A stretch of 64,000 nucleotides of DNA, from the IMG/VR virus record IMGVR_UViG_3300020045_006345, one strand, 5' to 3'. The notes under the pieces are model-generated. The model saw only the letters and a program-made list of their open reading frames with translations. It did no database searches and was not told the DNA's origin. The DNA is from an uncultured virus (IMG/VR IMGVR_UViG_3300020045_006345). Taxonomy: Duplodnaviria; Heunggongvirae; Uroviricota; Caudoviricetes. Of the stretch, positions 1 to 64,000 are shown in pieces; the first letter of the stretch is position 1; each line of letters starts with the position of its first letter. The translations under genes were made by a program, and so were the position numbers.

Positions 1-259
1 AGAGCTTGCAGCGGAGACAGCTGCTGTACCGGAAGCAGAACCTGTATTCGGTACTAGCGATAGGGTTGTGTTCTGTGCAGTCCCGTTAGCAGAACCTGAG
101 CCTGTAGCCTGTCCTGCAACAGGAGTCAACGTAACACTAGAGCTTGCAGCGGAGACAGCTGCTGTACCGGAAGCAGAACCTGTATTCGGTACTAGCGATA
201 GGGTTGTGTTCTGTGCAGTCCCGTTAGCAGAACCTGAGCCTGTAGCCTGTCCTGCAACA
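1..259. repeat. 138-bp (46-codon) tandem repeat inside the tail protein
   Basis: Bases 1-121 recur identically at 139-259. Confidence 0.95.
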
Positions 260-1170
260 AGGGTCACGCCGCCGACAAAAGTCGTCGTTACCGCATCCCC
301 TGCTGCAGAGGCACTAGGGGCTGTCAGCGTTGTGCTAGGTAGGGTGGTGTTCGCGGTTACGCCACCCCCACCTGCTACTAAATCAAAATATACTCTACGT
401 TTTTCAGGAGCAAAAAGTTGCCATGGGTTAGCTGATATACTACGTAATAGGGAATCCGGCACTAGGTTATTAAAAACAGCACTTAAATTGACTTTTGTTC
501 CCGCTGGTTGTGGGTGGGAGTCGTCACCCCTATGGTTTATGTATACGTCATTGGTGCTAAACGTTCCTCCCGCCGAGGCTGTATTTAACCCTGAGGTTAA
601 CGTCTGTTTAACCCCGTCAACGTAAACAGATACTACCTGACTCGCACCAGTTTTAGTCAGGTCTATCGTAAACGTTATAGTGTGATCTCTATTGGCAGAT
701 GGCACTGGAAAAGACACAATGCCATATGTGCCTAAGGAACCTCCATATACAGCTACACTGTATTTTGTAGCCTCGTACGCACCCATCTCTGACACATACG
801 CTGCTAGAAAAAAACTACGTGTGCCAAAATTATTATTGCTGTTTGGGGTTGTCTCTAAGAATATCGGTTGAAATGAATCGCTTGGCGTTGGGGCGTTACA
901 ATTTATTACAACAGTAGCCAGCTGCCCTCGTAATACACAATTATACCCAGCCCTTCCCCCAGTATTGCCGCCGTTAGCTACCAACCCAATGCCGGTCGGT
1001 GTCACACCTTTTATGTTATTAAAAAGAAAAGGATTAGCACCTGTAACTACGTTTCTAGCATCATGAAACGAAGTTAACAGTTTTGGATTTAAGCTTTCAG
1101 CCAATGTTGAAGGCTTAGTTAACCCTTTTGGTTGTATTATCCTTTTGCTAGGGACAATGATATTAGCCAT
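1..1170 (-). CDS. Putative tail fibre/virion protein with LamG-like domain and Ala/Ser/Thr/Gly-rich repeats; runs off the left edge
   Basis: Hand translation from ATG at 1170 (MANIIVPSKRIIQPKG...VYVDGVKQT...SANPWQLF...) stays open as far as I read it. It is not in the ORF track because no stop lies within the window. Confidence 0.7.
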   Translation of the reverse strand, partial: MANIIVPSKRIIQPKGLTKPSTLAESLNPKLLTSFHDARNVVTGANPFLFNNIKGVTPTGIGLVANGGNTGGRAGYNCVLRGQLATVVINCNAPTPSDSFQPIFLETTPNSNNNFGTRSFFLAAYVSEMGAYEATKYSVAVYGGSLGTYGIVSFPVPSANRDHTITFTIDLTKTGASQVVSVYVDGVKQTLTSGLNTASAGGTFSTNDVYINHRGDDSHPQPAGTKVNLSAVFNNLVPDSLLRSISANPWQLFAPEKRRVYFDLVAGGGGVTANTTLPSTTLTAPSASAAGDAVTTTFVGGVTLVAGQATGSGSANGTAQNTTLSLVPNTGSASGTAAVSAASSSVTLTPVAGQATGSGSANGTAQNTTLSLVPNTGSASGTAAVSAASS

Positions 1171-1173
1171 TGT

Positions 1174-1626
1174 TTATACGGTAACTGCTGTATAGGTAGT
1201 GTAAAAAACATTACCTGCTGACAATGTCGCTCCTGCACTATTTTTGACAATTATTTTTAGATAGGGAGGAATAAAGCCAAGCGCCTGCATTACACTGAAA
1301 GCTTTTCTATGTTGGGTGCTACCTGTGTTATTAGTAGGAATGTAACCTATTACATGTAGATCAGGTTCATCAGTAGTAGTTGTTCCAGATTCAGGCCCCG
1401 TGCCGAAGTTAGTATTGTCAAAACTCGCTTTGGCAAAAACGGTAACAAAGTTATTGGCAGCACCAACAGCGGTTACTTCTGCTTCAACTACTAATTCAAC
1501 CGGGTCTACTGCGCTCACGTCGATGGTTCCAGCCACAACATAACTGGTATTGGTTAAGCTCGCTAAAGCCGTGCTTGCTCCTGTCAGCGTAGTGCGTGTG
1601 CCTGCATTTAAAGTAGTTGTACTCAT
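1174..1626 (-). CDS. Putative virion structural protein (beta-rich)
   Basis: 150-aa ORF, T/A/G/V rich, in the structural operon. Confidence 0.6.
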   Translation of the reverse strand: MSTTTLNAGTRTTLTGASTALASLTNTSYVVAGTIDVSAVDPVELVVEAEVTAVGAANNFVTVFAKASFDNTNFGTGPESGTTTTDEPDLHVIGYIPTNNTGSTQHRKAFSVMQALGFIPPYLKIIVKNSAGATLSAGNVFYTTYTAVTV

Positions 1627-2060
1627 ACCCCACCCCGCAATGCTTCTGCTACTGTTTCGTAATTAACAGTTAACCCCAATTGTTCGGCCAGGCTGATTTT
1701 GACATTAGCCAAACTTAGGATGATTGCTTTATCCTGTTCAGTAAAATCCGGCACGAGAGCATCAGCTACCAGTCCAGAAAGAACACTGTCAAGTTTTGCA
1801 AGTATCACCGGATTACTGCAATCAAAAAATTCAAAATCTTCAAGCGCAAGTGTAGTGCGTTTGCAGGCTTCTGAGGAGCCTTCTTTAATAGCCAGTCTCA
1901 GGTCTTCTAACGAAAGATAGCGCCTAATGTCATGTGATTGTATAACACCTTTAGCATCTACCTTTTTAGCGTTAAAAAACTCAACGATAGCGGTATCGTT
2001 GCCGCTATCGACGTATTGTTGTAGCTCAGGTCGTGCCTGAATTTCGTCAAGTAAAGTCAT
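1623..2060 (-). CDS. Hypothetical phage protein
   Basis: 145-aa ORF with ATGA overlap to the next gene. Confidence 0.65.
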   Translation of the reverse strand: MTLLDEIQARPELQQYVDSGNDTAIVEFFNAKKVDAKGVIQSHDIRRYLSLEDLRLAIKEGSSEACKRTTLALEDFEFFDCSNPVILAKLDSVLSGLVADALVPDFTEQDKAIILSLANVKISLAEQLGLTVNYETVAEALRGGV

Positions 2061-2332
2061 AAATTTATTACCACCTCTCTATTGCCGCGTCTATACGTCA
2101 ACACATTTGCACCATGCTTACGCAATGCATCTAAAATGTCGTGATAGTCTTGCCTGGAAAACCCGTTTCCGCTTAACCCCTGCACTCTAGCAACACCGTT
2201 GTCTAATATCTCCGCCGTGCAGTAAGCCTTATATTTAGCTGTTTGTTCATGTAACGGCCTAGTCGTATCGACACCAGAATCATCGCTATAGATTCTGATC
2301 CCCAATACGATAGGCGTTACGAAAACAGTCAC
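2057..2332 (-). CDS. Hypothetical phage protein
   Basis: 91-aa ORF coupled to the downstream gene. Confidence 0.55.
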   Translation of the reverse strand: MTVFVTPIVLGIRIYSDDSGVDTTRPLHEQTAKYKAYCTAEILDNGVARVQGLSGNGFSRQDYHDILDALRKHGANVLTYRRGNREVVINL

Positions 2333-2466
2333 GTTAGGTATCGATCTGCACAGTTAATGCCCAGGCCGCAAAGCTTGGCGTACTGCCATATGTAATTGTT
2401 CGGTTTGATGTCATTGCGTTATTGTGGCTCAGGTATTGCATAAATTTCCTCAAGTAAAGACATATC

Positions 2467-2892
2467 CTACGCCTGAATCGTTAAGGGGGTAGTGTATGTT
2501 ACGCTAAAATTCCCAGAAGTAGAGGATACGGTGCCAAGGAAATCAACGAAACATATGAGTTTGTCTGTTGCTGCGGTACCTGTACTCTTATATATTATCG
2601 CCCCTACGGCAGAGATTGTGCCATTCCACGCATTCGTTAGGTTTGTCAAGGTAACAGTTTGCTTGTTGTTGGTGGTGTCTAAGGCATCAAGTGTGTATGC
2701 CTGCGCGACCCCTCCAGAAGTATATCCGGTGCCAGTAGTCTCATTTGTTACATCAGATCTATTCACCCATGCGTCTATGTTAGCTGCGGAAGGTACTGAC
2801 GTAACCAGCAAGCATTTTAATGTGTCCGTGCTAAAATTATGCCCTGCAGTTGCGATATTACGAGCAAAATTTGAAAAGTTTGTAGAGGCCAT
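2467..2892 (-). CDS. Putative tail/virion structural protein
   Basis: Motifs GTGYTSGG and GAIIYKSTGTAATDKLICFVDF resemble a common phage virion protein family. Confidence 0.7.
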   Translation of the reverse strand: MASTNFSNFARNIATAGHNFSTDTLKCLLVTSVPSAANIDAWVNRSDVTNETTGTGYTSGGVAQAYTLDALDTTNNKQTVTLTNLTNAWNGTISAVGAIIYKSTGTAATDKLICFVDFLGTVSSTSGNFSVTYTTPLTIQA

Positions 2893-2955
2893 TTTATATC
2901 CTACCTTTGCGTAAGTAAGTTAGTGTTAATTTAGAGTATTCAGTTTTTAGGTATC

Positions 2956-3651
2956 CTACCCTACGATCATTTCTAACGGAACATCGGTCTGGCGCTCCCG
3001 CATTACACTGGCAGGTAGCCTCGGGCCGAATTTCTCTTCGAACATCGCGAAGTCATGATCCGATTTTTTAGGGTCAAAAGTATCCGCATCTCTTTTTAAA
3101 TACGCCATAGCCGTGATACCGTACAACAAATCTGGATGCCATATTTCATCCATCTCAGGGACATCCGAGTCATCCTCTAGCAGTATGGGTAACCGGACGA
3201 CATCTAACAGGGCTGTGTCTGCTTTAACAGGATTGCCAACGAAAGTTATTGCGCGTACATAAACCCCTTCGTCATCGCCTTTACCTGCTTGCGTTAGGTC
3301 AAGGGTATAGGCATACGGCGTACCGGTAGTATTCGGTCTTCCACCATAATACGCTTCTTGTCGCCGGGTGCTGGTATTGTAGAGGGTATAGTTCGGTTGG
3401 GAGGCCAAGCGCACCGATTTCACAGCTAGATTACTGCTAGGCAACGCATATTTAGCGTTCCAGGTAAGATCTGCTTTTTGGGTGAAGGGGATCGAAATGT
3501 CGTCTTGGACTGTGAGCGAAGCTCTTACGGCTGCGTCACGGACAGTATCATTGATAATGTCCAATAATTCTTGATCTGACCACAGATAAGGGAGAATTGC
3601 GTCGTCCAGTCTTGATCGCGCCCTGCGGCGTAGGTCAGCGAGTGTTAACAC
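2956..3651 (-). CDS. Putative head-tail adaptor
   Basis: LRRRARSRLDD...YLWSDQEL N-terminus and PEMDEIWHPDLLYG...AYLKRDADTFDP, downstream of the capsid gene. Confidence 0.65.
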   Translation of the reverse strand: MLTLADLRRRARSRLDDAILPYLWSDQELLDIINDTVRDAAVRASLTVQDDISIPFTQKADLTWNAKYALPSSNLAVKSVRLASQPNYTLYNTSTRRQEAYYGGRPNTTGTPYAYTLDLTQAGKGDDEGVYVRAITFVGNPVKADTALLDVVRLPILLEDDSDVPEMDEIWHPDLLYGITAMAYLKRDADTFDPKKSDHDFAMFEEKFGPRLPASVMRERQTDVPLEMIVG

Positions 3652-3687
3652 AATATTTTTCTCCGTTATCTGTTAGATTAGCCCTCT

Positions 3688-3978
3688 TTAAACAAGAGAG
3701 TTTTCCTCGTCCGTAACGGTATCCGCTACTTCTGGGGTTGTGGCGGTTAAAGCATTGGTCGCTTCAACTGCGGCTTGTACGGCTGATTTAGCTTTTGGTT
3801 TAGCCGCTGCTTTTGCTTTCGGTTCAGTAGTTACTTCCTCGTCAGCTTCTTCAATAGGAGTGCCATCAATATTCACTTCTTCGAAGTTTACACCATACAC
3901 TTTGCTATCCTGGTCGTACATTACGCCAGGAAGACCATGTACCGTGCCATAGGGTTTTGATTTATCTAGTTGAGCCAT
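3688..3978 (-). CDS. Hypothetical protein
   Basis: 96-aa ORF with CTGGA RBS; ends EENSLV. Confidence 0.6.
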   Translation of the reverse strand: MAQLDKSKPYGTVHGLPGVMYDQDSKVYGVNFEEVNIDGTPIEEADEEVTTEPKAKAAAKPKAKSAVQAAVEATNALTATTPEVADTVTDEENSLV

Positions 3979-3984
3979 TTCCAG

Positions 3985-4206
3985 TTACCTCGAATGCTTT
4001 GATGGTACTTTTGCCATAAAAGGCGCTTCTTCATGCTCGAAACGTTGTCCGTTGCCGTAAGAAGGGCCGTATGAAGTATCATACCACATTGATGGCGCTG
4101 AAGCATCACCTAGTCTCAGAACCCCTGTCTCCAGCGGGTTTTCCGCTGGAGGGGCTGACATCGTATCCACTACTGCATTAGGTATGCTGTAAGGGGATAA
4201 CGGCAT
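3985..4206 (-). CDS. Hypothetical protein
   Basis: 73-aa ORF in the operon. Confidence 0.55.
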   Translation of the reverse strand: MPLSPYSIPNAVVDTMSAPPAENPLETGVLRLGDASAPSMWYDTSYGPSYGNGQRFEHEEAPFMAKVPSKHSR

Positions 4207-4211
4207 GTTCG

Positions 4212-4439
4212 CTACTTCCGAAAAGTAAAGTTTTTGCCGTTTTCAGAACCGGCGGGGCTTTCTTCCAAGTTTTGACGAAACACGGTACCGTGAGACATCT
4301 GTTCTGGCTGTACCGTACCGCGAGTTAGTGCTTCGTGAGTACCTAGGCCACTTTCAACACCTGCAGTTAAACCAGAACCTGGAAAACTGCGCGTGTCGTG
4401 GACGCTGTTATAAGCATCTGGGTTAAAATCTTGAGCCAT
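4212..4439 (-). CDS. Hypothetical protein
   Basis: 75-aa ORF with AGGAG RBS. Confidence 0.6.
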   Translation of the reverse strand: MAQDFNPDAYNSVHDTRSFPGSGLTAGVESGLGTHEALTRGTVQPEQMSHGTVFRQNLEESPAGSENGKNFTFRK

Positions 4440-4469
4440 TTCGTTCTCCTAATGGGGTTGTGGGTTAGC

Positions 4470-4916
4470 TTAGAACCAAGCCAAAGTTACATCAACCACA
4501 GCAGCACCTGCTGGAGTACCAACAGCCGCGTTGAAGGTTAACGTTACTGGGCCAAGAGCTACGATAGCCGGTTGCGCTACTGTAATGGCTGATGGGTTGG
4601 CTGTACCTGTTAAGTCGATAGTAGCAATCAGCGGATTGATACCTTGCTTAAAGTTCAAGCCAAGAGCAACACCTGCTTGCGCTGGGGCTGCTGTAGTACC
4701 GAAAGCTAAAGAACCAGCAACCGCTAAGTTAGATGGTACACCGACGGTAAAAGTAGCTGCAGCAGTTGTACCAACAAAGTTTGTTGTTACTGACGCGTTA
4801 ATACCTACAACGCGGCATTGGTTGCAACCTTTAGGGGGTGAAACCGTCCAGCTTGCGCCGGTACCACCCGCAACAGTGCGGCTTACGGTTTGGTAAATCG
4901 GATTTGAATACGCCAT
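4470..4916 (-). CDS. Putative capsid decoration/cement protein
   Basis: Ala/Gly/Thr/Val-rich ORF directly after the capsid gene; ATG at 4916 has a GAGGA RBS. Confidence 0.6.
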   Translation of the reverse strand: MAYSNPIYQTVSRTVAGGTGASWTVSPPKGCNQCRVVGINASVTTNFVGTTAAATFTVGVPSNLAVAGSLAFGTTAAPAQAGVALGLNFKQGINPLIATIDLTGTANPSAITVAQPAIVALGPVTLTFNAAVGTPAGAAVVDVTLAWF

Positions 4917-4995
4917 GTTTTGTGTCCTCTTTGAGAGATTTTGTAATTCGCCCAAGTCTTACCCTGGGCGAATATTCAGTAAGTTACTGATTTTG

Positions 4996-6036
4996 CTAAT
5001 TGTTGCTGTCCCACTTAACAATTCGAGCATCCGCGTAGTTAGGATGGCTTAAGCCAAAACCTTCCATCGCGTACCATGCTACACCGCGTCCACGACCGTA
5101 GTCGTCAGGGATCTTACCGCGAATCTCTTCGGGGATAGCGATACCTTCAGCAACAGTATCTGCACCGATAAAGAAACACCAGTCAGAGTTACCGTTAGTC
5201 CAAGGAGCTGCAACACCGTTTTGCGGGTCGAAGTTCGCGCCAGAAGCTGACAAAGTATTTAACGCACTTTGTGCACCACCTTGTGGGATATGGGTTTGTT
5301 CCAGGAAACGAACCCCACGATAACGACCGATCTCGCCGTTTTTGATCTGCGCTAAACCGGTTTCAGTGTAAGACTGAATCGGTTCTAAGTCAGATTTCAA
5401 CTGTACGTAGGTAGACGGTCTAGCAATCGCTAAATAGTCACCATTTTCGTAAGCTGGGATGCCACGCTCTTTCATTTGCGTAACAATTGGCTCGATATGG
5501 CCTTTACCTAACGCTACAGCGTTTAATACAGGAGGGATACCTGCGTTAGCTGAAGTGTTAAAGGTTACCGCAGTTGTGCTGTTACCACCTGTAGGGCCGC
5601 AACGTAAAGGTGTTTGGTTGAACTGGTTGAACGCAGCAATGTCGAAAGTTTCAGCAACGTCAATTTTTAACAGTTTGCTGATAATTTCACGAATTGGTTG
5701 TTCAGACAGATCGTCCAATTTGCCAGTGTAAGGAACCGCGTTACCAAACTCAGACATAGTGCCAGAGTATTGAGCAACTTTAAAGCCAGTTTCTGGCATT
5801 TTTTCAGTTTCGTCCAACTGGCGGCCTTTTTGGGCAACTTTGGTATAGACGTTCCAATACCATTTCTCGCCTCGGCCTTTACCCACTAAAGGTTTGCCAT
5901 CGGCATCATTTTCTTTAACGTCACATAGCTGACGCCATTTAACTACGGGTAAGTTTTGTAAACGCAGGTACTCCGATAAATTCGGTGCCCACATGTATCC
6001 GCCTTCATCGGCTACTGACCAGATTTGACCACTCAT
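4996..6036 (-). CDS. Major capsid protein (N4 gp56-like, HK97 fold)
   Basis: 346 aa following the scaffold; GEIGRYRGVRFLE and DDYGRGRGVAWY motifs. Confidence 0.88.
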   Translation of the reverse strand: MSGQIWSVADEGGYMWAPNLSEYLRLQNLPVVKWRQLCDVKENDADGKPLVGKGRGEKWYWNVYTKVAQKGRQLDETEKMPETGFKVAQYSGTMSEFGNAVPYTGKLDDLSEQPIREIISKLLKIDVAETFDIAAFNQFNQTPLRCGPTGGNSTTAVTFNTSANAGIPPVLNAVALGKGHIEPIVTQMKERGIPAYENGDYLAIARPSTYVQLKSDLEPIQSYTETGLAQIKNGEIGRYRGVRFLEQTHIPQGGAQSALNTLSASGANFDPQNGVAAPWTNGNSDWCFFIGADTVAEGIAIPEEIRGKIPDDYGRGRGVAWYAMEGFGLSHPNYADARIVKWDSNN

Positions 6037-6102
6037 GTTTTTTTACCTTCTAATGGGTTAGTTCCGTCTCTCGACGTGGTTTTAAGTTAAATAACTTAGT
6101 CG

Positions 6103-7158
6103 TTACGCCTGACCGCGTCTGGCCTTAATCGCTGCGATAGCATCGCTGCGATTAGGTACTTTTGGCGGCGGTGGTGGCTCATTTCTGGCGGACGCGCTAG
6201 GCATTGCCGGAATGTTACGCTTTTGTACCTTACGGGCTTTCATATCTGGTACTTCAGGAGCTTCAGGTTCCGCTACAGGAGCTTCAGGTTCCGCTACAGG
6301 AGCTTCAGGTTCCGCTACAGGAGCTTCAGGTTCCGCTACAGGAGCTTCAGGTTCCGCTACAGGAGCTTCAGTCGCTTCACTTGGGTACAAGTCCGCCACG
6401 GCTTGGCGTAAAGCTTCTGCTGCACTCATACCGTTGTTTCTGTAAACATCAGATACCGCTAACACTTTATCGGCTTCGATACCGTCTTGTGCTAGTTCTG
6501 GATGTACTGCAGCCAATTCTTCGGCTGTCGCTAAATAGTCACTTTCTTCGGCAGCAACTTGTGCTTCCGATTTTGCTCTGTGAGTATTTTCGTGGAATCG
6601 GTGTTCCTGAAGTTGCTTGTACAAAACTTTAGCCTGTTCCATATCTCCATACGCTAACGCTTCATGGTATTGGTCAACTAAAGCATCGTGCGCTTCACCT
6701 GGCGGTGGCGTATACTCGCCAACGGGTGTAGTCTTTGGAGCTACAGAAGAGGGGGGTGAAACCGGCACCTTTTGTTCCGCTTCTGGTTCCGCTTCTGGTT
6801 CCGCTTCGGTACCTTCGTCTTCCGTTGCCATTTCTTCTGCAGATTCGGTAACTTCTTCATTTTCGTGTTCCGCCGCTCCTACGATCCCGCCTTCCGCGTA
6901 CCCTTCGACATCGTTGGGTTTTTCTTCGGTTGCTGCTGGAATTTCAACTTGGACACCCACCGCTGGAGGCACTGTTTCTTGCGCGGCTACTTCAGCGGCT
7001 TCGTCTACTGGTTTCCCAGCATTTTTAGCGGAGCTTCGGCGTCCCGCACGTAACCTTGCAGCTACGTTTTTGTCTTTTGAGTAGTCGGGCATTGGGGCCT
7101 CAACTACCGGTTTTTTATCAGCCATTGTTTCTTCCTCTTTGGGAACGTAACGTCTCAC
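6103..7158 (-). CDS. Capsid scaffolding protein
   Basis: Acidic, Ala/Pro/Glu-rich ORF between portal and capsid, with a basic C-terminal helix (RSDAIAAIKARRGQA). Confidence 0.75.
   Translation of the reverse strand: MRRYVPKEEETMADKKPVVEAPMPDYSKDKNVAARLRAGRRSSAKNAGKPVDEAAEVAAQETVPPAVGVQVEIPAATEEKPNDVEGYAEGGIVGAAEHENEEVTESAEEMATEDEGTEAEPEAEPEAEQKVPVSPPSSVAPKTTPVGEYTPPPGEAHDALVDQYHEALAYGDMEQAKVLYKQLQEHRFHENTHRAKSEAQVAAEESDYLATAEELAAVHPELAQDGIEADKVLAVSDVYRNNGMSAAEALRQAVADLYPSEATEAPVAEPEAPVAEPEAPVAEPEAPVAEPEAPVAEPEAPEVPDMKARKVQKRNIPAMPSASARNEPPPPPKVPNRSDAIAAIKARRGQA
6255..6371. repeat. 21-bp tandem repeat, about 5.5 copies, encoding PVAEPEA
   Basis: CAGGAGCTTCAGGTTCCGCTA repeated. Confidence 0.95.
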
Positions 7159-7226
7159 GACGATGGTGGTTCAGGGCTATTGATACTACATAGTAATCGT
7201 AGTGTCAATAGGTTAGGGTCTTAATA

Positions 7227-7682
7227 CTAAATTAATTCGTGGTCTGCACTTATTCCAGCCAAATATTTCGGAGCTTCTTTTAAGTGCTGTTGAAGCTCTG
7301 GTAATGCTCTAAAACCTATCTTCCACTTAGCTGGAAGGATACCCGGTATTTTGTCGTAGCATACTCTTACGCCAAAATACCCTGGTCTCGATTTTCTACC
7401 GTTAGGGTCGGAAACCAATCCGGGTCGTTCTGGAAGTCTATCAACGTATATGTAGCCTATACCTGGTAAACGAATAGTCTCACCAGCTTCTACTTGGAGT
7501 TGTAACGCCGCCATTACGGTATCGTAGGCCAAACTTGCCTGTTTATGATCCATACTGCCTAGCTTTTTCATATCCTTTAATATCGTAGATTTAGGTACGC
7601 TGTCCTTAAACAGTAGCGCCGTGCTGCGCCCCTCAAAAATTTTCTCTTTTGGGTTTGTATATCGCTTACGCTTCTCCGTCAT
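7227..7682 (-). CDS. HU/IHF-like DNA-binding protein (divergent)
   Basis: GETIRLPGIG...RPG...IPAKWKIGFRALPELQQHLK pattern of the HU fold. Confidence 0.6.
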   Translation of the reverse strand: MTEKRKRYTNPKEKIFEGRSTALLFKDSVPKSTILKDMKKLGSMDHKQASLAYDTVMAALQLQVEAGETIRLPGIGYIYVDRLPERPGLVSDPNGRKSRPGYFGVRVCYDKIPGILPAKWKIGFRALPELQQHLKEAPKYLAGISADHELI

Positions 7683-7974
7683 ACACTTCTTCCTCCGCTA
7701 TTTTTATCTCAGCGTTCACCGCAGCGTCAATAGCTTGCTCTAACCACGCTAAAAACATTTCCGGTATTTTAGCTTGCCACTGAAGTCTTCTTACCTCCGC
7801 AGTATCGTTCGGATCTACATTCACAAGATCCTCTAAGGCGGCAACCCTGTCTTGGTGCGCCCGTTCTATCAGGTATATCCCCACCTTATCGTAGGTGGTG
7901 AAATGCATTACGTCTAAGCCTAACTGAACCTGTTTCATATCGGGGTCGTTAGGGTATTCTCCAGTTAGATCCAT
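7666..7974 (-). CDS. Conserved-type hypothetical protein downstream of the portal
   Basis: 102-aa helical ORF. Confidence 0.6.
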   Translation of the reverse strand: MDLTGEYPNDPDMKQVQLGLDVMHFTTYDKVGIYLIERAHQDRVAALEDLVNVDPNDTAEVRRLQWQAKIPEMFLAWLEQAIDAAVNAEIKIAEEEVYDGEA

Positions 7975-7983
7975 CGTTTTATC

Positions 7984-10311
7984 CTATGCTTGGCCTTGCT
8001 CAAGCCCTATCTTAGCCCCACGTTCCGGTGAATCTGGGCGTACAGGGAAGTTAGGGTGTGTGTTACGTTCCGCTGGTGGTATGTACGTTTGTGCCTGCGC
8101 AGGTTCTGGTACCGTCACCCCACCATTGTGATCCTTATACCCTGAAGATTTCAGGATTTCATCGCTGACAGGTGCAATACCTGGGTTTTGAACTACGACG
8201 CCTGCGGTATTTACCGCTTCGAAGACAGCGGTAACGTTTTCTGTCGCTGTTTTAGCGATTAGTAGATTGATTTGCGCTTCCATCTCTTTCAGTTTCGCAT
8301 GGCTTTGTTGCACTTCGAGTTCAAGTTTTTGCTGCGCCAACTGATTCTTAGCTTCTTCCACTTGCTGTTTCAACTGCAGTTCTTGCTGTTTTAGCTGTAG
8401 TACCGGGTCTTGTTGTTGAGCTTTAAGTTTAGCGGCTTTAGCGAAGTCAAAGAACCGAGATCCGTTATCAAACCCTGCAACGCCCATAACTTCTTTCGCC
8501 ACCTCTTCACCAATAATCGCTAAAGGGGCATCCGGTACCAGTTGCGTTATGGTGGCAATCGCGGTTTGTATCTTCTGCATACGTTGTGTAGGGCTAACCG
8601 CACCCATCCCAACGTTCACCGACACCGAAAATTTATGATCGAAGAAAGTTGGCAGAATTCGTTTGACCTTGGCTTTTTTAGCCGCCACGATCATTGCTGT
8701 CTCGTCCGTTTCGTACGCCGATACCAACTGTACCAGTTGACGTAAAACTGGTTCCATCCAGGTCTCCGTGAGCGTTCTAAGTTCCATCTCACGTACACGA
8801 TTGCCTGCCTCGGACATTAAATTCATGCCTGTTGCAGTCTCATGCAATCTGCGGTTTGAATTGACCGTTGATCCGGTAGTGGATCCTGTTAAATCATCCA
8901 TTGCCAACGACAGTCTATCTTCTTCTTGGAATGATGATCCGGTTACATCAGGAGTGTTAAGAGGTTCCACATGGTTGTTTAACGGTCCTGGAGCGGATAC
9001 ACCTATCAACCCACCTGGAACGTTTCGACTTAGCGCACGGACATCTACTTGGTTGCCCGCACGATATAGGTATCGCCTATTTAATACTTGTCGAACGTTA
9101 TCATAGCGTTGATTTTTTAGCTCGTTTATGGCGCGTTGCATACCACTCGCCATCTCGACGGGTGAACTGGGGTAAGGTCTGTCGGTTTCGATCTCGATCT
9201 TACCTAACACATAGTCGCGTTTACCATCAGCCCACGGAATAACATCCGAGAGTGGTACGGGGTCCGACAACAACACCGTTGTACCTGCCGTATAGAACAA
9301 CCAGTCTTTTCCACCGTGGCGCACAATGTTTCTGTGAATCCAAACAATGCGGAACTCATCTTCGACCTCCATCATATTGGCTTTAGGATCTAAGCGATTA
9401 GAGCCTGATCTTGCCCGACGGGTAGAGTCCAGGTTGTCTCGGTTACCTGCAGATAGCAACATAGCTTCACCAATGTTCTTCCAAGCAGGTTCTCCGGTAC
9501 GGGAGTTAGAGCCTTCTTCAATTCGGGTTAAAATGTCACCTACATACATCGGCATAAGCTCAATGATGTAAGGCGACGAGTTGGCAGGGTCTAACCAATC
9601 GGCGGCAGGTGATATGCGAATGTTTTCAACTGGTACAACACGGACGACGGGTTTATCTACCAGGATCTTGGTTTCATAATACTCAACCGAGCTCCCCGTG
9701 TCGTCAAGTTCACGCCCGAGAACAATGTCTTCTTCACGGTACTCCCAAGTTTGGTGAGAGGCCACGACACCTAATACCGCTACCTCACTGATAGCACCTA
9801 ATACCAACTGGTACCAAGGAATCGTAGTTGATAGGCGATAATTCAAAATTTCTTTAATGAACGCTGCGGCTTCAACCTGCTCCTTATTATCTTGATCTTC
9901 TCCCTCGATGACGACGACGTCTTGACTGGCAAAGTATGCGGCTGCGGCTGCGGCCTGAATGTCTCGTACCAGTGTGCGAGTTTTAGGCCAAAAGTGTTTA
10001 GAGCGGTGTCTATTAGCTTCCGCCAAAATAGGTGAGTCCGGGGCATGCTCCGATCTGTAGTGCGCTAAAGATCTAGCCCAGGTAGCACGTTGGTTAACCT
10101 GTAACCACGATTCGCTAGAATTGTAAGCGTTCCTAGCCATTGAAACCCAGTCAGTATCACGTTGCCTTTTCTCAACGGGTGTAGATGGTAGGTTATTACC
10201 TTGACCTACACCATCTACAGAGTTTTTTATGGGTGCAGTGATATACTGGGAAGGTTTGTAGTCGATACCTTCTAAGCTTGGCTGTGGGTCGGCAGGTGCA
10301 ATTAGTGCCAT
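7984..10311 (-). CDS. Portal protein (podovirus type)
   Basis: 775 aa; NELKNQRYDNVRQVLN and ETATGMNLM motifs, C-terminal coiled coil; upstream of scaffold and capsid. Confidence 0.88.
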   Translation of the reverse strand: MALIAPADPQPSLEGIDYKPSQYITAPIKNSVDGVGQGNNLPSTPVEKRQRDTDWVSMARNAYNSSESWLQVNQRATWARSLAHYRSEHAPDSPILAEANRHRSKHFWPKTRTLVRDIQAAAAAAYFASQDVVVIEGEDQDNKEQVEAAAFIKEILNYRLSTTIPWYQLVLGAISEVAVLGVVASHQTWEYREEDIVLGRELDDTGSSVEYYETKILVDKPVVRVVPVENIRISPAADWLDPANSSPYIIELMPMYVGDILTRIEEGSNSRTGEPAWKNIGEAMLLSAGNRDNLDSTRRARSGSNRLDPKANMMEVEDEFRIVWIHRNIVRHGGKDWLFYTAGTTVLLSDPVPLSDVIPWADGKRDYVLGKIEIETDRPYPSSPVEMASGMQRAINELKNQRYDNVRQVLNRRYLYRAGNQVDVRALSRNVPGGLIGVSAPGPLNNHVEPLNTPDVTGSSFQEEDRLSLAMDDLTGSTTGSTVNSNRRLHETATGMNLMSEAGNRVREMELRTLTETWMEPVLRQLVQLVSAYETDETAMIVAAKKAKVKRILPTFFDHKFSVSVNVGMGAVSPTQRMQKIQTAIATITQLVPDAPLAIIGEEVAKEVMGVAGFDNGSRFFDFAKAAKLKAQQQDPVLQLKQQELQLKQQVEEAKNQLAQQKLELEVQQSHAKLKEMEAQINLLIAKTATENVTAVFEAVNTAGVVVQNPGIAPVSDEILKSSGYKDHNGGVTVPEPAQAQTYIPPAERNTHPNFPVRPDSPERGAKIGLEQGQA

Positions 10312-10320
10312 GTTAGTACC

Positions 10321-10767
10321 TTATTGTAAGAGGCGGGTTTGATTCTTGATAGTCAAGTAGCCTGGATTATTCTCTGGCACCGCATTAACGTCCGGTAAGA
10401 TTATCCCACCCGGGGTTCTGCGCAGATAGCGTACTTTATCGTTTCTTTGCGCAGCGCCCACGGGTAAGCCGTGAGCCTCTAAAAGCATACCTCCGGCTCG
10501 TATCGCGCAAGTCATTCTGTCGAGATCAATGTCTTTTGGGTTAATAACGTACACGGTTTGTGTAGGGAGATCCATCAACCGAATAATCAAGCAGGGACGA
10601 TCCTGAATTTCGTTTCTACCTTCGATAGTTTTACTGAATTGTGCTGCCCATTTCCATCCTGGGTAGTGCCAATTCAAAATCCGTAGCGCTTCTTTCGCTA
10701 TGGTTTGCTGCTCGGGTGTCCATTCTTTGGGTATCTCTGAGGTTACCGCTTGTTCTTTTTTGACCAT
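10321..10767 (-). CDS. Hypothetical protein
   Basis: 148 aa; HYPGWKWA and RAGGMLLE motifs seen next to phage portals. Confidence 0.65.
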   Translation of the reverse strand: MVKKEQAVTSEIPKEWTPEQQTIAKEALRILNWHYPGWKWAAQFSKTIEGRNEIQDRPCLIIRLMDLPTQTVYVINPKDIDLDRMTCAIRAGGMLLEAHGLPVGAAQRNDKVRYLRRTPGGIILPDVNAVPENNPGYLTIKNQTRLLQ

Positions 10768-10778
10768 TTTATCTCCAG

Positions 10779-10994
10779 TTACGGGTTCGTGCTTATCAAG
10801 TCTGGATCAGGAGAATGTGGGTATGGTTTCTCGTAAATCCCATTTTCTTGGAAGTTAGACTTGAACTGTTTCCGACCGTTACCGAACTCATACGCCACGT
10901 AAGGCTCGTCCTGATTCCCCCCGGCTCTTTGGTAGAGCGTCATATAGTCTATCTCGACTGAAGTAACAGTGTTAAGGTTCATGTCAAACTCCAT
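10779..10994 (-). CDS. Hypothetical protein
   Basis: 71-aa ORF. Confidence 0.5.
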   Translation of the reverse strand: MEFDMNLNTVTSVEIDYMTLYQRAGGNQDEPYVAYEFGNGRKQFKSNFQENGIYEKPYPHSPDPDLISTNP

Positions 10995-11039
10995 TGGTGT
11001 TTGCGATTATATATCACACTTTAACATACGGGGCAAATG

Positions 11040-11255
11040 CTACGCGTTGAGTATCCTATCCACAGCTTCCTGGTTCAAACCTTTCTGCTCATTAATCATT
11101 GTTTTCCCATCGGTGGCGTATACTTTAACGGAATACGTTCCTGTCTTTGGGTCTTTGTTTAAAAAGAAACCAACACCATCTAACCGGATATATTCTGCGT
11201 AAAGTTTATACCCTCCACAACAAGACTCATTGAAGTGTATGTCCGCTATATTCAC
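11040..11255 (-). CDS. Hypothetical protein
   Basis: 71-aa ORF with GGAGG RBS. Confidence 0.55.
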   Translation of the reverse strand: MNIADIHFNESCCGGYKLYAEYIRLDGVGFFLNKDPKTGTYSVKVYATDGKTMINEQKGLNQEAVDRILNA

Positions 11256-11258
11256 TTG

Positions 11259-13037
11259 CTACCTCCCAATTCCGTAGTAAAAACCTGTTAACCCATCCGT
11301 TACTCTGCAAGCACCCGCAGCTTCTTTTTGTGCAATGTAGTCAAGAAACATGTCTAGTGTTGATCTAAACATCATGACCGTGTCCCCACTATTTCCTGTA
11401 CCATCTCCTGGATCTCCGAGAGTTTTTACCCCGTGCCAAAATGGAAATCCTGTAGCTCCATATTTAATAACCATGTCCGCCCACTTTTTAAGATTATCTA
11501 TGTGGGGGTGGGCGTGGGGCCACACCGTTGCTGAAACAGCGTTATATTCCCAAGCACCACCCCCTATATCGACAGAACCAACCCACCTAGCGTCGTCAAG
11601 TCCAAACGCCGTTACATGATTCATATCATGCGCCCCGTGGCGTTGAAGCACGATACCACAATCCTTAATAACGTTTCGCGATAGCATCGAGGTGCTAGAC
11701 TGTGGAGACGCATAAAATTCAGCACCCCTAACCCAGCCATACGTATCGAGCCACGCCCTTGCGGCCTCTATTTCGAATTTTATTTGGGCTGGGTTTGTGT
11801 ACGTACCTATCTGCTGATGGTTAACACTGTGGTTGATTATATCCCACCCCGCTTCATACAACGTATCGAGTGTGTTTCTTTGTGTAACCGTCAGGGTATT
11901 CCAGTCCGCTACATCTGCCCACCCACCGGTCTGCACCCTGAAGGTCTGCGCAACGTACCCAACCCACCCATACTGCTTAAATTTTGGAAGTACGTAAGTC
12001 AACACGTCTGTTCCAGACATATCCACGCCCAATACGAACTGCGGCATAGCCTCCCACTGAGTCCAAACAGAATCAAAATACAACGTCGCTCCGATTGGGC
12101 CTTGCATGTATATCGCTATTGATGTTAGGTTTTGGCTAACGAATTGGGATTGGTTGAAGTTACTGTATATCGATTCCGTTAACCCAAAAGGGTGTGGTTC
12201 GTTATCTGTGGTTGACGTTGCATCCGCAGTCCGTGCAAGCGCGATAAAATTCCAGCTATTAGGTTTAACTTGATTGCTATTGAAACTATAGTCTATGCCT
12301 GATGATGCTCCCGTTGTGCCAGGACTAACTGTAATGCTTGGGGTGGCTACACCTGTTGGGCACTCAACGTACACCCAAACACCCAACCTCCCATTCGTCG
12401 CTATCGACAAGCCAGATTTCCGTATTTGCACAGTATTCGCAGTCAAAAGCTCCAACTTGCGCAACCCTACTGCCCCAGTTCGAGAAGCAAAACCCGTTAC
12501 CGCACCTGTAGAGGGGTCTAATCCAGTATAGTCCTGCGTAGTGGCTACGTCTACCCCCTCCGTTCCGATGGTTAAGGTCCACCCATCGGCACTCGTAAAG
12601 CCTGTAACTTTTTTCCCCATTTTAGTCACCGGCCTAGTAATTCCGTTTGGCTGTCCACAGGGTAACAGTTTTGTAGCGCTAACATCCCGCTGCGCTCTAC
12701 GTAGGCTAAAACCATCACACACGTACCTTTCGCCCCTAATTCGTATCGTGCCCGGGCCTATCTGAGCTGGTTGTAGCGGTATGTCTGCCAGCGTGTTAAA
12801 TTCGGGTTCCGACACCAGTGTTAGGGTGGTACCATTAGAAAGCCACTTAGACCCATGATTCCCAAAACCTGTAATAATCACTTCACGCACACCTAGCGCT
12901 GCGGGTGGCGGAACTGCTGAGTGCGTAGGATACACGCTATCCGGGGGTGTGTTGCTTATTTCTGTGCCTAGTGTGTTCTGTGAAATCATACGCGTCTCGC
13001 TGCTGAGTGTGAGTGTGTGCTTGCGCTCAATAAGCAT
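11259..13037 (-). CDS. Polysaccharide deacetylase (NodB/CE4-like) domain protein with beta-rich N-terminus, possibly virion-associated; start may be ATG 12989
   Basis: LYEAGWDIINHSVNH metal-binding motif, FYASP, and FPFWH motifs. Confidence 0.7.
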   Translation of the reverse strand: MLIERKHTLTLSSETRMISQNTLGTEISNTPPDSVYPTHSAVPPPAALGVREVIITGFGNHGSKWLSNGTTLTLVSEPEFNTLADIPLQPAQIGPGTIRIRGERYVCDGFSLRRAQRDVSATKLLPCGQPNGITRPVTKMGKKVTGFTSADGWTLTIGTEGVDVATTQDYTGLDPSTGAVTGFASRTGAVGLRKLELLTANTVQIRKSGLSIATNGRLGVWVYVECPTGVATPSITVSPGTTGASSGIDYSFNSNQVKPNSWNFIALARTADATSTTDNEPHPFGLTESIYSNFNQSQFVSQNLTSIAIYMQGPIGATLYFDSVWTQWEAMPQFVLGVDMSGTDVLTYVLPKFKQYGWVGYVAQTFRVQTGGWADVADWNTLTVTQRNTLDTLYEAGWDIINHSVNHQQIGTYTNPAQIKFEIEAARAWLDTYGWVRGAEFYASPQSSTSMLSRNVIKDCGIVLQRHGAHDMNHVTAFGLDDARWVGSVDIGGGAWEYNAVSATVWPHAHPHIDNLKKWADMVIKYGATGFPFWHGVKTLGDPGDGTGNSGDTVMMFRSTLDMFLDYIAQKEAAGACRVTDGLTGFYYGIGR

Positions 13038-13108
13038 TTAAAAGTGCATTTTCAACAGCATACCACAATTTATCTGTGCAACACTACTATAGTAGGAGGT
13101 GCGCAGCA

Positions 13109-13720
13109 TCATTGGCACTTGCTATCGCCGCACTCTAAGCAGGTAGCGCAACCGTCCAGTATTACCACCGCTTTGGTGTTACACTTCGGACAAACGGTCG
13201 ATTTATCGATATTTTTGGCTTGTTCGCGCTTTTCGGCAATAAAAGCTTCCATGTGGGGATCTTTTTCGACTTTTAGGCGTCCAATGTGCTTCAAATGTTG
13301 CTCGACAACGAGTCCAATCTCAGCTACCAAAGATGGCATAAACACCCCGCCTTTCTTAAAATAACCGCCTTTTGGGTCAAAAATAGCCTTCAACTCATCC
13401 ACAAGAAAAACAATCTCACCCCCTTTACGAAAAACAGCGGACATTACGCGGGTTAGGGCTAAAACCCACTGAAAATCACCCATATTTTTAGAATTTATGA
13501 AGATTTCGTAGGGGTGGCGTGAACCATCATCGAGTGTCACATCGTTTATCGTCACGTATAGAGCGTGTTCTTGTACTGGGGTCTTAATTTTATATGTAGC
13601 TCCGATTAGTTGATCGGGTCTTTCTAATTTTTCGTGCATATTATTGTGTGGCGAGATAATCTCCGGTATCACATCGGTAGCTTTTACTCGGTAACCCGTT
13701 ATTTTCTTCTCGATCTTCAC
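13109..13720 (-). CDS. nrdJb: NrdJb-like (TSCPD domain) class II ribonucleotide reductase small subunit
   Basis: ATYKIKTP..EHALYVTIND, PYEIFINSKN, ALTRVMSAVFRKGG and C-terminal CPKC...DGCATCLECGDSKC. Confidence 0.88.
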   Translation of the reverse strand: MKIEKKITGYRVKATDVIPEIISPHNNMHEKLERPDQLIGATYKIKTPVQEHALYVTINDVTLDDGSRHPYEIFINSKNMGDFQWVLALTRVMSAVFRKGGEIVFLVDELKAIFDPKGGYFKKGGVFMPSLVAEIGLVVEQHLKHIGRLKVEKDPHMEAFIAEKREQAKNIDKSTVCPKCNTKAVVILDGCATCLECGDSKCQ

Positions 13721-13785
13721 TAATTTTCCCCAATTGGTTGTTTCGTTGGCGTTGCGGATACCAGCTGTAAGCTGGCCCGATGTAA

Positions 13786-13971
13786 TTACAGTTGTGACGG
13801 CGATACTTGTTCATCTGGGGAGATCTCTTTTAAGGTTCCTATGGTACCACAGCGTGGGCAAAATATGAGGTGCCTGAGTTCTCGTTTGAAATCTGCTATA
13901 GACCACCACTTATCGCACTCCACACAACGGAAATGGTGTATTGTTTCGATAGAGTATCGATGTGCTTTCAT
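13786..13971 (-). CDS. Small Zn-ribbon protein
   Basis: MKAHRYSIE...CVECDKWW...CPRCG; its ATG lies in the IS target duplication. Confidence 0.6.
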   Translation of the reverse strand: MKAHRYSIETIHHFRCVECDKWWSIADFKRELRHLIFCPRCGTIGTLKEISPDEQVSPSQL

Positions 13972-13976
13972 CTTTC

Positions 13977-15138
13977 GGCTATTCGGAAGATGATGTGTTT
14001 TTAACATTTCCATTTTCATCAATTGAAATTACCTCCAGTGTGGTTCCTGCTTTATAAAAAGCCTTATCAAGTTGTTTGCGACTTACTTTCTTTCTGCTAA
14101 TCGCAAGCCTAATTAACTTGCTTCTTTTGCGTAAAACTGGCGGCTTGGCTATTTGTGGCTCAACGAATATCATCTTTGCTCTAAGAGCCTCAAATGAGTA
14201 ACCACGACCATTTTTATTGGCAATTTTGATAATCCCATTTACACATTCTGTATATGCATTTGTTACGGGAACATCAAAGTAGTTAAATATCTCAGTATGC
14301 CAGTTTGCCATTGATGTTATTAAGCCGCCAAAGAACGGCCTTATTTCAGGCTCAATACCATCCCTCCACGAATTGTAAAGGTCTATTGCTTGCTGCTTAT
14401 TAGTGGCTGTATAGATGCTATAGAAAGCCTCTTTTGCTGTGTGTGCCTGCTTTAGTATGGGATAGTTATCAAGCATTGCATCAAGTTGAATCTCTTGATT
14501 TAAATCAAGCTTTTTTACATGTTTTAATGTTAAATATCTACCTTTGAATAGAAGCTTTTTACGACTACTCTTGATCTTTTTCTTTTGCTTTTCTGTTTTT
14601 CCTTCTAGTATCGTATCACCATCTTTCGGTGCTAGGGATTTTCTAACGTTGTTTAGAGAATTTGAAGCCAATCTGACTATATGAAACTTGTCGATAACTA
14701 TTTTTGCCTTGGGAAACATTAATTTCGCCACGTCCTTGTATGGTTCCCACATGTCTATTGCGACAACCTCCACCAGCTCCTTATTTGGCATTGGCGACAG
14801 ATATTTAAGCAAAAAGGTCTTTGTTACGATACTCAAATATTTCGATAAGTCGTCTATTCTCAATATCGGTAATAACACAGCGCATCTTGTGGCCTAAATG
14901 CGCCTCGTCAATTCCTAGCCAACGTGGTGCATATAGCTTGTAACCGCATTCTAGCCTAGCTATATAGTCACGAAAAATGTTTCGGACTGTCTTTTCATTT
15001 ATGCCATAAGAGCCAGAGTAGAAGATTGGACTCCTGCGCCCAAAGATAAAATACGCATAAACACACCATAATCCGATTTTACAAAGATGATGATTATTCG
15101 CTAAAATGATCTTGAAACACACTTAAATCCGAATAGCC
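13977..15138 (-). mobile_element. ISL3-family insertion sequence, internally deleted, 1162 bp
   Basis: Imperfect terminal IRs GGCTATTCGGAAGATGATGTGTTT (13977-14000) and GGCTATTCGGATTTAAGTGTGTTT (reverse complement of 15115-15138); 8-bp direct repeat CATCTTTC at 13969-13976 and 15139-15146; ISL3 transposase inside. Confidence 0.92.
13979..15010 (-). pseudogene. tnpA: ISL3 transposase pseudogene (N-terminus missing, frameshift near 14810)
   Basis: WLGIDE in one frame; VAIDMWEPY, IDKFHIV and TNAYTECVNGIIK...GRGYSFEALRAK in another. Confidence 0.9.
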
Positions 15139-16775
15139 CATCTTTCAAGCACCTTGTTACCGCAGTTATATATTCTCGTGTACCCATTCATTGCCATGTT
15201 CTCACCTTCTGTCAGTGTAGGGTCATAAATAGGAAGTTTAGCTTCAAGTTTGTGCTTTTGAAAAGCAAACCTTGAATACCGTACCCCTTTCTTGACGTAA
15301 TAGTACCCTGGTTTTGAGATAGACACCTCTTTAAAGCCTGCGGCTTTGTACCCGCTACCGTTAAACAACCTTAAATCACAGTACGTTCTCAACTCTGACC
15401 AGTTTTTAGTGAGTTTTGATAACCCACCAACGACTTGCGTGTTCAGAAGTGTGCAAAACCTTATCAACTCCGGTGTTTCGGAATTGAATAGCTGTTTTCT
15501 GACTCCGAACGAGGCCATCGCTACGATCTCTCCCTCGAAGGTTAGGGCTACATGGGTATCTGCGTTCACGTAACCCTGAATATGGTTAGCGCCGTAAAAT
15601 TCTCTGGCCTGATCCTTAGAAGCTACTGTTTTCATGGTTTTTCTAGCCGGTATTCTGCGTTCAAACTTCCCTAGGCGAGTTAAGATTATAGACTCTACTA
15701 TTGGTCTTTTAGTCTGCCACTCGTCTTCGTATATCTGGATTAGGTCAATGCCTCTGGCATTGCAAGCTTTCAGTTTATCCGAGTGGAAATGCTCGCCCAC
15801 GCTGTTCTCGTTGTGCCAATATAGCCCATTGGCTTCAATAGCCAAATTTTGCTTTGGTAGGTATATATCAAGCTCGGTATACGTTACTAAGTCATATCTT
15901 GGCTTGCGTATTTGATCTCCTTCAAGCTTTAAGCGGTAGTTGTTCTCGGGAGCATATGGTGCTAAGAAATCTTGGATCTCTTGTTCCCATTTAGACGTCC
16001 TGCCGTGTCCGCATTTTGGACAGCCGTGCCCTTGTAGAAGGTTGGTTGGTGTGCTTCCAAAAACACCGTGCTCCCTACACGTAACTTTCATGTGCTCCCG
16101 CATGTTTGATCTCACATACGAGCCTTCGTCATATTCGTACTTATCCCCGAAGATTAGTCTTACTTTTCTAAGAAATTCTGAAAACGGTAGTGTGTTATCT
16201 GCGCATACCTTACACCCTTTACCTTGTGAGTGGTTAGCAGCTTTTTGCCAAAAATCGCCATGTATCGGGCACGTTATGCGCGTCTGGGCTTCACTCTTAG
16301 TAAAGCTATCCTCATGGTAGGTGTACCTGCCGTTATGGGTCTCTGTAGCCTCCGCTACGAAATCCGAAAACTTTTTGCGTGTTCTACTACACTGGTAGCA
16401 CCGTGATCCGCGCATCAGTGAACCCGCAATTTTATAGAAATCCCCGTGAACTTTACATGTTACCCGCGTCTTGTGGTTCGCGCCCCTATAAGTTTCCTCA
16501 TGGTACTCATAATCATCTCCGTGTTTCTCCCTCGCCCTACCCACCATTTCTGCAAAGCTTATTTTTAATGGTCCTGTTCTTAGCGCAATAGCACACATCG
16601 GGCAACCTTGACCCCTGGCATGTCTTGTTGCTACCTGCGTAAAATCCCCGTGTATTTTACAACCTATCCTCGTAGGCTTTGACATCTCAACGTACTCTTC
16701 TGGGTAGTAGATGTACCTATCCCCGTGCCGTTCTTTAAATTTAGTGAGGCAGTCTGCGGCAGTAACTTTTTTCAT
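15123..16775 (-). CDS. Zn-ribbon repeat (DUF723-like) + PD-(D/E)XK/Vsr-like endonuclease + Mom/GNAT-like C-terminus (Hef-like homing endonuclease), copy 1
   Basis: Four CxxHG...GCxxC repeats; ELDIYLP..NLAIEANGLYWH; ELIRFC..VVGGLSKL..YCDLRLFNG. Confidence 0.78.
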   Translation of the reverse strand: MKKVTAADCLTKFKERHGDRYIYYPEEYVEMSKPTRIGCKIHGDFTQVATRHARGQGCPMCAIALRTGPLKISFAEMVGRAREKHGDDYEYHEETYRGANHKTRVTCKVHGDFYKIAGSLMRGSRCYQCSRTRKKFSDFVAEATETHNGRYTYHEDSFTKSEAQTRITCPIHGDFWQKAANHSQGKGCKVCADNTLPFSEFLRKVRLIFGDKYEYDEGSYVRSNMREHMKVTCREHGVFGSTPTNLLQGHGCPKCGHGRTSKWEQEIQDFLAPYAPENNYRLKLEGDQIRKPRYDLVTYTELDIYLPKQNLAIEANGLYWHNENSVGEHFHSDKLKACNARGIDLIQIYEDEWQTKRPIVESIILTRLGKFERRIPARKTMKTVASKDQAREFYGANHIQGYVNADTHVALTFEGEIVAMASFGVRKQLFNSETPELIRFCTLLNTQVVGGLSKLTKNWSELRTYCDLRLFNGSGYKAAGFKEVSISKPGYYYVKKGVRYSRFAFQKHKLEAKLPIYDPTLTEGENMAMNGYTRIYNCGNKVLERWAIRI

Positions 16776-16886
16776 GATCTTTTTCCTTAGCAAGAAAAAT
16801 TAGCGAAAGGTAGGGCGGCGGAGTCTTGCTAAAGGACTTTTCGGACTCGATTTCCTAGCCGCAAGCTAATCGTAGCAAGTGCTGCG

Positions 16887-18497
16887 TTAAAAGTCAAGAT
16901 CCGGTGGTGCATCCGCCCAGGCTCCGTAATCGTTACCATGCACTCCGCCAAGACCTCCACCAATAGCATCGAAGAATCCTGCGGCTTTGGCTTGGGCAAA
17001 CTGTAGAAATGCGTCTGCGCAGTTACTGGCCTTGTCGTGTCGTGGAGTATTTCTCCAGGTACCCGCTCTTGGGTTCCACTCTTTTCGGTAATTCTGTAAG
17101 TGTTTCAACCCTTGGGCACAGTTTTCCGCGTCGAATACGCATAGTGGTAGGATATTACGTGCTTGTTGAATCGCCATAACCTTATCCGGTGTCCGTGGGA
17201 TCAACCAAAACCGCCAATGGGGGGCCGCAGCACTCAACATCTCTTCGGGCGTAAGATTCCTATCTTGTCCTTGCCTTCGCTGGTTTGCGTCATGCGGCAA
17301 ATACACATATCCCAATACATATCCGAGTTTGTCCACCACATCAACGAAGTGGGCAAAAGGTTCACCGGAGGCTTCGTAATAGTTGATGACGGCGTAGTGG
17401 GTTCGTTTTGGTTGAATAAACCAGATTGCCGTTTCATCATTCGCTCCAATGTCCCAAAACAGTGATACTGGGTACTGCGGATCGTATGGGGCCATGCCGA
17501 TACGTCCTTCCTTCCTGATCCGCGTAAACTGTTCTTTAAAATACGCGCCTTCCATGGAGATTTTAAATGCTTCATTTGCTTCTGAGGGCTGCTCTGCCCA
17601 CATTTTTTCTTCGTCACCCATATAGGTGTAATCGCGGAATGCTACGTACCATGTGCGCTGTTCTTGGGTTATTTTAACTCCCAAGCGTACTTCCAGTTCA
17701 TCAAAGTAGGCTTGATCCTTTTGGGGGATCACTACCGAGCCTACCGGTGCCCTATAGTTCGGATTCTGGAACCATGCAAAGAAGAAGAACTTGAACTGCA
17801 ATTTCCATAATGGTTTTCCAGTCTCCATGGTGGCGATTGCCATCTGCACCATATCGTAGAAATCTCCTTCCTGGCCTTCGGCTGTGGACTCAACGAAAAT
17901 TAAACCATCTTCCGCTACCGCAGTAATAGACCCGGTTATGATCTCTTTCGATTTGCCTGGGTCTTTGGCTGCTATTTTACCGAATTCCGAGACGTGAAGC
18001 ATTGTCGGTGTAGTACCCCTCGCGTTTGTAGATACCTCGATTCGGGAGTGATTATTAAATTCGATGACTGTTTTTGTCGCTTGGCCCTCAATAGGGATTG
18101 CCGTTTTAAGTGGGTCTGGAAGTCCATCATAGGAGAATTTGAGTACGTCTCTGAAGATCGCTTCTGCGATACCCAAGTCCTGAGCGATAACGCGGCATGC
18201 TTCATTCGACGAAAACATTGCGGTATCCAGCATGAGTAACTGGATTGCGGTCGAGAATCCGAGTTTTCGGCATTTAAGAATGACATTTCGGGTATGAAGA
18301 TTGTCGTATAGGTACGTTTGCGCTGCATTTTCTTTAAATAAAACTACTTCTTTTTTGGCATTAATAATCCGATAGAGGTTGTTCAACCTCCATCGGATGT
18401 CACCCAAACCAGCCCGTGCTTCCTCTTCCGTAAAATCGAAGACCACAAGATCGGTCTTCTTAGGAGGGAACATTAGTTTCCGTTGTGGCTTTAGCAT
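16887..18497 (-). CDS. terL: Terminase large subunit
   Basis: ILKCRKLGFST Walker A, LHVSEFG Walker B, VESTAEG, WDIG..DETAIW, LPHDA, HDKASNCADA. Confidence 0.95.
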   Translation of the reverse strand: MLKPQRKLMFPPKKTDLVVFDFTEEEARAGLGDIRWRLNNLYRIINAKKEVVLFKENAAQTYLYDNLHTRNVILKCRKLGFSTAIQLLMLDTAMFSSNEACRVIAQDLGIAEAIFRDVLKFSYDGLPDPLKTAIPIEGQATKTVIEFNNHSRIEVSTNARGTTPTMLHVSEFGKIAAKDPGKSKEIITGSITAVAEDGLIFVESTAEGQEGDFYDMVQMAIATMETGKPLWKLQFKFFFFAWFQNPNYRAPVGSVVIPQKDQAYFDELEVRLGVKITQEQRTWYVAFRDYTYMGDEEKMWAEQPSEANEAFKISMEGAYFKEQFTRIRKEGRIGMAPYDPQYPVSLFWDIGANDETAIWFIQPKRTHYAVINYYEASGEPFAHFVDVVDKLGYVLGYVYLPHDANQRRQGQDRNLTPEEMLSAAAPHWRFWLIPRTPDKVMAIQQARNILPLCVFDAENCAQGLKHLQNYRKEWNPRAGTWRNTPRHDKASNCADAFLQFAQAKAAGFFDAIGGGLGGVHGNDYGAWADAPPDLDF

Positions 18498-18736
18498 ACT
18501 GCCGCTACGGTTGTCCAGGTAAATACGATAAGTAGGCCAGAGATTATCAGTCCTGTAATAGCCAATACCAGGTGTGTATTGCGCCTGTTTAACTTTTGTC
18601 GGAAATCAATATTGTCCTTTAGCAAGTCGAATTCAAATCTGGATGGTGTATCCTGGTCCTCCAGACCGAATCTTAATTTCAGGACATCGGTTACTCTCTG
18701 AATGTTTTGTGTGCTCGGATCAATAGCTAATGGCAT
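18491..18736 (-). CDS. Small protein with C-terminal transmembrane helix (lysis-associated?)
   Basis: Hydrophobic C-terminus; overlaps the endolysin stop. Confidence 0.5.
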   Translation of the reverse strand: MPLAIDPSTQNIQRVTDVLKLRFGLEDQDTPSRFEFDLLKDNIDFRQKLNRRNTHLVLAITGLIISGLLIVFTWTTVAAVC

Positions 18737-19241
18737 GTTGCATCCCCTCTTCTAAAATGGCTTTAATCTTGGCAGCGGCTTCCCCTTTGGTCACCTTGCC
18801 GTCCTTGTTGAAATCAAGGCCAGCGTTCTGTATATACCGTTTTGGGTGTTTCGCATCAGCCTTATCGAACAGTACGTACGTCTCAGGCTTGCCTACGGCG
18901 GCAGGCCACAGAATCGCCATGTACACATCAGATAGGGTTTTGAGTTTGCCCTTCTGCGGTCTGAAGTACGAGTACACGACGTCCAATTGGGTGACATCCG
19001 ACATCTTTGCAAGCTTTGCAGTTGTAGTACCCAAAGCCGCAGCGGTGCTAGGCATAAACTGAATCAACCCTTGGGCACCTGAGCCTGCGGCGTTAGTCAC
19101 GGATGGGCTAAAAGTACGCCCGGTCTCAAAGGCCATACACGCCATCAAGTAACTTGGATTGATGTTTAGCTTACCAGCGATTGCTATTACTTTACTTCTA
19201 AATTGTGGAGAGACCTTATCTCCCCAGGCTAACATTGGCAT
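18720..19241 (-). CDS. Endolysin, SLT-like lytic transglycosylase
   Basis: LMACMAFETG, SGAQGLIQFMP, DVYMAILWP and YIQNAGLD motifs. Confidence 0.9.
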   Translation of the reverse strand: MPMLAWGDKVSPQFRSKVIAIAGKLNINPSYLMACMAFETGRTFSPSVTNAAGSGAQGLIQFMPSTAAALGTTTAKLAKMSDVTQLDVVYSYFRPQKGKLKTLSDVYMAILWPAAVGKPETYVLFDKADAKHPKRYIQNAGLDFNKDGKVTKGEAAAKIKAILEEGMQHAISY

Positions 19242-19253
19242 ATTAATTTCTCT

Positions 19254-19763
19254 CTATATAAATTCAAGTTCGCTCTCCATCAGCTCAAACAGCATAGGGT
19301 CGCTCTGGATACCTATATAGTCGCGATTGTTTAGTATCGCGGCATCTAAGGTGGCAAACGTAGCGAACGGATCTAAAACAAGATCCCCTTCGTTAGAGTA
19401 CGTCCTAACAAGGTGTGTTTCATAGTCGTGGTCGGGTTTAACACCGTATTGGTAGTCCTGATAGTTAAACGTACCTTTCGGCGAGTCGGGTGTATTCCTG
19501 AAGATTGCTGAAGTCGTATGGTGGCTATCAAAGAATTTCAAAGTGTCCGCTACATAGCGGTACTTATACCAGTCTGGTTTTGTGTCTCGATGTCGGTCAT
19601 GGAGTTCAGCGTTGCCGTAGGTTACCACTACAGCTTTGGGTTTCAGTACCCGGTCAATTTCAGGCCACATCGTTGAGATGTCTCCTGCGGTTATGATAAG
19701 AGCCACAGAGCCAGAGGGTATGTTCAACAGTTCTGTTTTAGGGTTCCCTTGGGTTAAGCGCAT
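19254..19763 (-). CDS. Degenerate N6/N4 DNA methyltransferase-like protein (beta class)
   Basis: IPSGSVALIIT.. lacks DPPY; LVRTYSNEGDLVLDPFA lacks GSG; NRDYIGI is present. Confidence 0.6.
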   Translation of the reverse strand: MRLTQGNPKTELLNIPSGSVALIITAGDISTMWPEIDRVLKPKAVVVTYGNAELHDRHRDTKPDWYKYRYVADTLKFFDSHHTTSAIFRNTPDSPKGTFNYQDYQYGVKPDHDYETHLVRTYSNEGDLVLDPFATFATLDAAILNNRDYIGIQSDPMLFELMESELEFI

Positions 19764-19766
19764 GGC

Positions 19767-19982
19767 TTATCTCCCAGTATGGCACAGTCGTACGATATTC
19801 TCTTCCATGTGCCGATTACGGGCTGCAATAAGATTCGCTGTAAGTTCACGGGTGTTGACATCCCATGCGGATCTAAAATCGCCTATAGCTTTGTCAACTT
19901 CAGCGGTAGTCATGCCTTGGAAATCCACTCGCGTACCCACCGTAACGGTGATCGGGCGTAGCTCAAGTTTAGATGTGTGCAT
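19767..19982 (-). CDS. Hypothetical protein
   Basis: 71-aa ORF with ACTGGAGA RBS. Confidence 0.6.
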   Translation of the reverse strand: MHTSKLELRPITVTVGTRVDFQGMTTAEVDKAIGDFRSAWDVNTRELTANLIAARNRHMEENIVRLCHTGR

Positions 19983-20004
19983 TGCGTTCTCCAGTTTGGT
20001 TTGT

Positions 20005-21687
20005 TCAAATCAAATCGTGATTATCCTCTTCCGAGAATTGCGCGTCAACCCGTTCTAACACCATATTGCCGCAATTAAAAATCCTAGTGTACCCATTACG
20101 TCCCATATTCTCTATCTCAGACAGTTCAGGATCAAAGTCCGGTAACCTATCTGCCAACTTGTGTTTCTGAAACATAAACCTTGAATACCTTACGTTATTC
20201 TTTACGTAATAGTACCCAGGGGGCGTTACCGAAATCTCTTTAAACCCTGCGATTTTGTACCCTTTACCGTTGAATAGCCTTAGATCGCAGTAGGTTCTAA
20301 GCTTCTTAAAACCCTTGGTTAGCTTAGATAGCCCCCCGATAATTTGAGTGTTTAGCAATGTGCAAAAACGAACAAGTTCTTGGGTATCGGAGTTGAAAAG
20401 ATGTTTGCGTTTCCCAAAAGAGGCCATCGCAACGATTTCTCCATCTAAGGTTAGTGCTCTGTGTAATTCGCAATTAGCGTATCCTTGAATGTGGTTTTCA
20501 TCATAAAACTTGCGAGCTACGCTTGCCGATACCAGTACCGTTATCGTTTTTCTGGCTGGGATTTTTCGTTCATACGTGCCTAATCTCGTTAACACTATCG
20601 ATTTTACGATGCTTTGTTTTGTCTGCCACTCATCTTCATAGACCTGAATAAGATCTAGCCCCCTAGCATTGCAAGCTTTTAACTTATCCGAATGGTAATG
20701 TTTCCCCACATGCAACTCATCGTGCCAATACGTACCATGCGCTTCTACCGCTAGATTATGCTTCGGAAAATAAAGATCTAACTCCGTGTACGTAGACAGG
20801 TCGTACCCTGGTTTTCTAACTAGATCCCCTTCAAGTTTTAAGCGATAGTTGTTCTCTGGAAGGTATGGGGCCAAGAAATCTTGTATCTCTTTCTCCCACT
20901 TAGACGAACTACCTGCCGCTGCGCACTTTCTACACCCAAAACCTTTCAAATGGCTTGACGCTTGCTGCGTAAACGAACCATGATCCGGGCAAACTATCTC
21001 TACTTGGCTGTTCGCTTTTTTGTAAGACTCTTCTGCGTAAGTGTATCTATCCGCGTGTACCGCGTTTGCTTCTTTGACAAATATCTCAAACGTTTTTGTA
21101 AGCTTTAATCTCTTCTCAATCTCTCCACACTTAGGGCACTCAGAACCCTGTAAGTGGTTTCCCCCAAGTTGCGTAAACTCTCCATGTTCAGGACAAATTA
21201 TCTTTATCAACCCGTTAGTTTTATCAAACGACTCTTCGACATACGTATATTTTCCGTCGTGAACGGCATTAGCTCTCACAACGAAATCTTTTACGTTACC
21301 TCGATTAGAAACTATTTTGTTTCCGCAGGTCGGGCATCCAGTTCCTGAAACATGCTGGTACGCGTTTTGCCAAAAGTCACCATGCTCCGCGCAGGTTATT
21401 CTAGTCTTATTTTGCGAACCAGAATATTCACCTCTATGGTACGTGTATCTGTCTCCGTGTTTAGCCAGGGCTTGCTTTTCAAAAACGTCAAATGTCTTTC
21501 TTACCTGAATTTTTGCACACAGTGGGCACCCTCTACCCTTCAGGTGATCCGCCGCCACTTGTAAAAACTCCCCGTGAATAGTGCAAACAATACGGACATG
21601 CGCTTTTATTTTAGAATACGACTCTTCCACATACGTGTACCTATCCCCGTGTTTATCCTTGGCTCGTAGCAAAAACTTACTAAACAT
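20005..21687 (-). CDS. Zn-ribbon repeat + endonuclease + Mom/GNAT-like protein, copy 2
   Basis: Paralogue of 15123-16775 (SKWEKEIQDFLAPY.PENNYRLKLEGD). Confidence 0.78.
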   Translation of the reverse strand: MFSKFLLRAKDKHGDRYTYVEESYSKIKAHVRIVCTIHGEFLQVAADHLKGRGCPLCAKIQVRKTFDVFEKQALAKHGDRYTYHRGEYSGSQNKTRITCAEHGDFWQNAYQHVSGTGCPTCGNKIVSNRGNVKDFVVRANAVHDGKYTYVEESFDKTNGLIKIICPEHGEFTQLGGNHLQGSECPKCGEIEKRLKLTKTFEIFVKEANAVHADRYTYAEESYKKANSQVEIVCPDHGSFTQQASSHLKGFGCRKCAAAGSSSKWEKEIQDFLAPYLPENNYRLKLEGDLVRKPGYDLSTYTELDLYFPKHNLAVEAHGTYWHDELHVGKHYHSDKLKACNARGLDLIQVYEDEWQTKQSIVKSIVLTRLGTYERKIPARKTITVLVSASVARKFYDENHIQGYANCELHRALTLDGEIVAMASFGKRKHLFNSDTQELVRFCTLLNTQIIGGLSKLTKGFKKLRTYCDLRLFNGKGYKIAGFKEISVTPPGYYYVKNNVRYSRFMFQKHKLADRLPDFDPELSEIENMGRNGYTRIFNCGNMVLERVDAQFSEEDNHDLI

Positions 21688-21694
21688 TCCTACC

Positions 21695-22258
21695 TCATAT
21701 TAAATCATGTTCTTCTCCCTCCGAGAATTGCGCGTCAACAGCTTCCTCGTAAGTCATTCTTGGTCGAAGCACTTTACCCTGCAGCTCCTTAACCAGTAAA
21801 GCCAGTGTGTCTGTTTGGGTCTGTTGTACCTGTTCGACCTTATCTGCCCATCCGTGGCGATTCTTCAAATCAAATATTAAACCCTGTGTATTCTTTCCGC
21901 CATCTAAAAGTAAAGAATTTTTATAGTCCTCCATCATGGTTTCAGCGGTCTCCAGTACCGGTGCGTAATCCTCATACTCCCGCTGGTACCGCTTTAACGC
22001 GTTCACCGAGGTAAAGCCTAGAGCCAACGAAAGTCCTGCCATAGTGGGGTGTTTCTTCTTCTTTTGGCAGCTCTCGAAATACAACTCAATAGCGTGGGCA
22101 AAGGCATCCGGGGAGGTGTACTTCTTTTGCTGGTTAGCTATCGGGAACAACATTTTGTGATGGGTCTTACTTTTTGGCGGCAACAAGCGTTCGCCCAGAA
22201 CCTCTTCCGGGGTAGTTTTGAACTGAGCTAAGTAATTTTCCCGATCAAAGTTTGACAT
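21695..22258 (-). CDS. terS: Terminase small subunit
   Basis: YFESC...PTMAGLSLALGF...GLIFDLKNRHGWADKVE, typical of DNA-packaging small subunits. Confidence 0.82.
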   Translation of the reverse strand: MSNFDRENYLAQFKTTPEEVLGERLLPPKSKTHHKMLFPIANQQKKYTSPDAFAHAIELYFESCQKKKKHPTMAGLSLALGFTSVNALKRYQREYEDYAPVLETAETMMEDYKNSLLLDGGKNTQGLIFDLKNRHGWADKVEQVQQTQTDTLALLVKELQGKVLRPRMTYEEAVDAQFSEGEEHDLI

Positions 22259-22508
22259 TAGAGAACTGGTACTCGTATTTAAGAGCTTCAATGGCTCCTA
22301 CAGTCTGAATGGTATTGTGGTACGCAGGCGCAAATTGCCAACCATCCAGCACGTCGTTTTGTGAAGTAACGCTTGTAAAAATCACACCTTGCAATTCCCC
22401 CGTCTTAGCGAGATCCAGTAAATTCTGTAAAGCATTGACCAGTGGTACGTGTGGGGCTGGTAACTGTGGTTCAGGTGTTGGCAGTTGGTAGAGTTTAGCC
22501 AGCTTCAT
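22245..22508 (-). CDS. Hypothetical protein
   Basis: 87-aa ORF. Confidence 0.6.
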   Translation of the reverse strand: MKLAKLYQLPTPEPQLPAPHVPLVNALQNLLDLAKTGELQGVIFTSVTSQNDVLDGWQFAPAYHNTIQTVGAIEALKYEYQFSNVKL

Positions 22509-22511
22509 AAA

Positions 22512-22730
22512 TTACAACCTGATACGCGCTACGGCTAACTCTAAGCCTAAGTTTAATAAAAATCCGGCGATATTTAGGCCAAGATCCTTAGCCTTGTCAA
22601 TAGCCTGCACACGTCGCTCTGGTCCGGTCAGGGTTGAGTCTTCCAGAATCTTTACAATGGCTTGGATCTGGCCCCATGGGCCAGAACCCAAGATAAAGGC
22701 TGAGAATCGATCAATAAGTAATTTTTTCAT
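22512..22730 (-). CDS. Hypothetical protein
   Basis: 72-aa ORF. Confidence 0.55.
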   Translation of the reverse strand: MKKLLIDRFSAFILGSGPWGQIQAIVKILEDSTLTGPERRVQAIDKAKDLGLNIAGFLLNLGLELAVARIRL

Positions 22731-22744
22731 TTGGGGTATTCCGA

Positions 22745-22933
22745 TTATGGTGTGTCACACGACACTCCGACCACGATAGTGTAGTACACTTTCGTGGTAG
22801 TGTCTCGCTCCGTTGACAGTCTACCGCTTGGGTGACAGACCAATAGTGGTGGTCGTAGCGGCGTGAGTGTACATGATGAATATAGAATACACAGCGTAGA
22901 CGCCACCAGCAACCGACTTAATAGTTTGCTCAT
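22745..22933 (-). CDS. Putative lipoprotein (possible o-spanin)
   Basis: Signal-like N-terminus with LYSSC lipobox, Pro-rich; overlaps the holin-like gene in another frame. Confidence 0.4.
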   Translation of the reverse strand: MSKLLSRLLVASTLCILYSSCTLTPLRPPLLVCHPSGRLSTERDTTTKVYYTIVVGVSCDTP

Positions 22934-23093
22934 CGACCTGATCCAGGTGCGGAATAAACGGGAATATAGCCGCCAACAATCCAGCGATTGCTGAAACCGC
23001 TACGGCTGACTTTTTCCATGTTGCCGAATCCGATAATTGTTCGCCGTAGTTTATAGCGTTACGGGCCGCCAGTATTTTTTTCCAAAAGGACAT
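22821..23093 (-). CDS. Putative holin (two TM helices)
   Basis: 90 aa, two hydrophobic segments, basic C-terminus. Confidence 0.55.
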   Translation of the reverse strand: MSFWKKILAARNAINYGEQLSDSATWKKSAVAVSAIAGLLAAIFPFIPHLDQVDEQTIKSVAGGVYAVYSIFIMYTHAATTTTIGLSPKR

Positions 23094-23109
23094 GTGCGTG
23101 TGTCTCCTG

Positions 23110-23520
23110 TTAGCAGTTTATGAATCTTTGAGCGCAATTCTGTACGCGTACCCTAAACTCCCTCGCCCACACCCAGTTACGGACATTACTTGGGTCGGTG
23201 TTAGGCTTAGCCTGCACTTCTATCAACTGATAATCCCCAGATGGCGTTCTGCGGGTTATGTCTATGCCTAATGTGGAGTAGTTTCGTACCGGATTGTTGG
23301 TCAGAGTGCTTGTCTGGTCATCAAACCACAACGCAGGCTGCGCTGGATCCTGGTTACCCGTCAGTAGCAGGATGTAGTTTCCTCTCTGATTAGGAAAGGT
23401 AACATAATCCCCTGGTACAAAAGTACGTGATTGTGCCTGCATAGAGGGGTCAAAACTCGACGCTAGTGTTGCGGCGAGGGGTAACGTAAGGGCTAGCGTA
23501 AATACGGCTAATTTCTGCAT
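23110..23520 (-). CDS. Secreted/periplasmic hypothetical protein
   Basis: N-terminal signal peptide MQKLAVFTLALTLPLAATLA. Confidence 0.6.
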   Translation of the reverse strand: MQKLAVFTLALTLPLAATLASSFDPSMQAQSRTFVPGDYVTFPNQRGNYILLLTGNQDPAQPALWFDDQTSTLTNNPVRNYSTLGIDITRRTPSGDYQLIEVQAKPNTDPSNVRNWVWAREFRVRVQNCAQRFINC

Positions 23521-23771
23521 GGGCTTGGGCTAAATTGGGTTGTATTGGGTAAACATATCGGTGTAGCAGACCGAATATTACAGACAGTATTGTTACAAAT
23601 CAAGACGGCCTCATAGAACCGGGGTGCCGCGTCAAGGGCGCTGACTTGCAATACTGGCAGATATAAAGTACTGGTTTGAATATCGTAATTGGGTGTAGTC
23701 GGTGTGGGTGCGGCTGTTGCTGTCGCAACGAGTGTAAAAGATAACGCGAAGGTCGAGGCTATGGTCTTCAT
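23508..23771 (-). CDS. Secreted Cys-containing hypothetical protein
   Basis: Signal peptide MKTIASTFALSFTLVATATA; ACTGGAGA-like RBS. Confidence 0.6.
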   Translation of the reverse strand: MKTIASTFALSFTLVATATAAPTPTTPNYDIQTSTLYLPVLQVSALDAAPRFYEAVLICNNTVCNIRSATPICLPNTTQFSPSPCRN

Positions 23772-23814
23772 CAGAGAGTCTCCAGATTATGGGTTGAGTC
23801 TGGAGTATATCACA

Positions 23815-23846
23815 GTCGATATTTAGTCGATATTTAGTCGATATTG
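23815..23846. repeat. 11-bp tandem repeat AGTCGATATTT, about 3 copies
   Basis: Seen directly in the intergenic sequence. Confidence 0.85.
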
Positions 23847-23940
23847 CCTACGGAAGTGGCAACTGGAGGGAAACACAACCGTAGGACTTATGTTGTGACA
23901 GTAAGAGTCACAGCCATAGTGTATTACAGTTCATTGCGGT

Positions 23941-24618
23941 TTACAACTCTAGCTTTTGCGGTCTTGAAAACTTAACCTGGGTACCGCACTTCTGGCATTT
24001 GTACGGTTCTCCGCGATGTTGGTCTCTACTCAAGAACGCCATTGCTGCAGCGAATAGATTTTGCTGCTTTTGGTTTCCGCCGGGGACATCGTTTTTGTAT
24101 TCCTTCACGATAATGTGGGCGCAAGCGGCAAACGTTTTTTGCATGCTATGGCTTCCGTTGCTGTGGTCTTCAGGATGATCTATCGCGTACTGGATTTTGT
24201 GTGCCACATAGTCTGTGGTGAAATATTCGTTCGTATCCGCCACGATTTTAGTAAGTTGGGCAAATTGCTCTGGGGAGAATCGTGCTTGGTCTACATAGGC
24301 TCCGGTGTGGTAAACAGAAGGTAAGACTTCCTCACACACCCAATCGCTAAAAACTTCGGCTTTCGGCTGTCTTGATCTTGTCAGCAACTTGAACAAACCT
24401 TCAAGACTTATGTACTTAATCTCTTTAGCTCCGGTTTTTGTTTCTGTCGAGATTATGCTCGTGTACTTTTCAGGAACATATTCCTGAATAGCTTTATCCG
24501 GTTTTGCGTAGTCCAAAGATTCTGCAACGTCGTTTGCAACGAACCACTTTCTGTTTTGGTCGTCGGTTACGGTTCTTACTTGATGGTTTTCAAAATTTAG
24601 GATTGCTAGGTGGTTCAT
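23941..24618 (-). CDS. BRO-N domain antirepressor-like protein
   Basis: FENHQVRTV...WFVANDVAESLDY...ISLEGLFKLLTRSRQPKAEVFSDWVCEEVLPS. Confidence 0.88.
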   Translation of the reverse strand: MNHLAILNFENHQVRTVTDDQNRKWFVANDVAESLDYAKPDKAIQEYVPEKYTSIISTETKTGAKEIKYISLEGLFKLLTRSRQPKAEVFSDWVCEEVLPSVYHTGAYVDQARFSPEQFAQLTKIVADTNEYFTTDYVAHKIQYAIDHPEDHSNGSHSMQKTFAACAHIIVKEYKNDVPGGNQKQQNLFAAAMAFLSRDQHRGEPYKCQKCGTQVKFSRPQKLEL

Positions 24619-24631
24619 TTTCAGTACCTCA

Positions 24632-24742
24632 TAAAAAAGAAAACCCCAGGTACCTCGGAGGGACAGCTCTTTGGTAGATGGGGTTAACTAATAACACTGA
24701 GGGTTATCCGGTTTAATGTCTGTCCACAGTACACCGGATAAC
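24632..24742 (-). promoter_or_regulatory. Structured leader of the BRO gene: hairpin with GGACAG loop and terminator-like hairpin with CTGTCC loop
   Basis: Stems GTTATCCGGT/ACCGGATAAC and AACCCCA/TGGGGTT followed by TTCTTTTTT on the minus strand; TTGACA at 24794-24799 (minus). Confidence 0.55.
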
Positions 24743-24919
24743 TCTGAAGCAAAAACTTCAGGATGGGGTTATCTTACTTTTTGCTCAGGAGGGTGTCAAG
24801 CAACTTTTTAAAATTTTCTAAAAAATATTTTTTGAAAGCAAATTGGTTTCTTTAAAGCAAATTGGTTTCAAAAAATACAGATGCTTCGGTTTGAAGCATG
24901 TGTTTTTATTTGTGCGAGG

Positions 24920-24954
24920 TGCTAACCCCCCCCCAAGTTGGGGGGGGGTTAGCA
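24920..24954. repeat. Perfect 17-bp-arm palindrome TGCTAA-C9-AA-G-TT-G9-TTAGCA
   Basis: Seen directly; a second G8/C8 hairpin lies at 24975-25002. Confidence 0.95.
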
Positions 24955-25360
24955 GATGACACGGGAAAAAGCAAGGGGGGGGCTAGTCAATTAGCCCCCC
25001 CCGCTATCAGATGCTTCGGGTTTGTATCAGATGACACGCTTTAAAGCAGAATGTTTAGTGAAAAATTGTCAAAATTTTCAAAATTTTTATTGGGATATGG
25101 CATGGGGTAGTCGCTGTGAGAGCCCGGGTTGAAAGGGGTGGTAGCCCCTTTTAGCCCTGGCACGAACAATCCAAAACGTGCGTAGCGCAGCTAGCACACC
25201 TCTGTCTGAGCCGTCAGGCGAGTTCAACTGGCTGCGAAGCTCTTTATCCCTAGCGAGCTAGCGAGCAAATCTATACGCATGGGCGAACGCGAAGCGAAGC
25301 CCATTCACTACTAATTTTTCCTTATAAATCAAGCACTTACAAACATCTAACCCCTAAATA

Positions 25361-25388
25361 ATTTAACATAATGTACGTTATGCGAAGA
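25361..25388 (-). other. dif: dif-like XerC/XerD recombination site
   Basis: Minus strand reads TCTTCGCATAA-CGTACA-TTATGTTAAAT: perfect XerD arm, 6-bp spacer, XerC-like arm. Confidence 0.85.
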
Positions 25389-26373
25389 TGTATTTGGAAT
25401 ACATCTTTAAGCTTTTTGATTCTAAGCTACTGATTTATAAGGGTTATAAAATAGGAGGCTTGTTGTCGGGTACTTTTCTATGCCGGTAACGGGGTGCTGA
25501 TAACAGTGGGGACCTAGCTTTCAGCTTTGCCCTTTTTTCGTACATTATAACCCTTTGATTCTTAGGTGGTTTTGGCTTCATTTGTAATTTACCAAAATGG
25601 TTTACCGGAGAAAACCTATAGAAAACAATAGCATAGAGCGGAAGCGCTAAGCTATCTATCGTAAATACATGATTTATAAGATATTTATGCTTGCGACTGA
25701 GACTTGCTGTTAGGTAATTTTCTAACGGTTTTTTATGAGGGGACACCACCGCACAAATCGAAAATCCCTTATATTTCAATCGGATAAGCTTACTTTTGAA
25801 AGAAAAATTCATTTTTAAAACACCCTTTTTAGAGTATAAAATTACAACAACTATACTGTATCGACCCGATACTATCCAGCGAAAACGCAGAACTCAGGCG
25901 TGGCGCGGGCTGTCCACCCGTCCACCCCCCTACCACCTACCCTGGCATACTTTAGACCCGCGCTATCACTGCACCGTCCACCCCTACCACCCCCCACTAT
26001 ATATACTTTTTATAATAATAATAATAATAATCTATATAGAATATATAGAGATACAGCCCCCCTAGACCCCCAAACATACCTACCTAAATTTTTTTTACTT
26101 TTCCAGAATTCCAAAAACCCCCGGCATGGGTGGTAGGGCAAACCAAACCCGCGCCACCACTGCCCCCGACGCTATACCAGCCGTTTACACCCACCCCTGA
26201 CCCCCCTGGACACGAAAACGTCCAAACCCGCGCCACTACTACACCAAACGCGAACCAACCTAAAAACACCACCCCCGACCCCTGGACACCAAAAAACGTA
26301 CCCTTTCGCTGAATTTTGCCTAAACCAGCACCGCAGCACATGACACAAAACAGAGCATAAAAAATATTAAATA

Positions 26374-26407
26374 GCACTTGACACGCCACATGCTTTATGT
26401 TTATAAT
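26374..26407 (+). promoter_or_regulatory. Sigma70-type early promoter
   Basis: GCAC-TTGACA-CG, 18-nt spacer, TATAAT. Confidence 0.75.
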
Positions 26408-26454
26408 AACCCATGTTTTAAATGTTCAACCCATACCCTAAAAAGGAAAACGTC

Positions 26455-26719
26455 ATGAAAACCACAGCACCAACCCCCGCACCTCTAAAAATTTTTGACT
26501 GGATATCTGTTAGAAAATTGGGAAAATTCGATATCGCTAACCGCTTTACTGCTACACACCCCGCCGCGATTGAATACATCACACAAAACGGTTATAGACA
26601 GCCGTCACGCACATGGCCCTTCAGCCATGCCAAGCCGCTGTTTAACTAAAAAATTCGCGAAATGGTTAGCCGCTAACCATCCAGAAACCTACGCCGCACT
26701 CTTGGAGCGTCAACAATGA
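26455..26719 (+). pseudogene. First early gene, apparently split by a frameshift near 26641
   Basis: MKTTAP...PSRTWPFSHAKPL continues plausibly as LTKKFAKWLAANHPETY in another frame. Confidence 0.45.
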
Positions 26720-27010
26720 TCCTTACACTAATCTATAACCCAACCCTGGAAATCTGGTTTGCTACCGTTTATGATGCAGCAACCAACACAATCCTCCACG
26801 CAAGCGCAGCGAGCCGTACCGCTGCCGCCCTTGCAGCCATGAAAGGAGCCTAAACCATGAACAAAATACTATTTTTTGTAGTAACCACACCGAGCGGTTA
26901 CCACTTAACGCTTGACCAAAAAGCAATAGTTGCTTTTTTAGCTGAGAACCACATTAAAACCACAGCCGACGCGCAGCGCCTAGGCTATACAATCGCGGGA
27001 GCATAAGCCC

Positions 27011-27523
27011 ATGAACACTGAATTAATAGAAATTTGGTCCGGGTACGTTAGCACACACCTAGCGCCCGCGATCCTCAACGACGACCGCAGCGTAATAACC
27101 ACAGCGGAAGCTTCTGCCCTGGATGAATTCGAGGCCGCGCTTATCGCGGAATACTCCCAGATTACCTGGGAGCAAACCGAAACCCCGCCCGAGCTGCACA
27201 AATGCGTAGTTCTGGACACAGTCACAGAGTGCTATTTTTATCGCATACACGCGCCACACTTTAGGATATTAAGCGTTGACGCTTGGCGCGATAGTGACGG
27301 CTGGACATATAACAATTGGTGGACAGTAGGACACGCGCCCTTATCCGTAACAACGTGGAGCAACCGCCGTATTTTAAAATTTATGCGCGATAATTACTAT
27401 TTGAGCGATGGCTCAAAGGGGAAAATCCACGTTGCTGGTTGGCGTGAGACACAATACAACATAGAAATTCAGGAGCGCAGCAATTACCGCCCTTTATACG
27501 CTATCGAAATAGGGAGCTATTAA
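27011..27523 (+). CDS. Hypothetical early protein
   Basis: 170-aa ORF with GGAG RBS. Confidence 0.65.
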   Translation: MNTELIEIWSGYVSTHLAPAILNDDRSVITTAEASALDEFEAALIAEYSQITWEQTETPPELHKCVVLDTVTECYFYRIHAPHFRILSVDAWRDSDGWTYNNWWTVGHAPLSVTTWSNRRILKFMRDNYYLSDGSKGKIHVAGWRETQYNIEIQERSNYRPLYAIEIGSY

Positions 27524-27905
27524 AATGAGCATTAAAGAATTAAAAGAACTATTAAAAAAGCATGATGTATGTTTAGGGGTTGACATCGACGGCGACACCC
27601 ACGGCATAAGCGCCAAATTTATAGTCGAAGACCGCAAGACACAAAAAGAAACGGTATTAGTAAATTTTTCAGCCTATATAGGGCGCTAAGATTTATAACA
27701 TTAATGTGAATAGTTATACTATCGGCTCAAAACATATCCTAAACGGAGCACAGACCATGACCACATACCGAAATTTTAAAAGCGGTTTCTATACCGCAGT
27801 ATTACAAACCAATCGCGGCACATTTACCACCCACGGACACAAAACCCGCGACGCTGCAGCAGCAACAGCCATGGAACTATTCCATATAGCTGGAGGACTT
27901 TAGCA

Positions 27906-28481
27906 ATGACAACATATGCACCTCAAAACCTCAAAGCCCGGCTAACGCTTTATCGCGCAAACGCGGAGCGGTACGCAAAAACTAACCCGGCTATGCTGCA
28001 CACGGCATTGAACAGCCGCTACCCGCGCCCTGCCATACTCGCACCGCGCCACACAGCGCAGCGCGATATATCAGATCAAAAAAACATCTATATTGGTGAT
28101 CTGGACGCATTCAATTTTCAATACGCGCGCGACATTAACCACAAATTAAATCGCGGTTATTACGTAGACTGCTATCAGGATGGCATTGTACGTGCCGCCG
28201 TTATTCAAATACGAACTAATAAACACGACGTTGATAAACGGCGATATTTAGCCGCTACAGCTTCCAGCTTCACCGATTCGGCGACAGTTTACACGCGTCA
28301 TGTATACGACGACCCCCGCGACGCGGCACGGGCAGCAGACGTAGAAGCGGAAGCGGAAGCCGACAGAGCGCGAGAGGCTTGGCTAGAAGATGAAGTGGAC
28401 TACTTAACGCACGAACGCCGCGACATCCTAAAGCGCATAGAACGCCTTAAAAACGACCCTTATCAACTTTTTGACTGGTAG
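27906..28481 (+). CDS. Hypothetical early protein
   Basis: 191-aa ORF with GGAGG RBS. Confidence 0.7.
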   Translation: MTTYAPQNLKARLTLYRANAERYAKTNPAMLHTALNSRYPRPAILAPRHTAQRDISDQKNIYIGDLDAFNFQYARDINHKLNRGYYVDCYQDGIVRAAVIQIRTNKHDVDKRRYLAATASSFTDSATVYTRHVYDDPRDAARAADVEAEAEADRAREAWLEDEVDYLTHERRDILKRIERLKNDPYQLFDW

Positions 28482-28489
28482 AAAAAATT

Positions 28490-28738
28490 ATGAAAACGTA
28501 CACAAAAACGCTGACCGTAGCAGAGTTCTCACAAGTGCTAGTACTGAGAATAGAGGACGGCTATACTCAAATAAAATATGGAGCTAGCACGAGTGTGCTA
28601 CTGACACCCGATAAACTACAGGGCGAGATAGTGAAAATTGAATCAGCTGTAATCCGAGATTTGACCGAGAGAAACAACAGGCAAATTGCCGCCGAGTTTA
28701 TCGCAGCGGCTAACGCGTACACACTAGAGAATCAATAA
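28490..28738 (+). CDS. Hypothetical early protein
   Basis: 82-aa ORF in a tight operon. Confidence 0.6.
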   Translation: MKTYTKTLTVAEFSQVLVLRIEDGYTQIKYGASTSVLLTPDKLQGEIVKIESAVIRDLTERNNRQIAAEFIAAANAYTLENQ

Positions 28739-28740
28739 CC

Positions 28741-29106
28741 ATGAACACGCAACAAAAAACCCAGATGCACAAACAAATCGCGGAGCACGGCGAACAGCTC
28801 AAAACTGTTTTAAATTTACCCGCTAACGTAGACCCCGTAAAACTCTGCAAGAGTTTACGGATTATAGAACGTAAGCTAAATAAAGCCTATGGAGATTACT
28901 GTAATTTACCCAACGCAGACCCCGAACGTGTCGAAGAAAACCAGCGTAAAAACCTAATAAAACTACTTGGTGAAGGTGCAAACCGCGTATTTTTCAACCG
29001 AGACCCGCGCGGGTACAGTCTAAAAATTAATTTAACCCCCGCTGAAGCATTATACCGGGATTGGGGTGGTTATGGCATCATAGCCCCTGACCTTACACCA
29101 AACTAA
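28741..29106 (+). CDS. Hypothetical early protein
   Basis: 121 aa with FNRDPRGYSLKI motif. Confidence 0.7.
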   Translation: MNTQQKTQMHKQIAEHGEQLKTVLNLPANVDPVKLCKSLRIIERKLNKAYGDYCNLPNADPERVEENQRKNLIKLLGEGANRVFFNRDPRGYSLKINLTPAEALYRDWGGYGIIAPDLTPN

Positions 29107-29136
29107 CTAAAAACCATAACTTAAAAGGTAAAAAAA

Positions 29137-29295
29137 ATGAAACATTTAATGTTGTTAGGACATTTAAAAAAGGAGTTGCGATTTAATAGAAAAAAATTAA
29201 AAGACTTTAGAAAATGCAACGAGATTAAAAAACGCGTAGAAGCTACAGCTAAATATTGTTTATATTTACGTGCGTTTATACGCACACTTCAATAA
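29137..29295 (+). CDS. Small basic hypothetical protein between 28-bp direct repeats
   Basis: 52-aa ORF translated by hand (MKHLMLLGHLKKELRF...). Confidence 0.45.
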   Translation: MKHLMLLGHLKKELRFNRKKLKDFRKCNEIKKRVEATAKYCLYLRAFIRTLQ

Positions 29296-29330
29296 TTAGG
29301 TAAAAACCATAACTTAAAAGGTAAAAAATC

Positions 29331-29804
29331 ATGTACACATACACAAATCAAATAGAAATTCGCGCAGCTTTCAACGCTGAATACCCACGCAGCGAAACAC
29401 CAACAACACGCCGCTGTCAGTTTGTAGATTTTATTGATTATTTGCAAAGAGCTGGTCAAATCAGCGACGCCCTAGCACAACGCGCAACACTTGAACCCAG
29501 CAAAAAACCCAGTAAACCACGCGTTAAACCCGAATTTATCGAGGTTCGACGCTGGTTTGATAAAACGTATGGCAATACATACCATTCTTTAAAAATTCAC
29601 TACAGCGACGGCTCCGCAGACGTTATCGGCATGACATACGGCTGTAACGATCAATATAAACAAACCGCAGTGGAGCACATCCGCGCCAAATTCCCAGCGC
29701 GATACAAACACCTAAAAAATCATAGCGCAGCTCAATTTTTAAACGCTTTAAAAATTCGCTGCACGGTCAGCGACGGACTAAAACGGGGGCTATTCAAATC
29801 ATGA
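29331..29804 (+). CDS. Hypothetical early protein
   Basis: 157 aa with RRWFDKTYGNTYHS motif. Confidence 0.7.
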   Translation: MYTYTNQIEIRAAFNAEYPRSETPTTRRCQFVDFIDYLQRAGQISDALAQRATLEPSKKPSKPRVKPEFIEVRRWFDKTYGNTYHSLKIHYSDGSADVIGMTYGCNDQYKQTAVEHIRAKFPARYKHLKNHSAAQFLNALKIRCTVSDGLKRGLFKS

Positions 29805-29958
29805 AAAAGGTTTTTTTCACAGTCTCATTTTTCCATGCCGGACGATGGGAAATATACAAAACTTTCGAAACGTTGACCCCAGCAAAGGCGGAACTACACA
29901 GACTAAAAGCAGTAGACCGCGACAACGTTTATAAAATCCATTTAAGGAGAATTACAGA

Positions 29959-30360
29959 ATGATTATTTTACCAACAGTCCAAAACGCAAAACGCAACGCC
30001 ACGCGCTATAGAGATAAAAAAGAACTGCTTGCAGCACTTTACATCATAACGCCGGAGCTAAATATACTATTAAAAGCCGAATGGTATATGTCGCACCGCG
30101 CCGACGGAGCAGCACCGCTTTATTGTAATGTTTGGGTAGAGCTAGACAAACACGGCAACACCACCAGCGGAAGCGATTTCGCGAGCGGGTACGGTTACGA
30201 TAAAAAAGGCTCTGCATTTTCCCGCGCCTTAGTTAGCGCGGGATTAGAACTCACCGAACAGCACAAGAATGTTTTATTTGGTGGCGGCGATATTAACGGA
30301 ATTTGTAAAGAATTGGCGCGGGTGTTAGGTCACGATAACGTTTTAATATTGGATGTATAA
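29959..30360 (+). CDS. Hypothetical early protein
   Basis: 133 aa with ASGYGYDKK motif; AGGAG RBS. Confidence 0.7.
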   Translation: MIILPTVQNAKRNATRYRDKKELLAALYIITPELNILLKAEWYMSHRADGAAPLYCNVWVELDKHGNTTSGSDFASGYGYDKKGSAFSRALVSAGLELTEQHKNVLFGGGDINGICKELARVLGHDNVLILDV

Positions 30361-30362
30361 AC

Positions 30363-30590
30363 ATGTTAGCTAAAAAGTCAGTGTACTATTTAAACAACAC
30401 CGGCGGTCGCTGGATAGTTACAGACGATCACGGACGCCGCGAAGCGCGGCAATTCACGACGGACAAAGGCGAGACCATAACCCGCCGTGTAATTTTTTAT
30501 GAGGCGTTCGGAAGCTTTGCCACCGCTTGTATTAGTTGGCGAGGTAAAAAGATCAGTGTCTTTCTGGATTCAATTTTATGCACACAATAA
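30363..30590 (+). CDS. Hypothetical early protein
   Basis: 75-aa ORF. Confidence 0.55.
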   Translation: MLAKKSVYYLNNTGGRWIVTDDHGRREARQFTTDKGETITRRVIFYEAFGSFATACISWRGKKISVFLDSILCTQ

Positions 30591-30969
30591 AGTACAAAGG
30601 CTGTTTTATACACGTAAATTTTAGAGCAAACCCCGAAGTAATAGGAGTCCAGCTTTTTAACAATGACCAAACATATATGATAAAAACTTGTAAAAGTTAC
30701 AGAGCCGCACAAATCGCAATTACTAAACACATAAAAACATTATGACAAAATTAGAACTAATCAAACAAAAGGCGCAAGAACTACCGCCACACCTGAAACC
30801 CTGAGATTGTTAGACGGCGGCGAACTCCAGCTATTAAAATATTTAATAGTAGGCGCAACCCTGGAAGCTAAACAGCAAGACCCGCCACCGCCGCACATGC
30901 AAACGCTAACAGAGCTTAACAATGTAATCCAACCAGAGCCGCTAATACAGCGGCTTTTTTGTATCCGCA

Positions 30970-31003
30970 GCACTTGACACGCTTAGATTAAATATGTTAG
31001 TCT
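30970..31003 (+). promoter_or_regulatory. Sigma70-type promoter
   Basis: GCAC-TTGACA-CG, 18 nt, TAGTCT. Confidence 0.55.
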
Positions 31004-31227
31004 AATGTTTTATAAATACCCTAAACCGGAGTAAAAACCCTATGAAAAAAAAACCCTTTTTAATGTCATATTGGCGCGTAACAAGCAACACGCCCCGCGC
31101 TTATGTTTGCAAACAGTTTTTTAACCGCTATCATTTTTTTTTTAAATGGGCGCGGTACATGCAACAACGACGTGCAAAGCCCAGGAAATAAAAAACCGCC
31201 CCAGCACACTAGACAGGATTAAAAATT

Positions 31228-31509
31228 ATGTTTAACGAGTACGGCGAAAAAATGACATATTTAGAGTGGCCTACAATAGCTGATTATGTAATAGACCACT
31301 ACCCCGACAGCATAAAAACCATAGAGCACGGCACGTATAAAACGTGCAGAGCGTACAACGCCGCTGGGTGTGGCGCGTGTGGACGCTGGCAATTTAACCG
31401 AGATCAAGCCGTTAAATTCGCACAAAACAACGACATGATACTTATTAGCGACGTTGAACGAGATGGCATATATTATAAATATGATGAATACGGGATCTTA
31501 AAGCCATGA
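31228..31509 (+). CDS. Hypothetical early protein
   Basis: 93-aa ORF. Confidence 0.6.
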   Translation: MFNEYGEKMTYLEWPTIADYVIDHYPDSIKTIEHGTYKTCRAYNAAGCGACGRWQFNRDQAVKFAQNNDMILISDVERDGIYYKYDEYGILKP

Positions 31510-31949
31510 TTGAATTAACATTGAAACAGGCAGAAATTGACGCGCTAACAGTACCAGGCACGGACGCATACCCCGCCGCGCTGGAAGCGTTAAAACTTGA
31601 TTACATCCGCAAACAGATCGCGCACATAGACCCCGCCGAATTACGCGAACACCTGCGCGATTTTGGCGCGTGGACACCCGAAGAGCTAAACGACCATGGC
31701 GAAAACTTAACCCGTCTGCTATGGACGACGGCGGGAGACTTGGACGACGAACCCGCAGCAGCGCGGTATGTTGAACTTATCGCGGTACAGGTTGAGAACA
31801 CCAACGCCACCCGCCGCGCCCTATTCAATACCCGCTATCAATTACGCGATTTTGGAACGGGCAAAATATTAGCGCCTTATCCACCAGATACTAAAAAAGT
31901 TTGCCGCGAGATTGCCGACTCTAAAAACTGGTTAATATTAAACCTTTAA
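31506..31949 (+). CDS. Hypothetical early protein
   Basis: 147 aa; LRDFGAWTPEELNDHGENLTRLLW motif. Confidence 0.7.
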   Translation: MIELTLKQAEIDALTVPGTDAYPAALEALKLDYIRKQIAHIDPAELREHLRDFGAWTPEELNDHGENLTRLLWTTAGDLDDEPAAARYVELIAVQVENTNATRRALFNTRYQLRDFGTGKILAPYPPDTKKVCREIADSKNWLILNL

Positions 31950-32061
31950 AAATCAATAACTTATAAATACCTAGTAGCTTACTAGGTATTTACCTTAAAA
32001 AGCTATACACAATAGCTTTTTAAGGTAAATACAACACAAAACAAAACCGGAGATCAGAAAA

Positions 32062-32382
32062 ATGTACACTTTATTACCCCATTGGCACAGCCGAAATACC
32101 CCTAGTCCGACCACCAAAGCCCCAGTGTCCGACCACCAAAGCCCCAGTGTCCGACCACCCGAGCCTCAGAAACCACAAACCTTCGTGGATGAGCTGGTAG
32201 GATCTACAGTAACCTCAGCCGTAGCACACGTAAACGGTGGCTCAGATAGTAATTTTGTATTGGAGTTGGATTTTTCGAATGGATCAAAGTTATTAGCCCT
32301 GGCGAGTATGGAGCACCCGCATATCGAAAGTGATAAAATACAGGCCACACAAAATTATGTACAGGATTTACTAAATGTTTAA
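32062..32382 (+). CDS. Hypothetical protein containing a 21-bp tandem repeat (about 32105-32158)
   Basis: GTCCGACCACCAAAGCCCCAGT-type unit repeated about 2.5 times. Confidence 0.55.
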   Translation: MYTLLPHWHSRNTPSPTTKAPVSDHQSPSVRPPEPQKPQTFVDELVGSTVTSAVAHVNGGSDSNFVLELDFSNGSKLLALASMEHPHIESDKIQATQNYVQDLLNV

Positions 32383-32650
32383 AGCGGTTCAAGATTATTT
32401 AGATCGGGCAGCAAAAGCAAAAGCCCAAGAGGAAATGAGGTTGGGGTTCGCCAGCGCAGCACTTCGAATTTTAATGGACGGTGAAGATCCCGTAAATTTC
32501 CAGCGTAACCCGGAACACACGTATTACCTGCGTTTAGGGGAGGATGCCGCCGTATTAAGAATTCGGGAACTATTGCAAAGAGAAAAAGAACTAGCCTCCT
32601 TGAAGCCTGCGATTGTCAGATTGGTAGAGGTACTTAACCATGGCGGATGA
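32375..32650 (+). CDS. Hypothetical protein
   Basis: 91-aa ORF overlapping its neighbours. Confidence 0.6.
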   Translation: MFKAVQDYLDRAAKAKAQEEMRLGFASAALRILMDGEDPVNFQRNPEHTYYLRLGEDAAVLRIRELLQREKELASLKPAIVRLVEVLNHGG

Positions 32651-32858
32651 AGCAGACGTATCAGACATTCACGTCGAGGCTAGGCAGGCTATCGCGATCT
32701 ACAGGGTCTTGAACCAACCCGCAGCCAATATAGATGCCGACGGTAACAAGATCTGCCTGGATTGCGATGATGTGATCCCCAAAGAACGTGCAGCGATAAG
32801 CGTAGTTATTCGTTGCATCGATTGTCAGGTAACCCACGAAAAGGAGGCTAAGATATGA
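32640..32858 (+). CDS. traR: TraR/DksA C4 zinc-finger protein
   Basis: MADEADVS N-terminus and CLDCDDVIPKERA...RCIDCQ. Confidence 0.88.
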   Translation: MADEADVSDIHVEARQAIAIYRVLNQPAANIDADGNKICLDCDDVIPKERAAISVVIRCIDCQVTHEKEAKI

Positions 32859-32987
32859 ACCCGTCAGCATCTCTCACAGGCTCAATATAAGCCGTGAGAC
32901 CGTTAGGCTACACTCTGTATCAACAATTCGCGTAATCGCGAATTTGACCCCGTACGCCACATTGGTTACGACAACTGGAGAACTACA

Positions 32988-33275
32988 ATGATCGACATCG
33001 AAATAGCAAATCTTGAAGGTTTAAATCCTAAAAACGTTAATGGTGAGTGCTACATCACCAGTACCCACCGAGGGTACACTGTGAACCCATACTCCCCTTC
33101 TACCAACTGGGCGCAAGGTGGCCCACTCATAGATAAATATCAGGTTTCGATATTCCCCTGTGCATATGGTGGCTGGGAAGCTAGAATCTGCGACACTTTC
33201 AGTAGCGGTAAATCACCATTAATCGCAGCAATGTCCGCTATCTTAGTGGCGCATAGTGGAGGTGGAAATGGCTAA
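32988..33275 (+). CDS. NinX/DUF2591-like phage protein
   Basis: YSPSTNWAQGGPLIDKYQVSI and SPLIAAMSAI motifs. Confidence 0.75.
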   Translation: MIDIEIANLEGLNPKNVNGECYITSTHRGYTVNPYSPSTNWAQGGPLIDKYQVSIFPCAYGGWEARICDTFSSGKSPLIAAMSAILVAHSGGGNG

Positions 33276-33488
33276 TGTAATACTCACCTTGGTGGCTGTA
33301 CTTATAGTCACGTCTGTTGGGTTGGTCAGTACAGTTCTAACCCCTTTACGATTCATAGCAGAGATAGCAGGATTGCTAATTATATTTATGGTAGCGGCCC
33401 TGTGCTTGCTAATCCTAGAAACCATCGAAGGTGTAGAGAAGCTGGTCAAGATAATCAAAATTCACTTTTAACAAACTGGAGCTACAAA

Positions 33489-33809
33489 ATGGTTTTTGAA
33501 TACACCCAAGAACGACGTCACGAACTCTTTACGGAATATTGGTCGCAACTTAAACACCCGCGCACATGGACACCGGCTCAAAAAGAAACGGTTAGACGTT
33601 TCTCTAAGCTGGCTTTCGAGATGGCTTTGGAAGCTAACTTGTCCACAGCGGATGCCACACTACATCTGCGCCAAATTGCGACGTACTTGATACCCATAGA
33701 GTATAAAAAGGTACGCCAGAACTTAAAAGGCCACAGGATTTTCGTGCTTTTGGATATTCTGGATGAAGAATTCGCAAAACTAGAACCTAAAGGTGAGGAT
33801 CTAATATGA
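33489..33809 (+). CDS. Hypothetical protein
   Basis: ATG at 33489 with ACTGGAG RBS; ends GEDLI. Confidence 0.65.
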   Translation: MVFEYTQERRHELFTEYWSQLKHPRTWTPAQKETVRRFSKLAFEMALEANLSTADATLHLRQIATYLIPIEYKKVRQNLKGHRIFVLLDILDEEFAKLEPKGEDLI

Positions 33810-33997
33810 AAAACGAATTGCAACTTTAGATTTACTTTATTGAGTAGCGGGTAACCAACAGAAAACCTTGAAACTTTGGACGCACTCTATTGAGTACAAC
33901 AAACTAACCTTAAAAAGCCGAGATAGAAGATCTAAATTAGCATAGTTTCGAAAATATGCTAAAATAGGTCTTTGATTTAAGCTAAAAGAGGTTACTT

Positions 33998-34636
33998 ATG
34001 AGTAATTACGTTATGCAAATAGATTTTTTTGGAAATAATGTTAGGGCTGAAACGGAAGGTAGGCGAGTTAGCCTTACGGATTTAGTTTTAGCGGGGAACG
34101 CTTGGAGATCATCTAAAGGTTTGAGTATAAGACCTTTAGCCAAAGTAGTTGATACTGAAGGTTTTAAAGAGTACCTACTCGCAGCTTCAGGGATTTGGGA
34201 TATTCCAGTAGAGGACTTAGTTAAAGTTGAAGGTAGAGGAAGATCCGCACGAACTATGGCTCACGTATGCGTAGCCATATATGTTGCCGAACAAATGTCC
34301 CCGGTATTCCATGCTAAAGTTATTAAAGAGTTTATCGAAGGAAAACTTTTAGAGTTCCGAGAAATGGGAGGCACGGAGTTTAAGAACCTTAACGCCGCTA
34401 TTGATTTGTATCTACCGGGAAGAGAAGGCAAAGACAATCGTGGAGTGTATATCCAGGTCGCAAAGACCTTACGCACTAGGTTGATGGGTACAGATGCGGA
34501 GCCTGGGTGTTGGGATTCTGCAACGGTTGCCCAGATCCACAGCCGGTACGACTTCGAGGCGCAGTTGGTAAGAATGTTGCGAGTGGGGGTTATTGGGAGT
34601 TATGAGCAGTTAAAGGACGTTATCGGTCGATTGTAG
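33998..34636 (+). CDS. KilA-N-like DNA-binding protein
   Basis: VSLTDL...GRGRSARTMAHVCVAIYVAEQMSPVFHAKVI. Confidence 0.7.
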   Translation: MSNYVMQIDFFGNNVRAETEGRRVSLTDLVLAGNAWRSSKGLSIRPLAKVVDTEGFKEYLLAASGIWDIPVEDLVKVEGRGRSARTMAHVCVAIYVAEQMSPVFHAKVIKEFIEGKLLEFREMGGTEFKNLNAAIDLYLPGREGKDNRGVYIQVAKTLRTRLMGTDAEPGCWDSATVAQIHSRYDFEAQLVRMLRVGVIGSYEQLKDVIGRL

Positions 34637-34639
34637 ATT

Positions 34640-34680
34640 AAAAAAAACCCGGTAGTCTTTTTCAGAGTACCGGGTTTTTT
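34640..34680. terminator. Bidirectional intrinsic terminator
   Basis: A8-CCCGGTA...TACCGGG-T6 between convergent genes. Confidence 0.8.
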
Positions 34681-34681
34681 A

Positions 34682-35053
34682 TTAGCCCATCATTTTTCGT
34701 AGAGCTTCGTACATCTCGGCTTTAGCCCGACGCTTGTAGTCATCGTTCTGCAGTATCTTACCATCCACCCGTGTTTCTGTAACACCAGATACTTTAGCCA
34801 TATTGCTACGCCATATGATTTCCCATGCCGTACTAGCCTTACGCCAGCCTAATTTGGATATTAGGTACCCAATGGTAACGACCAGGACGTCAACCGCTTC
34901 CTTGACCTTCTCCACGTCTTCTTCAGCAGCGCAAAACTCGTTGAACTCTTCGTGCATTAGACGGTCATATAAAATCTCCTGTTGCAGGGAAGGTTCGTCA
35001 ACATTCTGGTTGCCCTGTGACATGAATTGCGTTTGATCGAATATTTCACTCAT
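34682..35053 (-). CDS. MazG/PRA-PH-like nucleotide pyrophosphohydrolase
   Basis: EEFNEF...KEAVDVLVVTIG...SNMAK...DGKILQ. Confidence 0.78.
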   Translation of the reverse strand: MSEIFDQTQFMSQGNQNVDEPSLQQEILYDRLMHEEFNEFCAAEEDVEKVKEAVDVLVVTIGYLISKLGWRKASTAWEIIWRSNMAKVSGVTETRVDGKILQNDDYKRRAKAEMYEALRKMMG

Positions 35054-35340
35054 GCTTTAGACCCTGTGACGGTCCGCGCTCTTAAGAGTACAGACATCCC
35101 GAAATAGATAAACGGCATGCTGGTTTGCAGTAAGCTGACGGGGAATAAAGATTTGCCATTTTCGTCTAGCGTGATTTCTATTTTAGCGAAGTCACAATAA
35201 TCTGAGTAGAAAGCTGAGATCACGGGTAAGAACGCGAGAGGGAAGGTCTCAGGTTCGTCTACTTCTTTTTCGACCCATTCTTCCAGTGTACTTACGTTCG
35301 ACAGATCTGCGCCGTCCGGCATGGATATATAGAATTGCAT
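35050..35340 (-). CDS. Hypothetical protein
   Basis: 96-aa ORF with ACTGGAGA RBS. Confidence 0.6.
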   Translation of the reverse strand: MQFYISMPDGADLSNVSTLEEWVEKEVDEPETFPLAFLPVISAFYSDYCDFAKIEITLDENGKSLFPVSLLQTSMPFIYFGMSVLLRARTVTGSKA

Positions 35341-35530
35341 TTTGTGTCTCCAGTTTAATTTATAAGGAAGTTGAATTATACGCTCATAGAGCGTTTCTTG
35401 TACAGCTCTAGCAAGCCTTTGGGAATTATCCGAGGCTTGCTAGGATACTTCGGTATCACTACCGGCCCGACAAGTGGATCGTCGAACCACCATTGATAGG
35501 GTTTTGTGTAAAGGTTAATTCTACCGATAT

Positions 35531-38044
35531 TCATATCAACCCTAAGTCATCAGAGTTAGCTAGGCGCTCTGTTAAGATATCCCGTGCTTCTTCCAGTGTA
35601 GGATGGCTACCATCTTCTTTGGCCTTCACCCAAAGACTGTGCCGTACACCTAAAAGCCTAGTTCGAGGCAGCTTTATAAACCCAAGTGCGACTAAACTCT
35701 TTGAGAGTTTATATTGGTGTTCGTTCTTAATAGCCCCACCAGACATAAACATTAAGCGTTCAAACAGTGGCGTAAAACTGACCACATTATCCTGAAAACA
35801 AGGATCGTCACTTTCTTCCAGAATACCTGCAACGCTATCTTCAGTATCGTCCGCAGTTAGCAAGATTACCGCTTTCTTAATCTCTGTCAAAGGTGCGGTG
35901 CCATCTGGTTTGAAATCCGCATGTAGGGGGATAGAACGCAACCAGCAAACCATATCACCCACAGCTTCATCGAAAGCTTGATGTAAGATGTCGAAATAGT
36001 CTTTAGCCAAAGTTGAGACCTTTACTTTTGATTGCAAAACGAACCAGCGGCGGTCACCATACTCAATGGGGATACAGTCTAGGTAGTTGGACGTCGCAAA
36101 ATAATTAATTGTGTTAGGTATGCTTTTAGCCTCTTGATAAAGCATACGACAAGATACTTCGGTATTAGTGATGTAAGGTTTTAAAGTGTTAATAACGTCG
36201 TGGCGGTTGTGTCCATGCAGTTTTAATTCTTCGATGAAGCCAAAAATCCCTCCTTCGGCCCATCCTGATTGCCCGGATGTTGCGGAAGCAATAATAGAGG
36301 TATTCGAGATCACCTTCACGTTGCTGGAACCCATAGCTTTACCCATGAATGTATGGAATAGGCTTTTACCACTTCCGAAATCACCAATTAACAACGGTGC
36401 CCAACGGACCTTTTTCGGCTTGTCTTGCGTACAAACGTTAAGGTAATTACACAACAGTTGCGCTTCACGCGTCCAGCCACCACACATTAGTTCAATGTGA
36501 GTTTTGAAAGCATTAACCGCGTCCCAGTTGGTGATCGTCTCAGGCACTACGGTTCTGTGAGACGCGCAGTAAGTGTTCACATAGAACACATCGTTGAAGT
36601 CGAAGAACAGATCAAAGTTTGGCGCATACAAGGTATCGCCGACCATAGGCACGAGCGCATTGACCCTTAACCAACGAGCGGAGTCGAAAGCGAAGTTGTC
36701 GTCGTCTCCAGACATACCATCATACGCGGATCTGAATGCGGAATTGGAGTAAGACTCCCCACTAACCACGTTGTACCACGTTTCGGTTTTGATTACCCAC
36801 ACCCAATCTCTGGCCCAGGCTGGGGTTCTGGGATCGTTAAGCGCGCAACCTCGCTCCCGGTTTTCAACAATTTCCTTTTCTTTACGTTTACGACGCATGG
36901 CTTTACCCGCGTCTACCTTACTTAACGAGTCTCCGGGGCGCAGCTCGGCATACCGATTAATCAAAGCGGTCATGAAGTCACGTTCCAAAATGACGTTTTT
37001 ATCTGCTAAACGGTACAGTTTAGGTGCGATAACTTCCATCAACTCCATGTAATCTTCACACTCTGCTATAAGGCTTTCGGCATCGTCAGAGTTTTTTTTT
37101 GGGTGGGCTATATTGTAGAGCTTAACCAAATGTTTAAACGTCGTAACAGTGCCGGATGATTTTCGACCGAAAGTGTCCCACTCTTTTTTTACGTCATCAA
37201 ACCCATGATACTCACGAACTTGTTGCGACCACTCATCGAAGATCAACAGAGCTTCGTACGCACCATGAAACTGATGGTGAAAAGCCATACCCACTTTTAA
37301 CCATTCGATACGTGATTGGTTACCTGGAACTGGCAGATACTTTCTGCAATTCTTTAAGGTAATATCGGGTAGTGGCAACTGACTGTCCATTTCCGTTAGC
37401 GGTTGATAGTCGCCAGAAATAGCAGGGGTACTGCTACGTGGCGCGACTGTACGCCCAATCAGAAACGCTTTAGAGAGTTGCGCTTCCGTGTACCGAGGAA
37501 AATCATTAACCTCGACGATGTTCACGGTAAACGGGTCGCCTTTTTGGTGGATAAACCCTGGTATCCGCAGTACCCTGGAAACATCTTTGGCGTTCGGATC
37601 GCTACCATAGTCCGAAATCATCACGCCCATAAGTGCTTGATGGAGTTCGCTACTGATGTCTTCCGTTAGAAAGTATCTGTGATATTTTCCGGGGCTAGAC
37701 TCCACTTTTATGTGGTGCTGCAGCGGTACCTCGACATCCAATCCCAGGTCGTCTTCTATCCAAATGGCGCGGCGACTTACGATATTTTCCTTTTTACGAC
37801 CCTTACCATCCGTCTCGTTAACGGTGACGAACACGCCGGAACCTTGACGGTTTAATGCTACTAGCTGTTTTAGAACATCCACGTACTTACCGTGGATGAC
37901 TCTTGTTGGCGCACTACTATTTTTCCGATCTCCAAAAGTTTGAAACGTGAATCCTGGGGGGTAATCTCCGATTAAATCCCTGTGATCCGCCGATGGATCT
38001 AGCAGTTTGAGAAACCGCTGACCTTGCCATAAGTCCAGCTTCAT
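35531..38044 (-). CDS. Primase-helicase (RepB-like primase, PriCT-2, C-terminal P-loop NTPase)
   Basis: GVFVTVN, ESSPGKYHRYF, DVSRVLRIPGF; WLKVGMAFH; GDFGSGKS, FIEE, SNY. Confidence 0.9.
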   Translation of the reverse strand: MKLDLWQGQRFLKLLDPSADHRDLIGDYPPGFTFQTFGDRKNSSAPTRVIHGKYVDVLKQLVALNRQGSGVFVTVNETDGKGRKKENIVSRRAIWIEDDLGLDVEVPLQHHIKVESSPGKYHRYFLTEDISSELHQALMGVMISDYGSDPNAKDVSRVLRIPGFIHQKGDPFTVNIVEVNDFPRYTEAQLSKAFLIGRTVAPRSSTPAISGDYQPLTEMDSQLPLPDITLKNCRKYLPVPGNQSRIEWLKVGMAFHHQFHGAYEALLIFDEWSQQVREYHGFDDVKKEWDTFGRKSSGTVTTFKHLVKLYNIAHPKKNSDDAESLIAECEDYMELMEVIAPKLYRLADKNVILERDFMTALINRYAELRPGDSLSKVDAGKAMRRKRKEKEIVENRERGCALNDPRTPAWARDWVWVIKTETWYNVVSGESYSNSAFRSAYDGMSGDDDNFAFDSARWLRVNALVPMVGDTLYAPNFDLFFDFNDVFYVNTYCASHRTVVPETITNWDAVNAFKTHIELMCGGWTREAQLLCNYLNVCTQDKPKKVRWAPLLIGDFGSGKSLFHTFMGKAMGSSNVKVISNTSIIASATSGQSGWAEGGIFGFIEELKLHGHNRHDVINTLKPYITNTEVSCRMLYQEAKSIPNTINYFATSNYLDCIPIEYGDRRWFVLQSKVKVSTLAKDYFDILHQAFDEAVGDMVCWLRSIPLHADFKPDGTAPLTEIKKAVILLTADDTEDSVAGILEESDDPCFQDNVVSFTPLFERLMFMSGGAIKNEHQYKLSKSLVALGFIKLPRTRLLGVRHSLWVKAKEDGSHPTLEEARDILTERLANSDDLGLI

Positions 38045-38056
38045 ACGGTTTCCTTA

Positions 38057-38461
38057 TTAGATTAAATCGGATTCGACGTGAGATTTTGGTTTAACGATTG
38101 GTTTATCGGCACCACGGGTATAACGAGCTGTATCAGATCCGATCTCGATCAGGTCTTCTACACCAGCGTCTTCCATATCCGCGATAAAGTGTGGGCATTT
38201 TCTACAAGCGACACACAATTCCCCACGCATTAAAGGTGCAGGCGCGTTTGGTGTTGTCTCAAATAAAGTCAATGAGGCTTCCGCTAAACGGCAAGCTAAA
38301 TCCGCAGATAGTCCACGACGACCAGCAGCCCATTGCCGGAACATTGATGTCGAGGTGCCAGCACTATGCGCCAAAATTTTACGCATTTCGTTGGTAGCCT
38401 CACCGATCCACACTTCTATAGCAGAGATTTTCGGGTATTTTTTCTCGACGTTCTTAGTCAT
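38057..38461 (-). CDS. Cro/YdaS-like HTH regulator
   Basis: LAHSAGTSTSMFRQWAAGRRGLSADLA; divergent from the replication operon. Confidence 0.65.
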   Translation of the reverse strand: MTKNVEKKYPKISAIEVWIGEATNEMRKILAHSAGTSTSMFRQWAAGRRGLSADLACRLAEASLTLFETTPNAPAPLMRGELCVACRKCPHFIADMEDAGVEDLIEIGSDTARYTRGADKPIVKPKSHVESDLI

Positions 38462-38532
38462 TTATCGCTCCAGTTAGGTGATTGTTATAAGGCATCATAA
38501 TATACAGCATTTATTTCTGCAAGGATAAAATA

Positions 38533-38566
38533 GCACTTGACACGACCATTCCCCCTTCTGTAAAAT
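38533..38566 (+). promoter_or_regulatory. Sigma70-type promoter of the replication operon
   Basis: GCAC-TTGACA-CG, 18 nt, TAAAAT. Confidence 0.7.
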
Positions 38567-38633
38567 AAATTTCAACGAGTGGGGATCTACCTTTGAACTC
38601 GTTGTGTCCATAACCTTATAACTGGAGAGACAA

Positions 38634-39098
38634 ATGTCTTTAGAGCAAAAACTTGAAGAAAATACCGTAGCCCTTAACGCGTTAGCTGCAGCTCTTTTAG
38701 CTGTGAATAAAGCACCAGCGGCTACTGTTACTAAAGTAGCGCCAGAAGTAAAAGCGGCACCTGCTAAAGCCGCACCTAAACCGAAAGTGGATGTAGATTC
38801 TGAAACTGAAAAGTTGGAAGCGGTGATTGCTGAAGCAGAGGACGACGAACTGACAATTAAAGAAATCGCAGCGCCAAAATCCGTACCTGTAGCGCGCCTG
38901 CCAAAAGGTAACCGTGACGACGTGTATTTCACAAAACATTTGAAACCAAAACTGTTACAGTTAGTGCGTTCAAGCGAGAAAGGCCCTGAAAGGTTACGCG
39001 ATATACTTGAACCTTATGGTGTAACAAAAGCTTCTGAGGTCCCTTCCGAACATTGGGACGCGTTGTTTACTAGCGTTGAAGAGGCGTTGGATCTATGA
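38634..39098 (+). CDS. Hypothetical protein (typical first gene of DUF2800/DUF2815/PolA modules)
   Basis: MSLEQKLEENT...YGVTKASEVP. Confidence 0.7.
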   Translation: MSLEQKLEENTVALNALAAALLAVNKAPAATVTKVAPEVKAAPAKAAPKPKVDVDSETEKLEAVIAEAEDDELTIKEIAAPKSVPVARLPKGNRDDVYFTKHLKPKLLQLVRSSEKGPERLRDILEPYGVTKASEVPSEHWDALFTSVEEALDL

Positions 39099-39310
39099 GT
39101 GACGTAACGCCAGATCTTATAGATGAGGAGAGTTTGGGTACGCTCCCTTTAGCGGAACTAATAACCAATTTATGTGAAACATACTATGGCCTACCTCAAG
39201 ACATTCGAAGCACCGTCATCGTCGCTTTCAGAAAAAATGCGGATGGTACGATGACCCTAGACTTTGGCATGCCTGAGTCAGAGAGTGTGGCAGCTAATGG
39301 CGCACCATAA
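39095..39310 (+). CDS. Hypothetical protein
   Basis: 71-aa coupled ORF. Confidence 0.5.
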   Translation: MSDVTPDLIDEESLGTLPLAELITNLCETYYGLPQDIRSTVIVAFRKNADGTMTLDFGMPESESVAANGAP

Positions 39311-40697
39311 ATTTAGCGCTTCTGGCTCATCAGGTTGGCTTACTTGTTACGGTAAGCTAACCTCGGAAGAGTTACTGCCTGATACGTATAGCCCGTATGC
39401 CGACCAAGGAAGTGCAGCACACTTCATTGGTGCGGAGTGTTTGATAAACGACAAACCGCCTTCTTTCTACGAAGGGAGAAACGTGGTTTGTTGGCAACAC
39501 GACAATGGGTCTTACGTCGAAGCGGGGCAGTGTTTTGAAGGTCAACCGCTCCCTGATGGAGCAAATGTAAGTAGTAACTGGGTTGTAGACGCAGAAATGG
39601 TCGAAAGCTTGGAGATCTACACAAACCTCGTAAAAGAGAAAACCGGTAATGGTGATCTACTTGTCGAGCAGCGTGTAGATTTTGGATGGGCTATTGGTGT
39701 AGAAGGCGCTTTCGGTACCACGGATACCGTTATTCTTAGCGCGGACGGAAAAGAAGTGACCGTAGTCGATTTGAAATATGGTTTCTCTCCCGTTGAAGCT
39801 GAAAATAACAGCCAAATGATGCTCTATGCACTAGGCACGATATACACATTCGAAGCGTTACTCGGAAAAGTCGAAAGAGTTACGATGATTATCTGTCAAC
39901 CTCGGATAAATAATATGCCGAAATGGACAATAACTATCGATGAGCTTATGGCCTTTTCTGAAGAGGCTAAAACGGCAGTTAGGATGTGTGAAAGGGCGGC
40001 GACTAGCAATTTAACGCAGGATGCCTGGGTTAAAGCTTTCTTGAGACCTTCGTACAAAGCCTGTCAGTGGTGTAAGGCGAAAGCCCGTTGCGTAGCGTTG
40101 AAAAACGAAACGCTAACAGACCTGCTACCTGCGGCTACGGATGAAGACCTCGAAGACCTCGACGCGGAAACAGTAATCGATGCTGCCCTAACACGGCTAC
40201 CCTCGATCCCTTTTGATGATTTGGCAAGACTGTACTCTGTGATAGACAAGCACGAACTGTTTATCGAAGCGATACGCATGCGTATGTGGCAAGAGATGAT
40301 GGAAGGGGAAAAGCACCCGGAATTCAAATTGGTAAAAGGTCGAGCGGGTAACCGCACTTGGCAAGATCCTGCCGCTGTAGAAGCTGCTATGAAGGCGAGT
40401 AAGCTTAGAGAGGCTGAGATGTATGACCGCAAGATCATATCACCCACAGTATGCGAGAAATTATTGAAAGACCGTCCTAAACTTTGGAAGAAATTTGACG
40501 CTATGACCTTCCGTCCGGAAGGTAAGATCGCCATTGCTCCCAGAGGTGACAAGCGACCCCCTATAGACCCGTACAATGACAATTTGGATCAACTGCCGAC
40601 TTTAGAGAACATCTCTAAAGCTCTGGAGGCTAAAGTTGGTGAGTTTATAGAACAAGACGATTCCATTTCTACGGCAGAAATGGAAGCGTTAATTTAA
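39297..40697 (+). CDS. DUF2800 Cas4-like PD-(D/E)XK exonuclease
   Basis: HHKFSASGSSGWLTC, FGTTD, VVDLKYG, NSQMMLYALG, CQWCKAKARC. Confidence 0.88.
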   Translation: MAHHKFSASGSSGWLTCYGKLTSEELLPDTYSPYADQGSAAHFIGAECLINDKPPSFYEGRNVVCWQHDNGSYVEAGQCFEGQPLPDGANVSSNWVVDAEMVESLEIYTNLVKEKTGNGDLLVEQRVDFGWAIGVEGAFGTTDTVILSADGKEVTVVDLKYGFSPVEAENNSQMMLYALGTIYTFEALLGKVERVTMIICQPRINNMPKWTITIDELMAFSEEAKTAVRMCERAATSNLTQDAWVKAFLRPSYKACQWCKAKARCVALKNETLTDLLPAATDEDLEDLDAETVIDAALTRLPSIPFDDLARLYSVIDKHELFIEAIRMRMWQEMMEGEKHPEFKLVKGRAGNRTWQDPAAVEAAMKASKLREAEMYDRKIISPTVCEKLLKDRPKLWKKFDAMTFRPEGKIAIAPRGDKRPPIDPYNDNLDQLPTLENISKALEAKVGEFIEQDDSISTAEMEALI

Positions 40698-40722
40698 TTT
40701 CAATCCTTAGAGGAATTTCAAG

Positions 40723-41280
40723 ATGGCAAAAGTAGTAATCAGAGATGCACGACTATCCTTCCCAGATCTTTTTGAAGCTGTACAGTTTCAGGGTACTGGC
40801 CCGTTCAATTACCGTGCAACATTTTTAGTCGAACCGAACAGTGAATCGGCAGTTAAACTCCATGCAGCGATTAAGCAAGTCGCCAACGAAAAATGGGGGG
40901 CGAAAGCGCAAACCTATCTCCCTGGTATCCTATCTAACCCTCAGAAAATCTGTTTTCTTGACGGTAACCTGAAAGCATATAACGGCTATGCCGATATGTG
41001 GGCCTTGTCAGCGTCTCGTAGTGCCGATGACGGCGCTCCGGTAGTCGTTGACCGTGGTAAACGTCGTATCGAAGCAAAAGACGGCATTATGTATGCTGGT
41101 TGTTACGTCAACGCTACCGTGGAAATCTGGGCACAGGATAACAGTTATGGTAAAGGCATCCGTGCGACGTTAGTGAATGTCCAGTTCGTAAAAGATGGCG
41201 AATCTTTCGGTGGCGCGGCTCCTGCAAGTGATTCAGATCTTGAAGATCTTGGTTACGATGACGACGAAGGTTTAGTTTAG
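40723..41280 (+). CDS. ssb: ssDNA-binding protein (DUF2815/gp2.5-like)
   Basis: RLSFPDLF, YAGCYVNA, VQFVKDGESFGG, acidic tail. Confidence 0.9.
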   Translation: MAKVVIRDARLSFPDLFEAVQFQGTGPFNYRATFLVEPNSESAVKLHAAIKQVANEKWGAKAQTYLPGILSNPQKICFLDGNLKAYNGYADMWALSASRSADDGAPVVVDRGKRRIEAKDGIMYAGCYVNATVEIWAQDNSYGKGIRATLVNVQFVKDGESFGGAAPASDSDLEDLGYDDDEGLV

Positions 41281-41552
41281 ATCTCAAGGGTTGAGCCAAA
41301 CTTAAAAACAGCAGGCTGCTCTTGGTTGCGCAGTCTTACAAATTTCCAATGCTGCACGTAGAATCCCAAAACATAGTTCTTGGTAGACGCAGTTAATCCC
41401 TGGCTCGTAATTTAATGGGGGCAATTGGAAAAGCAACCACCTTTAATCTAACTGGAGAAATATCATGCAATATCCACCATCGGTGGGTTCTTCTTGGACT
41501 CGCACAAGCGACGGCGCGAAAGTAGCCGCTGCAGAAAAACGGAGAAAACGGC

Positions 41553-41735
41553 ATGAGCGAAATGTCCGACACCAAAAATAGTGGTAAACCTGCCTCTCAA
41601 CTTACCAAACAAGAGTACGTCGCCGCTATAATCCTACAGGGTTTTTGCAGCGGCAGAAATCCGGGTGAGATAGGTACCAAGGCCATCATAGAGGCTGATA
41701 GCCTAGCGCACAGACTATTGGAAAAACCGGAATGA
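41553..41735 (+). CDS. Hypothetical protein
   Basis: LTKQEYVAAIILQG..ADSL, a common phage motif. Confidence 0.6.
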   Translation: MSEMSDTKNSGKPASQLTKQEYVAAIILQGFCSGRNPGEIGTKAIIEADSLAHRLLEKPE

Positions 41736-41862
41736 GAACAGTATTCTCCTTGATATGTACGTTCTTAGCATACACCATCTACGCTACACATTTAAGCTAA
41801 CCCATAATCTTTGCGCTTATCTTTTTTCTTGGACTGGAAACCTTATTAAGGAAAATGGAACT

Positions 41863-43956
41863 ATGAATATCGTTTGGGCAGACACCGAAACAGGTTCAGA
41901 ATGTGACTTAAAAGCCCAGGGGGTGTACCGGTACGCGGAACACCCTTCTACCCACATCCAGTTGTTTTCCTTTATATTCGACGACGAGGATGAGGTTCAC
42001 TTGTGGAGTCCACGGGATGGGGAGCCTATGCCACACAAACTTAAAATGGCCTTCGCTAACCCGCAGGTCGTTTTTTATTTCCACAACGCGCAATTCGATA
42101 GGATCTTGATTGAGTACACGTTGGGGATAAAAATCCCCATTAACCGGTATCGTTGCATCATGGCCCATGCACTGTCGCACAGTCTACCTGGAGCTTTAGA
42201 ATCTTTAGGGGATGTGCTGGGCGTTCGTGACGACGCTAAAAAGATTAAAGACGGTCGAAGATTGGTTCTGAAATTCTGTAAACCAAAAAAACAAAAAGAC
42301 GGATCTTTAGTGTGGTCTACTCCAGAAACTGACCCAGAAGATTGGGCTAAGTACAAGGAATACTGCAAGATGGACACGTTCTCTATGCGGGAAGTGGCAC
42401 GTAAAATGCCATCGTGGAATTACCCACGGGAGACAGAACTTGCGCTTTGGATACTCGACCAAGAGATGAACGATCGCGGCATGCAGATCGATATGGAGTT
42501 GGTACGTGCAGCCGTTGGCGCAGTAGAAGAAGAACAGAAACTTCTGGCGCGACAAGCCCACGATATGACCTCCGGTGCGGTAGAAGCCGCCACACAACGG
42601 GATGCAATGCTTGCTCACATCCTCGAAGAGTATGGTGTACAGCTACCGGATATGAAAAAGTCCACGATGGAAAAAGCGGTAGATAACCCGGAATTTCCCG
42701 CACCGCTACGAGATCTCATCCAAGTACGATTATCAGCCAGTACGTCCAGTACCGCTAAGTATAAAAAACTTATCATGGCTACCGGGAGCGATAGCCGTTT
42801 ACGCGGTACCGTACAGTATTGTGGCGCGTCACGTACTGGTCGAGATGCAGGCCGAATATTTCAGCCACAAAATTTGCCATCTCGCGGCCTGCTTAAAGAA
42901 GACGATGTTAAGATCGGTATCGAAGCCCTAAAAATCAACGAGCACCGGATCTTAGGTTACGACACAATGCACCTTGCGAGTAGTGCTTTACGGTACGCAA
43001 TCTGCGCACCCCAAGGTAAGAAATTAGTGATTTCGGATTTATCTGCTATCGAGGGTCGTGCGCTTGCGTATCTGGCTAACGAAGAGTGGAAAATAGAAGC
43101 CTACCGTGCTTGCGATATGGACGACAACGCCCCGGACTTGTACAAAATGTCGTATGCCAAAGCTTTCAAGATTGACCCTTACACGGTAACCAAAGACCAA
43201 CGACAAGTTGGTAAAGTATTAGAGTTGGCTATGGGTTACGCAGGCGGCGTAGGGGCGTTCGTAACGTTCGCTTTGAGCTTTGGTATCGATCTTGATGAGT
43301 TGGCCCAAAAAGTGATCCCTACGGCCCCCAAAAAGACGATGGACGAGGCTTTGAGCTTTTACGATTGGATCGTAAAGGTTAAGGGCAAAACATACGGTAT
43401 GTCCAGAGAGACCTTTGCTGCCGTGGATTGTCTTAAACGCTTGTGGCGAGAAGGACACCCTGCAACCGTTCAGCTCTGGGAGGATGCCAGCAACGCTATA
43501 AAAATGGCTATCTGCACACCTAAGAAGAAGTTTTATTTTGGTAACAACATGTTCGCGTCCAGATCAGGTTCTTGGGTCAGACTACATCTACCAAGTGGAC
43601 ACATCCTGTGCTACCCAGGAATGAAATTCGATGATAAAGGGAACTTGGAATTTCTGGGGGTTAATCAGTTTTCCAGAAAATGGGGGCCAATCAAAACACA
43701 TGGGGGGAAGGCGGTAGAAAACCTAACACAAGCTTTTAGTCGCGATATCTTCAAGTACGGACAAATCCAGGCCGATAAAGCCGGGTATAAAGTCGTACTG
43801 GTAGTTCACGATGAGATTGTTGCAGAAGTCCCAGATAGGCCAGAGTGGTCGGCGGAGGAATTAGAACGCCTTATGTCGCAACAACCACCGTGGGCTTCTG
43901 ATATGCCGCTACACGCTAAAGGCTTTGAAGATTATAGATACCATAAGGAGGACTAA
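41863..43956 (+). CDS. polA: DNA polymerase, family A
   Basis: DTET exonuclease I, HNAQFD, SDLSAIEGR, RQVGKVLELAMGY, VHDEIV. Confidence 0.95.
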   Translation: MNIVWADTETGSECDLKAQGVYRYAEHPSTHIQLFSFIFDDEDEVHLWSPRDGEPMPHKLKMAFANPQVVFYFHNAQFDRILIEYTLGIKIPINRYRCIMAHALSHSLPGALESLGDVLGVRDDAKKIKDGRRLVLKFCKPKKQKDGSLVWSTPETDPEDWAKYKEYCKMDTFSMREVARKMPSWNYPRETELALWILDQEMNDRGMQIDMELVRAAVGAVEEEQKLLARQAHDMTSGAVEAATQRDAMLAHILEEYGVQLPDMKKSTMEKAVDNPEFPAPLRDLIQVRLSASTSSTAKYKKLIMATGSDSRLRGTVQYCGASRTGRDAGRIFQPQNLPSRGLLKEDDVKIGIEALKINEHRILGYDTMHLASSALRYAICAPQGKKLVISDLSAIEGRALAYLANEEWKIEAYRACDMDDNAPDLYKMSYAKAFKIDPYTVTKDQRQVGKVLELAMGYAGGVGAFVTFALSFGIDLDELAQKVIPTAPKKTMDEALSFYDWIVKVKGKTYGMSRETFAAVDCLKRLWREGHPATVQLWEDASNAIKMAICTPKKKFYFGNNMFASRSGSWVRLHLPSGHILCYPGMKFDDKGNLEFLGVNQFSRKWGPIKTHGGKAVENLTQAFSRDIFKYGQIQADKAGYKVVLVVHDEIVAEVPDRPEWSAEELERLMSQQPPWASDMPLHAKGFEDYRYHKED

Positions 43957-44141
43957 TGTCCCTAATTAGAATAACAGAAGACGATGGTACGGTGTCGATA
44001 GTTGCTACGCCATATGACGCTGCGAAGGTAGAGATTCTACCTTCGCCTAGCGAGATCCCGGTACACGAAGAGAAACTTTCCCAGTGGAATCGTGACACTT
44101 TTCGCGGGCGGGTAGAAACCGTCCGCTATATCCAGAACTAG
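43956..44141 (+). CDS. Hypothetical protein
   Basis: 61 aa with GGAGG RBS. Confidence 0.5.
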   Translation: MSLIRITEDDGTVSIVATPYDAAKVEILPSPSEIPVHEEKLSQWNRDTFRGRVETVRYIQN

Positions 44142-44232
44142 ACAAACCCTACTGGAGAAAAGGCAGATGGTAGCGCACCAGTCAATATCCTGTGGAGTTA
44201 AAAAAGAATACCAATCTTTCTAAAAATAGTTG

Positions 44233-44260
44233 TTGACACACCCGTGTCAGATGCTACAAT
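44233..44260 (+). promoter_or_regulatory. Promoter with palindromic operator over the -35
   Basis: TTGACA, TGc-TACAAT; TGACAC-ACCC-GTGTCA palindrome at 44234-44249. Confidence 0.65.
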
Positions 44261-44316
44261 AGCCTCACGTTCTACAGATGTGGGGCGCTTAAACCACAAA
44301 ATATAGGAGAAAACCC

Positions 44317-44760
44317 ATGAGCATATCTGCTGAAACCAAAAAACTAGAAGATTTTATCGCCTCTTGTACCGATGAAATTGAGCCAAAAGGCGTAATTGAT
44401 TCTGTCGAAGCGGCAGAAGCGTACTACGAACGCTTGAAGATTAGAGCGGCCCATCTAAGAAATATCCCTTCCGTTTCCTCTGTGATAGCCCGAAATACCG
44501 AATTGTTTTCTGCGCTTAATGACGCTTTGCGCCGGGAGACTGAGCTAGGATTGCAAGTTTCAAAACTGCAAGCAGAATTGGCTTTCTTATCTCAGACTAA
44601 TGCTTTACATACTAAAGAGATAGGTAAAGCCAGAGCGGAAAGGAACTTCGCGATAAACGAACTTCAGACCGATAGGATTAACTTTGCCCAAGCTCGTAAA
44701 GAATTTGAGTTCATGGCTAAAGCTTTTCACGCAGTATTTTTTAATGGGAGAATTTCATGA
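44317..44760 (+). CDS. Hypothetical coiled-coil protein
   Basis: 147-aa ORF with AGGAG RBS. Confidence 0.65.
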   Translation: MSISAETKKLEDFIASCTDEIEPKGVIDSVEAAEAYYERLKIRAAHLRNIPSVSSVIARNTELFSALNDALRRETELGLQVSKLQAELAFLSQTNALHTKEIGKARAERNFAINELQTDRINFAQARKEFEFMAKAFHAVFFNGRIS

Positions 44761-45674
44761 GTACCCAAGCTAAAAATCTTGCAGCGAAAGCTGAACACGG
44801 ACTAAAACTCTACATGACCATGCACGGTCTTTCCGCACTCGTACCTGACATTAGGGACAGTGTAATCACGATGAGAAACATAATTAGCGACCTACCAAAA
44901 GTTCCGCATTTCGCAGTAGACCTGGATCTCGTAGATAATAAACAACTAATCCCAGAGGCGAATAAAAGTAACCTCAGATTGCCATACCCCAAGTTCACGT
45001 TGGAGTACGATCTAGCATCCGAACTGCCTAAGGAACGACAAGAAGAATCAATGTGGGTAGTAGCCGTAGTCTCAGAATATATTCGTAGCGAAGGTGAACA
45101 GTTAAAACGAAACGCAGCTTATCCAGAGGATATGGGTTTCATAAAAATAACCGTAATCGTAGGTGGTACTGGTGGCGCATGTTTCCCGTGTGAATACGAC
45201 CTCATCGTAAGCTCCTATAACTTTTTAGTAGATGCAGAGACAACCTGCGTAGAAGCGTATAAACAACCCAGTATAAGTTCGCTGTATAGCTTGATAAGTA
45301 CGAATAGAGAGACTAAAGATCAGCTTCTAAATATAGTTTTAATGCAAGTACCGCGAGTGTTAACGTTCTTATACTTGCTGTCTCAACGACATACAGAGGT
45401 TGTTCCGCACCAGGAAAAACCATCGAAAAAGGCGGCAGAAGCCCGTAGGAAGGCCAAAAAACTTCCGCTATACGAAACTAAGACTATCAAGCTACACGTC
45501 GTAGAAAAGGTCCAAGAAGGCGAATCTAGGGGTGGTACTCACGCCTCCCCAAAACAACACGATCGAATGGGCCATTGGCGGCACCTATCGAAAGGTAAAA
45601 TTTGGATCAGGGCTACTACGGTAGGTGATCCAAAGCGCGGCAGAATCAACAAAACATATCAACTGGAGAACTAA
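44757..45674 (+). CDS. Hypothetical protein with C-terminal HxSPxxHxRxGHWR motif
   Basis: GGTHASPKQHDRMGHWR...IWIRATTVG. Confidence 0.7.
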   Translation: MSTQAKNLAAKAEHGLKLYMTMHGLSALVPDIRDSVITMRNIISDLPKVPHFAVDLDLVDNKQLIPEANKSNLRLPYPKFTLEYDLASELPKERQEESMWVVAVVSEYIRSEGEQLKRNAAYPEDMGFIKITVIVGGTGGACFPCEYDLIVSSYNFLVDAETTCVEAYKQPSISSLYSLISTNRETKDQLLNIVLMQVPRVLTFLYLLSQRHTEVVPHQEKPSKKAAEARRKAKKLPLYETKTIKLHVVEKVQEGESRGGTHASPKQHDRMGHWRHLSKGKIWIRATTVGDPKRGRINKTYQLEN

Positions 45675-45675
45675 G

Positions 45676-45948
45676 ATGAGTATTATATCTGCATTAAACG
45701 AAGCACAAACCCAAGCTGAAAGTTTACAAAAAGCTTATGAAAGGGCCACTTACGATAACCACGAACTACTGATAAAGTTTAGTGGCGCGGAAAACGAACT
45801 AAAACACACTAAAGTAACAGTAGCTGTGCTAGACAGAGAAGTATTAGAGTTAAAGCGCAAGCTAAAATTTTTTGCAACTCTCGCAACAGTTTTGCTGTTG
45901 GTTGCTGCAGGTTTAACTTTTAAAGTCGTAGGTTTAGCGTGGCTTTAA
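45676..45948 (+). CDS. Coiled-coil protein with C-terminal TM helix
   Basis: ATG 45676 with ACTGGAGA RBS. Confidence 0.6.
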   Translation: MSIISALNEAQTQAESLQKAYERATYDNHELLIKFSGAENELKHTKVTVAVLDREVLELKRKLKFFATLATVLLLVAAGLTFKVVGLAWL

Positions 45949-46175
45949 CAATCCGCGAAACGAATACGCATCGACTGTATGTGAAACATCGCCCTTCCGT
46001 TTATTTTGTCTCGGAACTAAAAAGCCCTATCTTCAGGCGCGTAGAATTCCCGGCGGATCTGGTAAATGCGTTAAAAACCCTCTCACAACAGGAGTTTGAG
46101 AAAACTATAACGGAAGCTCTCGACCTAGCTGAAAGTGTTGGAGCAGCCATCTATTACGAGTGCAAAACATGCTAA
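45939..46175 (+). CDS. Hypothetical protein
   Basis: 78-aa ORF. Confidence 0.5.
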   Translation: MALTIRETNTHRLYVKHRPSVYFVSELKSPIFRRVEFPADLVNALKTLSQQEFEKTITEALDLAESVGAAIYYECKTC

Positions 46176-46684
46176 TAGGATTTACAGGTAAAGCAGGGGT
46201 TGGTAAAGATACCGCTTTTGGCTTTATAAAAGAAGTTTACCCGGAAGCTCAACGATTCGCTTTTGCGGATCCGATACGGAACGCGGTACAAGCGGCGTTC
46301 CCATACATAGACTTTAGTAAATTGAGTAAAGAAGATATGATCCCACAATTGGGGGTCACGGTGCGATACTTGTACCAAACACTAGGTACAGAATGGGGGC
46401 GAGACATAATAGGTCCAAATTGCTGGATACTGGGTTTAGAGGAGGCGTACAAATTGTCGGACATGCTAGTTGTAACGGATGTGCGTTTTGACAACGAGGC
46501 TAGGGAGATTCAACGTTTGGGAGGAGTTATCGTCCAAATACTTCGCCCAGATGCTACGCGGTTAACGCATAGGTCTGAATTGGGGGTACGTTTTGACTAC
46601 ATAGAGCACGTAGTTATAAACCATGATACTCCAGAAGTTTTTAGAAACAATATCTTAGGGGCAATAAAATGTATCAGTACTTAG
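46169..46684 (+). CDS. Deoxynucleoside monophosphate kinase
   Basis: [36 protein letters not shown]. Confidence 0.9.
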
Positions 46685-47487
46685 ACCTAGCTAGAAATAT
46701 TCTCCATGGTGGGTGTGTAAAAGGTGATCGCACAGGTACCGGTACCCGATCTCTGTTCGGAGAACAACTCCGTTTTGATCTCAACAGAGGGTTTCCCATG
46801 ATTACTACGAAGCGAGTCAATTTTAGAGCAATTGTGGGAGAGCTTTTGTGGTTCCTATCTGGTTCTACAAACGTAAAACCTTTGAATTTTGAAGGTATTA
46901 AGATTTGGGATGCTTGGGCAACAGAGGACGGTAGTCTTGGCCCGGTGTATGGTCACCAGTTTAGAAAGTGGAATGGTTGCCATGACCAAATCTCCGAACT
47001 GATGACTAACTTGCGCCAGCGCCCAGATAGTCGTCGCCACATAGTATCCGCATGGAACGTGTCGGACCTGCCGGATGAGGCACTGACACCGCAGCAAAAC
47101 GTTCTAATGGGTAAAATGGCCTTAGCCCCATGCCATTGTATGTTCCAGTTTTATGTAGCGGATGGCTACCTAAGCTGCCAGCTTATGCAAAGATCATGCG
47201 ATTTTTTCATTGGCGCGCCCTACAATATCGCTAGTTATGCTTTACTAACGCACATGGTCGCGCAGCAACTGGGGCTACAGGTACACGAACTCATTGTTAC
47301 ATACGGGGACGTACACATTTATGAAAACCACATATCTCAGATTACAGAACAGTTATCTCGCGATCCAATGCCGCTACCAAAACTCAATTTATCTTGTGCG
47401 CCATCTATTTTTGATTACACCCTAGAGCGTTTTGCTCTGGAAAACTACGAGGCATGGCCTGCTATTTCGGCACCGGTGGCGGTGTAA
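46669..47487 (+). CDS. thyA: Thymidylate synthase
   Basis: DRTGTGT, ELLWFL, PDSRR, ALAPCH, QRSCD, PYNIASY, HIYENH. Confidence 0.97.
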
Positions 47488-47488
47488 C

Positions 47489-48037
47489 ATGGACGTCTCT
47501 CTAATTGTTGCGCACGATCTTAACGGTTTGATCGGGGTTGACGGTAAACTGCCATGGCACATTCCCGACGATCTAAAGCATTTTAAAGCGCGAACTGCGG
47601 GTGTCGCGGTGATTATGGGCCGTAAAACATATGAGTCTCTACCAGTTAGACCGTTACCAGGACGCACAAACGTCGTTTTAAGTCGCCACGCGGAGGACGG
47701 TTTATACATAGGTCGAGATGGGCATTACAATTGTGACAGCATGGTGAGCGCACTTGCTACTTTAGAACATATTCTTGGTGTTAAAGACGCCTTTATCATC
47801 GGAGGTACTGAGGTATTCTCTGAGGGCATGAAGTACGCCAATACTATCTATCGCACGGTTGTAGAGACAGCGATTCGGACTGAGGACAAACCTTGCAGCT
47901 ACTTTAGAGAGTTTGACCGTATAGTTCGCCCTGAATGGGACTGTTATGGGGTATCGTGGAACATACACCAAGGTGTGGTTATACGTTACGAGACCTTTAA
48001 ACGTTTTAAGCGAGCGCAGTATGCAGCTATTATATGA
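47489..48037 (+). CDS. folA: Dihydrofolate reductase
   Basis: [34 protein letters not shown]. Confidence 0.95.
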
Positions 48038-48211
48038 CGTAAATCGTTGTCAGGGTGTCGGTTGCGTACAAGCAAAAACTTGCCTGCGGCACACGATAAT
48101 CCCAGAAGACGTTAAGGCTGCAAGACTTCGTGCGATGGATGGGGATTCTGGGTTGTACCTATTCTCGTACTCAGTTTTCATGGCTTCAGAAACTTCAGAG
48201 GATGGCTCTGT

Positions 48212-48526
48212 TTGCGAATACTACATACCCACCGAGTAAAAGAACGCGTCATAGAAGGGTATTTCAGGAAGCGCATGCTTAATGCGTTCCCTGGGTGTCA
48301 GGTTCATAAATACACTCCCAGGAAGGGTGAACCGGACAGAATTTGCTTGCTTCCAGGGGGTATAGCGGTGTTCGTCGAGTTAAAACGACCAGGGGAAAAA
48401 CCCCGTCCAGAACAGCATAGAGCCTTGGGTAGGCTACGGGATCTCGGATACACCGCAACGTGGTTGTCTACCCGAGAAGAAATTGACAAATTTATACTGG
48501 AGTTAAAAAGTTATGAACTTATTTGA
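48212..48526 (+). CDS. VRR-NUC nuclease
   Basis: GEPDRICLLPGG..VFVELKRPGEKPRPEQ. Confidence 0.88.
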   Translation: MRILHTHRVKERVIEGYFRKRMLNAFPGCQVHKYTPRKGEPDRICLLPGGIAVFVELKRPGEKPRPEQHRALGRLRDLGYTATWLSTREEIDKFILELKSYELI

Positions 48527-48754
48527 GTACCTAGTGATAGGCACATTTATTTTGGCGGTAGTGGCCTTTGGCTACGCTATCTTTAAAATGGCGGCACCGT
48601 ACCACCATGATGAACACGGGGATGGTTTCTGATGAACGTTTTTATGCAATTTTTAACAACTACAGCTTTAGTTACGGTGTTTCTTATCGCATACACCGTT
48701 CTGCGAATCCCTTTAGGGGAGCGGAATGACGATGAATCCCACTGGGAGGACTAA

Positions 48755-49402
48755 ATGAACCCATTAGCGTTTGTACGAAATGCCGAAGCAATGGCGGAAC
48801 ATTCAAAAGACCCTTCGACCAAAGTAGGGTGCGTAGTTATCGATGTTGATAGCAATATTATCGCTTCTGGATTCAATGGCTTCCCAAGGGGGGTTAATGA
48901 CGACCAAGCTCGGTATGCAGATCGTACCGAAAAACTAAAGTTCGTGGCTCACGCTGAAGCAAACGCAATCGCTCAGGCCGCACGAACAGGGGCTAAGTTG
49001 TTGGGTGGGACGATGATACTAACGGCACTCTACCCTTGTTCGAATTGTGCGAAACTCATCATCCAGGCCGGGATTAGAAAAATCTATGCCCCTGTCATGG
49101 ATAGAGCAACCCGCAACGCTAGTTGGTTTCACGAAATGGGGATCTCCAGCACGATGTTTGAAGAAGCTGGGGTAGAGGTGGTTACATATCATAACGGTAG
49201 TCCGGTGATGGACGAAGATATTTATAGCCTGGAACTTTCGGTAAGAACGCTAAACTGCCTGAAAACCAGCGATATTCTTACTGTGAAGGACTTGGCGAGT
49301 ACCAATGAAGAGTATCTGTTAAGTATCCCGGCGTTTGGTAAAAACTGTCTGCGCGAAGTTAAAAGTGCACTTGAAGATCGAGGATTAGGGTTGGTAAAAT
49401 GA
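48755..49402 (+). CDS. dCMP deaminase fused to an RNA polymerase alpha-CTD-like domain
   Basis: SKDPSTKVG, GFNG, HAEANAI, PCSNC; then LELSVRTLNCLK...LLSIPAFGKNCLREVKSALEDRGL. Confidence 0.88.
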   Translation: MNPLAFVRNAEAMAEHSKDPSTKVGCVVIDVDSNIIASGFNGFPRGVNDDQARYADRTEKLKFVAHAEANAIAQAARTGAKLLGGTMILTALYPCSNCAKLIIQAGIRKIYAPVMDRATRNASWFHEMGISSTMFEEAGVEVVTYHNGSPVMDEDIYSLELSVRTLNCLKTSDILTVKDLASTNEEYLLSIPAFGKNCLREVKSALEDRGLGLVK

Positions 49403-49674
49403 ACATTCCAAGCAATTTCACACTAGAAGAAGCTCTTAAACTCGTACCCGTACACCCGGAATTAGAGACCCGTATATGGACTTTAATCGAAGAGAACACC
49501 GAGTATCAGGAAATTATAGAATCCATGGAGGCTCAGATGGACGATCTGAAACGTGAGGTATCAACCTTAGAGTGCGAAATCGAAGAATTAGGTTGCAATC
49601 TATACTCTAAGGAAGCTCTTATCTCCGAGTTGGAAGAGGAAATTCGAGAATTAAAAGATGCAATACAAACCTAG
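49399..49674 (+). CDS. Hypothetical coiled-coil protein
   Basis: 91-aa acidic heptad ORF. Confidence 0.6.
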   Translation: MNIPSNFTLEEALKLVPVHPELETRIWTLIEENTEYQEIIESMEAQMDDLKREVSTLECEIEELGCNLYSKEALISELEEEIRELKDAIQT

Positions 49675-51076
49675 GTGTTACCAGTTGGGGGCCACGCACT
49701 TCCTTTTAGCGAATAACCGTGGCGCTCTGTTTATGGATATGGGATTGGGGAAAACCTCATCCGTTTTGAACGCTATTGACACCCTCATTCGCTGCGGCGA
49801 AGAGGGTATGGTATTGGTAGTAGCGCCTTTACGCGTTGCACGTAACACTTGGACGGATGAAATAAACAAGTGGGCGCATACACGGTACCTAACTGTCGAT
49901 GAGATAGTGGGTACCCAACAGCAACGAGTACGAGCTTTACAATCGGATACCCAGATTAAAACGATCAATTACGAAAACTTAGTGTGGCTAGTGGGTGCCT
50001 GTGGTAAAAATTGGCCTTTTTCTACGATTGTATTCGATGAATCGACCAAGCTAAAGTCGCTACGGACACACTATAAGAAAGACGGTACTGGTAAACCCTT
50101 CATGGTGTGTACCGGGGGGGCACGGGCTTCTGCAATCGTTAAGCATGCGATTTATCGCACAGAACGGGTGTGGTTGCTAACGGGCACCCCGTGCCAGAAC
50201 TCCCTAATGGATCTCTGGGCACAGATTTTCTTTATCGATGGTGGCAAACGGTTAGGCAATTCGTTTACCGCTTTCGAGGACAGGTGGTTTAAGACCGGGT
50301 ACAACGGGTATACAAAAACACCCGTACCAGGCGCACAAGAACAGATACAGGACGTCATAAAAGATGTCGTGTACACGCTACGGGCTGAGGATTACCTGGA
50401 CTTGGGTAAGGAAGTTGTAAACACCATATACGTGAATCTACCGCCCAAAGCGGAAGAGCAGTATCTTCAGATGGAAGAAGAAATGTTCACCCGCATATTT
50501 GCAGGTAAAGTCGAAGCGTTCTCCGCAGCGGCAAAAACCATGAAGTGTAGGCAGATAGCCAACGGAGCTATCTACTACGACGACGGGAAGTTCGAGTGCG
50601 TCCATGATGAGAAGCTTTTGGCCCTCGAATCTGTAATCGAAGAAGCGAACGGGATGCCCGTCATCGTGGTGTACTCCTTCAAGTCGGATTTGGCGCGGTT
50701 ACGAAAAGCGTTCCCAAAAGGGGCTGTATTCGACAAGAACCCAAAAACAGAAAAAGATTTTAAAGCAGGTAAGATCCCAATCTTATTCTTGCACCCTGAT
50801 AGCGCAGGCCATGGGGTAGATGGACTCCAGAAGGTCACAAATATAATTTGCTTTTACAGTGTTGATTGGGACGGGGAAAAACGAACCCAAACAATCGCTA
50901 GGATAGGCAAAGTACGACAGTTCCAAGCAGGATTTAATCGTCCGGTGTTTATACACCAGATTATCGCCAGGGATACGGTTGATGAAATCATCCTTGACCG
51001 CGTAGCTAACAAGCTTACTGTGGAAGAGGCATTAAAAAAGGCTTTAGCTAAAAGAGGAAAACCAGATGGGCATTAA
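49658..51076 (+). CDS. SNF2-family helicase
   Basis: MDMGLGKT, VFDESTKLK, LTGTP, SAGHGVDGLQ. Confidence 0.92.
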   Translation: MQYKPRCYQLGATHFLLANNRGALFMDMGLGKTSSVLNAIDTLIRCGEEGMVLVVAPLRVARNTWTDEINKWAHTRYLTVDEIVGTQQQRVRALQSDTQIKTINYENLVWLVGACGKNWPFSTIVFDESTKLKSLRTHYKKDGTGKPFMVCTGGARASAIVKHAIYRTERVWLLTGTPCQNSLMDLWAQIFFIDGGKRLGNSFTAFEDRWFKTGYNGYTKTPVPGAQEQIQDVIKDVVYTLRAEDYLDLGKEVVNTIYVNLPPKAEEQYLQMEEEMFTRIFAGKVEAFSAAAKTMKCRQIANGAIYYDDGKFECVHDEKLLALESVIEEANGMPVIVVYSFKSDLARLRKAFPKGAVFDKNPKTEKDFKAGKIPILFLHPDSAGHGVDGLQKVTNIICFYSVDWDGEKRTQTIARIGKVRQFQAGFNRPVFIHQIIARDTVDEIILDRVANKLTVEEALKKALAKRGKPDGH

Positions 51077-51350
51077 CGAAATCGCTAAACGGCAGTACGA
51101 GTGGGTTGAGAAGATGGGGTGGCATAACAAGACCCCCCTGGAATGTTTAGCCTTGGTAGCAAGTGAAGTAGGGGAAGCGGTCAACGAATGCCGTGGCGAA
51201 ATGCCAACGGCAGAGTTGGGTTCGGAATTGGTAGATATTATCCTGAGAACTCTGGATCTGGCCTACGACCTGGGGATTAACGTTGAAGCTGAGATCTTAA
51301 AAAAGATGGACGCCAACGCCCTACGCGGTACTAAAGGGCGCGTGAAATGA
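51066..51350 (+). CDS. MazG-like pyrophosphohydrolase
   Basis: LALVASEVGEAVNE...ELVDIILRTLD...KKMDANALR. Confidence 0.8.
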   Translation: MGINEIAKRQYEWVEKMGWHNKTPLECLALVASEVGEAVNECRGEMPTAELGSELVDIILRTLDLAYDLGINVEAEILKKMDANALRGTKGRVK

Positions 51351-51688
51351 GCAGCCCCTTGAAACTCTCTGATTTAGTAGAACGTCTCCCGAAGTTTTTA
51401 CAACAGGACTTTACGGGTTTTATCCACGCAACCGAAGGTGAAGAGTTTCAAGAAGCTCTGGAGATGTTTCAGACAGTAAAGATGAACCCCTTGATGCAGG
51501 TAATGGTAGCGGTCCAGCTTACCACGATATTTTTGAGTCAAGCGGCCCTGGTTAAGGAAGAAGCTTGCAAGAAAAAAGAGGATGATATTGTCGAACTTTT
51601 CAACGAGTGTTTTTGGCGTCTAATAGAGATCCTTCGTGAGCAGGCTAACTATTTGGAAATGCTTCGCGCACCCGAAATTAAACATTGA
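51347..51688 (+). CDS. Hypothetical protein
   Basis: 113-aa coupled ORF. Confidence 0.6.
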   Translation: MSSPLKLSDLVERLPKFLQQDFTGFIHATEGEEFQEALEMFQTVKMNPLMQVMVAVQLTTIFLSQAALVKEEACKKKEDDIVELFNECFWRLIEILREQANYLEMLRAPEIKH

Positions 51689-51712
51689 TTAGTTTACACA
51701 TTAGAAATTCTT

Positions 51713-52546
51713 ATGAGCAATTTAGTTATCTACCACAAAAACTGCCTAGATGGTTTCGCTGCAGGACTAGCAGCGTGGCTTAAACTGGGCGACCAGGACA
51801 CCGAATACCTGCCTATGGGCTACGATGATCCGGTACCAGATGTCGCAGGTAAAGACGTTTGGGTCTTAGACTTTAGCTTCAAGCGGAACGTCTTGTTAGG
51901 ACTACACGCGCAGGCAAACAGTATTCTGGTTCTCGACCACCATAAATCAGCGCAGGAAGATCTGGAAGGTTTAGATTTTGCGGTGTTTGATATGGATATG
52001 TCCGGTGCTATGCTGGCCTGGGAGCATTTTCACCCAGAACATTCGCCGCCACTATTATTTAAGTACGTCCAAGACAGGGATCTCTGGCAATTCGAGATGG
52101 ATGGTACAAGGAATTTCACAGCGGCGCTATACTCTCTGGTACAACGTGACTTCCATAAGTGGGCGATACTGACTACACCCCACGGAGAGGAAGATCTAAT
52201 ACCGGCCCTGATTTCTCAAGGCGCAACTATTAATTTCGTTTTCGAACAAGATCTACTGATTCTAGCTAAAAAAGCCCACCCACTGGTTATTGGAGGTGTC
52301 TTTGGGTTTGGTTGCAATGCTCCGACAAAATTTTCCAGTGATTTAGGGAACTTACTAGCTAAAAAAGGCCAAACATTTGGTGCTACGTATGCTTATGATG
52401 GTATCCGATTAACTTGGGATGTATCTCTGCGATCAACGGGTGATTTTGACGTATCGGAACTCGCTAAGAAGTTTGGTGGTGGTGGACATCAGCGATCCGC
52501 AGGCTTTACTATCAAGAACTTAGCTGAGATCCACACTATACCTTAA
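51713..52546 (+). CDS. DHH/DHHA1 phosphoesterase
   Basis: YHKNCLDG, LDFS, LDHH, QDRDLW, SLRS, GGGGHQRSAGF. Confidence 0.9.
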   Translation: MSNLVIYHKNCLDGFAAGLAAWLKLGDQDTEYLPMGYDDPVPDVAGKDVWVLDFSFKRNVLLGLHAQANSILVLDHHKSAQEDLEGLDFAVFDMDMSGAMLAWEHFHPEHSPPLLFKYVQDRDLWQFEMDGTRNFTAALYSLVQRDFHKWAILTTPHGEEDLIPALISQGATINFVFEQDLLILAKKAHPLVIGGVFGFGCNAPTKFSSDLGNLLAKKGQTFGATYAYDGIRLTWDVSLRSTGDFDVSELAKKFGGGGHQRSAGFTIKNLAEIHTIP

Positions 52547-52574
52547 CCTAATTTAAAATAGTTGAAAATAGTGA

Positions 52575-52604
52575 TTGACATGACCGTGTCACATGCTGTA
52601 AACT
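52575..52604 (+). promoter_or_regulatory. Promoter with palindromic operator, likely driving HU + RNA cluster + Ro60
   Basis: TTGACA, 18 nt, TAAACT; TGACAT-GACC-GTGTCA palindrome. Confidence 0.6.
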
Positions 52605-52666
52605 TTTTAACCATGAACTGACGCACTCACCGCCAGCCACTCAAACAACTTAACCAGGATAGAAAA

Positions 52667-52939
52667 ATGACACAAGCTGAATTATTAAAAGAATTGTCTG
52701 CCAAAACCGGTGTTAAACAGACCGATCTGAAACAGGTACTCATCTCTTTAGCGTCTATCGCTTTGGAAGAATTAAAATCTAACGGTAAATTTGAGGTGCC
52801 AGCACTAGGAATTATATCTACCGAACAACGCGCAGCTCGTAAAGGCCGCAACCCACAAACCGGTGCTGAGATTGACATTGCAGCTAAGAAAGTGGTTAAG
52901 TTTAAAGCTACAAAAGGTATTCGCGAAGCGATTGCCTAG
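52667..52939 (+). CDS. hup: HU DNA-binding protein
   Basis: RAARKGRNPQTGAEIDIAAKKVVKFKA. Confidence 0.92.
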   Translation: MTQAELLKELSAKTGVKQTDLKQVLISLASIALEELKSNGKFEVPALGIISTEQRAARKGRNPQTGAEIDIAAKKVVKFKATKGIREAIA

Positions 52940-52966
52940 GTAGGAAAAATAAAAGTTACAAATTTA

Positions 52967-53023
52967 GGAGCTGCTATCGCAGGGTTACCATTGATAAACA
53001 CCCCTGCGAAAACTACTTGCTCC
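52967..53023 (+). ncRNA. Minimal Y-RNA-like unit 1
   Basis: GGAGCUG...ACUUGCUCC bulged terminal helix; inner stem UCGCAGGG/CCCUGCGA; GUUACC and UAAACAC motifs. Confidence 0.7.
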
Positions 53024-53062
53024 AACTAATATTTAAAGAGCGTGTTTCATTTGGTGATTGCA

Positions 53063-53222
53063 GTTGTGGTTTGCAGGTAGACCTTAGTCGGTTACACTCC
53101 GGGTCAGTAAGGACTCTTAGACGTAAACGTTGTGGTTTGCCCCCAAAGAACGTGCAGCGATAAGCGTGGTTAACTCTTAGACGTAAACGTTGTGATTTGT
53201 AGGTAGACCTTAGTCGGTTACA
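53063..53222. repeat. Nested direct repeats: 28-nt repeats (53113-53140, 53173-53200) around a 32-nt spacer; 34-nt hairpin unit at 53063-53096 and 53189-53222
   Basis: ACTCTTAGACGTAAACGTTGTG(G/A)TTTG(C/T) twice; GTTGTG(G/A)TTTG(C/T)AGGTAGACCTTAGTCGGTTACA twice. Confidence 0.9.
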
Positions 53223-53293
53223 TTACCATTTACGTTTTCGATGTCGTGTTCAAGCCCCACCAGCGACTCCAAAAAGGTAAATGTTGTTTTTAA

Positions 53294-53368
53294 GCAGGTA
53301 TAGCGCAATAGGTAGCGCGGTAGCCTTCCAAGCTATGAGTGTCGGTTCGAGACCGACTACCTGCTCCA
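53294..53368 (+). tRNA. tRNA-Gly(TCC)
   Basis: GCAGGTA/TACCTGC acceptor, GCGC D-stem, CT-TCC-AA loop, GTCGG-TTCGAGA-CCGAC, encoded CCA. Confidence 0.95.
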
Positions 53369-53382
53369 AGATTTTAATATGT

Positions 53383-53475
53383 GTTAGGGAGCTGAATATC
53401 GGTTTAAGTCAGCGCGGTCTGTAAAACCGTAGTCGCTATAATCGGGTGAGGGTTCGACTCCCTACCTTAACACCA
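53383..53475 (+). tRNA. tRNA-Tyr(GTA), atypical D and T arms
   Basis: GTTAGGG/CCTTAAC acceptor + ACCA, GCGGT-CT-GTA-AA-ACCGT, long variable arm, GGTTCGACTCC. Confidence 0.75.
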
Positions 53476-53486
53476 ATTGTTTTTAC

Positions 53487-53560
53487 GAGCTGAAGTAGTT
53501 ACGTTACCAAAATAGCTGACCGCGAGTCTGCCAATAAACACCGTACTGCGGAAACTTGCT
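53487..53560 (+). ncRNA. Y-RNA-like unit 2
   Basis: GAGCUGAA...ACUUGCU ends; GUAGU-U-ACG/CGUACUGC stem; GUUACC and UAAACAC motifs. Confidence 0.65.
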
Positions 53561-53606
53561 AGAATTTAGTTTTAAATGTTGTACGTTATGCTGATGATGT
53601 GACTTT

Positions 53607-53637
53607 GCTTGGGAGTTTTTGGCCCAAGCCCTTTTTT
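53607..53637 (+). terminator. Terminator-like hairpin within the RNA cluster
   Basis: GCTTGGG/CCCAAGC stem followed by CC-T6. Confidence 0.4.
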
Positions 53638-53670
53638 AAGTGGTTCTAATCCTAGATCTACTTAAAAAAT

Positions 53671-53724
53671 GGTTGGAGTTGGAAGTTTAACTTGAGAGAT
53701 AAACACTTCCGACGAATATTTGCC
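53671..53724 (+). ncRNA. Y-RNA-like unit 3 (divergent)
   Basis: GGUUGG...UUUGCC ends; GUUGGAAG/CUUCCGAC stem; UUUAAC and UAAACAC motifs. Confidence 0.55.
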
Positions 53725-53731
53725 TTTTTAA

Positions 53732-53872
53732 TGCTTTCTGTAGCTCAGTGGTAGAGCCACCGAAAATCATCATGCGAAATTAACTTGCTCCCGAACCTAT
53801 AGTCAGGAAGGGAGCTGAATTTGTATGTTTACCAAATCAGTTGGTCGTGGGTTCGAATCCCACCAGAAAGCA
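53732..53872 (+). ncRNA. tRNA-like RNA carrying a Y-RNA Ro60-binding helix in place of the anticodon loop (circularly permuted YrlA-like)
   Basis: TGCTTTCTG/CAGAAAGCA acceptor, TAGCTCAGTGGTAGAGC D-arm, GTGGG-TTCGAAT-CCCAC T-arm; internal ACTTGCTCCC (53783) precedes GGGAGCTGA (53810). Confidence 0.78.
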
Positions 53873-53904
53873 CTCAATTCGTTTCAAAAGAACTGGAGAT
53901 TCTT

Positions 53905-55497
53905 ATGTCATTCGCATTTCAAGATCACGTAGATCACAAACGCGTAGTCGGCGCTCAAAACGTTGATAAACCTATCGCTGGTCGTCAAAACGACATGATC
54001 CAAAACTCATCTGGCAAATACGTATTCGAAGCGGCTAATCGCTTAGAGCGTTTCTTAATTTTGGGTACCGAAGATGGTACTTATTACGTTAGCGAAAAAA
54101 AGCTAACTCGCGACAACGTTAACGTGCTTACAGAAGCGTTGAAAACTGACCCAATGGGTACTATCGATTTAATCGTAGCGGTGTCTACACAAGGTCGTTG
54201 CATCAAAAATGACACTTGCATCTTCGCTTTGGCCTATGCTTCTGCACACGATGCTGTAGATGTTCGTAAATACGCATTGAGACAATTACCTGCCGTTTGC
54301 CGTATCGGAACCCACTTATTCCAGTTTATGGAATATGCCAAGTATTTCCGTGGTCGTGGTAGAGCGTTCAACAACGCTATTAAAAACTGGTACCTCCATA
54401 AAACCCCTGATGACTTAGCGTATCAGGTCGTTAAGTACCAGCAACGAAATGGTTGGTCACACCGGGATCTTTTACGCTTATGTAAACCAACACCGGTATC
54501 TGACTTGCAGAACGCGGTTTTCGCCTGGGTAACCGGTAAAGACCTTGAAATTAAATATCCAGACATCATTGTTGGTTATGAGTTAGCCAAAAAAGCGGAG
54601 TCCTTAAACGTCATCCAGCACTTGATTACCAAGTACAAATTGACGCGTGAAATGGTACCGACACAATGGCTAAATCAAAAAGGTGTGTGGGAACGTTTGA
54701 TATTAAACACTCCGTATATCGCGCTTTTGCGTAACTTAGGTGTAATGTCCGCTTGTGATTTTATTAAACCGTTTTCGGATGCTGAAACCTACGTTGCAGA
54801 ACGTTTGTGTAACGTGGAGGAAGTTAAAAAATCTAAAGTACACCCGATCCAGGTCATGATGGCGTTATGCACATACAGATCCGGTGAAGGCGTTAAGGGA
54901 AGTCTGACCTGGGCACCTTCCCAAAAAGTGGTTCAAGCTTTAGAAGACGCGTTCTATTTGGCTTTTGGTAACGTCGAACCTACAGGTAAAAACTACTTGT
55001 TGGCACTTGACATATCAGGCTCCATGGCTTTTGACAACATCGGCGGCATTAAAGATTTTACGCCCCGTGTTGCTTCTGCGGTCATGGCAATGGTAACGTT
55101 GAGAACTGAACCAAACTGCTTAGTGTTAGGTTTTAGCCATGAACTTGTCCCTATCGACATGAACGCTAGATCCTCGCTGAAAGAAGCGCAGGCTGCGGTA
55201 AGCAGCTTGCCTTTTGGGTCAACCAACGTTGGCCTACCTTTTGAGTATGCTATACGACACAAGCTGCCGATTGATGTCTTCGTGGTCTATACCGACAACG
55301 AAGTTACCTACGGGCAACATCCTGCTACTTTGCTAAAGGAACACCGTAGACATGGTTACCCAAATGCTAAGTTAGCAGTTGTAGCGATGACGTCAAACGG
55401 TTTCAGCATCGCTGATCCGAATGACCCAGGTATGATGGATTTCGTTGGTTTCGATACTGCGACACCTTCGGCTATCAGTGCTTTCGTTAACGCATAA
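53905..55497 (+). CDS. rsr: Ro60/Rsr ribonucleoprotein (TROVE + vWA)
   Basis: RLERFLILGTEDGTYY, RIGTHLFQF, KYQQRNGWSHRDLLRL, ALLRNLG, VHPIQV, LDISGSM, YTDNE, SIADPND.GMMDFVGFD; ACTGGAGA RBS. Confidence 0.95.
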   Translation: MSFAFQDHVDHKRVVGAQNVDKPIAGRQNDMIQNSSGKYVFEAANRLERFLILGTEDGTYYVSEKKLTRDNVNVLTEALKTDPMGTIDLIVAVSTQGRCIKNDTCIFALAYASAHDAVDVRKYALRQLPAVCRIGTHLFQFMEYAKYFRGRGRAFNNAIKNWYLHKTPDDLAYQVVKYQQRNGWSHRDLLRLCKPTPVSDLQNAVFAWVTGKDLEIKYPDIIVGYELAKKAESLNVIQHLITKYKLTREMVPTQWLNQKGVWERLILNTPYIALLRNLGVMSACDFIKPFSDAETYVAERLCNVEEVKKSKVHPIQVMMALCTYRSGEGVKGSLTWAPSQKVVQALEDAFYLAFGNVEPTGKNYLLALDISGSMAFDNIGGIKDFTPRVASAVMAMVTLRTEPNCLVLGFSHELVPIDMNARSSLKEAQAAVSSLPFGSTNVGLPFEYAIRHKLPIDVFVVYTDNEVTYGQHPATLLKEHRRHGYPNAKLAVVAMTSNGFSIADPNDPGMMDFVGFDTATPSAISAFVNA

Positions 55498-55511
55498 TGA
55501 AGTTAGTAACC

Positions 55512-55546
55512 GCCATAACCCTCATCTTTTCTGTGAGGGTTATGGC
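55512..55546 (+). terminator. Strong hairpin after Ro60
   Basis: 13-bp stem GCCATAACCCTCA/TGAGGGTTATGGC. Confidence 0.55.
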
Positions 55547-55579
55547 CTTAGTAATGTACCTGATTAACTGGAGAACTGT

Positions 55580-55810
55580 ATGGCTTTTACCGTACAAGAA
55601 GCGATAAACCAAGCTGTAGATTTACTGGCACAGCGGGATGATGTTAACGAGCAGTTGAAAGCTTTAAAAGAGGCTGCAGGTAACAACAACCTTAACCCAA
55701 AAGCTTTGATGGCGGCGGCTACCGCTATCCACAAAGATAAACTGGATACTTTGGAAGAGTACACCGACGAAGTTTCCGACATAATTTCAAACTGGAGACA
55801 CATAAAATGA
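55580..55810 (+). CDS. GapR/DUF2312-like small DNA-binding protein
   Basis: RDDVNEQLKALKEAAGNNNLNPKAL pattern. Confidence 0.5.
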   Translation: MAFTVQEAINQAVDLLAQRDDVNEQLKALKEAAGNNNLNPKALMAAATAIHKDKLDTLEEYTDEVSDIISNWRHIK

Positions 55811-56171
55811 AATTGAAATTGACATTAATTATTGCGGTATTAACACCTGTGGCGTGTAGTGAAGATCCCAAAGTCTCTTTTGAGACTTAGAAGCTCAACG
55901 GCAGACAGCTCTCGAAAATAGTCCCTTTAACGCTAACGTTGCCGTTCCCGCTACCTAAAGCGGTACAGTAGTACAAGTTGTTGGTAAGGACGCAGCCCAT
56001 ACAGTGCGTTAACAAGGTGTATGCCAGTCTACAGTTAGTATCGCCAAATTTTCTGTGTAGCGCGGAGGCGGTACAAAACTGACATTTTGAATAAAATTTC
56101 CTTACCAATCGTCGGTAGCCCAGCGACGTTAACCATGGGCGCTACCCTAATCCACATACTGGAGAGATAAA

Positions 56172-56591
56172 ATGTTCGGAAAGTTCATGCGAAGCGCAAA
56201 AAAAGTAACCAATGCAAACTTGATGGAAGCAATCGTAGCGGGTTGCGTACTGGTAGCCGCCGCTGATGGTACCGTAAGTCGTGACGAGTTGGCGAAAGTT
56301 GAAAAACTGCTAAACAATAACGACAATCTAGCGGCTTTTGCTGGATCTGAGATCAAGAAAACGATTACCCGATACCAGAATGTCCTAGAAGCTGATTTCG
56401 GCGTTGGGCAAGCAAAAATGCTTAAAGAGATTCGCGAAATTGCTGATAACCCTGAGCAATGCGAAGAGGTTTTCCTGAACATGTTGGCTGTTGCTAAAGC
56501 AGACAATAGTATAGACGAATCTGAAAAAGCGGTACTTATTCGCGTAGCAAGCGAGTTAGGTCAAAATGTAGCTGACTATGGTATTACGTAA
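56172..56591 (+). CDS. terB: TerB-family protein
   Basis: LMEAIVAGCVLVAAADGTVSRDE...VAKADNSIDESEKAVL. Confidence 0.88.
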   Translation: MFGKFMRSAKKVTNANLMEAIVAGCVLVAAADGTVSRDELAKVEKLLNNNDNLAAFAGSEIKKTITRYQNVLEADFGVGQAKMLKEIREIADNPEQCEEVFLNMLAVAKADNSIDESEKAVLIRVASELGQNVADYGIT

Positions 56592-56803
56592 TGCGCGTTT
56601 TTGGTCGATATCGCAGTGATATGTATCGTTGTTGTGTGGGTTCTGAGAAGAACTTTTTTAGAAAAGTAAGCGCCCTGTCACAAAAATAGGGTATGCTTAT
56701 AAGTGTCATCTCAACTGAGGGGTATTTCGTGAAAATTAAAATCTCATTGCCATCTCGGATCGAGAAGGCAATCCTTAAAATTGAACAAAAATTGGAGTTA
56801 ATA

Positions 56804-57094
56804 ATGTCTATCGTTACTGATTTATTGGAAGCAACTAAAGCGAACACTGACGCGACAAACGCGACTATTCTGTTAATGCACGGTTTAGTCGATCAGGTAG
56901 CTGCGTTGAACGCTGCTGGTGATGTTGAGGGCGTAGCTGCCGCTTTGGTTGAGATCAAAGCTAATACTGCGAGTCTTATCTCGGCTACTACCGAGAATAC
57001 TCCACATGCCGATGTTGTGCCTACCCCTGCGGAAGTACAGGCTGCTGTTGACGCCGTGAACGCTGCGGTGATTGATCCGACTGCCGTAGAGTAA
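56804..57094 (+). CDS. Ala-rich hypothetical protein
   Basis: ATG 56804 with GGAG RBS. Confidence 0.6.
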   Translation: MSIVTDLLEATKANTDATNATILLMHGLVDQVAALNAAGDVEGVAAALVEIKANTASLISATTENTPHADVVPTPAEVQAAVDAVNAAVIDPTAVE

Positions 57095-57144
57095 TACTCG
57101 TGGCGCGTACTCCCATCTGGTAAGCTTACGCGCCACTTTATTCC

Positions 57145-57223
57145 ACCCCCTTAGCATAAGTGGTGAATGCACCCGACTCATAATCGGGAGACTCCGGGTT
57201 CGAATCCGACGGAGGGGGTACCA
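57145..57223 (+). tRNA. tRNA with CAT anticodon (Met or Ile2), irregular T-stem
   Basis: ACCCCCT/AGGGGGT acceptor + ACCA, GCAT/ATGC D-stem, CCCGA-CT-CAT-AA-TCGGG, GGTTCGAATCC. Confidence 0.85.
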
Positions 57224-57243
57224 TTTTAAACAAGATATGCGCC

Positions 57244-57429
57244 ATGACTAAACAAATTAGAATTGAAAATGCTGATACCTCCGATCACAAAGTCGCTGTA
57301 GAAGTTTGGCAAAAATCTGGAAGTGATGCGCCAGATACGTTGGTAAAAACCCTACCGCTCGATTACGGTACTGCTATGGTTAGCGAGACTATCTGGAAAG
57401 AGCGATATTTGGTGGTAAAAGAAGTTTAG
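57244..57429 (+). CDS. Hypothetical protein
   Basis: 61 aa, MTKQIRIENADTSDHKV. Confidence 0.65.
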   Translation: MTKQIRIENADTSDHKVAVEVWQKSGSDAPDTLVKTLPLDYGTAMVSETIWKERYLVVKEV

Positions 57430-57558
57430 ATTTCGATACTGCACGAAACATTCAGTATCTTCCTACCTGGAATGTGCATACGGGAGGACGGTAACAGAGA
57501 ACCGTAACGATGATGGGTACTTGTATATCCTGATAGATGATCTCCGAAAATGCAAGAC

Positions 57559-57768
57559 TTACAAGAAACAGCACTCGGATAGTAGCGTATGGGTACGGCA
57601 TCATGGGATTCGGTAGCTCCAATTGGCTACGACTAATGCGGAATCCTGGCGTAAAAGGCACTCACGACCACCCTGAGCCTTGGCAGAACCGCGCATAAAC
57701 CTGGATTTGGGTCGATTAAGTTTGAAGTCCAGGTCGATTACCCCATTGCCGAGCGCTGTCCCTTGTAA
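57559..57768 (+). ncRNA. Candidate ~210-nt multi-stem structured RNA
   Basis: Nested long-range pairings and internal hairpins (see findings). Confidence 0.5.
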
Positions 57769-57785
57769 AATTTCAAACTGGAGAC

Positions 57786-58154
57786 TTGAGTATGCAACCT
57801 AATATCGGCCTCTGTATCGGTGGCCCAATGGCGGGTAAAATCGTGGAAATGCACGGAGACCATTTCGCGTGCCACGTACTTAGCCCGACAGAGATACTCC
57901 CGGTACCCCACCAAGCCGTAGTGCAACGTTGTAACGCCATCACCTACCTGTGGGACTACTTATGGGTAGACGGTGAGAAGATTTACGCTTGGTTACCCAT
58001 CTCGATCATAGCGAATCACGGTTCAATTTTTGACAAGATTCTTAAAGAATACTCGGACGTTTGCGACCAGCGGGATCGAGCCAAATCCGCACTCTGTAAG
58101 ATATTCCCGATAGATATTGCAAACAAAATTCTCGACGGGAGTTACAGCCCATGA
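57786..58154 (+). CDS. Hypothetical protein
   Basis: CIGGPMAG motif; ACTGGAGA RBS. Confidence 0.6.
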   Translation: MSMQPNIGLCIGGPMAGKIVEMHGDHFACHVLSPTEILPVPHQAVVQRCNAITYLWDYLWVDGEKIYAWLPISIIANHGSIFDKILKEYSDVCDQRDRAKSALCKIFPIDIANKILDGSYSP

Positions 58155-58480
58155 AGGAAAAAGATGTTTTCGACATACAAACTACTATGCTCGATGGTTG
58201 TATAGCCTACGAGTTGGGAGGAAATTGGCGACTGGTATTTAGTAAGGCAAAACACCGTGCCATAGGCGCTAAACGACGCGCTTTGGAACTGTTACAACGC
58301 GCTGATGATAAGGCCATGGATCGAATATGCAGGACTTTTATGGAGCATGTACCCCTGAGCTGGGACGGTTGGACAAATGGGGATTTCTGGGATGACGACC
58401 GGTGTATGGACGACGGTAGTATATTTGCACACGCCGCGCCGGAGAACGACGCTCCGCAATCGACCTTTTACCAGACTTAG
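58151..58480 (+). CDS. Hypothetical protein
   Basis: 109-aa coupled ORF. Confidence 0.55.
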   Translation: MKEKDVFDIQTTMLDGCIAYELGGNWRLVFSKAKHRAIGAKRRALELLQRADDKAMDRICRTFMEHVPLSWDGWTNGDFWDDDRCMDDGSIFAHAAPENDAPQSTFYQT

Positions 58481-58494
58481 ATTAGGAGTAAGAT

Positions 58495-58731
58495 GTGGGG
58501 ATGTTCGATTCAGTAGTTATGCTTTGCCCAAGTTGCGAAGCCTATTTGAGCCTACAGTCTAAAGCGGGGGAGTGTGCATTAAAAGAGTACCCGATACACA
58601 ATGTCCCGGTGGAGATTGCTGTAAGCATTGAAGGAGATACCGTAGTGTGCCCAACATGTAATACTAAGTTTAGGATTTACCGACAGGTAGCCGTAGACTT
58701 TGTGCCCATGCAGTTAGTAGCGGTACCCTAA
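58495..58731 (+). CDS. Small Zn-ribbon protein
   Basis: MGMFDSV..CPSC...QSKAGEC...CPTC. Confidence 0.65.
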   Translation: MGMFDSVVMLCPSCEAYLSLQSKAGECALKEYPIHNVPVEIAVSIEGDTVVCPTCNTKFRIYRQVAVDFVPMQLVAVP

Positions 58732-58793
58732 CTGCGTTCTTATAATGCGTTCGTTCAGACAATAGCGAACCCTCAAGCTGGAGGTCAATCAGC

Positions 58794-59123
58794 GTGTTAA
58801 ATTTAATCACAATACTGGCTTTTGCAATGGCACCAATGCCATCCGAGAGCCGCACGATGTTAGCGTCCTGGTATGACCACGGGCAAACTACCGCTTCAGG
58901 CGAAAAGTTCAACCCTGATGGCCTTACAGCGGCACACAAGACTCTTAAATTCGGAACGAAGGTTCGCATCCGATATGGGTCACGGGAAGTAAAGGTCCGC
59001 ATAAATGATCGCGGCCCGTTTACTAAAGGGAGGCATTTGGATCTTTCCCGTGGGGCAGCAAGAGCCTTGGGATTCAAAGACGTTGACAAAGTAGAAGTTT
59101 TGTCGATAATAGAGCCTTCCTAA
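58794..59123 (+). CDS. rlpA: RlpA-like double-psi beta-barrel lytic transglycosylase
   Basis: ASWY, TASGEKF, TAAHKTLKFGT, VRINDRGPF, LDLSRGAA. Confidence 0.9.
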   Translation: MLNLITILAFAMAPMPSESRTMLASWYDHGQTTASGEKFNPDGLTAAHKTLKFGTKVRIRYGSREVKVRINDRGPFTKGRHLDLSRGAARALGFKDVDKVEVLSIIEPS

Positions 59124-59164
59124 TGCTCACATTAGGTTTCCTCTAAGAAGTTAAAATTCCTCAT

Positions 59165-59200
59165 AATCCGGTGCTTGGATAAGGCACCGGATTTTTTTTT
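59165..59200 (+). terminator. Intrinsic terminator
   Basis: AATCCGGTGC-TT...AAGGCACCGGATT followed by a T run. Confidence 0.85.
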
Positions 59201-59217
59201 ATCTAAATTTACACGCA

Positions 59218-59250
59218 GCACTTGACACGCTTTTAGCCCATCTATAAACT
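59218..59250 (+). promoter_or_regulatory. Sigma70-type promoter of the J/vWA/PurA-like operon
   Basis: GCAC-TTGACA-CG, 17 nt, TAAACT. Confidence 0.7.
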
Positions 59251-59284
59251 AGGCACATGTTTTAGCAAACTGGAGCCGAAAAAC

Positions 59285-60247
59285 ATGTTGACCAAAGAGC
59301 AAATTTTGGCTTGTAAAGAGCCAGAGGACTTGTTTTCGAGGGAAAACCACAAAAGCCTATACAAAGACCTTGCTAGGCAATGGCACCCCGATAGATCGGG
59401 CGGTAGTGACGTTATTTTCGCTAAAGTGAATACTCTGTACGACAAGGTTAGAGGGTTCAATGATAGCGATTGGAAACGTAACGGCATCGTCATGCTAGAA
59501 GGTGACGCGCACCACTACCTACTTAAAGACGATTTTGAATTGGGTACCTGTTACGTACTCAGATCTGGGGTAGTTATCGAATTGCTTCCTGATAACATGG
59601 ACCTTCTTGAAAACTACTATATCCTAAGTCGTAACATAGCTTACTCAAACGATAAGATTAAAGCCGAAATGTCTCGATACTTGCCGGGGCAGGTGTCTAT
59701 ATGTCGTCAAGCCGTTAAAGTACAGGGTCTTCCAGGGTATATCCGACTAAAAGACGTCGGCATCTTGGACGCTAAACATGTAGCCTGGATAGTGTCACGC
59801 TTATTGAATTTCTGCTGCTTTCTTAAAAGCACTAGGCTAACGCACAATGCGCTAACCACCGAAAACGTATTCATTCTCCCCGAAAGTCACCAGATACAGG
59901 TGCTTGGTGGTTGGTTTTACGCGGTACCCGAAGGTGGGAACCTAAAGGCCGCACCCTATAAGGCTATAGAATATGGCCCTTATAAACTGCGTACCGAGAA
60001 GAAAGGCCGGTACCAAAATGATTTAGAGATGGTCAAAGCTCTGGCAAGAGAACTGCTCGGTAGTATCGACGGCGTTAACTTGCAAGCGCCTAAATCCATG
60101 GTTGACTACTTGACCCTTCCTGCTGGGTATGATCCTCTTGAAGAGTTCGACCACTGGTACAACACGGTTCTTGATAAAGCATTCGGCGCAAAGACATTCG
60201 TCGTGCTCGACATGAGCCAAAAATCAATTTATAGACTGGAGAAATAA
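59285..60247 (+). CDS. J-domain (HPD) + degenerate protein-kinase-like fold
   Basis: LARQWHPDR; HVAWIVSRLL...THNALTTENVFI...VLGGWFYA. Confidence 0.72.
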   Translation: MLTKEQILACKEPEDLFSRENHKSLYKDLARQWHPDRSGGSDVIFAKVNTLYDKVRGFNDSDWKRNGIVMLEGDAHHYLLKDDFELGTCYVLRSGVVIELLPDNMDLLENYYILSRNIAYSNDKIKAEMSRYLPGQVSICRQAVKVQGLPGYIRLKDVGILDAKHVAWIVSRLLNFCCFLKSTRLTHNALTTENVFILPESHQIQVLGGWFYAVPEGGNLKAAPYKAIEYGPYKLRTEKKGRYQNDLEMVKALARELLGSIDGVNLQAPKSMVDYLTLPAGYDPLEEFDHWYNTVLDKAFGAKTFVVLDMSQKSIYRLEK

Positions 60248-60248
60248 C

Positions 60249-61169
60249 ATGGGTGGTGGAAGCTGGGCACCAAAAGATTGGGCCACATATTCAACAACGG
60301 CTAAAACGCGTTCCGTAAAGGAAACGTTTACGTCAACGTATTTACACAAAGATCTGGACCCGAAAGGGGTAGTGAATCGCGAATCTCGCGACTCTACGAA
60401 CCACCCACAGAGTACAGCAATCGGTATCTTTCTGGATGTAACGGGGTCGATGGGTAATATCGCAAAAGAGATCGCGGCTACCGGACTAGGTACTATTGTA
60501 GAGAACATCTACGACAAGAAGCCCGTTACGGATCCACAGATCCTGGTTGGTGCTGTAGGGGACTCTCTCTGTGACAAAGTTCCGCTACAGGTGAGCCAAT
60601 TCGAATCCGACATGACGATGGTCGATCAGATTCGTAAGATCTATGTCGAGGGCGGAGGCGGTGGCAACACGTTCGAGTCCTATGCGTTACCGCTATATTT
60701 TATGGCAATGCACACCGACATCGATTGTTTTAACAAACGAGGTGAGAAGGGTTTTCTGTTCACCATTGGCGATGAAGGCCCAGAACTATTGGTCCATAAG
60801 CGGTCGATTGCGCAATTTATCGGCGACGAAGTCCAAGCCGATCTTCCGCTGGCAGAGTTGCTGACGTTGGTACGTAGAAAGTACCACTACTTCCACCTCC
60901 TGATCGAAGAAGGGTCGCACTGCCGCGCATTCCCCGTTAAAACAAAAGCTGATTGGGTGGACCAAATAGGCCAAAACTTGATCCTTGTTAGTGATTACAC
61001 AAAACTGGGAGAGATCATTGTGTCAACTATTCAGTTAATCGCTGGCACGCCCGTGGAAGAAGTTATTAAAGGGTGGAGTGGCGACACTTCTATCGCGGTA
61101 GCGCATGCTGTTAAAGGCATGACCGCTTCCGGTTCAAACAGTGCGTCTAAAGGCGTAACGAGGTTCTAA
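60249..61169 (+). CDS. vWA (MIDAS) domain protein
   Basis: FLDVTGSMG, QVSQFESD, EGGGGGNTFESY, FTIGDE. Confidence 0.8.
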   Translation: MGGGSWAPKDWATYSTTAKTRSVKETFTSTYLHKDLDPKGVVNRESRDSTNHPQSTAIGIFLDVTGSMGNIAKEIAATGLGTIVENIYDKKPVTDPQILVGAVGDSLCDKVPLQVSQFESDMTMVDQIRKIYVEGGGGGNTFESYALPLYFMAMHTDIDCFNKRGEKGFLFTIGDEGPELLVHKRSIAQFIGDEVQADLPLAELLTLVRRKYHYFHLLIEEGSHCRAFPVKTKADWVDQIGQNLILVSDYTKLGEIIVSTIQLIAGTPVEEVIKGWSGDTSIAVAHAVKGMTASGSNSASKGVTRF

Positions 61170-62272
61170 TGCGTTCACATGCAGTCATAGGTATGAATTT
61201 TGGCGACGAGGGTAAAGGTCTTATGACAGATTACCTCGTCCATAAATTTGGCGGGACAGTAGTGCGGGTTAACGGCTCTGCGCAAGCGGGGCACACCGTA
61301 GTTACTCCTGAAGGTAAACGCCACGTTTTCCACCATTTCGGTTCTGGGACATTCTTGGGTGCACCTACGCACCTGAGTTTGTACTTCATGGTTCACCCCA
61401 TGTTGTTCAGACCGGAACGTGATGTCTTAACTAAAGAGTTTGGCTTGAAACCGGTGGTATCCTGCTCCCCAGTAGCGCAAATCATAACGCCCTACGATAT
61501 GGCACTAAACCAGCTTATCGCCGATAAGAGTCAGCACGGTAGTGTTGGCATGGGGGTTCATGAGTGCTGGTTACGTCAACGAACGTTGCCATTCTGCGTT
61601 AACGATTTAGAAACAGACCTGCTGTACGGCATGTCTTTGTTCGAGTCTCGCATGAGCACGCATGCTGAGTTTGCTTTGTGGAGAGCGGCAGCCATGGGCG
61701 TAAACCTAATCGATCACCCCGTAATGCAAAATGAAGACGTCGTGGCCCGGTTTAAAGAGGATTGCAAGTTTTTCGTAGAGAATTTATCCAAGTTTTCGCC
61801 CACAGAGCACTATGTTTTTGAAGGGGCGCAGGGTCTTCAGCTCGATCCTCGGTACGGCGTCATGCCCTACTGTACTCCAAGCGATTGCGGTATGCGTAAC
61901 GTGGCTTATGTTGCCGATAGTCTTGGGGTTTCAGTAGAAGCGGTCTACGTTACCCGCAGTTACGTAACTCGGCACGGTAATGGCCCTTTGGACCATGAGT
62001 GGACGGAGTATGGCACTTGTTTTGAAGATAAAACCAATTTAGACCACGTATACCAAGGCCCATTACGTTTCGGAGAACTTCGCGGACACTATTTTGAAAC
62101 GGCGCAAAAAGATTTTGCAAACTTCAGCCGTTATGGAGACATACAGCGTTTCGCCGTAACACACTTAGACCAACACGACAGCGGCGCTCACCATAGGCAT
62201 ACCCCTAAATATTTTGCCAATGGTGAAACCCGCCTTAACGTAAGTGAAGAGAGGCACTACGCAACTGACTAA
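61169..62272 (+). CDS. Adenylosuccinate synthetase-like protein (divergent, shortened PurA family)
   Basis: GMNFGDEGKG, NGSAQAGHTV, HGSVGMG, FEGAQGLQLD, YVTRHGNGPL, VTHLD. Confidence 0.85.
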   Translation: MRSHAVIGMNFGDEGKGLMTDYLVHKFGGTVVRVNGSAQAGHTVVTPEGKRHVFHHFGSGTFLGAPTHLSLYFMVHPMLFRPERDVLTKEFGLKPVVSCSPVAQIITPYDMALNQLIADKSQHGSVGMGVHECWLRQRTLPFCVNDLETDLLYGMSLFESRMSTHAEFALWRAAAMGVNLIDHPVMQNEDVVARFKEDCKFFVENLSKFSPTEHYVFEGAQGLQLDPRYGVMPYCTPSDCGMRNVAYVADSLGVSVEAVYVTRSYVTRHGNGPLDHEWTEYGTCFEDKTNLDHVYQGPLRFGELRGHYFETAQKDFANFSRYGDIQRFAVTHLDQHDSGAHHRHTPKYFANGETRLNVSEERHYATD

Positions 62273-62288
62273 ATACGTTAGTGATCGA

Positions 62289-64000
62289 CTAAGTTAAATT
62301 GTACTTATCTACGAGGTAGCCTAATTTTGGGTTTACCTCGTAGCCGCGTTCTTGACGATTTTTGGTGTGTTCCTGAATCGCTTTGATTGAACGTTTGATG
62401 CTATCAGCTTTGATAGGCCAATTTGGGTGCTTTTTATTCCACTCAACGATCTCTACTCTTGGTAGAGGTTCGCCATCTAGTTTCGCGTGGGCAGCTTTGC
62501 TTACAAGCGAATTTCTAAGATCCGTAATCGCATGTTCTGCAGCTTTTGTGTAGCCACGTTCAGCGTAGCGCACCTCTAAGTTGGAACTACTAAAACCAAG
62601 TGCCTGGAGGAACGCTTCCGCTGCGTTAATGTCTTTTATTTTCTGACCATCTAAGGATCTAGCGTCTTCCATGGCATACCTTCCAGCTTTCATAACGTCC
62701 TTAATTACTTTAGGTACCGACTGCTCGAAGGCTCTATAAACGTGACCATCTGAACCAAGCTTTAAACCTTCTGCTACGTTTTGCAAAATACTGCCAAAAG
62801 GCCCGGTTAAGCTGGCGAGATAGTTTGTCGCAGCATCTCTACCTTCCAGTTCCATGATTGGCTGGCGGAACAGTAAGTCGTGCATGCTGGTTCTATCCGC
62901 TAAATTGATAGGGGTTAGGGCATTTCCGATGCCCTTTGTTAAGAGCGTAGCGCCTGTTTCACCAAACCAGTCAGTTAGTGTGGTACGGAGTTCACGTTCA
63001 GTATCCCAAGGCTCATCGTCATCCCCTGGTACCAAATTGCCGATCATATTCAAGATAACCATAATCGCACCAGTTAACGGCATGCCCAAAGCTCCAGCGA
63101 AAGCGCCTTGTAGAACGAATAAAGCGTTGAACGTTCTGGCAGCTTCTTTAATCTCCTGTTGTAAAGCGTCGCGTTCTGGGCCAGGAGGTAATTTCTCCCA
63201 AGCATTTTTGGCATAGGCTATCCGACCTGCAGCGGTAGAACCCCACAGCCATAACATGGATTGTTGATACTTCTTAAACTGAAACGCTACGCCAGCTAAC
63301 GGGCCTCTGAAAAGTCGTGCTGCGTTCTCAGCGGTATAGTCAAAATGCGCCTTAGTATTAACTTCCCGTGCGTAAGCCATTGCCCTTTCATGTAACGTAC
63401 CAGGGGTTGTATTCGGGTCTTTGGCTAACTTATCCCGTTCCAAACGATACGCAGCGAGAAGAGTCATCTCCCGGTTTGCGCGTTCTCCGTGATGAAACAT
63501 CCAACCCATAGATTTAGTCAGTTCGTGTAACTTACCGCCGTGCTCTTCCCCGGCAGCTCCTACGCCTGCGTGGTCGAAGGTTTGGGTTCTTGAAATATCC
63601 CCCGCGTCTTTAATCTCTTCGAAGAATGTTATTTCATCTTCTAATTCATCCGCTAGGGCAGTATTATTAGCTTTCAATGCCTCTAATCGTCTTAGTTTCA
63701 AAACCTGCGTTATAGACCAGTTACCATCTTCGTCCGCAGCGGCTGGGCCTCTAACGTTATTAAGAGCTTCCTTCAACGACGTTACAGCTTGTAAATTCCC
63801 GGCCTGTTTAGCCGCCGCAAGCTGGGTCTCTATTTGCGCTATCTGTGCCGCGTTTTGTTTTTCGTACAGGTACGTGTACGCTTTCTGGCCCGATAAAAGG
63901 TAGCTCCAGCCATTGTTACCTGCCCAACCCATAGACCTCGCTTGATTGAATTCCTGAAGTGTCTTACCAAACGCTTTCAGAGTATCCACGGTACCGTGTC
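62289..64000 (-). CDS. C-terminal part of a large internal-virion/polyvalent protein (PLxRFG-associated type); begins beyond the right edge
   Basis: FHHGERANRE..AAYRL, HFDYTAENAAR, FQFKKY, GALGMPL motifs. Confidence 0.7.
   Translation of the reverse strand, partial: HGTVDTLKAFGKTLQEFNQARSMGWAGNNGWSYLLSGQKAYTYLYEKQNAAQIAQIETQLAAAKQAGNLQAVTSLKEALNNVRGPAAADEDGNWSITQVLKLRRLEALKANNTALADELEDEITFFEEIKDAGDISRTQTFDHAGVGAAGEEHGGKLHELTKSMGWMFHHGERANREMTLLAAYRLERDKLAKDPNTTPGTLHERAMAYAREVNTKAHFDYTAENAARLFRGPLAGVAFQFKKYQQSMLWLWGSTAAGRIAYAKNAWEKLPPGPERDALQQEIKEAARTFNALFVLQGAFAGALGMPLTGAIMVILNMIGNLVPGDDDEPWDTERELRTTLTDWFGETGATLLTKGIGNALTPINLADRTSMHDLLFRQPIMELEGRDAATNYLASLTGPFGSILQNVAEGLKLGSDGHVYRAFEQSVPKVIKDVMKAGRYAMEDARSLDGQKIKDINAAEAFLQALGFSSSNLEVRYAERGYTKAAEHAITDLRNSLVSKAAHAKLDGEPLPRVEIVEWNKKHPNWPIKADSIKRSIKAIQEHTKNRQERGYEVNPKLGYLVDKYNLT

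Follow-up and report, generated by a model that had tools for sequence, protein, structure and literature searches.

How did 32 nucleotides of a phage gene come to lie between two copies of a 28-nt sequence, some 20 kb away from that gene? The question is raised by a 64,000-nt stretch of DNA from an uncultured virus (IMG/VR record IMGVR_UViG_3300020045_006345), the whole of which is called the window below. A first-pass annotation, made from the letters alone, had pointed out the unit at 53113-53200 and had offered two explanations for it, a guide-like RNA or the scar of a template-switch event. Direct reading of the sequence bears out its description: R1 (53113-53140) and R2 (53173-53200), each 28 nt long and neither assigned to a strand, are direct repeats identical at 26 of 28 positions, with G versus A at 53135/53195 and C versus T at 53140/53200. 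The repeat-finding output gives repeats of 27 nt, 26 of them identical, which becomes 26/28 once the 28th base is counted. The segment between them, at 53141-53172 on the plus strand, is CCCCAAAGAACGTGCAGCGATAAGCGTGGTTA, 32 nt in length, and the 28+32+28 geometry of a CRISPR unit that had been noted earlier is real. The 28-nt repeat is present only at R1 and R2 in the window (0 expected by chance), and no third, degenerate copy was found there, 15/28 identity being background (146 of about 128,000 positions). With blastn, the region 52940-53293 gave no further significant match in the whole window for any part of the locus.

The source of the insert can be named. With up to three mismatches allowed, the 32-mer matches the window at two places only, at 53141-53172 itself (0 mismatches) and at 32777-32808 on the plus strand (one mismatch), and none of 100 shuffles gave two matches. 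The first-pass annotation had claimed a same-strand match in traR with a single A/G mismatch that covers exactly the inter-repeat segment, and this claim withstands the control: the identity is 31/32, and the flanks differ on both sides, with T before and TTCG after the segment in the gene, and C before and ACTC after it in the array. The donor, or protospacer, lies inside an open reading frame of 72 aa (32640-32858) for a TraR/DksA zinc-finger protein, which matches phrog_54 (DksA-like zinc-finger protein) with an E-value of 1.5e-12 and PF01258 with an E-value of 1.5e-4 and 22.1 bits, under the cut-off of 24.9. Translated, its 32 nt read PKERAAISVV, a segment flanked by the two CxxC pairs of the protein. 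The mismatch, at 32804, changes the wobble base of a valine codon, GTA in traR and GTG in the insert, and is therefore synonymous. In a repeat scan of the whole window, the pair formed by insert and traR is the only dispersed short repeat of high identity (97%); the remaining dispersed families, of 24-45 nt, are 66-91% identical.

The extent of the duplication follows from a further partial copy of the repeat. The locus is built of blocks in the order A1-B1-x-C1-A2-S-C2-A3-B2, in which S is the 32-nt insert, A a block of 12 nt (GTTGTGGTTTGC), B one of 22 nt, and x and C blocks of 16 nt each, while the 28-nt repeat is C followed by A. A1, at 53063-53074, is the partial repeat that had been reported upstream; it is identical to A2, the end of R1, at 12 of 12 positions, final C included, and it is adjoined downstream by B, not by the insert. 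Base 28 therefore belongs to the duplicated target, which fixes the sizes precisely at 28 nt for the duplication and 32 nt for the insert. On this footing, the junctions can be read base by base. Of the five C in the array, four are supplied by the donor, where they are preceded by T, and the remaining one by the target; the array likewise carries AA, to which donor and target contribute one A each. The microhomology is 0 nt at both junctions, which are blunt, and the bases of the target are all accounted for, none having been lost at insertion. The 60-nt unit is certainly an insertion of a traR copy with duplication of its target; the origin of the insert, its exact size and that of the duplication, and the bluntness of both junctions are matters of observation.

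All three substitutions in this system of copies are transitions, two of them in A3 and one between insert and gene, and such differences indicate that the copies have been evolving independently. They also bear on the possibility that the unit is an artefact of assembly or amplification and that the true genome holds one 28-mer and no insert. A 32-mer that occurs twice in a genome can confuse graph assemblers, and the locus is known from one assembly. However, assembler error would not yield a precise 28-nt duplication around 32 nt with one base altered, nor would it change two bases between the repeat copies, and I consider an artefact very improbable indeed.

Of the two explanations first proposed, the template-switch scar survives in part: the locus is the scar of an insertion event, but the mechanism fits poorly, with zero microhomology and with the exact 28/32 sizes of an integrase product. 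In its general form, this explanation holds that a template switch or break repair by the phage machinery copied 32 nt of traR and re-copied 28 nt of the target, the two sizes being coincidental. The phage does carry a recombination and replication set of its own, with a family A polymerase, a Gp2.5-like protein and a PD-(D/E)XK exonuclease; short direct repeats and duplications are present elsewhere in the window, such as a 128-nt duplication at 1-266; the region around the unit holds other rearranged fragments that resemble tRNA-Gly ends; and the motif TGTGAT, which is found just upstream of the donor segment, is also found inside R2. That likeness, however, is offset from the junction and absent from R1, and copy-choice and annealing repair depend on microhomology, of which there is none at either junction. 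Nor does templated insertion predict a 28-nt duplication with a 32-nt insert, or the nested unit with an insert of 32-33 nt that is described below. Zero microhomology, an intact target and the 28/32 sizes together argue for an integrase rather than for copy-choice or annealing-driven repair, as junctions free of microhomology are expected of transesterification and not of copy-choice. I regard templated insertion by the phage as unlikely.

Cas1-Cas2 is the enzyme known to produce a repeat-length duplication together with a spacer-length insert. An origin by this integrase, which is not among the two alternatives first put forward, is the reading that I prefer, with a probability of about 50%: the 60-nt unit would be an off-target integration into phage DNA by Cas1-Cas2 of a host type I system (I-F-like, 28+32), left as a neutral 'neo-CRISPR' scar. 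Which enzyme acted, from which host system, and that the unit serves no function are inferred. In such an event, a 32-bp prespacer would have been cut from the traR gene of the phage itself, or from that of a co-infecting, near-identical phage, and its two 3' ends would have been joined by staggered strand transfer at points 28 bp apart, 53112/53113 and 53140/53141. Gap filling would then have duplicated the 28 bp between the joins, and the result would be a locus-specific neo-CRISPR unit in the non-coding DNA between the HU gene and tRNA-Gly. R1 is read on this account as one copy of a 28-bp target-site duplication. Two transitions in one repeat copy, and one synonymous transition between insert and gene, would have followed later.

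Several hallmarks of a neo-CRISPR are seen at the locus. A 32-nt insert is flanked by a direct duplication of 28 nt, with boundaries set by the donor and by the third, partial copy; the duplicated sequence is locus-specific and not in arrays of the collections searched (exact matches of 19-20-mers); and the junctions are of the strand-transfer type, with no microhomology and no loss of target. Cas1-Cas2 is reported to integrate off-target in living cells, where neo-CRISPR arrays can arise as a result (Nivala 2018, as related in 10.1101/148544, PMC7054753 and PMC6698737), and in vitro, the repeat-length spacing of paired off-target sites is retained even where identity to the repeat is as low as 43% (PMC6698737). 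I-F and I-E repeats measure 28 and 29 bp, respectively (10.1101/2023.05.26.542337), and I-F prespacer fragments 31-32 nt (10.1101/594259). The I-F enzyme, Cas1-2/3, needs leader motifs and a 5' G/GT but otherwise places 'no strict sequence requirements' on the repeat body; a change of GT to AA abolishes integration, and a scrambled leader gives none (10.1101/2023.05.26.542337). This dependence on GT and on the leader implies that off-target events by that enzyme may be rare.

Some observations count against Cas1-Cas2. The canonical PAM is CC for I-F and AAG for the I-E system of E. coli, and neither agrees with the 5' flanks of the protospacer, which read GAT (plus strand) and GAA (minus strand); an I-F origin would require a two-base 'slipped' acquisition at CCCC. 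At its 5' end, the 28-mer has GC (minus strand) or AC (plus strand) instead of GT, so that on the minus strand the G is present, a partial fit, and the T is absent. The locus stems from a single assembly, no cas gene was found in the window, and the enzyme is read from its footprint. Finally, the model of a functional mini-array likewise predicts that insert and carrier gene differ by a point mutation, as they do here (PMC6858448).

According to that model, the 28-mer is a genuine host CRISPR repeat and the unit a mini-array without cas genes, loaded into the Cas proteins of the host. It would be transcribed together with the tRNA/Ro60 non-coding RNA cluster and would destroy co-infecting relatives that carry the GTG allele of traR, while the carrier would be spared suicide by its own GTA allele or by a non-permissive PAM. 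In the type I systems, the seed takes in position 5 of the spacer, and this is where the mismatch falls when the spacer is read on the minus strand. A self-match of 31/32 whose single change is synonymous is in keeping with the known pattern, since virus-borne arrays of one or two spacers that lack cas genes have been described, in which the orthologous locus of the carrier bears point mutations that prevent self-targeting (PMC6858448). Moreover, the substitutions that distinguish R1 from R2 are both in the last 8 nt of R2, which a plus-strand crRNA would exclude, and the locus lies in an all-plus-strand region where a simple scan (52940-53290) found no terminator-like site.

Against a working array, the repeat has no stable hairpin: its minimum free energies, on the plus strand (-4.8 and -2.2 kcal/mol) as well as on the minus strand (-0.3 kcal/mol), are all within the range of shuffles, and the stem of R1 (-4.8 kcal/mol, with 20 of 200 shuffles as good) is broken by the substitutions in R2. 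The 28-mer was found in no array in IMG/VR, GTDB genomes, JGI metagenomes, phages, plasmids or E. coli, in searches whose exact scans may miss diverged repeats. Neither orientation offers a canonical I-F or I-E PAM (a subtype with an AA-type PAM is conceivable), the scan just mentioned found no promoter-like site in 52940-53290 and thus none adjoining the unit, and the argument from the seed requires transcription of the minus strand, opposite to every neighbouring gene. As to cas genes, PADLOC and PHROGs gave no Cas match for any of the window's 106 open reading frames (50 aa or longer), in agreement with the first-pass annotation; this count is for the window, and the phage continues past both of its ends. 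The guide-like RNA suggested at first thus finds no direct support, with no conserved stable hairpin, a repeat that is in no searched collection and no canonical I-F or I-E PAM. The tests run speak weakly against a guide RNA, and a working mini-array appears doubtful to me. Quite improbable, in my estimate, is a combination of the two ideas, in which Cas1-Cas2 of the host wrote the traR spacer at a hotspot within the highly expressed tRNA/Ro60 RNA cluster, possibly twice, and the resulting neo-array is transcribed and serves host Cas effectors in excluding co-infecting relatives with the GTG allele while sparing its carrier, so that the locus would record, at an early stage, the birth of a virus-borne array. 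If that were true, off-target integration into viral genomes would be a route to phage mini-arrays.

The unit also appears to sit within an older structure. The first-pass annotation had noticed 22 nt shared between the segments that follow the partial repeat and the last repeat; they are real and belong to a longer direct repeat of 34 nt, 32 of them identical (94%), with copies at 53063-53096 (A1 and B1) and 53189-53222 (A3 and B2), neither assigned to a strand. The first 12 nt of the upstream copy equal the end of R1, and the downstream copy overlaps the last 12 nt of R2. When the 60-nt unit is taken out (53129-53188 or an equivalent register), what is left is A-B, 32 nt and A-B, so that a putative older insert of 32 nt lies at 53097-53128 (no strand assigned), its last 16 nt being the first 16 nt of R1. 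The structure can alternatively be read as a duplication of 33 nt, starting with GT and ending with AC, around an insert of 33 nt; with the duplication taken as 33 nt, a 5' GT stands on both strands, a good fit to the I-F enzyme's preference for which I estimate a chance of about 1%. This nested unit, with 33-34 nt duplicated and 32-33 nt inserted, suggests that the hotspot had been hit before, and the integration at 53113-53200 would possibly be the second such event at this spot. A source of the older insert was found neither elsewhere in the window (blastn) nor in phages, plasmids or E. coli genomes, and its central 20-mer gave 0 matches in IMG/VR. The unequal lengths of the nested duplications, 28 versus 33-34 nt, count against Cas1-Cas2, as a duplication of 33-34 nt instead of 28 calls for either another system or a relaxed ruler. 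Rulers that are anchored in the repeat determine its length (PMC5039180), and non-cognate targets could therefore yield other duplication lengths. The outer 34-nt repeat may alternatively be the 5' end of a decayed tRNA-Gly-like gene, for its junction, GCAGGTA, weakly resembles the 5' end of tRNA-Gly; no cloverleaf could be drawn for this putative remnant in the outer repeat.

The locus lies within a non-coding stretch of about 880 nt, and the neighbouring genes and RNA genes are all on the plus strand. Directly upstream is the gene for an HU-type DNA-binding protein (52667-52939; PF00216, E 1.1e-24) and directly downstream tRNA-Gly(UCC) (53294-53368), followed by a class II tRNA-like element (53383-53471), a tRNA-like RNA with an insert of 73 nt (53734-53871; 44 bits to the tRNA model and strongly structured, z = -4.1) and the gene for Ro60 (53906-55497; TROVE and vWA, PF25045 with E 2.9e-52 and PF05731 with E 6.4e-39), whose true start is likely the ATG at 53906, downstream of GGAG. 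Rfam returned nothing on 53040-53290, even at E-values up to 10, and the fold of 53040-53293 is no better than that of shuffles (z = +0.51). A diversity-generating retroelement, a retron, TnpB and an IS-derived guide were also considered as sources of the unit and rejected: no reverse transcriptase was found, the geometry does not fit, and the sole transposase is a DDE transposase of the ISL3 family about 39 kb away.

The window belongs to a tailed phage with an SU10-type portal, terminase, the family A polymerase, primase, thymidylate synthase and a PurZ-like gene, besides the Gp2.5-like annealing protein and the PD-(D/E)XK exonuclease. The best phage relatives of its DNA polymerase, at 46-49% identity, belong to phages that infect E. 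coli, Bordetella, Yersinia and Acinetobacter, suggesting that the host is a proteobacterium; both I-F and I-E systems are common in hosts of this type. The ISL3 transposase adds no host signal, because its relatives (80 of 109 loci kept, all 30-47% identical) are spread across phyla, among them Bacillota, Geobacterales, Burkholderiales and others; its matches among plasmids covered no more than 8% of the query, at 70-71% identity.

I looked for the repeat, and for relatives of the phage with an empty site or a different spacer, in several collections. A 19-mer of the repeat gave 0 exact matches both in IMG/VR and in 185,579 GTDB species genomes, from which diverged repeats could escape, and a 20-mer gave 2 contigs in JGI metagenomes, each with a single copy in unrelated sequence and no array, as by chance. 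Patterns for the shared 22-nt segment and for the protospacer gave 0 matches each in IMG/VR, and neither the locus nor the repeat matched plasmids or E. coli genomes. Among phages, blastn of 52900-53900 returned only tRNA-Gly matches, in 81 Pseudomonas phage records, megablast of 30000-54900 found no match in INPHARED, blastn of the locus at E-values up to 10 gave only noise of 19-30 nt, and the traR DNA had no match by blastn. Searches of IMG/VR anchored on proteins returned distant phages only, with one locus for Ro60 (42% identity), nine for the DHH protein (25-45%) and none for HU, and the loci found through Ro60 and DHH have no nucleotide similarity to the repeat locus. Three of these loci (L001, L004 and L005) are free of tRNA genes; the short direct repeats found in them amount to two short tandem pairs, in L004 and L005, whose copies enclose no unique insert. 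A related phage with an empty site or a different spacer was thus found in none of INPHARED, IMG/VR, plasmids and E. coli genomes. The habitat of the phage itself appears to be outside the coverage of the collections searched.

A close parallel is the off-target neo-CRISPR of Nivala, Shipman & Church (2018, Nat Microbiol), as described in papers that cite it. As in that case, a spacer-sized insert accompanies a repeat-length duplication of non-CRISPR sequence, cas genes are absent from the vicinity and the 'repeat' belongs to this one locus. The present unit differs in that its target is a virus genome and its donor the same virus, whereas the targets there were a cellular chromosome or a plasmid; in that the event is natural and not driven by overexpression; and in the second nested unit of a different size at the same spot. 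With the virus-borne mini-arrays of Medvedeva et al. (2019, PMC6858448), it shares one spacer between two repeats, an intergenic position, the lack of cas genes and a spacer that matches a gene of the virus type of which the carrier's copy is point-mutated. In the known mini-arrays, the repeats, and for SPV1/2 also the leaders, are host-like, and the spacers vary among related viruses, while the repeat of this phage matches nothing in the collections searched and has no conserved hairpin; for phage mini-arrays and solitary repeat units, the same paper points to its reference 58. The RNA anti-CRISPRs, or Racrs (PMC10651486), are likewise repeat-like elements in viral non-coding DNA without cas genes; they mimic host repeats and need no spacer, whereas the phage repeat mimics nothing known and the spacer is its informative part.

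The unit resembles type I-F arrays in its 60-bp period and its 28/32 split, and differs from them in having no stable repeat hairpin, no CC PAM at the protospacer, only two repeats and no cas genes; spacers of type I-F are 32 bp long, with which the prespacer fragments of 31-32 nt are consistent. No prior report of a self-derived off-target spacer in a phage genome was found among the open-access papers and preprints listed in the searches, and it is this that would be new relative to off-target integration in cells and to viral mini-arrays with host-like repeats. If off-target integration by Cas1-Cas2 is the true origin, the locus is a natural record of CRISPR adaptation gone astray, in which the host integrase wrote a fragment of an infecting phage into that phage itself and the lineage survived with the mark. 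Viral chromosomes would then be substrates of Cas1-Cas2 in nature, the cas-less mini-arrays of viruses would have a simple origin, and a self-derived insert of spacer size with a duplication of repeat length would report the repeat and spacer sizes of the host's CRISPR system.

As a control for the geometry, 440,553 bases (the window and 92 loci) were scanned for repeats of 24-38 nt with up to two mismatches and spaced by 26-42 nt. Four units were returned, two of low complexity, one of 25+35 nt in a locus from a Geobacter MAG (L027), and the one at 53113-53200. The 28/32 geometry by itself is uncommon yet not unique; it is the exact donor match that makes the case. Longer repeated stretches occur in the window too: besides the 128-nt duplication at its start, two homing-endonuclease paralogs share long stretches of 251 and 300 nt that are about 70% identical.

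Directly upstream of the Ro60 gene of this phage lies a tRNA-like RNA (53734-53871), which scores 44 bits against the Rfam tRNA model and in which the acceptor, D and T arms are all intact. Its anticodon loop is replaced by a structured insert of 73 nt, and the fold of the RNA has a z-score of -4.1. I regard this RNA as a candidate phage partner of Ro60, of the Y-RNA/YrlA-like type. The Ro60 gene itself probably starts at the ATG at 53906, and not at the TTG at 53821.

Motifs recur across the non-coding cluster between the HU-type gene and the Ro60 gene, at 52958-53030, 53385-53397 and 53773-53825. The string TGCGAAA..ACTTGCTCC is found at 53005-53023 and again at 53773-53791 (84% identical), and strings resembling GGGAGCTGAA occur three times in the cluster. 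The segment 52958-53030 has its two halves in permuted order when compared with the 73-nt insert described above, and its 3' end is similar to that of the tRNA-Gly. The recurring motifs may represent a repeated Ro60-binding helix. The same cluster also contains a tRNA-like element of class II (53383-53471); its variable arm is long, and its anticodon loop, CUGUAAA, would read as GUA (Tyr). ARAGORN makes no call for this element, and its Rfam score is only 32 bits, as tRNA-Sec, which is below threshold.

In the nucleotide metabolism genes, the phage carries a PurZ-like adenylosuccinate synthetase homologue (61169-62272; PF00709, E 9.8e-33; phrog_1211), a MazG-like pyrophosphohydrolase (34682-35053) and a family A polymerase, and this gene set suggests that 2-aminoadenine may replace adenine in the phage DNA, i.e. 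a Z genome. An unusual fusion is observed at 48755-49402, where a dCMP deaminase domain (PF00383) is joined to an RNA polymerase alpha subunit C-terminal-like domain (PF03118).

Mobile genes are present on the minus strand. The ISL3-family DDE transposase (13979-15122; PF01610, E 1e-44) looks split into two open reading frames and is just 30-47% identical to its nearest genomic relatives. Its neighbours are an ORF for a Com-like zinc ribbon and a fragment of the TSCPD/ribonucleotide-reductase type. Among the loci fetched in the search for relatives of the transposase, a Geobacter MAG contig (L027) contains another unit of CRISPR-like geometry at 805-889, in which two identical direct repeats of 25 nt enclose a unique segment of 35 nt. 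Two large HNH homing endonucleases (15123-16793 and 20005-21687; phrog_559) bracket the large terminase gene (16887-18497). They are paralogous, and stretches of 250-300 nt are about 70% identical between the two genes.

Other repeats in the window include a 128-nt direct duplication at its very start (1-266; 98% identical, 138-nt spacing), which falls within an ORF truncated by the window end. Two tandem repeats are in-frame: one at 6231-6392, with a 21-nt period and about five copies, in ORF 6103-7158, and one at 32094-32169, with a 22-nt period and three copies, in ORF 32062-32382, which is proline-rich and closely precedes traR.
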